From positions 9,550,001 to 9,610,000 of the forward strand of contig CM119371.1 of the NCBI GenBank assembly GCA_051294905.1: a DNA stretch of 60,000 bases, written 5' to 3'. The notes under the pieces were generated by a model that was not told the DNA's origin, ran no database searches, and saw only the letters and a list, made by a program, of their open reading frames with translations. Of this stretch, positions 1 through 60,000 are shown piece by piece; within the stretch, counting starts at the first letter, position 1, and each line of letters begins with the position of its first letter. This DNA comes from Botryllus schlosseri (taxonomy: Eukaryota). The position numbers were made by a program, and so were the translations under genes.

Positions 1-798
1 CTGTATTTATTTCCCATTCTCAATTTCATTCAACTTCTAGTCTTTGCGAATTCAGTAATTCTAATTCTAATCTAATTTGGAACAAATAGTGTAGCTCTAT
101 TGCTAATTCGGAATTATTCCCTCTCGGTCGGGTCTGTTCAACATTTCTGCTATTCACGGTCGCATTTCCATTTCATACATAGCACACGGTCGCTTTCTAG
201 CCGGACAGTCGTAATTCATTAATTGAAATTGTATGTTTCCGGTTGCCGACACACGCTCATCTAATTATGTGTAGACGGCCGCATAATAATTATTGTTCTA
301 CGGCCGGATGTTGGCCAGGCCACCCATGTTCTAGCTAGGTCGATGGTATTGCGACCACATTTGTGCTCAATATGTAGCGTTATATATCCGTGGCGGTATC
401 TCGTTAAGTACGCTAATCCGGTCTGCCGAATGTTCCAGTTAGGCTATGCATGTCGAAATAACTGTAGAAATTGCCAGTTGACTTTTGCTTCGAAGGGCAC
501 GGCATATAGACCAGACTTAAGGGATGGGATCGGGAAAAGTTTCCTGTCTGTCGTAAATGTTATCATCGGCGTGGCACGTGCATCTTGGTGTGACTGCGAT
601 AACAGTGGTTGTCCACTGTCCAGTGCATATGTACACGATTCCGTTGCGCTGAGTAATATAGTCAAGTCAGGTATAGAAGTCATATCCAAAACAGATATAA
701 AGTAGTCGTAAAAATGCAAGCGACGCAGGTCGCGTGGCTCAGAATGTTAGCTACCAGTGGCGGTTCCTTGCATAAGGCAATCGGGGCATTGCCTCACC

Positions 799-3663
799 CA
801 GTGGCGGCTCGCGACAATATCGGGTGGTGGGGCAATGGCGGCTAGCGACATTTTATCAAGATGACGTCACAATGGCGTTTTCCAACGTAAACAAGTAACT
901 TAATGATGGTACGGTAACATGAATTTCCCGACCACAGTGATTTTAACGTATGTGCCACGAGAGGTCTGCCGGTGAGCTGTGACTTGAAGTGTGGTAACTG
1001 CGTAAACGGCGTACGGAACAAAGATTTACCACGGTTCATGTTCGCACTTGATCTGACTAATTATCTGCAGAAATGGAAATGATTATAACTCGAGAGATTG
1101 CGAAAGCCTGACTGGAAAGGTCAGCGAGTTCGGACACATACGCAATGGTTATCTCATAGATTGGGCCTGTCATATTGAATCCGAAACATCATTCTGAAGA
1201 ACTAAGAATAGCAACCTCGGAAATTCGGTCTCGGTACAGCATAGGAGATTTTGGCCTTGGAACTGGAGACTGTAACACGACACATACGGCTTTAGTACTG
1301 TCTATAGGTCTGCTGCGAAATCGCCTTTGGAAAATATATTACCGAATAAAAACGTGGATGAAAGCCGTAAACTTAGTACACTGTTACATGACATCATCGA
1401 GAAGTAGCCTCATGGCCCTTTTCGGTATGGTACACTGTCAACATTAATACGAACAGACCAGCACTGAATTTTGTGTAAAATTTACTGAGGAATAGACTGA
1501 TCAAGTGATTACCTGTTAGCCGCCATCGAAAACGAAATAGCTATCACGCTTGACAGAGTGTTGTAAGCAAATGCCTTGAAGGCCACAATTTCACGCTGAA
1601 ATTGTCATTGGAGAATATAAAGTAAAAGTAAATATTTGAATGCAAACCGAGAATGTTAGTAAACTGTTTCATGATATCCATGATATCATCATCTCATCAC
1701 CTATCTCAGTAAGGAACACAGTTAACGTTTGCACAGATACCGGCTTTTGCGTGAATTACGCAATGCGTTGTAGGCAAAAGTGTCAGATCAGCGCACATCT
1801 CTCTCTACCATACTCGACCTTGATAACGAAATTACTGCCCTAATCATTGAGTGTCAACCTTGAGACTTGGCACAACGTTCGATACTAAAATCAAGACATA
1901 CCGTGCAAAAGCTTATGACGGATCTAGGTAAGGAGGATCGTTAAAATCAATAGAGACGAATACCGGCTCTGCGTAAAATCTGTCAGCGATAAATGACTAG
2001 TCAGCTCCCACTCGACTTAGGAAACGAAATTACCACGAACATGGTTCAGTCACAAACTTAAAACTTGGTACAGCGTTCGATACTAACATTAAGACTTACC
2101 GCGCCAAATGTCATGACTAAGGCGGTTTTTTTTACCTAAAAAAAAGAAAATTTTGACCTCAAAAATTGAAATTTTGACTTTTTTTGACTTAAACAAACTG
2201 AATTTTGACCTAACGTATGCAAATTAGGTGTTTTCCCACATAATGTTAAAATTGTACCACTTATCTTCATTTCTGGTTGGAACTGGCTGTCCTGACGAAG
2301 TAGTTTGGCCTGAAATAAAGTTTTTGGCTTAGAAACAGTCAACTTTTTACGTGAAAAAAACATTATTTTAACGAAATCTGCCCATATGAAGAATTCCAGT
2401 GGTTACAATACGTATTATGGTGGAAAGAAAATGTAGTACAACGGGAGATACTTTCCTACATTCTTGGGCAGAAAGTGCATGTCCTTACTAAGAAACTTGC
2501 CAAGGACGTTCAACAGCAGCAGTTTTTGACTGAAAAGTTGTGCGTACACTGCTGGTGACACGCCGTGTTGCTTCATTCTGACAATGATGTCTACATCACA
2601 ATTTTTTATCATGTGCTTCTCAATATAAGAACGATGCAATGCCCAAGAAGTTTTTCTTCAGTTAGGATATTGCGGTACGTTGACCATAATACCATCATGT
2701 CTACTATTTGTTTTATTTGACCGTTCATGATTCACAATGAGCAGAAAATTAGCCGTTTACAACGGTAGGCCTGTAAAGTAGGCTAAAAGCTGTGAAATAT
2801 CAAATGATACGTTCACCGACAGTGCAAAATCTACGATACAAACGAAATGCAGACGTCAAAAAAATTTTGACTCAATGAACAATTTTGACAAATTTTGACC
2901 TAACGCTACAATTTTGACAAATTTTGACCTAACGCTACAATTTTGACAAAATTTTGACAAATTTTGACATGTCAAAAAAAACCGCCCTAGTCATGACCGA
3001 TCTCGGTATGGAACATCGTCAAAATCAATGGATACCAATACCGGCTTTTGAGTAAAATCTGTTTGCGATACATGACGGATCAGCACACACTCAACTTCGG
3101 AAACGGAATTACTACCCTGAACTTCAAGTAGAAACCCTGAAACTTGGGGCAGTGTTAAATACCACCATCACGACATGACATACCAAGTTTCAAGAATCAT
3201 CATGGTGTGCACCATCAAAATCGACCTATACAAGCAAAGGTCGACTAAACGCATATGACGGTAACCGAGTTCAGATATAGATACGATTGTTGAATCACCC
3301 CTCAGGGGCACAGACCTATTTTGCCCCACTTGCTCAGTAATTTTATGAATAGGAGAGAGTAAATCACCGTTTCTTTATTGTGCGCGGCTTTGAGAGATTA
3401 GACAGTGAAAGCTTGTTATGAGCGCTACCGGGGCATGCCCAGGCTAGGCATTCGCAAAGCGAAAACACAGGAGAGAATTCGATTTTCGCATGGACTTCGC
3501 TACAAAACGGCATTTACAAGCGAAACGACAAGAAGAATACGATTTTCGCTGTGATTTCGGTATATATAGATTGCTGTACGTCTATAAATGGTAAACAATT
3601 GTTATTGAACAGAATTTTAGGTGGGGCAATGCCCCAGTTGCCCTATAGGACGAGCCGCCACTA
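799..3663. mobile_element. Non-autonomous hAT-like element, family A copy 1
   Basis: Termini CAGTGGCGGCTCG / CGAGCCGCCACTA; 8-bp TSD gcctcacc (791-798) / gcctcatc (3664-3671). Highly similar inverted copy at 9427-13038. Contains degenerate ~200-bp internal repeats. Confidence 0.85.
2118..2989. mobile_element. hAT-like MITE nested in family A copy 1
   Basis: TIR TA(A/G)GGCGGTTTTTTTT; perfect 8-bp TSD gtcatgac (2110-2117, 2990-2997); absent (single site) from the second family A copy near 10095; AATTTTGAC subterminal repeats. Confidence 0.88.
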
Positions 3664-4199
3664 GCCTCATCTATAATTCAGTGCTATAATGATATAAACA
3701 ACAATATGGATATAGCGAAATTGCGAAAAATGTGTTCGGTGTTTTCGCGTGAATTTTGGAGCCCTGGTAGCCTATAGTGCTCATAATATGATTCACTTAT
3801 CTGCTCTTCCAAAGACGCCGGTAATAAAGAAAGGAACGCTTTATTTTATTTATTCATCTTATTCGGTGAAATTAGTGGGCAACTTTTTAATTGCTCCGGT
3901 CTCGCATTTTGTATCTGTTGAATCTACACACACTTAGAATTATATTAGATGGTCACTTAACCTGTTATCCAAGTCAAGTGAGAACCTATGGGTCGCGTTG
4001 AATATTTGTTCCGTGTGCTGTTAATGCAGTTGCCTTTGAAGGAGCGACCCGGCGCGGGTGTCAGCCCCCTCCGGGTCGATGGCAAGGGTGAAAGAGCCGG
4101 TGGCCATGAAATTACTGATTTGGATTGCTTGCGATAAAACTGGCGTTAGAACGGCTCAGTTATCTATTGTCCAAGCGGCGCGAGCTAAAATAAAAACTT

Positions 4200-4430
4200 C
4201 GGGAAACACAGATTAAGAGCAATATTAAAAGGTGAAGAGACTTATTCGCTATCGACCAAAAAATTGTCCATTGATCCGATTAGTCATGGAGGTAAACGCG
4301 CTCATACCTACGCATGGCTGCCGTGTAGCGAGGATAATGACTCCTTATTTTGCTTTCGCTGTCTTTTATTCGAGACTGCATGTAGCTTGAAGCTCTCGTT
4401 TAGAGTTTCTTAAACTGGGACCCATTTATT
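4200..4430 (+). pseudogene. Degenerate hAT transposase N-terminal fragment (TTF-type zinc finger, ZMYM1-like)
   Basis: Frame from 4291 reads GKRAHTYAWLPCSEDNDSLFCFRCLLFE, matching WLxYSxxxDxxFCFxCxLF; a frameshifted SFLNW follows. Confidence 0.5.
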
Positions 4431-4492
4431 CTTATTCTTGACTTAAGTCCTTTTTTGTCCGTATTTTTATACTGTTATGTCCGCGTCACACT

Positions 4493-5757
4493 CAGGGCCG
4501 TAACAGCACTTCGTCAGCCCCCCTCAAAACGTTGGTCTTGGGTCCCCCATATGATGATAAACCGAACTTCTGGTGGGGCTCCGCCCCCCCCAGACCTCCC
4601 CCATGCTATCCGCAGTTGAACGCTACTTATCAACTTCATTAAGGAGGTTCATTGAGGAGTTTTCTCGCCTAAACGCGCCAAGCGCGAAAAATTTCTATAA
4701 TTCATGATTGAATCGGTCAATATGATCGGGAATTGCATATACATTGCGATCAACTTTTATCCTGTCTCTGCTTACGTAATCAGATGTGCAGGTAGAGCTG
4801 AGTGACGGGTGTTTCTGTTTGAAAAGGTAGGGCCCTCAATAATAATTAACATCTTCGGGCGTATACCCGTTGGCAGGAACGAAACAGCACTTCGTCAGGC
4901 CTCCCCAAAAAACTTTGTTCTTGGGCTGCCATATGATGATAAACCTACCCCCAATCACGTTGTTCGTTTTTGCTATGAAATTAGTTGTACTGTTCAGTGA
5001 GCCAGCGCCAGGCGCGAAAATTTTCGATAATTCATGATAAAATCGGTCGATAAGATCGGGAATTGCATATATATTGCTATCGATTACTTGTCCTCTCTGC
5101 TCACGTAATCAGATTTACTGGTAGAGCTGAGTGAGGTGTCTTGGAAATGTAGGGCCCGTTGGTATGACTCCGTAACATGATGTTATTTCGTGACCACCTG
5201 TCTGCTATACCAAAAGATATAGAATCGCCCAAACGTAGGCTATACTAAACTAAAAGACGCACACGATTTAAAATTTGCATTTCTTCACTGGCATATAATT
5301 TTTCACTGCGGGATGGTATTTTCTTGTGAGGTTCAGATTGCCAAGACAGAAACATTCGGCGCCAGTCATTTAGGCGCCTTCGGACAATTAAACCTATATG
5401 TATTTTGTATATGTAACGAAGTTTTCGGTCAGCATAAGGGCAGTCCTTTCCGGCCAAGGCTTTCTCGCTGCCGAGTCGCATGTTACATGGCCTAAAACTT
5501 TGTCTTGGTGCATCGTGGCGTGGTAATGGTCAACGCCGATATGCCCATTTCTTTAAATCTGGCGTATTTTGAGTACCCAAAAATCAAGATATTCGGCAAT
5601 TTAAAATCGCGCGCTACGCAAAAAAATTTTGAAAAACTTTCATGAATTTTCAAAAAATAGTCTCTAATTTATGCTCATTCACGAAATAATTTTGGGCCCC
5701 CTTCGAGCTCGCCCCCCCCCTAATTGGGGGGTTTGGAGTGCGGCAGTTACGGTCCTG
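4493..5757. mobile_element. hAT-like non-autonomous element
   Basis: TIR CAGGGCCGTAAC / GTTACGGTCCTG; perfect 8-bp TSD gtcacact (4485-4492, 5758-5765); internal duplication (~4503-4808 vs ~4884-5135). Confidence 0.85.
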
Positions 5758-5865
5758 GTCACACTCGTCACATGGACAGTGGACAATGCGAACTTTATTG
5801 ATTAAACTGTAATTGGTAATGACGACCGTAGCGAAGACTGAACGAAACCGAGGACCGTTTTAAGC

Positions 5866-5948
5866 AGCCACCACCCAAGCCACCACCCAAGCCACCACCC
5901 AAGCCACCACCCGAACCACCACCCAAGCCACCACCAGCCACCACCCAA
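5866..5948. repeat. 12-bp minisatellite (GCCACCACCCAA)n, about 7 copies
   Basis: Directly visible tandem repeat. Confidence 0.9.
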
Positions 5949-6163
5949 AACAATTTCGGGATTTACTCTAAAATAAAAGTTGGGAACTCCTAGTTGTTGA
6001 AACAAAACTGGGTATCGCTATCTTGAGCAGCATTTGCCAGAGCGTGTGAATGCACAACGAATTTTCGTAGTTCACGTGGATATATAGTGCTGTTAAATAC
6101 AAAATGTTAGATAGAATGAATATAATGTCCCAGCAGTCCTAGCTCAATGAAGGTCATTCCTTA

Positions 6164-6437
6164 TTTGTTTGTTTTGGGGTATTCATGGTGTTTGTCGACT
6201 ACTTTGGTCATGTATACCAGGCCGATATTCTTCTTATTTTCCGTAATTGCCGACTTATAGCACGGCCCACCTCTAGGCTTTTGTAAGACACCGCTTACAC
6301 GGATGATATGGCGAGGAGGAGCCTAGGTAAACCTCCAACACTTAGGTATCGGAATTCAGAAGTCGACCTCGGTCGGACTCGAACCCGCACCCATTGGTGT
6401 TGCAGCCGCTGACCATACCACTGCGCTGTCTCGCCAC
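6164..6437 (-). mobile_element. tRNA-derived SINE, family 1
   Basis: Reverse complement of 6552-6828; Pol III box A (CAGCGCAGTGG) and box B (GGTTCGAGTCC); (CAAA)n tail. Confidence 0.8.
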
Positions 6438-6551
6438 TGCGTCATTCCTTATTTGTATACGCAGGCAGAATGAGCTTGTAGATAACACTCGACACAATCT
6501 CTACGAAGATTGATGAAATTGAATTTACTGGATTTCACGAACCGCCCCGGC

Positions 6552-6828
6552 GTTGCGAGATAGCGCAGTGGCATAATCCGCGGCTGCAACACCAATGGGT
6601 GCGGGTTCGAGTCCGACCGAGGTCGACTTCCGAATTCCGATACCAAAGTGTCGGAGGTTTACCTAGGCTCCTCCTCGCCACCTCATCCGCGTCAGCGGTG
6701 TATTACAAAAGCCTAGAGGTGGGCAGTGCTATAAGTCGGCAGTTACGGAAGTTAAGAAGAATATCGACCTGGTGTAAATGACCATAGTAGTCGATAAACA
6801 CCATGATTACCCAAACAAACAAACAAAC
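6552..6828 (+). mobile_element. tRNA-derived SINE, family 1
   Basis: Box A TAGCGCAGTGG, box B GGTTCGAGTCC, non-tRNA body, (CAAA)n tail; further partial copies at 13655-14140 and ~23665-23770. Confidence 0.82.
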
Positions 6829-7067
6829 GAACTGTCCCTTATCTGTAGCCACGATGAGAAGGAAGGTTGTTCCAATACGGGGCATTGTGAGATTTAATTG
6901 ATTATCACAGGCTAACATAAAATTTTGGCATGGAAGGCAAGAACGATTATTGACTACATCCATTTCAAGGGCGCCGAGCTCGAAAATGTCATCATAGTTT
7001 TTGACAGATAGACTCTAGTTTTTTAGATATCGGCTAATTTTAGTTATAGTTAGCGAAAGCTGTTAAC

Positions 7068-8642
7068 CAGGCCTTGTTATTTTTGGCATTTCGGGAACCA
7101 AATGCCAAAACTGCCAAAAATAAGGCTTTTTGATAACATACATTTTTACGAAAGTTTTAGATAGAAATGTTCAAAAGTAATAAAATGAGTCTGCAAGAAG
7201 CGACAAAACAAGTGTGCAACGCTGAATTCCTTAACTGAGGTCCGTAAACCCTTCTAATGCTCGCGGTCTATCGTCCAAGGGATCTATGAAATGCGAATGA
7301 AAATGGACGGGTCGAGGCCAAAAAGTCGAGTACTGAAATCGTGATTTACGACATACTGTGGACTGATCAACCCTGGTAGTAAATGATGTCCAGAAATTAA
7401 AGATGCATTTCAATAACTAGACATTTTCTGTTTCCACCGCTCGTGCATTTTGTTACCGCATGTATAGCCGACACGCGCGACCCATGCTGCATTTAGGCCC
7501 ATGCGTCATTGCGTATACATAATTCCATTTATATACTTTCAAGTTGTTAATTGTCAGCATATGGTGCAATCACTGATAGACTGTGTCCCGTGGGACAATA
7601 GGAATATAGTTTCATCAATGAACAATTGACCATACACACTTACACAGTGCAGAATGCCTCATTCACCAAGAATCAACTCCCATCAATGCGTGCCATACGC
7701 CGGCCTGCAAACATTCAGTCCATTACTGCTTTTTTTACCCGTTGGATATTTTTTCATATTATATAGAATATTAAAGTCACTCATGATTTCTAACCATTCG
7801 TTAGCGAGTGATAAGGTCCGTGATTCATTCAAACGTGTCAGCAACGATTTAGAATTGTTATCAAAAGTGGTATTACAATCCGAGTGAATACAGGTAGTTA
7901 TGCACGCCTATCGAATCGACTATTCGGATTAGACTTTGCAGAAGCAGTCGGTCGGTTTTGTATCGGGTCAATTGACTCTCTGAAAGCGTTGTCAATCCAG
8001 TTTTTACTCTCGCTGTTACATGACACAACGTGGATACTCCACATTCGTTTAATATGAAAGATTACACTATATAGCGTTTCAAATCGTTAATTCGAGTATG
8101 CAAATATGAAATCCTGTCGATGCCAATACCGCTCCAAATAAAATTTGCCAAATGCCAAAAATAAGCGATTTATGGTATTTTTGGCTTATACGTACCATGC
8201 ATACATATGTACATGCAGTCCTTTCCTAGTTTTCATTGCCGGGTAGTGATTAGTGAAGGCTGCTATTCAAACGAGTCAGAAACTCTTTTGAATTGTTATC
8301 GTAAGTATTATGACTTGTGCCAATGCCGGTAATTTTGTACGCATAGTGAATCAACTATTAAGAATAGATATTGCAGGAGCTCTCGTTTTTTTTATCGGGT
8401 AAATTTGGTCTCCAACATCGTTTACAATTTGGATGTAAATCTTGCTGTTTGACGGCAGAGTTTGGATACTGCATGTTTTGTGACTTCCGTTCCATAAGAA
8501 AGACCAAACGGAAGCAATTGACATGGTTAATTCGAGTCTATAAATATGAATTCATGGCGATGCCAAAATTGCCAAAACTAAAATCTGAAAAATGCCAAAA
8601 ATAAGCTATGCAGTAAGCTTATGCCGAAAATAACACGGCCTG
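7068..8642. mobile_element. hAT-like non-autonomous element
   Basis: TIR CAGGCCTTGTTATTTTTGGCAT / ATGCCGAAAATAACACGGCCTG; TGCCAAAA subterminal repeats; TSD degraded (ctgttaac / cagtcaaa). Confidence 0.65.
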
Positions 8643-10509
8643 CAGTCAAAATAAAAAATAGGCCTCTCTATGATAACTTACAGAACAAAACTAACTATTG
8701 CCTTATTAGTGCACTACAACGTTTATGTCAGTAGTGCTAGATGGAAGATGATATAAACTAATATATTGCCTTATTGCCTTATTTACATCCCAAGCGACAG
8801 ATAACCGATGTTGCTCACTAGCATATATTTTTTCCTTGGTATATGTAGTACAGCAATAAAGGTATTTGCTGGTCGATATAATTCTTCTTAAAACACAGAT
8901 ATTTCTCAATACATACGAATGTATTTCAGATGTTGATGCAAGCAGGTTTAGCAAATGAATCTAATATGAATAGCGTCTCGAATCATGGCGTTTTATAATA
9001 GAAGTAAATTACGCCAGGATGTAATCATCGATTGCCAGTGTATGGCGCAATAAATATACGGGATATAAATTACGTGGTTGGACGATAACAGGAATTCCCT
9101 GCGGTAGTAAGCGCAGCTATATCTCAAAAACTAGAGCGCTTCGGCATAGGTATAATGGCATTTTCTTACTCAGCGCCCCTGATTTACCTCCTAATCGATT
9201 TAACATGTCTTGGTATTTGAATTTGTTGTTGACCTGTGTTATATACGGTTTCTATGAATAGCAGTGTACGAGAATATTTTGACATCGCGGGTAAGCTGTT
9301 CCCACGGCATATGGGTTGAAAATGATGCTCTCCAGGAGTCGTGTGACAACTATGAAGTCGCATTTTCGTGTCGGAATACTACATTTGACCAAGTTATGCC
9401 TTGCCCGGCTACCCAATCTGCTGTACCAGTGGCGGCTCGTCCTATAGGGCAACTGGGGCATTGCCCCACCTAAAATTCTGTTCAATAACAATTCTTTACC
9501 ATTTATAGACGCACACCAATCTATATATACCGAAATCACAGCGAAAATGGTATTCTTCTTGTCCTTTCGCTTGTAAATGCCCATATATAGCGAAGTCTCT
9601 GCGAAAATCGAATTCTCTTCTGTGTTTTCGCTTTGCGAATGCCTAGCCGGGGCATGCCCCGGTAGCGCTCATAACAAGCTTTCACTGTCTATTCGCTCAA
9701 AGCCGCGCACAATAAAGAAACGATGATTTACTCTCTCCTATTCATAAAATTACCGAGCAACCGGGGCACAATAGCTCTGTGCCCCTAAGGTGTGATGTAA
9801 CAATCGTATCTATATCTGAACTGGGTTACCGTCATATGCGTTTAGTCGACCTTTGCTGGTATAGGTCGATTTTGATGGTGTTTCACACCATGAAAACTCT
9901 TGAAACTTGGTATGTCATGTCGTGATGGTGGTATTTAACACTGCCCCTAGTTTCAGGGTTTCTACTTCAAGTTTAGGGTAGTAATTCCGTTTCCGAAGTT
10001 GAGTGTGTGCTGATCCGTCAAGTATCGCAAACAGATTTTACTCAAAAGCCGGTATTGGTATCCATTGATTTTGACGATGTTCAATACTGAGATCGGTTAT
10101 GACATTTGGCACGGTAAGTCTTAATGTTAGTATCGAACTTTGTACCAAGTTTTAAGTTTGGCACTGAACTGTGTTACTGGTAATTTCGTTTCCTAATTCG
10201 AGTGAGAGCTGACTCGTCAGTTATCGCTAACATATTATATTATACGCAAAGCCCGTATTGGTCTCTATTGATTTTAACGATGCTCCTTACCTAGATCCGT
10301 CATAAGCTTTTGCACGGTATGTCTTGATTTTAGTATCGAACGCTGTGCCAAGTCTCAGGTTGACACTCAATGATTAGGGCAGTAATTTCGGTTTCAAGGT
10401 CGAGTATGGTAGAGATGTGCTCCGATCTGACACTTTAGCCTACAACGCATTGCGGATTTCACGCAAAAGCCGGTGTATCTGCGGTAACGTTAACTGAGAT
10501 GATGATATC

Positions 10510-12166
10510 ATAGTGTCCTATATGGTGTCGACACAAGCAAATCTCACGGTTCAATGAAATTGTATCACGTCACAATTTCCATTTGGCTACAGGCAATTTG
10601 ACGGTTATTTTTGACCGGCTTGCCGAGCAATAAATTTGATGAATCGGGTATCAATCGAAAGCTGACTCTGCACTGATTACGAAAATATAAATTTTATTCC
10701 CCGCATGGCCCTGGAACCCCCACAATCAGCCCCAAATTATTCATTGTTGAGTAGATTGGCAGTGTGACGCAACAATGCTGTCTGGCGAAACGAGAGATAA
10801 ACTCAAGAGCAAGGATGCGGCCGAGCGGCGAGAGTGGGATCAGCTGACGTCGCGGCATGCAATAGCTATGTGCAATCGCGTCGCAGAGAAACGCTGCGCT
10901 GTTGATACTTTTTCTATTTGCTTCGGTACAAGCGAGCACGCCTTTCCTTGACTTTTAAGGGTAGAACTGGGTCCACAGAATGTATTTGGTCCCTACCAAT
11001 TTTCGCGCAATATCCTTCAGCTGATAGAGATATGTAGGCTACGTCTAAGTAGTCAACATTGGATATGTCAGATTACTATGATATCGATTACCTTAGCTCG
11101 CTTGTTGCGTAGGGCTCCAGAGAAGCGTGGCGCTGTTGATACTTTCTATAGGCGCTTCGCTAAAAGCGAGCACACATTACCAGCCTTTCCTTGATTTGTA
11201 AGGGTAGAACTGGGTCCACAGAATGTATTTGGTCCCTACCAATTTTCGCGCAATATCCTTCAGCTGATAGAGATATGTAGGCTACGTCTAAGTAGTCAAC
11301 ATTGGATATGTCAGATTACTATGATATCGATTACCTTAGCTCGCTTGTTGCGTAGGGCTCCAGAGAAGCGTGGCGCTGTTGATACTTTCTATAGGCGCTT
11401 CGCTAAAAGCGAGCACACATTACCAGCCTTTCCTTGATTTGTAAGGGTAGAACTGGGTCCACAGAATGTATTTGGTCCCTACCAATTTTCGCGCAATATC
11501 CTTCAGCTGATAGAGATATGTAGGCTACGTCTAAGTAGTCTACATTGGATATGTCAGATTATTATGATATCGATTACCTTAGCCCGCTTGTTGCGTAGGG
11601 CTCCAGAGATGCGTGGCGCTGTTGATACTTTCTATAGGCGCTTCGCTGAAAGCGAGCACACATTACCAGCCTTTCCTTGATTTCTAAAGGTAGAACTGGG
11701 TCCACAGAATGTATTTGGGACCTACGAATTTCCCTGCAATATCCTTCAACTTATAGAGATCCTTCCGTCTAAGTATAGCTAGGTTAGTTATCTATAATTC
11801 CACAATGCACATAGCTATTGCCGCGACGTCAGCTGATCCCACTCTCGCCGCTCGGCCGCATCCTTCCTCTTGAGTTTCTCACTCGTTTTGCCAGACAGCA
11901 TTGTTGCGTCACACTGCCAATCTACTCAACAATGAATAATTTGGGGCTGATTGTGGGGGTTCCAGGGCCATGAGTGGAATAAAATTTATATTTTCGTAAT
12001 CAGTGCAAAGTTAGCTTTCGATTGATACCCGATTCATCAAATTTATTGCTCGGCAAGCCGGTCAAAAATAACCGTCAAATTGCCTGTAGCCAAATGGAAA
12101 TTGTGACGTGATACAATTTCATTGAACCGTGAGATTTGCTTGTGTCGACACCATATCGGACACTAT
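10510..12166. mobile_element. Foldback element with ~360-bp TIRs and internal 243-bp tandem repeat (Mutator-like), nested in family A copy 2
   Basis: 10510-~10875 is the reverse complement of ~11800-12166; flanked by duplicated gatgatatc (9 bp; ambiguous 7-13 bp because the site is palindromic); absent from copy 1. Confidence 0.8.
10893..11760. repeat. 243-bp tandem repeat, about 3.5 copies
   Basis: TGTATTTGG recurs at 10981, 11224, 11467 and 11710; the middle units are nearly identical. Confidence 0.92.
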
Positions 12167-13260
12167 GATGATATCATTCTCAGTTCGCATTCAAATATTT
12201 AATTTGATATTGTATTATCCAATGTCAATTTCACCGTGAAATTGTGGCCTTCACGCCATTTGCTTACAACCCCCTCCCTGTCAAGCGCGATAGCTATTTC
12301 GTTTTCGATGGCGCCTAACAGCTGATCACTTGATCAGCCTATTCCTCAGTAAATTTTACGCAAAATTCGGTGTTGGTCTGTTCGCATTAATTTTGACAGT
12401 GTACCATACCGATAAGGGCCATGAGGCCACTTCTCGATGATGTCATGTAACAGTGTGCTAAGTTTAAGGCTTTCATCCACGTATTTATTCGGTAATATAT
12501 TTTCCAAACGCGATTTCGCAGCAGACCTATAGACAGTAATAAAGCCGTATGTGTCGTGTTACAGTCTCCAGTTTCATGGCCAAAATCTATGCTGTACCGA
12601 GACCGAATTTCCGAGGCTGCTATTCTTAGTTCTTCAGAATGATGTTTTGGATTCAATATGACAGGCCCAATCTATGAGATAACAATTGCGTATCTGTCCG
12701 AACTCGTTGACCTTTCCAATTAGGCTTACGCTATCTCTCGAGGAATAGTCATTTCCATTTCTGCAGATAATTAGTCAGGTATAGTGCGAACATGAACCGT
12801 GTTGAATCTTTGTTCCGTACGCCGTTTACACAGTTACCACACTTCAAGTCACAGCTCACCGGCGGACCTCTCGTGGCACATACGTTAAGGTTGAAATCAC
12901 TGTTACCGGCAAATTCATGTTACTGTACCATCATTAAGTTACTTGTTTACGTTGGAAAACGCCATTGTGACGTCATCTTGATAAAAAGTCGCTTGCAGCC
13001 CTTGCCCCACCACCCGATATTGTCACGAGTCGCCACTGTGCTGTACACTTTTAAAACCTGCTCACAAGACACATGCTTAAATTCTCAAAAACAAAAGAGG
13101 ACTGAATTTCACGAAATATATTTGTTTTCAACGTGATAAAATCGACTGTGGAAAGAAAGTACTACGCAAAATCTCATATATAAAGCTATTGCCGAAAAGG
13201 CGAAATTACAATTCTCAGAGACACGCCTGTGCCGAGGATGAGGCTTATAAAATATTGCAC

Positions 13261-16200
13261 TTAGATCAATACCTTTCTCTTTAAACGAACGTAAACAATC
13301 AGTACACATATTGAGGCAGCAATAATCAGGCCTGATGAAGTGTAAAATGTATATCTGGCGTCGTCTGTAGCATCCACGAGTCGGCCTGCAAGAGAAGGCA
13401 AATTATAAGATTGATTTTAGACGGAGGCAGATTTGTTTGACCCCAAGTAGATAGATATCGGTCATTGTTTAACGTTCTACTCAATTACAAGTACAAGGAG
13501 AGATTTCCAAGACCTGTCAAAACTACTTGAAGTGAAGTAGAAAATGGAAGTCTGAAATTTACTCAAGTAAGTAGTTTCATGAGCTCGATTTGTATGGATG
13601 ACCGCATATCTTAGCGATGCATTGAAGGTAGGTACACTGTTACCGAAAGGGCCGGGTGGCGAGATAGCGTATAGTAGTATAATCCACAGCTGCAACGCCA
13701 ATGGGTTGCGGGTTCGCCTCCTCGCCATACATCCGCGTAAGAGGTGTCTTATAAATGCCTAGGAGTGGACCGTGCTACAAGTCGGCAGTTACAGAATAAA
13801 AACTGACCTGGTGTAAATGACCAATGACCATAGTAGGTGAGATGTCTTATAAAATCCTAGAAGTGGGCGGTGGTGGTGAGATAGCGTGTAATGGCATAAT
13901 CCACAGCTGCGACACCGATGGGTTGCGGGTTCGCGTCCGCAACAACGGAATAAAAATGAAGAGAATTGGCCTGGTGTATATGATCATTGACCATAGTAGT
14001 CGACAAACACATCGATTACCACAAAAAACAACAACAAGTGGGCTGTGCTACAAGTCGGCAGATACGGAATCTAAATGAAGAAAATTGGCCTGTTTTACAT
14101 GACCATATAGTGGTCAACAAACCCCATAGCAACCATAAACAACAACGCGAAAAAGGCCAGAATGTGCGGCACGCGAAAACAGAACCTAGCTCAGAATTAC
14201 ATCGCGGCCATAAATCCTACTTAAAATACGTAAATCATACGTGCTACGTGCATACGAGCGTGCATAATTTGGATTGAAATGTCGTACTGGATTAATACCG
14301 CGGTATAAGCGTGAGGTCGGTTCTGGTTTCGTGTGCCATGTGTGTATCCGTATATATAATCTAGTATATCAGGGGTGGTACACGGGTGGAGATACACACT
14401 CTTTTTCGCTAAGAGTGTACTTTCTGAAATTGCAGGGATCTTAGAGACTAACGCAACGTGACTAATGGTACTACACATGGTTGCACTTTTCCAAATAATA
14501 TTCGGTTACGGCGATACTGGGGCAATTCCACCCAGTTGCCATGACAATTGCAGTCATCCAAGTGATGTAATTCTTTGCCAAAAGTACTTTCTACTTTTCA
14601 AATTACTAAGCGCAGATTATAAGTAGTTTTCCCGAAAAACTATGATGCGGTAGTCGAAGTATCCTAAAAACGTAGTCACTTGAGTAAATGGTACTACTCG
14701 AGAAAGTAGGGCTGGTGTTAACCTCTGAAAGGTTCAGGTTCGTGTGAACGCAAACGTGAACCTCATGACGTCACGTGACGTCATATTGCTAATTTCAACC
14801 CTACCTTTTAGGGAATTGATATATTAAGGTACATTGTACGTTACCTAGCGACAACTCGAGCCACATCATATCACAATGATGAGGTACATACTGACTTTTT
14901 AACCGTCGCCAAATGTATCAACTGGAAAAATCCAATGACATATTAATCCCATAAATTAATAACTTCCTTCGCTTTGCCAACAATTTGGTCGAAGACTTGC
15001 AAGGAAATAGATAAGCTTACGCCTTAACGGTCCAGGCCGTGTATTCGGTGTCTGAGTATTGCTACATTGATATTGAGCAGAGAGTAAACGGGTTTCTACT
15101 TGCTACCGATATTATCCCATTAACAAGTTTTGCAGGAGTAGCCCACACCCCAATCACACGGATTTGGTTTTATGATTCAATAAACACATCAAATCAAGAT
15201 GGACCCCCTATAATGCTAGATTTTTTACATAAGACAACGATGTCTTTATATGAATTTCATTGATTGGTTGAATAAGCATCATTCGCTGACTATACTAACA
15301 TGTAGCGTATTCCGATCTCGATGTTGCGTGATTACGGTCCCTAAACTTCACAGACAGGAAACTGGATATTTCGAGCAAACTTTTGTACCAAAGCAAGTGA
15401 AATTTTTGAGATTGGCAAGGTGCATGCTAGTTAAGTGTTTTTTTTCTACACTACCAGTGCCATAGCCTTGCAGAGTGACCCGCAGTTGAAATGAAAGGAA
15501 TTTCAACCAAAGATGTTATAATGACGTGGAAATTTGTAACATATGAAAAAGGTTCACAGTGCAGAACCTACCAAGGCCCGTTTGTGAACGTGAACCTCTA
15601 AATTTCTGAGGTTCATAGACAAAACGCGAACGTGAACCTCACGTTCACACCAACCCTAGTAAAAAGGTAAATTCGCGGGCGAGATTGATTCGCACGTTCT
15701 ATCATGCAATAAATCACTAATTGGAAAATTGTTAACCAAGCAGCCTTTCCCTGGAACAATGTACCAATAAGGAAATTAACACCGCCGTGGTGATTCAACT
15801 CGAATCAACGGATTGCATTTGAAAGGGCTGATCCAGATCAGTCACATTGTAAGCCGGTTTGGGTTGCCCTACGTTTGGCCTTAAATCAACCTCGAATGCA
15901 CATCCATAGCCAGCATACGAATTTGAGAGGGGCAGTTGAAAATCTGTGGGGGATGGGGCACTTTTTGCTTACAGTGACGTGACTTTAAGGATCATTTCTG
16001 GCATATACAGACAGCAAGTTGAGATGGTAAAATACATCTTTTGTTCAAATGCTGGCTGCGCCGGTGATTTTAGCTTGCCATCACGAGCAGCAGATTTCAA
16101 TTGATTGGTACAAAACACCGAAACAATACAACTCCAAACCAATACACATCAAACACAGAGGTGATCAGCAATGAAGCACTTCTAGTTTTCTGAGTATTAT

Positions 16201-19200
16201 AGCAAATTTCGGATACTCGCGTCGAGTGTATCACTCATTATCACTCATGTATCACTCATATGCTACCACAAAGAATATAATGCCTGTTATCCATCGCAGT
16301 AAAGATACTTCGGTATTTTTCGACCGTACCGATTTCATTGCACTTCGTGACAATGTTGTGGGATGATCATGACTTCGAAAATGCCTCGTTTCTAGTAACG
16401 TTCGTAGCGCTTTACTTTGTTTTGAATGCTGCGATACGGCCAATCAAGGTTTCAAGGCTACCAAAGTGGGAAATAGCATCGTAACTTTAATTCTCCTTGA
16501 CAAATTAACTTTCAGTGGCGAGGATCGTATAATTTCAGTACTCGAAAAAATTCGTCTTCTACTACTCGACTCGAATCATTAGGATTAATACTCGATTCAG
16601 ATTCGAGTACTCGAATCATTTTGCCCGGCCTTTGTAGTGTCTGTTATGATTCTGCGTTAGTCACGAAGATGCAGGTTGCAATTGCGGAAAATACTTGTTG
16701 AAACAATTTACAGGAGAACTTCAGAGAGCTTCATTTTCTATTTCTACTTCTGGGCGTTGTGTATTTTTGTCCTTGACGTTTTGCGGCATATACAAAGACT
16801 TACGATATAAATGGTCTGTGCATATGCATACCATGGAGCACATCATGTGCATATGTCGCTGGACAAGGAAGGTGTAGATATACCCTTGTAAGGCAGGCTT
16901 TCTAAGTCTAGCACCATTCATCCATGCTATCCCAGTAATTCTGGGTCAAGTGGAGAGACCATGGATACCAGTGTTACTAATCGGGTCTTTGGTCTGACCC
17001 GGACGGGATTGAACCCACTACCTACCGTTCAAGAAGCCGGACGCTCTACCATTACGCTATGTTATCGGTCACAGTTTCCACATGACTTGCGAATCAATAC
17101 TTCTACTCCTAATACTTCGAACACCTCTGTTAAAAAAATGAAATCTGCAGCTGTCTAATGAAATCGACAATACTTACGCACCAACTTACCCATTAAAAAC
17201 AAACTCAACGCCAAAAAGCAGTTGTATATGCACCCTTGATATCCCACGGCGGCGGCTATGTTATGCGGTCCCACTATATCGCAAAATATCACCACGATAA
17301 TGCCGACGTAGGCTGTCACGAAGAAGCCGTAAAGGAACGAAGCGGACGCCAGACTCCAGTACGATTGGCAGAAGGTCATCGCGAATACGCAGACAGCGCC
17401 GACGAGTGACGTAGCAGCGACAAGTATGCACCTGTAACATGTAGAGGTAGTCAGTAACGAAGTACTTGTACTTTTTCTGTACACTCAAGTAGGCGTCTAA
17501 TTCAAGGGTGGCCAACCCGTGGCATGCATGATAATTCTCAAAATTAGTGATATTATCAAAAAATGAATTGCCGCATATTTTTATGAGCTTGCAGGGTCCA
17601 CCAAAACTCTGATTAGGCTGACGGTGAAAGTTGGGATGTGGGTCACTGAAAAGCAATCAATTCGAAGCATTAGCGTAAACAGGTGCGACGACAGGGGCCA
17701 TACATACCAGGGTTGAAACCAAGTCACAAGGCTCCGAGTCAAAAGTCAATCTCACTTTTATAGTTTTGATTCGAGTCGAGTCAGCGAGAACTAGATGAGG
17801 GTCGAGTCCGAGTCATGCTAATATGACTCGTGTCTGAGTCCACGTCATTGTGTTGACTGCTCAGTTTCCAGTTTGTTAACCCCACTTTTTATAAATCTGT
17901 TTGGTGATATCGAATGGTTCGCATTTATAATATACTGATTTCCCTCACTTTTAGCAGTTTCTGGTCGGATTTTCAAGTACCAGCACCAATAGACGAAATC
18001 CCAACAGTGTGGTTACTTTACTGTTCTTTGAAATTACAATGAAATGTCGGTCTTGGCCGTCTGAGTCTCGAGTCATATGATTTGGTTCGCGTCATGCACA
18101 ATGACACGATTCCAAGTTTAGTCAATGCACAGATTGACTCGAGTCATTTCCGCATTTTGAGAAAATGACTCGAGTCAAGTCGAGTAATCAGAAAATCGTT
18201 ACTAGAGTCCGACTCGAGTCATAACAACCCTGAGATATACCCTCTTGTTCGTAAACCATGGTCAATTAAAACAAAGTAGAGAAAATCGCGGCCGATTGAT
18301 ATAAACTGAGTGTTTCTGCGCTTCGCACAATTTTGTGCCTCAAGAGTTCTAGCTTTTCGTAAAACTCCAAAAAATTTAAAAGAAGTCTTATATGCAGAAC
18401 TGAGTCTAACTTTATTCGCAATTTTGAGAGAACGGCATCACGGCATAACTTGAGGCCGTTGGGATGCTTCAGTCTGGTGTGGAGCCCGTGGCAGGGTTTT
18501 AACAAGTCCCAAGGTTCCGTGTCACAAGTCAATCTCATTTCTATAGTTTTGACTCGAGTCAAGTCGAGTCATTTTGAATTCAACACCGAGTTAAGTCCGA
18601 GTCATTTTGAATTCAACACCGAGTTAAGTCCGAGTCTAAGTCAGTGAGTAGAGGGTCGATTCCTAGTGATAGTGTTGTGACTCAAGTCCGAGTCCAAGGC
18701 ATTGTGTCCACTGTTCAGTTTTCAGTTCAATCCGGTTCCACCAACTTGTTTCAACTCTGCTCGAGGGATATAGAATGGCTCGCATTCATAAATATCGTAA
18801 CTTTCCTCAGTCCTAACAGTTTTTGGCCCTATTTTCCAAGTATCAGGATTGACAGACGAAATACCAATCATGTGGTGACTCGATTCAGACTTTAATAACT
18901 CGGTTGTGCCACGGCCTAACCGGGACCAATCTCTCGCGTGGCTACCAGCTATCAGCTGCTTCCGGTGCTAGGTATTCCACCGGGGTCGCTCTTTCAGACA
19001 GTGAGCTTTATGCAAAGTGCCTCGCATGACGCGTCGTCACGTATCACGAAATTACGACGGATAGCTGCCAACTGCGCGTAGGCTTATACCTATAGCCGTG
19101 GAAGTTATACAGCTAACGACTAACGAGATCTTCAGTGAAGTTTTCACAAGGACGTTGTTTTATCGTAAGGGCATGTGTTAGACAGCGGAAGTTGCAATTT

Positions 19201-22200
19201 TGATGATCGCCATGGCACATCATAGGACGGTAAATTATAGGGTGTAACTATAACCAATATTTCCTCTTTGGGCAGCGAGCGGTACCATAGCCATTGAAAT
19301 ATTTATGATCAAGCATCTCAGCTGAAGTAACATTATGTCAGCACTGGAAATAGGTCAGGCAGAGAAGAATATAAAAGAGCTACAACACGAATTAAGTACA
19401 AAGGAACATTGTATTAAGGTCTCGCAGGCCTGCGCCGAACTGATGGACTTCTGCAACACGCAACGTCCTTCGGATTATTTGGTGTATAGATCGCCGAACA
19501 ATCCCAATGCTGCGGTATGGAAGGTTGGGCGGAAACCGCATTTCCCATGCGCTATTCTTTGAGATGAAAGTCAATGGCCAGTGGTCAAACTGGTATCAAC
19601 AGAAAACAATGCGGGACTGATCATGAAAATATAAATTTTATCCTGCACTTTTATAAAGTTTTGCGCTCGACAAGCCAGTCTAAAGATTGCCGTAAATTGC
19701 CTTTGGTGAAATGGAGAGAATGCTGTGAGCTGTTCGATTTGGTTGCGATAACATCAACATCAGTGGCTACCAAACTGGGTTCTGCTAGGGTTACCATATT
19801 TTGAATTCGGGAAAGGAGGACACTTGTTCAAAATTTCCAAGCTTAGAATACCGGAGGAAAATCCAGAAAAAATGGTAAATTTTTCCCACTTCGTGGCTGG
19901 TTGACTAAAGAAAGGCTCCAACTCCAGAAATACACTTTTTCTTTCACATTGTCCGTTGGTTGACTAAAAAAAGGATCGTCACTTTCGTTCGAACCACGAA
20001 TTTCCTATTTAGCGTCTTTTATGCCCATTTACAATCGATCTACTCACTATCTTAGCTCTAAAGCTGAAAAGAAGGGCGAATTGCCCAAAATATGGACATT
20101 TAGGCGTCCTCGAAGGACATTTTCAAAAACCCGAAAAAGAAGGACAAATCCTCCCAAAGGATGACACATGGTAACCCCAGGTTCAGCGAACCTTTTGGGT
20201 CCGCGACACAAGTTTCTGGGGTCGCGAATAACCTACCATAAAATGTTTGAAACATGGGTGGTCAACCCTTGGCCCGCGACAAGGTTTTGAGTCGACGCAC
20301 GGTAATATTCGTGATTATGTATATTATCAAAAGAAGAATTGCCCAGCATATTTATTGTGAATGCAAGGTCAATCAAACCTTTGATTAGCCTTACCGCGGA
20401 ATTTGGGGTGTTGATCACAACTAAGCAACAGTTTCAAATCATTGGCGTAGCAAGTGACAGCGAAAGGGGCCATGTCACCACATATTTCGTAAATCTCTAT
20501 AAATTAACATAAAGTAGATTATTTGGAGTTGTTTGATTCAACTTTAATTTATTTCGCGCTTCGCGAGATTTTGTGCCTCTAGATCTCTTGCTTTTTGTAA
20601 ATCTCCCGCCTAATATACAGAATTGAGTGGGGAAGCGTGTGACGCAGAGTGCTTAGCGACACCAATGCTGGTTGCTGGTTCCAGCCTCGGCTCTGCCCAG
20701 CTTAAATCATATGTGTGAGCTCAGTGTGCGTATTGACCTCCTCGGGGCCCCTTGCTCCGCGAAACAGCGATTTAGTAGAACCAATGTTTTATAGTGTGTT
20801 CTCTCAATCCATTAATAAGATGTTTTACATATACTTGTCCTTGATGTCTTTTCGGCATATAAACCGACCCATCATATCCTTACACATGATCAGTGCGATC
20901 AGTGCATGCATATACATTATACAATATACATACCATGAGTGCATGATGTGCATATGTCATTGGACAAGGAAGGTGCAGAAATAGGCAATGCTATCTACGT
21001 CAAGCACCAACGCTCCATGCTATAAATTGCCATGCAATATTTCAAAGTTGAACGTTTGTGATTTTTGAAGATCGGTACGTGATGGTCAATTCATTTATAT
21101 ACCGGTCCGTATAACGAAAGGGTTTGCCGACGCCTTCTCTAATAAAGCGTCCATTTCTTACTGGAGTTACATCACTGAGATGTGAAATTGTAATATATTT
21201 GGCGTACCGGCTCTCTATAACTATTAACTCATACAATGTGACCTTGCATTAAGAGTCACACTTACTTGTTAACCCATTTTGCGTCGGCCACAAATCCCGT
21301 GACAATCTTGGCAACGCATTCGGCCGCGCCAACCATCGACAGCATGGTGGAGGCTTCGAAATTGCCCAGGCCCGCGTGTTCTTGCGCCAACGTTACCAGA
21401 AAGGTATTCGCGCCTACCTGCGAGTTTGAAATGGATTTAGACAAAATTAGTATTTGATACTAAATGTATAAGTGTAGGATTCGTGCATGATTGGTATCCA
21501 CCGTTTAGTTGTGAGAAGCGATGTTGTGACAAGTTTGACTTGAAATTCGGTTCATCGCGACGATTATGTCACAATGCATAGCCTATGGCCAGATATGATT
21601 AGGAACGAAGTACTCGCAGTACCCCAGTAGGTTTTGGTCGACTCCAGACTTTCACCTATACTAAAGTGGATATCTCTTAATACTGCTTCCACATCTACTT
21701 AACAGCCATTGATACACCTTTATGAGTGAAAATTACCATCTCGATCAGGCGAAATATCACAATGAAAATTCCGACCACTGTGATTACTGATTAGTCATAG
21801 TCATTGCTTAGCACCATACAAACAACTGCATTTTTCAGAAATACATTCAGCAACCGTGATACAGGGGCTCTTTCGCCTAGTTGTCATAGCAATTTCACTC
21901 ACAAAAGTGACACAAGCATAATAATAAACTACTTCCTACTGTACGAAATCCAAAGTGTAAAAAGCAAATAATTTTGTCTAAAAAAAGCCAAATAATAGAT
22001 ATTTCATGCCGTTTACGTCATATTTGGTGATACGGTTGTTGATATACATAATGCTCATACCAATATAGGTACTCTACTAGTTACTGACGATTACACCTTA
22101 GGAGTGCACTTAGGAGTAGGGCTGGGCAAAATCGAGTACCTGAGTGATTCGATTCTGAATCACGTATTACACTTCGAGTCGAGTATTCGAGAATCACTCA

Positions 22201-25200
22201 TTATGACGTCACAACAGAATGTATTATGTCAAGGTACACATATGCACATTTCATGCCACCATGTGGGATGATCATGAATTTAAAAATGTGTTATTTCCAG
22301 TAACGTTAGTAGCTTTGTACTATGTCTCGTATGCTGCGATACGACCAATCAAGGTTTTAAGCCGTCCTCAGTGGAAACCAGTATCAAAACTAAAATTCTC
22401 GTTAGTAAATTAACTTTCAGTTGCAAGAAGTGCGCGATTTCAGCACTCGAAAAAATCGTCCTTTACTAGTCGACTCGAATCATTAATACTCCATTCAGAT
22501 TCGAGTACTCGAATCATTGTGCCCAGCCCTACTTGGGAGTGACATGTCAACCGAAAATATTCGGGTTTATTTCAATATGATGAATATATTATTCTAAAGT
22601 AAAAGAAGTGGGAGTATTGTAAAACCAAAACTACTTGAGTAAGTGGTACACGTAGGCAATACCTACTTGAGTGCTCGGAAAAAGCAGAAGTAGGCTAGTT
22701 ACCGATTACCGTTGCATTATAGAGATTTCATCCAGACCCCACAGTCATATTTCAAATAGTAACAGTGACTTACATATCCACAGAAGAAAAACACGGAGCT
22801 GAGCAGCGCGACATCGAATGATATAGACTTGAACAAATGATATTCCACGAACACTTTCATCTTCTGGTTTGCGTAGTTCGCTACAGATTGCCGCCTAGAC
22901 AGTTTTCTTGTCGTCTTGGGCAACAGCCCGTCTTCCGGCGCGTGTGACGTAACAGGGTCCTTCGCGATCGACTTTTTGCGAGACGTGTTCTCGGGCAGCT
23001 GTACCGGTATGTACAGCGCTGCCGACACGCAAGAGTTCAACAGTATTCCTGACATGATCAGTAAAGCCCCACGCCATCCGTAGATTTCGATGAGTTTAGC
23101 CGTAGCAGGGGCTAGAAATAAAGTCCCGAGAGGTATTCCGAGCGTGGAAATTCCTGTCGCTTTCGCCCGGTGTTTCACGAAGTACCGGCTGGACGATGAC
23201 ATCATAGTGAAATATAATATTGCGGTCGCCAGCCCTGAACCAAACGATGGCAGAAAACATTGGTGGATGTTGGTGCAATGCGAGTTACCTGTCAAAAATC
23301 CTGTGCATATTTGCATTACGATAAACGAGTGCACTTGCGACGAGATGATGTTTGATATGCTTTGAACCAGGCCGGCCGCGACGCATATTTTTCTACTTCC
23401 GAATTTCCTTGTCAATACTGGTAATATGAAACCTATGGAAGAGAATTACAACGCCGGTCGTAAGTAGGTTTCATATATGAGATCGTTGCCCCGCGAACTT
23501 ATAACCACGCAATTATTACCGTGTCCCATTATAGGACTTCATGCAGTTATTGTTACAGTGAAATTCCGTAGTCGTTTTCGTCTTGATGGCGTTTCGCTAG
23601 CAATGGTCTTTCTACACTAAGCCGATGCGGCGATATTGTTTTGAATGATTACTGAGATGCCGACCTGTATATAGCACGGCCCACTAGTCGTTTTGTGACT
23701 TTTGTAAGACAACGCGTACGCTGATCGGATGGCGACGAAGAGCCTTTATCACCGTAGGTTGAGATTCTGAAGTCCGAGCGAGATAGTGTAATGGTTATGC
23801 GTCCGGTTTCTCGAGCGGTAGGTCGTGGGTTCGATCCCCGGCCGGGTCATCCCAAAGACTCGAAAATTAGTATCCGCAGCTATCCTGCTAGGCGCTCAGC
23901 AACCACGGATAGTATGGAGGAGGAGGAGGAGAAAAAAAACAGGGGCGCATGGGGCCGTATCGCAACTCCGTCGTCAAAGCATCTCGATGGTGCAGGCGAA
24001 AAAGAATATCATATCTCTCTCTCTCTCCGGCTCGGGAACTCAGGCGATACGCACGAAATGTTTTGTTAATTTAATGATACCAATCGCTGGTGAGTAAGAT
24101 TCGTGTTGAATGCGACGGTGATATTATAGAATGTAAATGTTCGTTAATACCAAATACCCATAATACTTCTAAACATTCTCGATTTCAAATTGGGGCAAGC
24201 AGTGAATTGAATCAATCGGAAAGTAATGGTCAATTCGGACAATAAGGGACACTATTCATGAGACAGTGTCTTACATAGGTATGCAATGCGGAGCGGGCTG
24301 CGATTTGGATTTTGAAATTAATCGTGATCATTAGATCTATGAAAGAAACAATCCTTTGGCAAGCTTCCACTTTCAGATATGTTTGATTGAGTATTTTCGG
24401 GCGGGTCGCTCATATATGCATATATCTTGGACGCGTCTGGAAATATTCCTCTGTTATGGTAGAGGCCTTTCGTAAGTAGGCCTAATAAATGAATAATATT
24501 AATAACTTTTACGAAATTGAGTGACCGACATCAGTGGCGACTTTTGGCCTGCATCATAGGTAGAAACCCGAATTTGTAGGAATGGCGATGTCGTAAAAGC
24601 TGCCACAAATTCAAAATCAGAGAACATTTTAAAAACAAGATGGGACTATACGGTATTGCACATTGGACGAAATAACATTCTATGAGACTAATTGCACTTG
24701 CACAAGAGAATGTTTAGTGGCGTATGTCTGAAATTTAAAGACAGTAAAATTATAGTCTACTCTGCCCATGTTTCGCTGATATAGGATTGAGAAACACCAG
24801 AAATTAAGCATGTCACAATTACCACAAAATCAAGGTTCATCACATCAACACGGTACGGTACGCAAATCCATTCGAAAACAGGTCCAGTACATACAGGATG
24901 AAAATCAGTAAAACAAGATGATCGGGAAACTTACATCCGACGGCCATTCCAAAGGTAAATAATCCCGGCAGTGACGCCACATTGGCATACTCAACGCCCT
25001 ATTCGGACATGACATGGAGAAAATAGACGGGATAGGTTCGGAAAAATCCAAGGCTTGTGACTCCAATAATCGAATTACCACCGACTACAACCCAAGACCA
25101 CAGCGTGTCGGGCAACACTTCGCCCTTCGGCGAAAGCACCAGGCCAGGCATGTTAGTGCGAATGAGATGCGTTCTACATTAAATCTGCAATGACAAGAGT

Positions 25201-28190
25201 TCAGTAGTGGCAACATCAGATTGGAGCTTGAAGCAGATACAATGCATGTACTAAACACACGAGAAACGCTTCTGTGGGATTAAAAACGAACACGTTTAAA
25301 ACAAGGCCCTTGTTTGAAACATGTTTTTAATTTAATTTTTAAACCATGACGTCACGGATATTCAATTGTGACGTCATAGTAGATTGGCATGGACAATTGA
25401 AAATGTAGGGTAAATATCGCTCCTTCGACGAAATATCTACGTACTAAGAGGGTTCCAACCATCCCATATCGCATACGTCAGCTATATCGGGTGGTAATCG
25501 TCCGTTGGCTCACCTCACACAACATGTTTATGGAAAGTATTTACACAATTAAACAACTTAGAAAGAACACAATTGTTTTTAAAAGGCCTTTAAAACACTG
25601 TTTAAATTTAAAACATGATTTAAACAAAGTGCTTTAAACAACCATTTGTTTTAATGCAACTCTATTTGTAAGTCTATAGCTCGAATCCAGGAAAATCGTT
25701 TCTTGCTTCAGCCTCGAATGAATTATGAAACGCTGGTATCTCGTAAGCAAAATTTTGCCAAAGGTGAACGTGACATCTCGCGCTCTTTTGTATATTATGT
25801 CGTGTACAGATTTTGGTTATTTAGGACATTAATTATTAGCCACCGGTCTGTGTCTTTTTTGAGTTCGCAGGTGTGCTTTCGTTAATATGAATATAGGGTG
25901 TTTCAAAGACGCTGTTATGTTAATATTAGCGTAAAACGGTGATGATGTTAGGAGTCTTAAACGAAATTTACAACAAGGAGTTCACATAGGATTAACGAGA
26001 AATTAAAACGGTGAAAACAAGCAGTAACAAAAACGTATAGCACACCACATCACAAAAATGCGTGGATTATCAAACATGTAATAGTTTAGTTTCCTACATG
26101 CCGAATTATGTTAAGTGCATATTATAAAGTCCGCCGTTCTACAAAAAAATTGCATTGAATGGACGCAAATCGATTGTATTGCGCACTGTGCATGAGCATG
26201 ATGATATGTTTTGTTAAAAGCAATTCCAACCTCATGTTAAAATTGTCAACATGGTCGGATTCGATTGCATGGTTTACTGCGCAGTGTACATATGCTACTT
26301 TTACGCTTAGGCTATACCTTTATACGATTTCGCAAACTGGTAAATTTTGTTGTTCAATCCGAGCTGGGATCATTAGTAGTTACTCAAGGGATGTTTGAGA
26401 CTTATATATTACTTAGTTGCAAAGCAGTATAAACATCCTTGCGTGCTGCATGAATTAAAATCGTGGTGGCAAACATAATATTATAGCTTAGAGATGGCTA
26501 CGGCCCCATATCTACCCGTTTTTAGACACAAATGGTCTCGCGGTATATCGATGTTATGAGAAACCTAGGATTTTATGAATCCAGGATTGGATTTTCCCTT
26601 AAATTGTTATTCAGATTAGAAATATCGGCGTTTAGATTTTCAAAATCCAAATTATACCTGGATAGATATCATACACAATATTGTATTAGTCTTCATCTTG
26701 ATTTATCTGATTAGGATTTCGATTAGCAAGCAAAATTTTGGGCATTTTTTGATTCATAGAATCATATAATATCGTATAAAAGTTGATGTTTGTATATTTC
26801 GAACACGATTTAAATTCGATCAATTCAATTTAGGATTATTCAAGTTCTAATCTGTACTTATGTCATCCGTATTATAAGCCTTAGTATATCATTATTTCTC
26901 ATTTGCTTGGAAAAATATTATTGGTTATTTTTCAGTACTTTTCTTATTCTTCGGTACGATTAATATGCTTATTAGTATGACAGGGCACAATGATTCGAGT
27001 CGAGTAGTACGGGATAGTTTTTTCGGGTACTGATCTTATACGATCCTTGCCAATGAGAGATAATTTACCGACGAGAATTATAGTTTCGATACTATTTTCC
27101 ACTGTTGTAAGGTGTAAACCCCGATTAGTCGTATCCCAACACAGGAAACATGTAGTGAAAAGCCACACGCGTATATAGAAATGAAATGACGGTGAAGTCG
27201 TTGACAACCCACAGCAGTTTGTCACAAAGTGACATGATATAAGTACGGCCGAAAAAAATACTAAATACACACTCTCGGCTTATATCATAATATACCAGTC
27301 ACTGGGTCAACAAAAGGAGTTCGTGTACCATCTAATAATAGTACATTGAACGCTCTCTTATTCGAAATTTCATGCTGGTGACATCATATTTTGTGATACG
27401 ATTGTTGATATGCGATGTTCTTTCCAATTTTCTACTACTTTCTGGCGATTACCCCTGAAGAAGTCATCCGAAAACATTCGGTTTCATTTCAATATGAATA
27501 TGGTATTCAATTGAAGTTCTGTACCTCCAAGAAGCTCTTCAAATATAATGTAAAAATTGGCATTTTTTTGTAGTTGAATAACCGGCACAATGGTACAAAT
27601 GTGAACTTTCCACGTCACCCATATTGTTATGACTTCATAATACACGATTTTGAATCGAATTACTCAGTTACTCGATTTTACTCAGTTCTACTTAGTGGCT
27701 ATTATAATTAGCATATCTTAATTGAGTTTCATGAATGTCACCATGATCATTATGTTCATAAGTTTACCCGTAAAAAAACAACGGAACGAATTCAGGATTC
27801 GAACTTGATTCAAATCACAAAACCAAGATTTGAATTGGAAGCCACCAAACTTGCTCACTTTGGTCACGCGTACGACAGTCATGCAATTGAACTCATGCAA
27901 ATTGTGACGAACCGACGGATGACACTCTCACGGGGCATTACGCGCACATACAAACCTCCTATCGCATCGCCGAGTGTGAAAAGTCCTAAAACCGAAACGG
28001 CGTCCGAGTATTTCACGTCGTACTCCGCCATAATCGACCGGAAAAACACAGGTATCACGCGAAAAAATCCAATCGTTGTGAATCCGATGACTAAGTTGCC
28101 GCAAACTACAACCCAGCTCCATGTCCCGTCGGGCGGGACTCGGTGTGGAGAGACCTCGGTATCGCATTGAACTTTCACGGATCCTTCCAT
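13261..28190 (-). CDS. Monocarboxylate transporter family (SLC16/MCT-like) MFS transporter, about 452 aa, 6 coding exons
   Basis: Exons on minus strand with GT-AG boundaries and consistent phases: 28190-27956 (MEGSVK..PPDGTWSWVVV..GDAIG; PPDGgwgW is the SLC16 N-terminal signature), 23432-23289 (FILPVLTRKFGSRKICV..), 23234-22774 (..YFVKHRAKATGISTLG..LIEIYGWRGALLIMSGILLNSCVSAALY..), 21417-21266 (VGANTFLV..GFVADAKW), 17431-17190 (..SYWSLASASFLYGFF..DIVGPHNIAAAVG..), 13385-13261 (GRLVDATDDARYTFY..RLKRKVLI*). Total 1359 nt. Specific SLC16 orthologue cannot be assigned. Confidence 0.88.
13655..14140 (+). mobile_element. Cluster of partial/internally deleted SINE family 1 copies
   Basis: Repeated GGCGAGATAGCGT..GGGTTGCGGGTTCG heads and ..GACCTGGTGTAAATGACCATAGTAGTCGACAAACA.. 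tails. Confidence 0.7.
14707..15658. mobile_element. hAT-like MITE (TAGGG termini, GTGAACC subterminal repeats)
   Basis: TAGGGCTGGTGTTAAC / GTTCACACCAACCCTA; TSD weak. Confidence 0.6.
16760..17070 (-). mobile_element. tRNA-derived SINE, family 2
   Basis: Minus strand: box A TAGCGTAATGG, box B GGTTCAATCCC, then GGGTCAGACCAAAGAC; the 3' part recurs at ~20830-21025 and the head at 23772-23905. Confidence 0.7.
17708..18232. mobile_element. hAT-like MITE, GACTCGAGTC-repeat family
   Basis: CAGGGTTG / CAACCCTG termini, many GACTCGAGTC motifs, TSD atacatac/agatatac. Related copies at ~18491-18900, ~31700-31900, ~44100-46170, 47885-48598, ~52525-53085, 53377-53826 and ~56614-57395. Confidence 0.78.
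19335..19562 (+). CDS. Heterotrimeric G-protein gamma subunit (GGL domain), 75 aa, coding region intronless
   Basis: Typical size; N-terminal coiled-coil (EKNIKELQHEL), IKVSQACAELMDFC, D-x-L-V and NP motifs, C-terminal CaaX box CAIL (geranylgeranylation type). Confidence 0.85.
   Translation: MSALEIGQAEKNIKELQHELSTKEHCIKVSQACAELMDFCNTQRPSDYLVYRSPNNPNAAVWKVGRKPHFPCAIL
19786..20179. mobile_element. hAT-like MITE (TAGGGTTACCAT termini) inserted in another CAGTGG element
   Basis: TSD ggttctgc / ggttcagc; related copies at ~56683-57066 and ~59527-59935. Confidence 0.72.
22117..22531. mobile_element. hAT-like MITE (TAGGGCTGGGCA termini)
   Basis: TIR TAGGGCTGGGCAAAAT / ATTGTGCCCAGCCCTA; TSD cttaggag / cttgggag; related copy at ~16200-16632. 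Confidence 0.78.
23772..23905 (+). mobile_element. tRNA-derived SINE family 2 head with conserved central domain
   Basis: Box A TAGTGTAATGG, box B GGTTCGATCCC, followed by GGGTCATCCCAAAGACTCGAAAATTAGTATCCGCAGCTATCCTGCTAGGCGCTCAGCA. Confidence 0.7.
24935..25151 (-). pseudogene. Duplicated alternative first coding exon of the SLC16 gene with an in-frame TAG
   Basis: Translates MPGLVLSPKGEVLPDTLWSWVVVGGNSIIGVTSLGFFRTYPVYFLHVMSE*GVEYANVASLPGLFTFGMAVG, collinear with exon 28190-27956. Phase-1 donor (GGAT/gtaag), upstream acceptor (ttgcag/, exon start 25184). TAG at 25001-24999 where the paralogous exon has Tyr. Confidence 0.75.
27350..27545 (+). mobile_element. Short non-autonomous PLE-derived element with hammerhead-like core
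   Basis: ACCC-CTGAAGA-AGTCATCC-GAAA-ACAT-TC-GG at 27451-27481; homologous copies at ~22545-22600, ~43165-43330, ~46590-46830, ~49715-49780 plus 50407-50475, and ~58270-58495. Confidence 0.6.
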
Positions 28191-29024
28191 CCGATATCAC
28201 GCGACAACGGCAGATCGGCAGTGACTAATCCAATAATGACATTGCTATACAAGAGAATACAATGCGACACAATACAACACACTTTGAAAACAGCGATCCT
28301 AGTGTTGAGACTCGGAATGTTCTCGAATGCAGTGAGCTCTCACAAGGAACTCACACTCACGAATGCTTATCTCAAAAACTTATGACCTTAAAAAATCCGC
28401 AACTAACTAACTAGCAATCATCTAGGCTACTGGTATTAATGATGACTCTGGATGCGATAACATCACATAATAGAACGCTGGTAACACGTTTCACGCCAAA
28501 CGACGATGCGTCTTCTACGGTCCGTGGACATAAGAGCATGTGGCATAATAGCATGCGTCAATTGGGCAGGGGACACTTGAGCACGTGGGTAAAATTTGGG
28601 ATTAGGGTTGGGTATGGTGAAGATTGAGGATTGGTTTCGGGTTAGGTTTGGGATTCGGATATATATAAATGCTGATTTCAGGGTTAGGCGGGGGAGGGTG
28701 GGGGTTAGACACTGTTTTGGGGTAGTGAAACCACATACCGAAGTGACGCATGCTAACGTTTCGCATGCTGATCTGTCGTATTTCATTGTGTCGCATGCTC
28801 CTATGTCAGGCAAACGTCTTCTAGTTGTTGAGCAACTAATTCTTTTGTAACTACGCAATTACAACCAGAGCTTTGGAGCAGCCGCATATTTGCATTGCTC
28901 CAGCTCCGGCGCTTTCTTCTATCATACATTAGCTCCGGCTCCAGCTCCGGAGCCGCATCATTACCACTGCTCCCGCTCCAGCTCCGGCTCCGACTCTGAA
29001 AACTATCGAAGTATCTGTCTATAT

Positions 29025-29708
29025 CAGGGCCGGGAAACCCGCGGCCTGCGGGCCATATGTGGCCCGAGAGAAGGTTTTGAGTAGCCCGCGAGCTAATTTC
29101 CCATTAAATTATCGAATTTCCTGTTATATTATCGATATTGAATTGCTCAGATTGTGAACTTGCAAGGTCAAACAAAAATGTGATTAGTCTGGCCGCGACA
29201 CTTGGGATGTTGATGACTAAAATATCAGTTCCGACGCATTGGCAGACCCAGGGTCCAGTCATATTTTTAGTAAATCGTCGTACATTACAATAAACTAAAA
29301 ATGTATTAAAATTTTTCTTCACGCATCGCGTGTTTAATTGTCCCACAATTTCTTTCTTTGTAGCCTACCCTCACCTGAAAATGAAAAAACGCCTGATATA
29401 GCCGATTGAGTCTAAATTTGGCAATTGCGAGAGAAAGTCTTTTCGCGTTTGCGCTCGCAGAATCATCGTCGACGATGAAATGTAGGCACAAAATGATTGT
29501 CGTATATTATATCTTCGATATCGATATTTCCAGTTGCCGAATAGTCTTGTCCTTGCAAACTGAGCCCAGCAGGCGGTATACAGTCTACCCGCAATATATC
29601 CACGTAATAATAATATTAACTTTGAAAATTTTCTCGCGCGGCTAGTGGGCAGCGCACTCATTCGTCAATTTCATTTAGCCCTTTAACCGAAAAGGTTGGC
29701 CACCCCTG
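29025..29708. mobile_element. hAT (Charlie-like) MITE
   Basis: CAGGGCCGGGAAACC..CGGGCC / GGTTGGCCACCCCTG; TSD gtctatat / atctatat. Confidence 0.72.
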
Positions 29709-30808
29709 ATCTATATAGACTACTAATTTACCCGTAAGTTAGTTATCTATAGTAATCTAGAGTCTGTCAGCCGTCAGTAACATCGGATGCATGAAAACAT
29801 AGGTGTAGGCCTGTGACGACATAATGAATACTTGTCAATTGTCGATAACATCATAGTTGCACTAGAACGCTACTCCGCGCCATTGCTGTTGTGCAACATT
29901 CAAATTCTGATGCCGCGTTTTAACACTGGCACTGTACTCGTTAACATTAAGCCATACAGCTCAATTCAATCTTTAAATGTGCCATTATTATTCAACTGTA
30001 ACTGTAGTAAAAGCAACATGGGCGGATATAACGACGTGATCAATAGAAATTCGATTTGTATACCAAATGGCCAATGGTTTGACGTTCGATATTGGTGCAC
30101 TCGTTACCAGTCCATCCGGTGTCGATCAAGATTATCGGAATATAATATTTTCCCGTTGAAACGAATCGAATAATCGAATTAAACACTGTGCCATGCACAT
30201 TGCGCCATGCCCATAACGAATTAAACTATGCAATATGCACATTGCACATTTACAAGTCACAGTGCACGATAATCCGGGAATACTAGAGTATGAAGAAGTT
30301 ATCAAGAATGAATTTACGAAACAGATGATAACAAATTGGAAATCGCGTTTATTTATTTATTGTGAGAAGAAGAAGAGTGGCGCCTATCACCGTTATAGGT
30401 CTTGTGCGCCACGACATTGGAAATCGCGTATCAAATCAGTAACTTGTCTTCAACATAAAATATCATGGGGTTTGGGGCTACTCTTCTGTCATCCCCTATT
30501 TACGCTCGAAAATCCTTACTGGAGTGAATGACGATGATGCGCAATAATGAATTCCAATTAGCATGCATAATTGCATACTCAATAAACACTGTCCAATTTC
30601 GCGTCCCGATTAAAGAACGATCACGAAAGAACGAGTATTTGCTCATCCGATTCATATACAATTGGTATACAATCCGTATACAATTAGCCAACAAGATTGT
30701 GCTGATGATGAAATTGCGGGCATGCCGAATACCCACAATATTCACAAGCATTTTTCGCATACCGAGGTTCGGTACTAATGTGTGAAAATTGAACATTGAA
30801 CATACGAC

Positions 30809-33158
30809 CAGACATGGGGTGATTACTTCACGAATGTAATCGATTGCGATTACGATTACTTGTGAATCCCGCGATTACGATTACCGCAAAATCAGGAAGT
30901 AGTCGATTACTCACGAATACATTTGTTTTGCTTCTTAGAACTAATTTCCGAAGAGATATTGGAAGACAATATAAGGCTTGCGATGAAAAGGTGTAATGAG
31001 ATAAAAACTTTCTTCATAAATTATGAGTCATTTGCGTGTTACGTCATAATGCACCCATTGCCCAACTCTATGCAGGACTATTCGTCGCACCCAACGATTT
31101 GCATTCTTGCCAGGTCCGTAACTGCCACAACCTAAACTCCCCAATAGGACCGGGAGCGAGCTTTAAGGGAACTCAAAAGTATTTCGTAAATCAACATAAA
31201 TTATTATAGAGTATTTTCGAGAGAGTTAATGAACTTGAAAATTCTCTTCGAGCTTTGGGATTTAATGTCTCTAAATAGCTTGATTTTGAAACGCATACCT
31301 CTCCCCTCAAGAAAAAAAGCATGCATGATTTATAGGAATAGCCATTTCGGTGGCGGTCATTACCCCGCCACGACACACCAAAAGACGTATGCAATTTCGG
31401 CCAACATGCAACTCCACAAAGTGCACTACTGAAGAATGACCATGGCCAAAACTTTGGGTATGTGTCCATTGTCAGTAGCCGCGCTCTATGGCTCGAGACT
31501 AGAACAGCCAAGAGAGACCTTCCATGTAACTTCGAAGAATAGTGAAGTTACCACATTTTTTGTATTTCGACTATCAGTCCTGACACTTGAAAATAGGGCC
31601 GTAAACTGTGGAAACTGATGAAAATTACTATATTATGAATACAAGCCATTCTATATCACTCGAGAAGAGTGGAAAAAAGTGGGTTGAACCGGATTCATCG
31701 GAAAACTGATCTGTGAACATAACGACTTGGATTCGTACTCGAGTCAAACACTATGACTCGGACTCGACCCTATACTAGCTGACTTGGACTCAGACCTGAC
31801 TCAGGAGTTAATTAAAAATGACTCGACTTGACTCGCGTGAAAACTATAAATGTGAGATTGACTTGTGACTCGGAACATTGTGACTTGGTTACAAGCCTAC
31901 CAATACCAGCGTTTGGAGTGGGGGACGAATTGCTGTTTTGGTCCAGATTGTACCTACATTAGGGCTCTTCAAAAATGACTTTTTTTCTCAAATCGTACTG
32001 GCTACTTGATAAAATTGTTAGGTTACCTAATTTAAGCCTACACACAAAATTTGCTTCAATTCCAGCCAGTAACCGCTTTGCTACAGGAGAAGAAAGTTTC
32101 TATTTATTATATAAAAATAAATAATGAAAAATTTGAAAATTTTTTGTTCACCCCATGAAAGTGTTAGGCTGTCTATAGAAACGATGCTCACCAAATTTGG
32201 TTCAATTCCAACCAGTGGAAGCGGAGTTATTGCCGTCGAAAAATTTGGATTTGAATAAAATAGTATTTGCGGTGACCACAACTATAATAAATAAACAAAG
32301 AATCGGTCACCGTAAATACCATTTTATTCAAATCCGAATTTTTCGACGGCAATAACTCCGCTTCCAATCTGGTGGTCCCAGTTCGATTGCCGTCGGAGGT
32401 TTATCTGGGCTCCTCTTCGCCCGTCGTTGCCGTTGTCCAGAAAAAGACCCGACGAAAGAAAGCACTCACAAGGATGGAAAGAACTGGCAGAAAGGGCCGC
32501 GGCTTCAACAAAATCAAAACCGATAAGAACTGCGACATCGGGCACTCTAGGCCGAGCCGGATGTTAGATTAAAAGGATCGCAACTGCATGCGTGTCGTTC
32601 GACATCCTCCTATCTGCTCATTACATCGCATTGTGTCTTATCGCCTTGTACATTGTGTGTGACTCGTTTAGACGAAAAATATAACCCAACGATTATTATT
32701 ATTATCTTGCTGCGAGGTATAGTGGCGTCTGGAGTGTATTGATAACCTGATATAGCCTACAGCATGGCTTACACTGTTCTAACAATAACACAACCATGTG
32801 CATTGAATATATATATTTACTACGTGTGGATAGCCTACTTCTTTCGCAAGGACGAGCAAAACTAATACTTCCGACGTAATAATGAGCAGTGGCGTTTGAA
32901 AATCAACTGTTTGCGCTATCAATAACCTGGTATAATATCTCTTCCTTGTTCACGAATGCTCGGTTATGTCATATTCATTGTACGTACAAATAAAAAAGTA
33001 ATCGTTCTTTCCCAAAGAAATCGATTAGATATGTGAAGTAGTCGATTACGATTACTTTGGATTTTTTTCGAATGTAATCGATTGCGATTACGATTACTTG
33101 AAAATGCTGTAATCGTCGTAATCGATTACGATTACTAATCGCGATTACCCCATGTCTG
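30809..33158. mobile_element. hAT-like element with GATTAC subterminal repeats
   Basis: TIR CAGACATGGGGT / ACCCCATGTCTG; TSD catacgac / cataccac. Confidence 0.78.
31960..32368. mobile_element. Truncated copy of the palindromic element at 49781-50406
   Basis: Left arm nearly identical to 49781 onward; central hairpin GGTGACC..GGTCACC; right arm truncated. Confidence 0.8.
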
Positions 33159-34120
33159 CATACCACTGCTCTACTGTTAATTCCCCAGGAATATGGTCGT
33201 CGGAAAAGGTAGCGCCAAAGAAGCAAAGATTCTTAATTTCGCGAAGTTCTGCTGTTGAATTATGTGAAATCAGCAGATATGGTTGTTGCATCGATAATAG
33301 CATCTTATGAAAAACGTCGGAGCCGGAGCCACCTCTCAAATAACTGGCTCCAGCTCCAGCTCCGGCTCCGGCTGAATTTTATGTCGAGCTCCGGCTCCGG
33401 CTCCAGCACCGGTAAAAATGCGCGGCTCCGGGGCTCCGGCTCCAAAGCTCTGATTACAATTATAACTATACAGCTACCCACTTCAAATTCTGCAACTAAA
33501 ACTAGAACTAGAACCACCCAAAATCCATAAGTTAATTGGCCGTCAATTAACTATATTGGGAGTTTGTACAAGTCTGGCATCCGTGTCTTTATTTAATTAC
33601 CAAGCCTCAATATATTGTAACGAAATCGCAGGCAACGCGTATGACAGGCATAAAGATTTCAACTTTCTGCGATGTTTTGGTGTGATAACAGTGAAAAACT
33701 GCATGAGTTACATTTATATGATATATGCTTGCGGTTGCAACTTCGGAGATATATGCACAAATACAAGCACGTCGCACATGTCTAGAGTAAAACCTCGGAT
33801 TATCGGCTATATTATTGCAGCCAGTGCCGATTTCAATTAGCGAACTAGAGCGATTCTCAATTTGCGAATACGTAGTAACGACATATTCAACCGGAAGTGA
33901 ATGATGTCACAGCAAATACCAAGCCGCAGCTTAATAAACTATCCAAAGCAAACATGCCGAGATGTTTTGAATTTTGAAGCTCTTCAAATACTAAGTTGCC
34001 ATACTGCTATGAGCCGCCTTGTGAGGATTGCAGATGTTTACCCTACATTTGCAGAAAATTGGCAAGAAGGCAAAGCATTTTCGCGACGAGTTTTGCAATC
34101 ACCGATGTCATTGTCTATAT

Positions 34121-34368
34121 CAGTGGTTCCCAACCTTTTGCGACCCACCGCCCCCTTTTGAAGCCAAACACCGATCATCGCCCCCCAAATTTTGTGTACC
34201 GTGTGCTCGATGTCGAATTTGACACTTTTGCAACTAAATTTCCGTGGGTTGACTAAAACAAAGGTCAGCCGTTTTGACGCGTCATCGCCCCTGCGCTATT
34301 TTCGCCCCCTATCGCCCCTTTCGTCATTTTCGCCCTCCTAGACCTATCGCCCACGTTGGGAACCAGTG
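34121..34368. mobile_element. hAT (Charlie-like) MITE
   Basis: CAGTGGTTCCCAAC / GTTGGGAACCAGTG; perfect TSD gtctatat. Confidence 0.85.
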
Positions 34369-37300
34369 GTCTATATGGAAGGATGAGAGACAAGTTTCCT
34401 ATCTTTCGCGCTAATTTTTCGTATCATCCTATGTAAGTATAAACAATTCACACTGCAAATGCGCTCGCGTCCACACTGCACTATCACTATCACTTGGAGT
34501 TAAATCATAGCCATAACAATGAAGATGTGTTGACTTGTTCGCAATCAATGGGGCAATCTACAATAACTTGTAGATAACTAACCTCTGTAGGTTATTCATT
34601 TATAAATAACTACACCTCGCGCACTACTAGTGTCTGATAGCTTGTTGCCATTTCCCTGTCACAATATTATTTCGCACACCACAGAAGTCCATAGTCATTA
34701 GTCATATACACACACACAGTGGACGCATCTCCATGAGAATGGACTAGGTACATTCTACCTGTTGACGTTCTGTCACACCACAATGGTGATGGCATCGCAG
34801 TAGGTTACCGTTCGCATTACCGATCAGCGCGAAGACTATTGCGTTCATCCTTACTACGTCGGGAGAAACGGAATGCATTCTACTACTTTCCTTCATTTAC
34901 ACATATGATACTAGAATGCTTTTACGAGCCTGCTCGTTTCAAGCGAGATAGAACTTGGGTTTTTATCTGCATCAGGAATTTAGCAAAGTCTACAAAACTT
35001 ACAATTAATGTTGTTATCAATCTGAATGAGACGACGTCTCATGGGAGTAAAAGCAATAGTTGGCCATGAATAGATTTAATACTAGATAGAGCGCATCAGT
35101 CAGCACGGAGATGTTGATATTCTATTCTATTTGAACCAAAATGTGGATTACCAAACGTATGCTGTTATTTCAAAGCCCAATATGGACAGGACATGGACAT
35201 TAGACACAGAGGTGGTCAAATTAGTCGGCGTTCGAACTAAAGTAGAAGTGGCGACGTAAATTTATCGTGAATTACAATCCCTAGACGTGTCAAAACTGCT
35301 TCAAGTGAACGTAGAAAATAAAGGAATAGAAAAGTACTCGTCAGGTACCCTGTGGTGGCTTTGTTCGAAATTGCTTGAAGCATGTTCGCGACCATCATCA
35401 CATGACTAACGACTCCTCAAATAGGCAGAATCTTCGAAAATATATCCAATTACCGACACACAAGACCTATTTCACTCGATTATTATGACAACTTGATACA
35501 AACACTTCCCAAACTGCTCGTTCGTCACAGTGTGGCAAGGCCAAACGATAGCAGTGTTTATTGTCCAATGCAAGCGATAAGCAGATATTCGACGCACAAT
35601 ATCCGGAGGATATGGTAGTGACATTCCTATAATAATAGTGACTGCTGCTTAGAATGGAATGCCGAATATGATATCGGTTCACTTAATCCTGTGTAAGCTG
35701 ACAACCTTGCCTATGCCATAGCCCTACCTATGATCATTATTTCGCATATCTAGCCTATACTATATAGTCGCATGCGGCTGAACAATGAACATGCGTCAAC
35801 ATTGCAAGCTTAATGCGGCTCTGATAACAAACAAATTATTAACTTCGATCTGCTAATCGTATCATTAATGATGCAATTTGGCTGTACTACTATATACATT
35901 CTGCAGCGGGCTAAAGAAGTGTGGTAGAGCCACCTTTGAACATTGCACGTCGTATAATTTCATTGCGAAATCATGATAGGTGTTAGTGCGAATGTTGTTA
36001 TCTCTAGGGCAGGTTTAGGAAATCTGCAATGACTTTGTCGGAATAGGGATTATTCACTAGCTTGGGAAAATTAATAATGGGCGGTTCTATGAGGAAGAGG
36101 CTTATCACGCAAAGACGAGAATATTATATGTGTCACGGTCTATGCGTAACATGCTGATTTCTGACTAACAAAGCATGAATTGCTCCCACATGATGCATTG
36201 TAAAAACAACATGAATGAACGGGAATTGAGATGTTATGACCATAATGTTCAATTTAAAATCCACTAGTTATTTGGGATGGGTGAATCCCATCGAAGTGCA
36301 TATGGTTGTACCAGCACGATATTAACTACGCGATAAATGTTCAGACTGTGGTATGTTAATATTGTGTGCCATGGGCCCTCTCGAGTACTTTGTCGCTTCA
36401 CACTCTTGTTGGAGAGACTAGCGAATTTACATAGTTATACTGTACTATTTCCGACCAGAAAATAAGGGGTTGACCGCCATAAATAGTCTGCCTTTCACAA
36501 GTATTTATCCAGGAACGTCGATGTAATATCCTCAAAGCACGCTATCAACAACGTTTTTGAGCTGCTACTAACGAGACATGGGTTATTGTCTTTCGTAAAG
36601 ACCTGCATCGTTGTCAACTGTCAAATCTACATAGTGTATAACTCGGGCAATCATTACTTCATGCTGCAATGCATGAATATATTATATTCTACTAAGCAGG
36701 CCTCATAAATCAGCGACCCGAGCTTGCCGTAGCTTACGAGTGCGCGGCATCGATCGGCATAACAAAGAGAGTGTATTTCAAAGTTGGTGTTTGTATGCGG
36801 CGCAAAAACTGCCGAGAGGTTGTTGATCATTCAACGTTACTGGAGCGCATCGAATTGATACATGATCGCCACCTTGCGATCAGACATTTTATCACATGAA
36901 TCAGCCAACTGTTTCAAGCGATAAATGTGGTATACGGGCATATATGGGGATTATTAGCCGAAATACCACTTATGTAACTCTAATACGATAACATGACAGT
37001 ATCTTGTCACTGAATTTACACCTCGATGGCATGTTCATAGTCAACTACATGCTCTCGATATTTATGACAAATTTTGTCCGGATTTGGAATGATACCGCTG
37101 CCATTTCATATTTTAACGTTTTTTCCAAATACAGAAAGAATTGTAACATATTACAAATTCAAAGAAAACATGTGGGTCACACGGAAGTCATTATCTGTAG
37201 GTCGCATTATCTCCTTTTCTCTCTCTTATCCCATTTTGTGGCCTTTTGATTGACGTATGTCGCATTCACGCGTGCTGCGCGGTACGATTTGTGGCGCCTT

Positions 37301-37850
37301 GTCTGATTTCAGTATCTCTGTGTAAATCGCAAGAGAATGTACGGTATTGAGATGTACAGGACAGGCGATAATGCCTATAATATCCAAAATGAAATGGTAC
37401 CATACCTATACCCTACAGTACAGGCTAACTGCACCGATTGTGTCCGGGTCGGCAGCAGAGTTGCAGAACTTGAGAACTTATAGGAAATATTCAGCTCTTC
37501 CAGATTCAATTAGAATTAGAATTATATAGTTACGCAGATTTTTGCAATTTACATTGGAATTTGAATTATATAGCTGCTCAGTTTTATTTTTCCAACTTAG
37601 ATTAGAATTGAAATTATTGAATTGGCTAAAACTTGTAAATTCACTAATTTCCGAATTAGAAAGATAATGAGTATACAACAAAAGTCACGCTCGGTTCATC
37701 CTCCCAACTGTCCCAAGCAAAGCGCGAATGTCCGTAGACCAAGCTTGGCTCTCGTGCGACTGTACAGCTCTCTTGTATTTTCAGGAAAACCAGAAATTAT
37801 AGATATTAGAATATAAATTTGTGTTGCAAATAAGAGAATTATTGTCGCTG

Positions 37851-38849
37851 GAAAACAAACTGTTTTATCCATTCTTGGAAATTTTGACTTTGACCATAAA
37901 ATTTTGGCGCTTCTTCGATGGCAGTCAGCGATCGAAAAGTGTTCACCATGGTCACCAATGAATGTTTTGCATGAACACGAATAAAAATTTATAAACGTCA
38001 AAATAAATTAGGTTTTTTTTGTGCCTTTGGAGAGACGGATATTAGGGTGGGGGAAAGGGAGATTGGAAGTGGATTAGGGTCAAAGTTGGGGTTAGGTATC
38101 CCAAGATTAGGGCTGAGGGATGTTAGGGAAGGGGGATATTAGGGTTAGGGGAAAGTGGGATTGGAGGTGGGTTGGGGTCCAAGTTGGGGTTAGGATATCC
38201 CAAGATTAGGGCTGGGAGAGTCGGGTATTAGGGTTGGGAGTTACCGAGTTAGCAGGATATTAGGATTGGAGGTGGGTTAGGGTCAAAGTTGGGGTAGGGC
38301 ATCTCAAGATTAGGGTTGGGGAAGGGGGTATGTTAGGGCTGCGGGAGAGGGGATATTAGGGTTGGGGGAAAGGGAGATTGGAGGTGGGTTAAACCCCGGT
38401 TAGGGGTAATCTAACCCCAAATTTTAACCTAAACCCTCTACCCTAATATCCTCCGTCCCGCAACCCTAATATCCCCCTAACCCCAACCCTAAAATTCCTC
38501 TCCCCAACCCTAATATCCCCCCTAACCCAACCCTAATTTTCCCCTCTCACACAACCCTAATATCCCCCCTTAACTAACCCTAATTTCCCCCTCTCACAAC
38601 CCTAATATCCCCCTCCCGCAACCCTGATATCCCCTCCCCCACCCTAATACTACAACCCTTATCTTGGGATACCCAAAACCCAACTTTTACCCTAACCCTC
38701 TCCAAACGCAAAAACAATGTATTTTGACGTTTATAAATTTTTATTCGTGTTCATGTAAAACATACATCGGTGATCACGGTGAACACTTTTCGATCTCTGA
38801 CTGCCATCGAAGAAGTGCCAACATTTTTACATAAACCAGTTTTGTTTTC
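37851..38849. mobile_element. Palindromic element with degenerate TTAGGG/CCCTAA-rich interior
   Basis: 37904-38005 is the reverse complement of 38720-38829; interior G-rich (ATTAGGGTTGGGG) to ~38410, then C-rich (CCCCAACCCTAAT). Confidence 0.8.
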
Positions 38850-38859
38850 AATTCACCTT

Positions 38860-39560
38860 GAACATTCAAGTTAATATCATAACACATTTGAATAAAATAT
38901 TCATATTTATTCCCGAAGCTTTTCGGCTGACCCTCGTCAGGCCGTCAGGGGATATCGTCAGAAGTATTGCGAGAATTCGAATAACTATGTTCAACACAAT
39001 ATGTATCGCTAATTATGACGTCACACAGAAAATATACAAAGTTAGTAAAGCGAGAGAACTGAAGCGTTGGCATGGGGATAGCGAAGCAAAACAAGTTAAT
39101 GCGTGATTTTCAAATGATGCACAAATTCTTTCTGTTGGCATAGACTAGGTTTACTCATAGTGATGATGGTGGTCTCAAGAACAGACAAATGAAATAAATT
39201 GCGACCCTTAGCCAATACAGAGAACATGTCCTCGTGGTAGTTAGCAGTACATGTATGATTTTCTAGTAAATGTTTGCCGATAGAAGAATTTTGAGCCATG
39301 GCCTGGTTATGTTCGAGAACAAGCGGATTGTCATGCTGCGATTTCGAGATATAAGATTTGACAGACGGTGGGATGTGTTCTTTAATACGGTCCTGCAACC
39401 GTTTGGAGGTTCTCCCTACGTACGGACAATCGTAGTGGCACTTGAATTCATAAACGACGTTACTTTGTTGTAAAGCTACTAGAAAATCATACATGTGCTG
39501 GTAACTATCACGAGGACATGTTCTCTATATTGGCTAAGGGTCGCAATTTATTTCATTTCA
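38860..39560 (-). mobile_element. 5'-truncated Penelope-like retroelement: GIY-YIG endonuclease C-terminus plus 3' pseudo-LTR with hammerhead motif
   Basis: ORF 39096-39494: NVVYEFKC..C.YVGRTSKRLQDRIKEH..SSIGKHLLEN..FSVL..LSVLE..I....PSLCQQKE (PLE GIY-YIG pattern); downstream CTGACGA..GAAA..TC core; inverted duplication at the 5' junction. Confidence 0.85.
38911..38952 (-). ncRNA. Minimal type I hammerhead ribozyme motif (PLE-associated)
   Basis: Minus strand UCCC[CUGACGGC]CUGACGA-GGGUCAGCC-GAAA-AGCU-UC-GGGA: conserved core boxes, short stem II, palindromic stem III (AAGCUU), UUC cleavage triplet. An 8-nt duplication separates stem I from the core in this copy. Confidence 0.6.
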
Positions 39561-39737
39561 AGTCTAATTCGTAGGCTAACGGTACATTACGGAACATACT
39601 AACATGAAAACGTACATCAAATTTCCAGAGAAAATTTTCCTAATCGCATAACATATCTTACTAGCTTAGTCAGCAGATATCATTCATCTGTGATACAATC
39701 TGCTATTGTGGTAGCCTGTTAACACTGCAATCATATC

Positions 39738-41417
39738 ATGGAGACTGTGGAAAAAGAAAGAGACGCAAAACTAGCTCCTTACTTACGGCAAGCGCACGCA
39801 ATGTTCCGCAACGGCTTCGAAGACGAGGAGATGAAGAAGATATTTTTGCGGAATACTTTCGAAGAGATATGCTCAAACGAACACAAGTTTTGCTTCGATA
39901 AATCGTTGAGCTTTTGTCTCGAAGAAATGATCAAAGAATCGGACATGGAAACGGTGTTGAAGTTTTTCGATTCTCTCTCCGGAGATTGGGAAGAGATCGC
40001 GCACAGCCCGAGCGGATCGCACGTCTTACAGACTATTTTCGGAAAAATTATTTCCGACATTGAACTTTCGAAAAAGCCGCACGAAAGCGACATTAAGTCT
40101 GAACTTTTGGGAATAATCAAACACTTCGTCACGCTAGTTGAGGGTAACCTCAACGAAATGATGAAAGATCCAAACGGATCCCACGTATTTCGCTCTTTGT
40201 ACCAAACGCTAGCCGGCGTACTGTTGTCAGATTCTCGTAAATCAGATTCGGAACCCGATATTATCCTCGCCAAAGGCAAGGTTCCCAAAAATTTTCTTAA
40301 AATGTTGAAAAAGCTTACGACCAACATCATTGAAGCACCGCGCTTCAACGAGCTTATCGGAAACGCACACGGCAGCGTGTGCATAGCGCTGATGGTCGAA
40401 GTGCTGCACAAGCGAAGTCTTATGAAAACTCAAGGTGTGTTCTGCGAAAAAATGTTGTCCCATTTGAAGGACGACAGCATGATTATCATGATGAAGGACA
40501 AGCACGCGAGCCGTATTTTTGAAAAAATTCTAAAGTTCGGCAACAAAAACACGAAAATAGCGTTAAGAAAAGTGCTTTTTGACGATGAAAAACGTTTTTT
40601 CGAACTGAGCGCACACCCTGTCGCTAATTATGTAGTGCAGCGTATGATATCGTCAGCACACGATTCTGAAGTGTTCAAAGAAGTATTTGACTACGTATGC
40701 CGTGGTTTTGAGGATATTCTCGAGAGCCAAAATTACGGAATCATGCAAAAACTGTGCGAGCAATGCCTCGAATATCCCGACACCCAGAAACAGTTCTACG
40801 ACAAGCTGCTAGAATCGTTTCATTGTACAGACATCGAGAAAAGAACAGCTTTCATCTCCCTGATATCAACACTACGCACTCACGATTCCTACTTCAACAG
40901 CAGCACAGCAAAGATCACATCTGTGGAATACCACGGCTCCGTCTTGCTTCAAACTTTGCTTAAATTCGACAACATAGGTCTGATCGCTAAAAGTATGAGC
41001 CACACTCCTGTTTCTGACATAGTGACGTTGGCTTGCGACGGTAGCGGCAGTCATTTTGTCGAAAGCTACTTGACAACGGACAAGTTGAAGTTCAAAGTAA
41101 AAAAAGAATTTTTGGAGAAAGTCGGAGACGGATGGCTCGCGATCGCTTGTGATAAATACGGCAGTCGGGTCGTTGAGAAGATGTGGGACGCTTCCGACAT
41201 CGCGGTCAAGCGTCTGTTGATTAAGATACTGTTAAAAAACGCCGACGCGATGGCCCAAGATCAGTTCGGCAAGTTCGTGTGTCGAAAGGTGCAAATGAAA
41301 CGCTACCAAACCAGGCCGGAAGAGTGGGAAAGCATACAGAAGGATATTTGTCAGAAGAGGAAGATGTTTGCGGATATTATCCCTAAAACTGACTCCGCGA
41401 AACGGGTTAAACGATGA
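39738..41417 (+). CDS. NOP9: Nucleolar protein 9 (Pumilio/PUF-repeat 18S rRNA maturation factor), 559 aa, single exon
   Basis: Long uninterrupted ORF with PUF-like repeats (GSHVLQT, GSHVFRSL, ASRIFEK, HPVANYVVQR, GSVLLQTLL, GSHFVE, LAIACDKYGSRVVEKMW) and NOP9-like C-terminus (FGKFVCRKV..Y..RPEEW). Confidence 0.88.
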   Translation: METVEKERDAKLAPYLRQAHAMFRNGFEDEEMKKIFLRNTFEEICSNEHKFCFDKSLSFCLEEMIKESDMETVLKFFDSLSGDWEEIAHSPSGSHVLQTIFGKIISDIELSKKPHESDIKSELLGIIKHFVTLVEGNLNEMMKDPNGSHVFRSLYQTLAGVLLSDSRKSDSEPDIILAKGKVPKNFLKMLKKLTTNIIEAPRFNELIGNAHGSVCIALMVEVLHKRSLMKTQGVFCEKMLSHLKDDSMIIMMKDKHASRIFEKILKFGNKNTKIALRKVLFDDEKRFFELSAHPVANYVVQRMISSAHDSEVFKEVFDYVCRGFEDILESQNYGIMQKLCEQCLEYPDTQKQFYDKLLESFHCTDIEKRTAFISLISTLRTHDSYFNSSTAKITSVEYHGSVLLQTLLKFDNIGLIAKSMSHTPVSDIVTLACDGSGSHFVESYLTTDKLKFKVKKEFLEKVGDGWLAIACDKYGSRVVEKMWDASDIAVKRLLIKILLKNADAMAQDQFGKFVCRKVQMKRYQTRPEEWESIQKDICQKRKMFADIIPKTDSAKRVKR

Positions 41418-41639
41418 TACGTTGTTGTGTGGGATGTTCGTGAAATGTGGTGCACATTATGTGCCCCATTTTATTTGGAAGTTTGCCCGCAATTATTTGT
41501 GCGATCCTCCGGTCCCTGACTTGGCAAAATCAAGTACCTCAGTGTTTCGATTTCTAATCGAATGTTAGGGCTCTGCGTTGTGTATTCTTGAACCACTTGT
41601 TATAACGTCAAAACGACATGAATGACTTCAGTTTAGCTA

Positions 41640-42419
41640 CCGTAATTTACCGAATATAGGGCGCACCCATGCAGAATACGCATCCTTTAAATGATGTGTA
41701 TATTCTGGGAAAAAGCCTGTATAGTACGCACCCTGCATTCGCAGTACATGAATAGTTGCGGTTTAATATTCGATGTTGTTCTGTTTTGCGATGTCACTGT
41801 CCCACAATCATGACATAATGATAGCTAATCATAATACAATTAACGGCATTGTCTCTAAGTGAGAGTATAGATAGTAGCCAAAGCCTGTGAGGTCTGCGAC
41901 GCGATAGCGCAGGCTAGCGACACACGACATCTTGCGCACGAGGTTAATTACAATTACAGATGCGATTGCTCAGGCGAACGGTTATATCGGGCGCACCAGT
42001 CCTGTTGGAGATGCGACTGACTACGCAAGCCATTATATCTTGCGCACATGGCCTCTTGTGTATGCGATTTGTTAAGGCATGTCGTTGACGCGATAAATCA
42101 GCAGGGATTGTCCCGCACGCTTGTAGCAATCAGCGACCTGATTTCGCTCGGGTACAAACGGCAAATTGGAAACACGCTTTTCGTTAATTGGCAACAAGCT
42201 TCTCTATTTGGCAGCGCGTTACACTCTATAATACGAATTACGGGGCCCAATGGCTAGAGGTGATGCACAATTTAAACAAACATGAAGAAAGGTGTGGGTT
42301 CAAGTTTTTGATCGAGGGATATTTTTTTCAAGGCTTGTTGTACCCATGTATAATACGCACCCCCCTATTTTAGGGCAAAAATCGGTAAAGTTTTGCGCAT
42401 TATACATGGAAAACTACGG
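41640..42419. mobile_element. Tc1/mariner-type MITE (CCGTA..TACGG, TA TSD)
   Basis: TA|CCGTAATTTACCG ... GGAAAACTACGG|TA; second copy at 51508-52165. Confidence 0.82.
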
Positions 42420-43750
42420 TAACTATTGTTCATACGACCTTGAATAAAATATGGCCAGCTGTTCTACGTTAACAAAAATTTTGGTATTTTTCGACCATGT
42501 TGTTGTTGACTGTAAGATATCGGGACACTACATATTTGACCCTGTGTGCTACCTGTTCATGGTGGAAAAGCACGTGGTTAACCTGTGAGTGTGTCCAGGG
42601 ATCTCTGATCTCTTAATTAAGACGCGATCTTTGTTGGTCTTGTACATAATTTGTTTTTAGTGCTCCAAGTAATTTATAAGCACCGTATTCATCTATGGAT
42701 AATAAATGCGTTGGGATCACGAAAATCACAATTCTATTTATCATGATAGCTAGTCAGACCCGATTTTGGCCAAAATTCGTGTTTTTTGATACCTGCTGTA
42801 CTCGATAACGTCAAAATAACCGAAATCTTTCTGCCTGTTTTGTCCTTTGCGACAGTTTGTTGTGTAATGATATCTTGGCAAAAAGACATTGATTCGGTGC
42901 CAAATATTTATCAAGTGCTGCTCAAATTACTTGGACAGCCTACAATTGATCCATAATTCGAAATGTCCTGAATTGATGCTCATTAAATTTCATGTTACCG
43001 CCATATTTTGGGGTTATTATTATGACTTTTTCAACGTCAATTATTTCATGCAAATTTCCAGCTTCAAAAAAAGTTTTCCATACAGCTAACAAAGTTTTAT
43101 GGACATTTTTGTGATGTGATTAGTATTGATTGATTAGTACATTGGGCTTAAGCGCTCTCCCAGCCCCGAATATTCGAAATTTCGTGCCGGTGATGTCATA
43201 TTTTGTGATAATATTGTTGATAGACAATGTTCTCACCAATCCTCTGCTAATTGCTGAAGATTTACCCCATGGAGAGTGTCAGCCGAAAATGTTTGGGTTT
43301 ATTTCAACATCAATATACTCTTCAATTGTATGGCCTGTTCCGTATTTCCATGAAGATTTTCAAGTAGTGTGATTAGCTGACGTATAGCTGCTGCTGAACC
43401 TGATTTGAATGGTACAGTTTTATCATGATATTTCAGTCTGTTTTAATGACCAAGTCTGGCATGTGTAACCTGCTTGCCACCATTGCTAAATGCGGTTAGT
43501 TGGTATATAGCTGCTATTGAACCTGATTCGAACTGCCGTTTTCTTGTGATATATTGGAATGTTTCAATGACCATGTCTTGCGTATGCAGCCAGATTTCAG
43601 TCGTTGCTAATTATGACCGTCACATTTGATGCTTTCCGGGACATTTCGTTAATGACACCATCACATGATGTTTGATAACGAATTTATTGCTTTGGTGCTA
43701 GGTTAGATATAGTAGATATTAGAATAGTTTATTAAAATATTGTAATTGCC

Positions 43751-46700
43751 ATGGGATCTGGTGATGAGGGTGATAAGGACGCAAGCGCCGTGGCTGGGGA
43801 GAAAAGGAAAATAGAAGACAGTGACCCGGTAGAGGAAGAAGAGGGAGGAGATGAATGGGTCGGGCCATTGCCGTCGGAAGCGGTTAAAGTGAAGAAACGT
43901 AAAGGTATAGAATTTATTGCAGAAGTGGTCCAAGTAGTTGTAGTTGCTGTTCAAGTAGAAGTAAGAGTAATGCCTGAATTTACACAATTATAAGCAAAAG
44001 TTGGCAATTTAAAGACATGTCAAAACTACTTTAAGTAGAAAATTTTCATCCGAAACTTCTCAAGTAACTAGTTTCTAAAAGTAGCTTTGGTGGAGGGCGG
44101 GGTTGTAACCAAGTCTCAAATTCCTGAGCCGCAAGTCAATCCTACTCTCATTGGTTTTACTTGAGTCGGGTCGCTTCATTTTTAATTCACTCCGAGTCCA
44201 AGTCAGGGTTCTAAGGTTCAGGAGACTAGCAAATCCAAATTTTGGAAGACATCGAAATTTTCAATTTTTTTTCCCGGTTTGAAATAGCAACATTGTACCT
44301 ATACTCTTGCCTCATGGCCTTGTCTTACCCAAAACATAACTAATAACTTCATAATTTCGATTGTCATCGCCGCCGGTTTATTTTCTTTTATTACTGGTAA
44401 AATGTTTATCAACGGTTTTTCCATTGTAAAATTTTGTTGAGCAGCTTCATGGTAAATCAAAAATTCGTATGACATATATGTCGTATAGTAGCCTATTCGC
44501 TCAGGGGTTTGTGAAAAGCTAACTTCGAGACCTACGTCGTGCTAAGAGTCGTTCGGCCTAGGTCTACCTTGCTCAGTTGCTCTGAATTATAGAGTTTCGC
44601 AGCAAACTTTTTGAAAAAATGACCTGAATTTTGAAATTTCAAAGTGAAATTTGTCCAAGAGGGGTTGCACTTGTTCATTCAAATTTTAGGGTAACACAGC
44701 ACTGTCCTAGTAGTTCCTAAAGAAGGCGGTAGATTGAAAAAGGGTCTTCACATTTTTGGGATTTTGCATTCCCTGTGTCGGTGCATTTTTTCTCCTTTGA
44801 ATCCACAATGTGCAGGGTGGAACAAATTTTTTTGTTCTTTGTATATAGCATAGCGACATCTAGCTAATGTGAAAATTTTATGGTGATGGGGTAGCCATCT
44901 GAAAGTTGGGTTTTTGACTTGCTAGTCTCCTTGAGTCCGCGTCACAACGTTCAGACTAGGGTTGGGACTTCGGGATCAAATTTGAAAGCCCGGGATCGGG
45001 ATTTCCCGGAATTGCAAAAGTAGTAAAATACACATACAAGCTACACAAACAACATTTATTCCTTGCAATAATGACGCAAAAACACGCAAGCATCAAGAGT
45101 ATCATCGTTCCGACCAGGGGTCTCAAACTAAAATGTGCTCGCGGGCCAATTTCATAGTTTATGATGACGCCTCGGAGGGTAGCATCAAATAGTGGTATGA
45201 TATGTATTTCCAAGAAGGCCTTATTTGACGGACTTTGCAGACTGGCATTTCATACACACTGAAATTGTGATTCACTATTTTGATATTCACGTTTGCCACG
45301 AAAAAGTAATATTTTATTAAAAATATTGTTGTGCTTGGCAAAATTTGGCGAAATAATGAGTTACAGACAATTGGACACCATGCAAGACGACAAATGCATC
45401 ATGTCATCGTAAAAGCTGTCGCGTTACAATTTCGCAGCTGGCGGACATTTGGCATATGATAGCGATTCAGGTTTTTGGAGTGGTTTTAGAGTGAATTCTA
45501 AGTTCTCAAATCCGAAATAAGATATTTTCCATTTGAATACTGTCGAGTACTTGAAAATTTAAAATGCCGACACGGGCCGCGTGTTTCAGACCGCTGTTTC
45601 AGACAATCAGCCAAGTTTGTGACACGACTTTATTACCAAAATATGAGATATCGCGCACTGTAAGCCTTGGTACATGATGTTTACACATCCCGGGATTTCA
45701 TTGGGATTAATCCCGGGATCGGGATTGGTTGAAATCCCGGGATTCCGGGATCGGGATTACCCGGGGTCCCAACGCTAGTTGAGACGCGAGTCCCAAGTCA
45801 TGGTACTCGCTGTTGATTCTCGAGTTGAATCCAACTTCCTTCATTATACAACTCTGTTTTGGGGGCAGGCCTATTGAATGCCCAACATTCACAATGTAGC
45901 AATTTTCCTTACAGTTTCGGACCTTATTTTACAACACCAGTACTGACAGGCGAAATACGATTACTGTGGTGCTTACTATTCTACGAAGTTGGCCGTCCCA
46001 GTCTTGAGTCATGTGACTTGCTCGAGTCCTGCGCAACGGCTCGAGTAGCCTATACAAGTCGAGTAAATACACAAATCGCCCTCAGTAAAGTCATTTTACA
46101 TACCGGTATTTTAGAAAAGATATAGCGAACACAGTCAAGTCACGATTCAATTCATTACAGCTCAGCCCTGTCTGAAAGCTCTCAAGTAACCAGTTTCAAA
46201 ATGTAGTTTCGGGATAAGGGGAGGGAATGGTGGGATCACATTCTTTTGAAATCGCATAATGTGTCATAAACAAGATGACGTAATAAACATCTTGTGGTCA
46301 ATTTTCCAGTTTTGGAGTACGAGCAAGTGTACATCGACAACCTTCCTTGCGCCGATCGTTACGAGAAAAGCTACATGCACCGGGACGCACTCACCCATTG
46401 CGCAGTCACAAAGACGGATTTCGTGATCACGACAAGCATGGACGGACACGTCAAGTTTTGGAAGAAATGCGAAGTCGGCGTGGAATTTGTGAAGCATTTC
46501 AGGTTTGCGCTAGGGACCCAGTGGATTTTGCGGTTTGAGAATCAGAATTGGATTGAGCAGAATATGTTTTATTTTCCTAAATCTACTATTGAATAGTATA
46601 TTCATATCGAAATGAACCCGAATATTTTCGGCTGACACTCGTCGGGGTCTCGTATTTGAAATTCCATGTTGGTGACGTCATATTTTGTGATACGATTGTT

Positions 46701-49700
46701 GATATACGATGGTCTTTTCCAATTCTCCACTAGTGGCTGTCGAGTGTCAGCCGAAAACAGTCGGGTTCAGTTCAATATGAATATACTATTCAATTGTATA
46801 TTGAACTTATGTACCTCCAAGAAGCTCTGTTCTAAATCTGAATTGAATCTGGTTTCAAAATGTGAAAATACGGCATATATCCCAAGCGGTTAAGAACTAC
46901 TGCACTGCTCGAAGTGTGTTCCGCTATGTATTGAAATGTCTGTACGTCCCAGCGCAGCATGTCAGCACTCTCATGACCAGTGTCGTTTTCACAGGGCTCA
47001 CTTGAATGCGATAACGTGCATGGCCGTCAACTCGCAGGGCACTTTGATGTGCACCGTGGCTGAAGACATGGCGATGAAGGTCTTCGACGTGATCAACTTT
47101 GATATGATCAACATGTTAAAATTAGGGTAAGTGCCTTAGTTGTGTGTGTTTTGTTTGAATTCCATCTGGTCCTGATTTTGTAAAATCTTGCAGCTACCAG
47201 CCTAGCGTTTGCGAATGGGTAATGTCGCCCGGTAGTCACCTATCTGCCGTAGCCGTTGCGCAGAAAGATTCCGGCACTATACGGGTGTACGATGGAAGGT
47301 TAGTGTCATATATTTTAAAACGAGACGTTCGCTGTTCTACAGAAATGATGCTAGAATGCCTATGCTGGAATGTCTTCATCATGAGCCTTGGTTTGAACGC
47401 ACAACATGGGATTTTCAGAAGCTTGTTGGGATCATGCTTGGTCCTTTCTCTTGACTCTGGCCTGTTTGTGAGATTTCCTTTGAACCGACATTCGTTTCAA
47501 CCAGTGGTTCCCAGCCTTTTACGAGTCGCCGCCCCCTTATCAAGCTTGACACAAATTTTCGCCCCCCATATTTACGGATCCGAAAAACGTGAAATTTATT
47601 CACCTAATTCTGATCGCTGTTGAATTGACTAGAAAAAGGTCATCTTTGCTAGTAGATGCTCAGCAAACGGATTTCCACGTCTACTTTCCGTTCAGTCGAC
47701 CTATTTTTTAGTCGACTTTCGCGGCATATGCAGAATGAGCCGTCTTCACGTGTATTTTTGGCCATATGTTGATTAAATACATCTATCTCGCTGGACATTC
47801 TAACATGATCGGCGATCATTGGTCGCCCTCTCTGGTATTTTTGCCCCTATTTTTCTCGAAATCGCTCACTGGGGATGATATTGCCAGGGTTGTAACCAAG
47901 TCACGAGTCAATCTCACTTTCATAGTTTCGACTCGAGTCAAGTCGAGTCATTTTCAATTCACCACCGAGTCAAGGTCCGAGTCCAAGTCAGCGAGCAGAG
48001 GGCCGTGTTATTATGACCAATGTTCCCTCTAATTTTTGACGAGTCTGCGCACTCTCACCAATGCACTGCGCAGACCCTTGTAAAATGGTTCGTAACAACT
48101 CAAAAAAGGTCGTCACTGCAGATTTCTTTTGCGCAACTTAGATTTTCTGTGCGCAGAGACCGTGAAAGTACTGCGCACGTGTGCAGCTTAGAGGGAACAT
48201 TGATTATGACTCGAGTCCGATTCCAAGTCATTGTGTTGACTGCTCAGTTTCTAGTTCAAGTCTTGTTGAACCCAATTTTTATAACTCTGTGTGTTGATAT
48301 CGAATGGTTCGCATTTATATTATACTGGTTTTCCCTCACTTTTAGCAGTCTCTGGTAGGATTTTCAAGTACCAGTACCAATAGACGAAATCCCAATGGTG
48401 TGGTTACTTCATTATTTGTTGAAATTACTATGAAATGTTGGTCTTGGCCGTCCGAGTCTCGAGTGAGTCGAGTCATATGATTTGGATCCGAGTCCTGCAC
48501 AATGACTCGCGTCCAAGTCGAGTCTTTTCTGTACGGTATGTTTAGAAAATGACTGAGTCATGCCAAGTCATCAGAAAATTGTGACTCGAGTGGGACTCGC
48601 CCGCGTTGGGAACCACTGGTTTAAACGCAAGTTCAAGTTGAAACGTTGACTCATCGACAAGATGAGCGTATTCTACAATTTAAGAATCCAAATCTGAGCT
48701 GGCAGTATATATAAGGCCTATTTTGTTCCAAAATTTTCAATTTCAATATCCCATTGCAGTCACAGGATGCAAAATCCTTTGATTTTTCAACTCATTGAAC
48801 ATTTTCAATACCTAAGCATCTGAGTATTGGAAAAGTTACATCTTATGTTACCAGCTAAAGATCACTGTAATCTCTAACTTGAATACTAAGTCTGGAAACG
48901 TAATATGATAATATTCAATCCTGATTTTCAAAAACAGCAGGATCTACTCTGAATTCAATCCCAATCGTAATTTTGCTCGGCGCTGAATAACTCGCTCACC
49001 ATCGCTTTTAGAGGCTCAAACGAACCGATACACGTTCTGGACAAGTTGCACGGCCAGACAGTCACAGGAATTAAGTACGATCCCATTCACAAAGTCGCCA
49101 TTTCGACCGACAGCCAAGGGATGATCGAATATTGGTCAGGTGAGACGGATGCTAAGCCAGGGATCACCAACTCGGTGCTTGCGGGCGACAGGGCATCCGC
49201 AAGAACCAAATGCGTCGTCCGCGGTCGCGGTAGCAAATATTCAAATGAACATAGGTCAGTCAACCCTAAGGAACATACGAGCGCAGTTTTCGATCGGAGC
49301 TTTGCTCGTCTTCGCCCACGCTAAGGGACTTAATGGGTATCTAGTTGATATTCCCGAGTCTTGTCGCGGAGATTAAGTGAAAAGATCCAACTGAGAACGG
49401 CTAATGGTGGGAGTAACTTGTAGTCCGTCACAATAATCAGTACCCAAGAAGAGGCTCTTGGTTTCAAAGAGGTTGGTGACCACTATGCTCTGCAATAGTG
49501 TTGCTTCTTCCATATGGATCTGTTTCTGGGAATGCCATCTAAGGAACACTGAAGTTGCTCGTTATTTGAATTCCTTATAATTATTCAAGCTGGGCATAAC
49601 GGTTTCCCGTACTAGAATCCAAATTTAGTATCAATTCTGATGATTCGAGTGTACACAATTCTGCTTGGTTGCGTTGCAGACGTGTCAGGCGGCATCTTCA

Positions 49701-52700
49701 CAAGTACAATATCAGTTGCTGACGATTAACCTTGACGGGTGTCAGCCCGACATTATGCGGGTTTTCTTCAATATGAACATTAGGGCTCTTCAAAAATGAC
49801 CTATTTTCTCAAATCGTACTGGCTACTTGATAAAATTGTTGGGTTACTTAATTTAAGCCTACACACAAAATTTGGTTCAATTCCAGCCAGTAACCGCTTT
49901 GCTACAGGAGAAGAAAGTTTCTATTTATTATATAAATATAAATAATGAAAAGTTTTAAAATGTTCTGTTCACCCCATGAAAGTGTTAGGCTGTCTATAGA
50001 AACTATACTCACCAAATTTGGTTCAATTCCAACCAGTGGAAGCGGAGTTATTACGGTGAGCACAACTATAATAACTAAACAAAGAATCGGTCACCGTGAA
50101 TACTATTTTATTCAAATCCAAATTTTTCGACGGCAATAACTCCGCTTCCACTGGTTGGAATTGAACCAAATTTGGTTAGCATCGTTTCTATATACAGCCC
50201 AACACTTTCATGGGGTGAACAGAACATTTTAAAATTTTTTATCATTTATTTTTATATAATAAATAGAAACTTTCTGCTCCTGTAGCAAAGCGGTTACTGG
50301 CTGGAATTGAACTAAATTTTGTGTGTAGGCTTAAATTAAGTAACCTAACAATTTTATCAAGTAGCCAGTACGATTTGAGATAAAAAGTCATGTTTGAAGA
50401 GCCCTAATGAGCATATTATTCAATTGGATACCACTCACCAGTATTGAAGTTCTGTAGCTACAAGACTGTCTTCGGATACTGTGAAACGGGGGCTGAGTCT
50501 CCCGGTGGTTTTGATAATTTCGCGCACGAACGCAATGGCGACATATCTCCCAATACTACTACTGGAACAAAATTTGAACCGTTCCATTCGTAAAAAGTAC
50601 GTAGTCGTGCCTAAAACTGTCTAGTAGAAATGGAAGTAGTCGAAATACATGACAACTCGAGTAAATAGTGCATGTAGCCAAGACCAACTACAGCAATCTG
50701 CGTAAAAGTAGGAGTGCTTCATCACAGGCTACCTCTGGCAGACTTGGGCAACTAGAAGATTGTTAGCCTTTTAAATTAGATTGGAGTTACAGCCAAGTTT
50801 TTCTGGCGAATTAAAGTAGCATTAGAATTATAGCCACAATTTTTTTTCCAAACGCGAATAAAATTAGAATTATAGCTACACAGTTTTTTTCCAAATTAGA
50901 TTACAATTAGAATTACAGCCGAAAAATTTTTCTTCCAAATTAGAGTATCAATAAAATCATTGCTACAGTTATTTCCAAATCACATCAAAACTGGAATTAT
51001 AGCTACCGTACACAGTTGTTTTTTCAAATTAGATTCGAATTATAATCTAGCTACACAGGTATTTCTAAATTAGATTAGAATTACAATATAGCTGCACAGG
51101 TATTTCCAAATTAGATTGAAATTACCATTATAGCTACCGCACACAGTTTTTTTTTCTAATTAGATTAGAATTAGAATATAGCTACCCGTTGTTTCCAAAT
51201 TTGATCGAAATTAGAATTATAGCAGCAATCCGAATTAGATTCGAGTTACTGAATTCGTGAAAACGTGGACCTTGAATCATGCTCTGTTGATATCAAATCA
51301 TGGCTCGTTTTTATGAGCACGAGAATGGCAAATGTCTGCGCTGCAAGCTTGGCTAGTTACGCACTGTACAGTTCTCCTGTTGCATTTATAGGGAGACCAG
51401 AAATTAAGATTAGAATTGAAATTTGAACATAGAAACACTTCACAAATTAGATGGGAGTTTGGATTAGAGCAAAGAAAGGTTTAACAAGTTCGATTAGGAT
51501 TAGATTACCGTAATTTTCCGAATATACTGCGCCCCCGTGTATAATACGCACCCTTAAAATGACGTGTATATTCTGGGAAAAAGACTGTGCCCATGTATAG
51601 TACGCACCCTGCATTCGCAGTACGTGAGCACATGAATAGTTGCGGTTTAATATTCGATGTTGTTCTGTTTTGCGATGTCACTGTCGCACAATCATGACGT
51701 GATGATCGCTAATCATAATACAACTAACGGTATTGTCCCTAAACGAGATTAGATAGTAGCCAAAGCCTGTGAGGTCGGCGACGCGATGGCTCAGGCTAGC
51801 GACACACGAAATCTTGCGCACGCTTGTAGCACTCTGTGACCTAATTTCGCTCGCGTACAAACGGCAAAATAACTCAGCAAGATATCGCGTGCTTTGCAGG
51901 CGATTCTAGTTAATTGGAAACGGGCTTTTCGTTAATTGGCAACACGCTTCTCTATTTGGCAGCGCGTTATACTCTATAATACGAATTACGGGGCCCAGTG
52001 GCTAGGGGTGATGCGAGATTTAAACAAACATGAAGAAAGGTGTGAGTTCAAGTTCTTGGTCGAGGGATTTTTTTCAAGGCTTGTTGTACCCATGTATAAT
52101 ACGCAGCCCCTATTTTAGGGCAAAAAATCGGTAAAATTTTGCGCATTATACATGGAAAATTACGGTACCTTCATTTCACTCTATTCAGTTTGATTAGACT
52201 ACTAGAATTATATCTGGGTGGTAGGTCACGCAAGACTTGCGCCAAGGTAGATGGAATGGTAACTCGATATATTATGTTTCCAGGGCAAGAAGGCGGTTTT
52301 AAGTTTCCCGACAACGTCAAATTCAAGTTCAAGACCGACACAGACCTCTACGAGCTGATGAAGAACAAGACGCACGCAAAGTGCGTCGCCATTTCCCCGA
52401 ACGGATCGCTGTTTGCGTGTCTCACCGCCAATAGAAAAGCCTACGTTTTTCATCTGCCAACCGGGAAGCTGTCTAGGGTCTTCGATGAATCGCTGAACGT
52501 GAGTAGTAACTCGGTGCCTGGATCCAGGGTTGCAATGACTCGAGTCATGACTCGACTTGACTTAAGTCATTTTCTTACAACTAAAAAACTTGAGTCAATT
52601 TTGTGTCGACCAGACTTGTACTCTCACCAAGACAGTCATTTCATTGTAACTTGAAGAGTAGTAAAAGCTACCACGCTATTGGTATTTCGTATATTAATAC

Positions 52701-55700
52701 CAGTACTTGTAAAAATTGGCCCTAACCTGTTAAGAATGAGGAAATTAGTATGTTATGGGTTCATTCATGCGAGGCATTCGATATCACTCGAACAGAGTTG
52801 TCAAAAGGTGTGGGGAAAAACTGAACAGTGAACAGAGTGACTTGCATTCGGACTCGAACCTTTGGACTCGGACTTGACTGGTGATGAATTGGCACTGACT
52901 TGGACTCGGACTCGAACTGTGGCTCGGACTCGAACATTTGGACTCAGACTTGACGCGGACTCAAAACTATGACTCGGACTCGACTAGGGGTGAATTGAAA
53001 ATGACTCGACATGACTCAAGTTAAAACCATAAAGGAGACTTGGAGTCTCATGACTTGGAGCCTCATGACTTGGTTACAAGTCTGCCTTAATCTAACTTTA
53101 GTATATCGGGAACCGAATGCTCTTCCTTTTGATGCTTGGAAGTAGCTTAAGTGGGAATATCAGAGGGGGGAAAAGCAGGTTGTTTTAGTACTGGAGTACA
53201 AGCACGAGTAACAGTGTAAATTTACGTTCAATCAGAAGTAGTAATAGCGATTTCTGATGACATGAATATCCGGTTTGATTTGAAGAAAAACACAGACCTC
53301 AATCTCATCGGAAATCAGTTCAAATTCAATGTTAGTTTTTGTTCTGCCGTCCAAGTCGAAATTTATACATAATATGCAGGGTTGTACCCAAGTCACAAGG
53401 CTCTGAGTTGCAATTCAATCTCACTTTTATAGTTTTGTTTTGACTCAAGTCAGGTCGACTCATTTTCAAGTCACCACCGAGTTGAGTCCGAGTCGGAATC
53501 ATTGTGTTGACTGCCCAGTCTCCAGTTTTAAAGTCTTGTTAAAACCACTTTTTACAACTCTTTCATGATATCGAATGGTTCGCATTTATAATATACTTAT
53601 TTCCTCACTTTTAATAGTTTCTGGTCGCATTTTCAAATACCAGTACCAATAGACGAAGTCCCAATGGGGTGGTTACTTCACTGTTCTTCAAAATTACAAT
53701 GAAATGTCGGTCTTGGCCGTCTGTGTCTCGATTCATATGACTTGGTTCTAGTCAAGTGCAATGACTTGAGTCCAAGTCGAGTCATTTTCGTATTTTGAGA
53801 AAATGACTCGAGTCAACACAACCCTGATACTATGTTAATCGGATAGAACACAACCCTGATACTATGTTAATCGGATAGAACACAACCCTGATACTATGTT
53901 AATCGGATAGAACACAACCCTGATACTATGTTAATCGGATAGAACACAACCCTGATACTATGTTAATCGGATAGAACACAACCCTGATACTATGTTAATC
54001 GGATAGAACACAACCGTGATACTATGTTAATCGGATAGAACACAACCCTGATACTATGTTAATCGGATAGAACACAACCCTGATACTATGTTAATCGGAT
54101 AGAACACAACCCTGATACTATGTTAATCGGATAGAACACAACCCTGATACTATGTTAATCGGATAGAACACAACCCTGATACTATGTTAATCGGATAGAA
54201 CACAACCGTGATACTATGTTAATCGGATAGGAGTCATACATATATTCTATTCCCTATTGTCTCAAGACATCGTGTTTGCTGATTGAGGCACATGATGCGA
54301 GATAGAATCATTTCACTAATCGTGATTTTCCATTTTGAAGAATATTTTAATTTTTAATCTGAGTTTCCCGGTAAAATCGCCAGGACCTGTACCAACTGAA
54401 TGTCCAGCCTTTTGCCTTTATTTCAGCCCAGTGTTGATAATTGTAATCTACTTTACTGAAATCGGTCGTAATTGATGTATTTGTGTTACTTCAGACATTC
54501 GTCGAAATGCAGCAGACAAAAGCCCAGCTCGCCAACATGGAGTTTGGGAGACGCATGGCTGTCGAGAGAGAATTGGAAAAGTTACCCGTGAGATTTTGTT
54601 CGCGTTAGTTTTTGTATTCAACTGGCTACACGGCGAATGCAGTGAAAACACTTACAGAGCCATTTCATTTGGCTATTTGCAAGACCGATGATTTTTTGTG
54701 CGTACCGGTAGTAGCGATCAAATGGTTATTAAGAATCGGCACAATCTGTTACCTAAATAATTCAATTCTGAGTCGAGTATTAAGAATTGACTTGAGTTGA
54801 GTAGGCCTAATACTCGTAATGATGTCGTAAATATATGCTAAATTGGAAAAACTGATAAATATGTAGGCAGTAAGCTTCCTTTCAATCGACCACAAATAAA
54901 ATACGGTCAGAATTATGGAAACATGAATTCCACATAAAAGGTAATTCTTTGCTGCGATAAGCATCATGTAAATTCAGTAATCGAAAAATTGACTCGCACT
55001 GATCTCGCTACGAAGAATTCAGATTTACCTGGCAACACGCAGCTGTCAAGACCGCTTATGGCTTATACATTTCCGCTCGCGAGCACTGCAGTGCAGTTAT
55101 TCTGGCTTCGTTGCATTTCTTCTACAGATGTAGTTGGGATGATATACTTAAAATCTAATAAACCTTCCACTGAAATAGTCGTCCATAATCTCTCATCAGC
55201 ATCACGACATGAGCCTTGTTATTCGTTATCTGCCGAAACTAGCCTGATTGTTTAGTACCACTTTACATTACAAATTCTAATATCCTTGTCGAACCTTTCA
55301 GGCAATCGATAATATTGATATCTTTTAATGTCCATATTGTCAACCATTAGACATATTGCACGTAGTGCGTCTTTAAAGGGGCACTGCACTCTAACAATGA
55401 TGTGGTCTCAAACTGAAGAGCAAAACGAAAGAAAAATTTTGGCCACAGCCGTTTTCTTCAGGACGCCATCGTAATGGAGCTGTAATGTATCGGAATTTCC
55501 ACAGATGCATCACATTCCAGCAGTCACGCAGCGATCGAACTTTATATCGTTGTCAGCCGATGTTATGAAGGAAATAGAATACACTAGGCCCGATTTTGAC
55601 ATGAATCTCCTGACTGGACATCTTCCGTTGAACGCGGTATCTGAACCACCTTGGCGTGTACGACATATTTCCTTCATAACATCGGCTGACAACTATATAA

Positions 55701-58700
55701 AGTTCGATCCCTGCGTGACTGCTGGGGCGTGATGCAGCTGTGGAAATTTCAATAAATTACAGCTCCATTACGGCGGCGTTCTGAAGAAAACGGCTGCGGC
55801 CAAAATTTCTCTTTCGTTTCGCCCTTCAATTTGAGACCACAACATTTTGAGAGTGCAGTGTCCTTTTAAATCCACTTACAATTTCTACTTCCACACGGAG
55901 TAGTCTCGTGTAGCCTTGTAAATGGCTGCCTCTAGTCGTAGGCCCTCTCAGCACCAATGCTGATTAGACTGCTATTTTGACCACCACCGACCATTTCTCA
56001 TTGAGTATGCATGCCTCATTTTTACACAGTCTACCATTAAGTAGCTATATTTTTGTAGACCATAGCATGAGATTCATCGTCTGACTTCGCGCATTCGTTT
56101 CCACGCATTTCATTTGGTCTTTCTGTTCGTTCAACTCCCGAGGTGTTTAGAATTGATAAAAATGGTGGTAAAACGCCGCTGATGTTCGCTTGATGTTATT
56201 TTCAGGAAAGCTTCCGACTATGCAACATGGTTTTTGACGAAACCAGCAATTTCCTCATGTACGCCACCATGTTCGGCATCAAGATGATCAATTTACACAC
56301 CAGCAGGTGATGCCTAACTGCGTAGTGTGTATCTTCGGTCTCATATTCTTATCGTAAACTCTCTCAAAATCGTTGCAGGTGCGTGCGATTCATCGGCAAG
56401 CCAGAAAACATTCGAATACTGAACTTGGCATTGTATCAAGGAGCGCCGGTTAAGCGTCAAGCCGCGTTAACTGTCGATATGAAGTTGTCAGATAACCCTG
56501 GACTGCAGGAGCCTGTCGGCGATCCCACTATATTTTGTACGGCGCATAAGAAGAATCGATTTTATATGGTAGGTGGCTGGTTGTTATGTCCTGTGTCAAT
56601 GTGAGGAACAAGCTGGGTTGTAACCAAGTCAAGTCGAGTCATTTTCAATTCACCACCGAGTCAAGTCCTAGTCAGCCAGTAGTGGGGTTACCCTATTTTT
56701 GAATCTCGAAAGGAGGGCGCTTTTTCAAAATCTTCAGACTTATAATTGTGGAGTGAAATTCGGAAAATATGGTAAATTTTTTCCCACTTCGTGGTCGGTT
56801 GACTAAAAAACAAAGGTCAACTCTCCGGCTCAAGTCCAGCAATACGGTTTTTCTTTCACATTATGCGTTGATTGACTAAAAAAATGAAAGTATCGTTGTC
56901 ATTTTCGTTCGAACCACGAATTTCCTATTTAGCGTCATTTATGTCCATTTTCACTCGAATCTATCCACTATCTTAGCTGTAAAAACTGTAAAGGAGGACA
57001 TTTGAGAGTCCTCGGAGGACATTTTCAAAAACCTGAAAAAGGAAAACGTATGGTGACCATAGCTAGTAGTGGGTTGAGTCATAGTGTTTTGACTCGAGTC
57101 CGAGTCCAAGTCATTATGTTCATTGTTCGGTTTTCAGTTCAATATCCGGTTCAACATACTTTTTTCAACTCCGCTCGAATGATATAGAATGGCTCGCAGT
57201 CGTAATATCTTAATTTTCCTCAGTCTTAACAGTTTCTGGATCTATTTTCCAAGTAACAGGACTGATAGACGAAATACCAATAATGTAGTGACTTTACTGT
57301 TCTTCGAAGTTACAATTTAATGTCTGTCTAGGCCGTCCTAGTCTCGAGTCATATGAACAATGACTCTGGTATAAGTCGAGTCACTATGCAACCCGGGGGC
57401 CACCTGTTGAAAATTTGATCATGAAGAGAGTTTACAAACTTCAAATGTCCGGTTCACACCTGTTTCGGGAGTTATTTACATTAGCGAATCAAAAGACTAA
57501 ATTAGCAGTACAGGTATTCAAAATAGCGTAATATTCAAAACGCTGGATTTACCAGTATTTAAAATATGGACTTGATAAAAAAATAGCATGTTCTTCAAAA
57601 TAAGGATCTCGGCTGACTCCTAGCATGTAAGTGATTCCCGTTCCAGTTATTCTCTCTCTCTCTATTTCCCAGTTTTCATGATTCCCGTTCCAGTTATTCT
57701 CTCTCTCTCTCTATTTCCCAGTTTTCAAGACGATCTCCAGACGACGCCAATTCCAAGGAAGCCGACCGAGATATATTCAACGAAAAACCGTCAAAGGACG
57801 AAGTCTTGGCCGCCATGCAAGTGGCTGAAAAAAGGGTACGTTCGTGCTGTCAGACGTAGTTGTCTGGTATTCGAATGTCGTCGGTTTTAGGTGTCGGACA
57901 AAGCCATCATTCACACGACGATCGGCGATATTCACGTAAAGCTATACCAGAACGAGTGCCCGAAAACGGCCGAGAATTTCTGCGTCCATTCCCGGGACGG
58001 ATACTACAACGGACACATCTTTCATCGCGTCATCAAGGTACGACGGGCTTTGTGTTCTGCAGCAGACAGCCCGCAGAGAGTGTGGTGTGGCCAGCAACGA
58101 AGTGCTAATGTTGAAAGTATACGGCTTGTGAAATGGGTTTCCGGTTTAGCTCGTAGAATGGTTTGTTCAAGCGGGCAGAAAATGGACTGAAAGTTACAAA
58201 AATCACCGAAATATGATGACTTTGTCGACAAAATTCAATAAATACGTTCGTATTGAGATATTTTGGGATGGCACTCCTCAGGGGTAATCATCAGCGACTA
58301 GTAGAGAATTGAAAAGAACATTGTATATCAACAATCGTATCAACTAATATGACATCTCGAGCCTGAAAATATGAATAATAGAGTTGCTGAAAATTACCCT
58401 TGACGAGTGTCATCCGATCCTTCTGTGGATTATTTCAGTATTAATATATTATAGAATTGTATAATGAGCTTCTGTACCTCACATAGTCTCTTCACAAAAA
58501 ATGGTTGCACTTCATATGTTTGTCTCTCTGGGCATTCAAACTTACTATGTGAAGTCCGATATCGAATTTTATCGACGAGCTCTCTGGATATCAATGTTGC
58601 TGATTCTTGAGACATGATGGACACACATAACTGCTAGAGTTGTAATGTAGAGCACGCGGTTTAACTGTGTTATGTGACTCTGTCTCCCTTGTTGAAAAGC

Positions 58701-59232
58701 AGTGGAATATGGTATAAGCCTCATTGATAAATTCGCTCTTAGTCACAAGGAGCGTGTAATTTCTTCACTCGAAAAATCATCCCGTACTAATACTCGATGT
58801 AGTTTTGAATACTTGATCGCTGTGCCCAGCCCTACATACAAGTAGAATAAGAACTTAGCTCCACATTTATTGTCATTCATCGTAAGGTAATCTGCTACAT
58901 TTCAGGGCTTCATGGTACAAACCGGCGACCCTCTGGGCAGCGGAACTGGAGGAGAGAGCATCTGGGGTGGCGAATTCGAAGACGAATTCCACCCTACCCT
59001 GTCGCACGACCGCGCTTACACCGTCAGCATGGCAAACGCCGGACCCAACACAAACGGCTCGCAGTTTTTCATCACAGTAGTGCCAACGCCTTGGCTGGAC
59101 AATAAACATACGGTGTTCGGTCGAGTCACAAAGGGAATGGAAGTGGTGCATAATATCTCGTTGGTGAAGACGCATCCGAAAACGGACAAGCCTTACGATG
59201 ATATATCGATCGTCAATATCACAGTAAAGTGA
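43751..59232 (+). CDS. PPWD1: Peptidylprolyl isomerase domain and WD repeat-containing protein 1 (spliceosomal cyclophilin), about 632 aa, 12 coding exons
   Basis: Exons 43751-43904, 46310-46502, 46995-47126, 47194-47298, 49012-49139, 52284-52498, 54495-54587, 56206-56306, 56379-56568, 57722-57835, 57891-58037, 58906-59232; all GT-AG, phases consistent, 1899 nt. Diagnostic peptides: [134 protein letters not shown]. Confidence 0.95.
44957..45777. mobile_element. hAT-like MITE (CCCGGGAT repeats) containing a Charlie-like MITE at 45115-45596
   Basis: TIR TAGGGTTGGGAC / GTCCCAACGCTA, TSD gttcagac / gttgagac; inner element CAGGGGTCTCAAAC..GTTTCAGACCGCTG. Confidence 0.75.
47502..48618. mobile_element. 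Charlie-like MITE containing a GACTCGAGTC MITE (47885-48598), which contains a MITE at 48018-48202
   Basis: Outer CAGTGGTTCCCA / TGGGAACCACTG, TSD gtttcaac / gtttaaac; innermost CAATGTTCCCTCTAA / TTAGAGGGAACATTG with perfect TSD attatgac. Confidence 0.8.
49781..50406. mobile_element. Almost fully palindromic element with 8-bp TSD
   Basis: TAGGGCTCTTCAAA / TTTGAAGAGCCCTA, arms about 270 bp; TSD atgaacat / atgagcat; inserted into a PLE-derived short element. Confidence 0.88.
50740..51505. repeat. Degenerate AT-rich tandem repeat (AAATTAGATTAGAATTATAGCTAC units)
   Basis: Recurrent motif; related sequence at 1-120 (reverse) and ~37440-37810. Confidence 0.65.
51508..52165. mobile_element. Tc1/mariner-type MITE, second copy
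   Basis: TA|CCGTAATTTTCCG ... GGAAAATTACGG|TA; homologous to 41640-42419. Confidence 0.82.
53815..54230. repeat. 32-bp tandem array, 13 copies (AACACAACCCTGATACTATGTTAATCGGATAG)
   Basis: Exact 32-bp period with no spacers; copies 7 and 13 carry AACCGTG. Confidence 0.95.
55377..55865. mobile_element. Palindromic Kolobok/T2-like MITE
   Basis: TTAA|AGGGGCACTGCACTCT ... AGAGTGCAGTGTCCTT|TTAA; arms of about 200 bp. Confidence 0.8.
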
Positions 59233-60000
59233 CCTTGTGTCGGCTTTTACCGTATAGGAAATGGTATTTTGCGTCTGGAATGGGCAGCATGTAAGGCCAA
59301 TCACGCAATACACTCGTTTGCTGCCTTCGAATGTTGGAATGCTGAACATTGTGACAGCTTCCTGTGTCTTGTTAATGTACTTCAACTTTTGGAGTAAATA
59401 AGTAGTTTATTTCTATGTGCACTACCCATCAGAGTACTCGAGTTTCTAGACGAAATCACCAGCATATAAACGGCAATGCATTGATTATTTCTATATCGCT
59501 AATTCGGGTAGTTACACACCTAACGGTTGGGTTGCCATATCTCCCATTTTAAAAGGATTTGTCCTCTTTTTATACTTTTTTAAAGTGTCCTTGTAGGACG
59601 CCTGAAGGTCTTCTTTTTTTATTAAATTTCGGTTAAATGTATGTGAAAATTCAAGTGATGTATAGGAAATAAGTACTCGATAAACAGTCCGGTGGGTCTT
59701 TCGTGAGTTAAGCCAGTAAGTCGACCTTTGTTTTAGTCAACCAAAGGTAAAAATTCATACAAAGTGGTTATTTCGGGAGTTGAGTCGGAAAGATGACCTT
59801 TTTTTGAGTCAACCCACTAAATACTCGGGAGTAAATTTACCAATTCTTCCAGATTTTACTCCTGTACCGCAAGTCTGGAAATTTTGAAAAAATTGTCATT
59901 TTACCATATACTCTCAAAGTATGGTAACACTACCGAACAAAATTTTGGCTATACGTTCACTAGGTTAGTGCGGCATACCTGCGTCGGGCGCAGTATGCTA

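Follow-up and report, generated by a model that had tools for sequence, protein, structure and literature searches.

Minimal type I hammerheads of metazoan Penelope-like elements (PLEs) are said to have been treated by Lunse et al. in 2017, and the pseudoknot (PK) hammerhead ribozyme reportedly goes back to Weinberg et al. in 2015. For motifs of the PLE kind, the logic by which two molecules pair as a dimer through a palindromic stem III is established (PMC4209133, PMC6765202), and a covariation in the core from C3-G8 to U3-A8 has been reported (PMC4209133). In PMC6155905 and PMC7761336, the role of PLE hammerheads is called unknown, and they are said to lack the tertiary contacts to which hammerheads owe their speed; in another PLE, ribozyme mutants left insertion in vitro unaffected (PMC11167929). 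The elements themselves have a structural signature: units stand in tandem, copies truncated at the 5' end bear inverted fragments, and the tail varies (PMC8557442). A crystal structure exists for a hammerhead that has a 6-bp pseudoknot in place of helix II (PMC11300833). Here, we describe a motif that resembles both designs, found in a 60,000-nt stretch of the Botryllus schlosseri genome (contig CM119371.1, positions 9,550,001 to 9,610,000; hereafter the window, to which all coordinates below refer). We consider it quite likely that the window holds a dead PLE copy from a family whose hammerhead has a pseudoknotted stem II, and we infer cleavage, the use of dimers, a part for the pseudoknot in catalysis, and a biological role.

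The window copy and its element family

Comparison with genome copies places the family similarity of the window copy between 39476 (query position 49) and approximately 38877 on the minus strand, the query being 665 nt long. An open frame (39096-39524, minus strand) lies 5' of the motif. Its last 126 codons (39099..39476, minus strand) correspond to the C-terminal, GIY-YIG endonuclease part of the PLE ORF, with 111 of 126 residues (88%) identical to residues 720-845 of an intact 845-aa ORF elsewhere in the genome, and they are closed by the stop codon at 39096-39098. The Pfam GIY-YIG model matches this frame weakly (E 0.0016, 19.1 bits, below the cut-off of 22.6), and a Cys of the endonuclease block that is invariant in relatives is replaced by Tyr. 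The sequence-only reading had placed the motif just 3' of a GIY-YIG ORF; its position is right, with the correction that the ORF is a C-terminal fragment alone and that RT is absent from the window copy. The 5' truncation point is adjoined by an inverted element fragment of 82 nt (39477..39558, plus strand), which is the reverse complement of 39187-39268 at 95% complementarity and was also recovered as an opposite-strand match of query positions 257-338. A NOP9-like PUF gene starts approximately 165 nt further on, on the plus strand.

The stop codon is followed on the minus strand by the 3' UTR or pseudo-LTR body (38963..39095), in which positions 39016-39023 form a TGACGTCA box; its core, ACGTCA, recurs in each of the five lineages compared from the same genome. 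The minus strand of 38908-38962 then carries the hammerhead letters exactly as they were first noted, UCCC..CUGACGA..GAAA-AGCU-UC-GGGA, and all of them are present. In order, these positions comprise the 5' strand of the proposed pseudoknot, TCTGAC (38957..38962; GCTGAC in the family), two linker bases, the 5' strand of stem I, TATCCC (38949..38954), an 8-nt duplication private to this copy, CTGACGGC (38941..38948), which lies between stem I and C3, and the core box C3-A9, CTGACGA (38934..38940). The stem II region, GGGTCAGCC (38925..38933), runs from G10.1 (38933) through one unpaired linker base (38932) and the 3' pseudoknot strand, GTCAGC (38931-38926), to C11.1 (38925). The next ten bases (38915..38924) hold the GAAA box (38924-38921), AGCT (38920-38917) and TC (38916-38915), and with them the palindromic stem III (A-AGCT-T) and C17. 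The predicted cleavage point lies between 38915 and 38914, in front of the 3' strand of stem I, GGGAATA (38908..38914), and of the pseudo-LTR tail (38877..38907), in which an ATG at 38902-38904 is the remnant of the element's own start codon.

The element family is abundant in the B. schlosseri genome (495.5 Mb, 219 contigs) and intact copies persist. We found at least 716 candidate copies, and the 40 that were scored are 88-95% identical. Head-to-tail arrays with a 2,722-nt period occur, and one locus (L031) contains two intact 845-aa ORFs 2,722 nt apart; other copies are 5'-truncated and carry inverted fragments, as in the window. The 845-aa ORF contains an RVT_1 domain (E 1.3e-9) and ends in a block of GIY-YIG type, Y..C.C..YVGRT...R..EH, which is invariant among 13 relatives; the Pfam GIY-YIG model recognizes the aligned relatives weakly as well, with 2 of the 13 matching at E <= 0.01. 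Together, these features uphold the earlier assignment to the PLEs: RT followed by GIY-YIG in a single ORF, partial tandems or pseudo-LTRs in head-to-tail arrays, 5' truncation with an inverted arm, and a short tail. DKG is kept and Cys/His are present in the EN block, with the CxxC linker absent. To judge by the clade descriptions in PMC8557442, the Penelope/Poseidon type would fit better than Hydra, Neptune or Nematis. In full copies, the element is a 2.7-kb unit with an 845-aa RT plus GIY-YIG ORF and a 3' UTR of approximately 130 nt, followed by a minimal type I hammerhead.

Relatives of the ORF are numerous. Among 8,000 scored candidates, 1,353 were homologous at E <= 1e-3, the best of them 61% identical, and the contigs that bear them are mostly 2.6-3 kb long. 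A search of the B. schlosseri genome with a sister ORF as query gave 7,136 candidates, among them several further families in which intact frames of 853-876 aa are arranged in tandem. No relatives were found in a scan of viral contigs. Contigs in bacterial MAG records contain distant relatives at 25-40% identity.

Conservation of the hammerhead motif

Across 36 aligned 3' ends the family motif reads TAT(T)CCC, CTGACGA, G, a variable base, GTCAGC, C, GAAA, AGCT, T, C and GGGAATA. The letters of the core, the stem II strand and stem III are kept in 31 of the 36 copies, and the upstream strand in 33. In the tandem copy, 9 nt separate the predicted cleavage site from the ATG of the next unit (10-20 nt in sister families). 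The sequence-only reading had proposed a minimal type I hammerhead in the terminal repeat and had made this depend on the family consensus; that consensus retains CUGANGA, GAAA and UH together with a stem I that can pair and a stem III that is a palindrome, and the proposal is borne out in both its boxes and its stems.

A chance match of hammerhead-like letters within an ordinary repeat would be one way to explain that Rfam finds nothing at this locus and that the insert bars a canonical junction in the window copy. The frequency of the motif makes such an accident exceedingly improbable. The pattern YTGANRAGN7CGAAA has 11,612 matches in the genome versus 192 for a reversed-pattern control, and the window itself contains one match versus 0.05 expected, with at least one match in 4 of 100 shuffles. 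In 77 metagenome loci encoding relatives, a scan with a strict descriptor gave 11 motifs on the ORF strand, each of which sits just 3' of the ORF, versus two on the other strand; a relaxed descriptor gave 27 versus 11. This strand bias beside PLE ORFs, and the covariation described below, argue against chance as well. With regard to Rfam, no copy was matched by any family at E <= 10, the hammerhead models among them, which is weak evidence because the classic PLE hammerheads L040 and L105 were missed too; the Rfam hammerhead models do not cover the PLE class. A G/C-rich foldback repeat lies near the motif at 38290-38550, and Rfam miRNA-like matches in this neighborhood were rejected as spurious, as they fall on that repeat. 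Nested folding energies are unremarkable (z -0.7 to -1.3), and in the minimum-energy fold of the window's family the core CUGAC pairs with GUCAG in a competing, non-catalytic hairpin.

The window copy and all the lineages have both core boxes (C3-A9, and G12-A14 followed by A15.1). The first box varies as CUGANGA, UUGANGA or UUGANAA, so that the 3-8 pair is C-G, U-G or U-A; several of the lineages that have amplified show U3-G8 or a position-4 C. The U3-G8 cores are the wobble intermediate of the C3-G8 to U3-A8 covariation known from PLE hammerheads. Stem I measures 4-7 bp in every lineage when read from the aligned sequences, in letters that are wholly different (for example UAUUCCC/GGGAAUA, UCGCUA/UAGCGA, CAUACU/AGUAUG, UAACUC/GAGUUA and UCACUC/GAGUGG). 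All four of its inner pairs have changed on both sides, and 70-81% of its cells are paired, a figure lowered by alignment register in six lineages. In every case, stem III consists of A...U enclosing AGCU, AUAU, AGUCU or AGUUCU, and its halves are of the AAG/CUU type, able to pair between two molecules. Compensating changes between lineages are seen in stem I, in pair 3-8 of the core and in the palindrome of stem III. The A15.1-U16.1 pair is present in 32 of 39 distinct rows, with the shortfall partly due to alignment register in lineages with longer stem III loops, and position 17 is C or U across lineages.

The form of the motif follows relatedness. Relatives with protein identities of 38% or less (L040, L062-L064, L077, L105, L106 and others) have a stem II that forms locally with 4-7 bp, an extra bulged base behind A9, and CG, CATG or ACGT in stem III. 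This is the kind of motif published for PLEs, and it agrees with the 56 motifs of Supplementary Fig. S3 in PMC4209133. All relatives at 46% identity or more, as well as the sister families of the same genome, have the short form seen in the window.

Covariation between the stem II region and an upstream strand

In the short form, the six bases preceding C11.1 are complementary to six bases 5' of stem I, the latter being separated from stem I by two bases (five in the L033 lineage). Eight different compensated pairs of 6-mers were observed: GCUGAC/GUCAGC in the window's family and one sister family, and UCUGAC/GUCAGA, UCCGAC/GUCGGA, ACUAAC/GUUAGU, ACUGAC/GUCAGU, CGUGCC/GGCACG, UGUGCC/GGCACA and ACUGGC/GCCAGU. 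In an alignment of 16 sequences, 96.7% of the pseudoknot cells are paired and five of the six pairs have changed on both sides; sliding the partners by 1-3 columns reduced pairing to 28-37%. Similar values were obtained with a covariance model that contained no pseudoknot: in its 45 hits, which make up 39 distinct rows and include decayed copies, 93.6% of the cells are paired, again with five of six pairs changed on both sides, versus 27-42% in slid controls. For the whole structure of the 16 sequences, none of 500 shuffles reached the observed covariation score. This shuffle test overstates independence, since the lineages share ancestry and were drawn mostly from a single genome. The argument for the pseudoknot rests on the eight different compensated pairs.

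The surroundings of the helix are equally regular. G10.1-C11.1 is a G-C pair in 16 of 16 sequences, and in the 39 rows it is G-C in 37 and G-U in two. A single unpaired base follows G10.1, the pseudoknot strand runs directly into C11.1, and the upstream strand is joined to the distal end of stem I mostly by two bases, a G and a second base of any kind. The free base, 10.2, may be G, C, U or A and varies within as well as between lineages, which rules out a local 2-bp stem II (10.2-11.2) as a conserved feature. The 1-2 bp assigned to stem II in the original description are reduced accordingly to the one pair G10.1-C11.1; the second local pair is unconserved, and the 6-bp covarying pseudoknot takes over the completion of the stem. 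Two exceptions were noted. One abundant lineage (L161 type) has a terminal U-C mismatch (UGUGCC/GGCACC), and L054 fits only as a 5-bp helix in a shifted register. We also examined 20 rare census variants blind. Most proved to be decayed single copies with one-sided changes, or chance matches, and decayed copies were not counted as tests; the remainder yielded two new compensated lineages (L173 and L177) and several transitions that preserve pairing as G-U. By eye, the lineage sequences revealed no consistent flank pairing that would amount to a helix IV or to an extension of stem I beyond the pseudoknot strand.

In the window's family the upstream strand looks like a further CUGACGA box, a consequence of having to pair with GUCAG. 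We considered whether this upstream box could be the true core, with a long stem II, and rejected it: stem I fails with a G-G at 1.1-2.1, no G10.1-C11.1 is possible in the window's family, and the closest outside lineage, L033, is without such a box at this place.

Covariation shows pairing, not catalytic relevance, and the upstream complement could instead join the stem II region in an alternative hairpin that is non-catalytic, either an off-state or a stem of the 3' UTR recognized by a protein or the RT. The nested minimum-energy fold of L142 is exactly this long hairpin with the core enclosed, and PMC11167929 describes a PLE hammerhead that cleaved only with the element protein and was dispensable for insertion in vitro. 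We nevertheless regard this hairpin as unlikely, since the paired strand avoids every core base as well as G10.1 and C11.1. The fixed spacing, moreover, suits a coaxial replacement of stem II, with the same connectivity as in the crystallised pseudoknot hammerhead (PMC11300833), and the pseudoknot helix is topologically compatible with stem I, which itself covaries. On this comparative evidence, the predicted ribozyme of the family is one in which a 6-bp pseudoknot, covarying in at least eight lineages, completes a 1-bp stem II. A literature search found no description of a pseudoknot in PLE hammerheads, and the word pseudoknot is not mentioned in the main text or supplement of PMC4209133; an earlier description may exist.

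Predicted fold, activity and relation to known hammerheads

In the fold that we propose, stem II would be reduced to G10.1-C11.1, between a core of (C/U)UGAN(G/A)A, set on a stem I of 4-7 bp, and the following GAAA. The six pseudoknot pairs would stack on G10.1-C11.1, giving a 7-bp stand-in for stem II; by general pseudoknot geometry, the single free base would cross the deep groove and the two-base linker would bridge to stem I. Such an arrangement would hold stem I alongside stem II, in the manner seen in the structure of the pseudoknot hammerhead. Stem III would comprise A15.1-U16.1 alone around a (quasi-)palindromic loop and would be stable only if two motifs pair, in keeping with the dimer model (PMC4209133). 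We infer that the family motif self-cleaves after C17, and its most likely role would be to trim read-through or multimeric transcripts of the element immediately 5' of the ORF.

The RNA data consist of three raw runs (one bulk and two single-cell) and one contig set. Reads of both strands fall on the final ~350 nt of the element and leave the 5' part of the ORF almost bare. Because of this bare 5' ORF, and because many reads run into flanking DNA at the element end, most of them appear to stem from dispersed truncated copies. A dip in read depth over the ribozyme is attributable to soft-clipped reads from sister subfamilies that differ by indels. At the tandem junction (L031:4300-5100), where the reads are again mostly from dispersed truncated copies, there is no pile-up of ends at the predicted site, a result that weighs neither for nor against cleavage. 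In the genomic copies, a variable tail follows the ribozyme and the DNA of the 36 aligned 3' ends reaches 40-70 nt beyond the cleavage site, and therefore the RNAs that were copied were uncut at the 3' motif. Both observations would be compatible with a hammerhead-derived RNA structure that no longer cuts and is kept for template recognition, or for the translation start 10-20 nt downstream, and the U3-G8 cores and position-4 C of several amplified lineages, as well as the role called unknown in PMC6155905 and PMC7761336, point the same way. It would be hard to explain without catalysis, however, why all eleven core positions, the A15.1-U16.1 pair and a non-G position 17 are kept while the stems have changed fully. 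In vitro cleavage, although slow, has been observed for other PLE hammerheads (PMC4209133), and we judge a purely structural motif to be improbable; a pseudoknotted, cleaving ribozyme remains our preferred reading for the family.

The window copy itself would fare differently. The 8-nt duplication noted from the window's letters does exist: CTGACGGC is absent in 35 of 36 aligned family copies, and the insert-bearing 28-mer has one exact occurrence in the 495-Mb genome, which is the window itself. As the duplication lies between stem I and C3 and is private to this copy, the window ribozyme is probably inactive. Nested folding of the window copy gives a longer competing hairpin, in which the inserted GGC pairs with the GCC beside the GAAA box (-16.5 kcal/mol). 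The insert would part stem I from C3 and favor this hairpin, resulting in poor cleavage, and it is plausible that the duplication inactivates the copy. The change of the first pseudoknot base from G to U and the missing RT would impair it further. The duplication, the G to U change and the Cys-to-Tyr change in the endonuclease mark the insertion, as judged from its sequence, as a dead, 5'-truncated Penelope-like retroelement, a relic.

The window copy matters little in itself; the family matters more. It is tempting to speculate that a large clade of animal PLEs, represented by over 11,000 motifs in this one genome, possesses a hybrid ribozyme that uses a 5'-tail pseudoknot as helix II, has no helix IV and forms dimers through a palindromic stem III, a generalization that we put forward tentatively and would sooner doubt than assume. 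If it is true, some PLE hammerheads are more than minimal motifs devoid of tertiary contacts, the existing stem-loop descriptors would overlook the pseudoknotted class, and some elements with a hammerhead core that fits no descriptor, such as the Naiads in PMC8557442, may carry pseudoknotted ribozymes. It would also place the pseudoknot hammerhead design in animal retrotransposons. The pseudoknot provides a search rule for ribozymes in elements scored as being without them. It bears on both the role and the low in vitro activity of PLE hammerheads, and offers a testable reason for slow "minimal" constructs, namely that the upstream strand is missing.

The motif shares most of its features with the type I hammerheads of metazoan PLEs (PMC4209133): location in the pseudo-LTR on the sense strand, 3' of the RT-EN ORF and upstream of the next ORF; a stem III made of an A-U pair and a short palindrome, implying dimers; G10.1-C11.1 and the U3-A8 variant; and thousands of copies per genome. 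The difference is in stem II. Published PLE motifs have a local hairpin there, larger than usual, with 7-8 bp in S. mansoni and 6 bp in D. virilis (PMC4209133), and all 56 motifs of Supplementary Fig. S3 of that paper have a local stem II hairpin, of about 4-7 bp in the rows examined, whereas in the Botryllus family a 1-bp stem II and a 6-bp pseudoknot with the 5' tail replace it. Published motifs also mostly have an unpaired base after A9, and the Botryllus family has none.

Pseudoknots between stems I and II of hammerheads have been described by Perreault et al. (2011, PMC3088659), where a base-paired tertiary contact likewise holds the two stems parallel. Their tested example is of type II, with loop I pairing to the 3' tail, whereas the Botryllus motif is of type I, with a stem II strand pairing to the 5' tail. 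The closest likeness is to the PK hammerhead (PDB 8YDC; Zhan et al. 2024, PMC11300833), although the Rfam model of the PK hammerhead gave no match at E <= 10. The two motifs run through the same series of elements (pseudoknot strand, linker, stem I, core, pseudoknot strand, GAAA, stem III), and in both a 6-bp pseudoknot acts, or is predicted to act, as helix II. In the PK hammerhead, according to the same text, the 5' strand sits in the loop of a helix IV and an A-rich linker to stem I forms a triplex; in contrast, the Botryllus motif has approximately two bases (five in one lineage) between strand and stem I, hence no helix IV. It further differs in that G10.1-C11.1 is kept, stem III is minimal and palindromic, and the host is an animal retrotransposon. 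Altogether, the pseudoknot represents a modest structural novelty, a combination of two known designs, in a find that is otherwise correct and mostly ordinary.

Abundance and transcription of the Penelope-like elements

The Botryllus schlosseri genome contains 11,612 matches to the hammerhead core pattern and 7,136 candidate Penelope-like element (PLE) ORFs, and several PLE families form long tandem arrays with intact frames of 853-876 aa (loci L142-L165), which together suggest recent or ongoing PLE activity in this genome. At L031, a locus with intact tandem 845-aa ORFs, positions 4753 and 4923 were joined on opposite strands by 24 and 22 reads (both single-cell RNA runs), which means that the transcribed PLE copies include ones whose 3' region contains an inverted rearrangement. 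Reads placed on the same locus at about position 4621 (25 and 18 reads) revealed a sister sequence with GAGGGGCU in place of GAAA-AGCU, where stem I and the stem II strand on either side are unchanged; it represents an expressed variant that lacks the GAAA box.

Derived and nested hammerheads

The genome-wide core-pattern census also identified a derived subfamily, represented by L167 (G000:C1:1041658-1041837) and three similar copies, with GGGAAACCC at the stem II position. Here GGGAAACCC forms a 3-bp local stem capped by a triloop, and the upstream complement is absent. As U16.1 is lost, this subfamily looks like an amplified dead variant. In a metagenome contig with a PLE ORF (L100), two inverted classic minimal hammerheads at 2958-3054, with a local 6-bp stem II and a CG stem III, lie within a ~225-nt interruption of that ORF. 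The interruption probably represents the insertion of a small non-autonomous hammerhead element into another PLE.

Conserved motifs around the ribozyme

An TGACGTCA/ACGTCA (CRE-like) box precedes the ribozyme core by ~75-130 nt, at 39016-39023 in the window and in the 3' UTRs of L142, L154, L155 and L161. It is kept in 5/5 own-genome lineages inspected, among which the surrounding UTR has diverged, and may serve the PLE pseudo-LTR as a promoter element. Separately, AAUAAA overlaps or immediately follows the stem I 3' strand in the PLE family of the window (38906-38911), L142, L151, L155 and L161; it is not universal, being absent from L154 and the metagenome lineages.

Surroundings of the window copy

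A foldback-like repeat occupies 37898-38827, with terminal inverted repeats of 112 nt (92% complementary) enclosing arrays of 22-23-nt units, first G-rich and then C-rich, that include TTAGGG/CCCTAA-like words. Its miRNA-type Rfam matches scored below threshold and were rejected as spurious. A NOP9-like PUF-repeat gene is encoded on the plus strand at 39723-41417 (PF22493, E 5e-69), head to head with the PLE fragment and starting ~165 nt from its inverted arm (39477-39558). The PLE relic is positioned in or near the promoter region of this gene.
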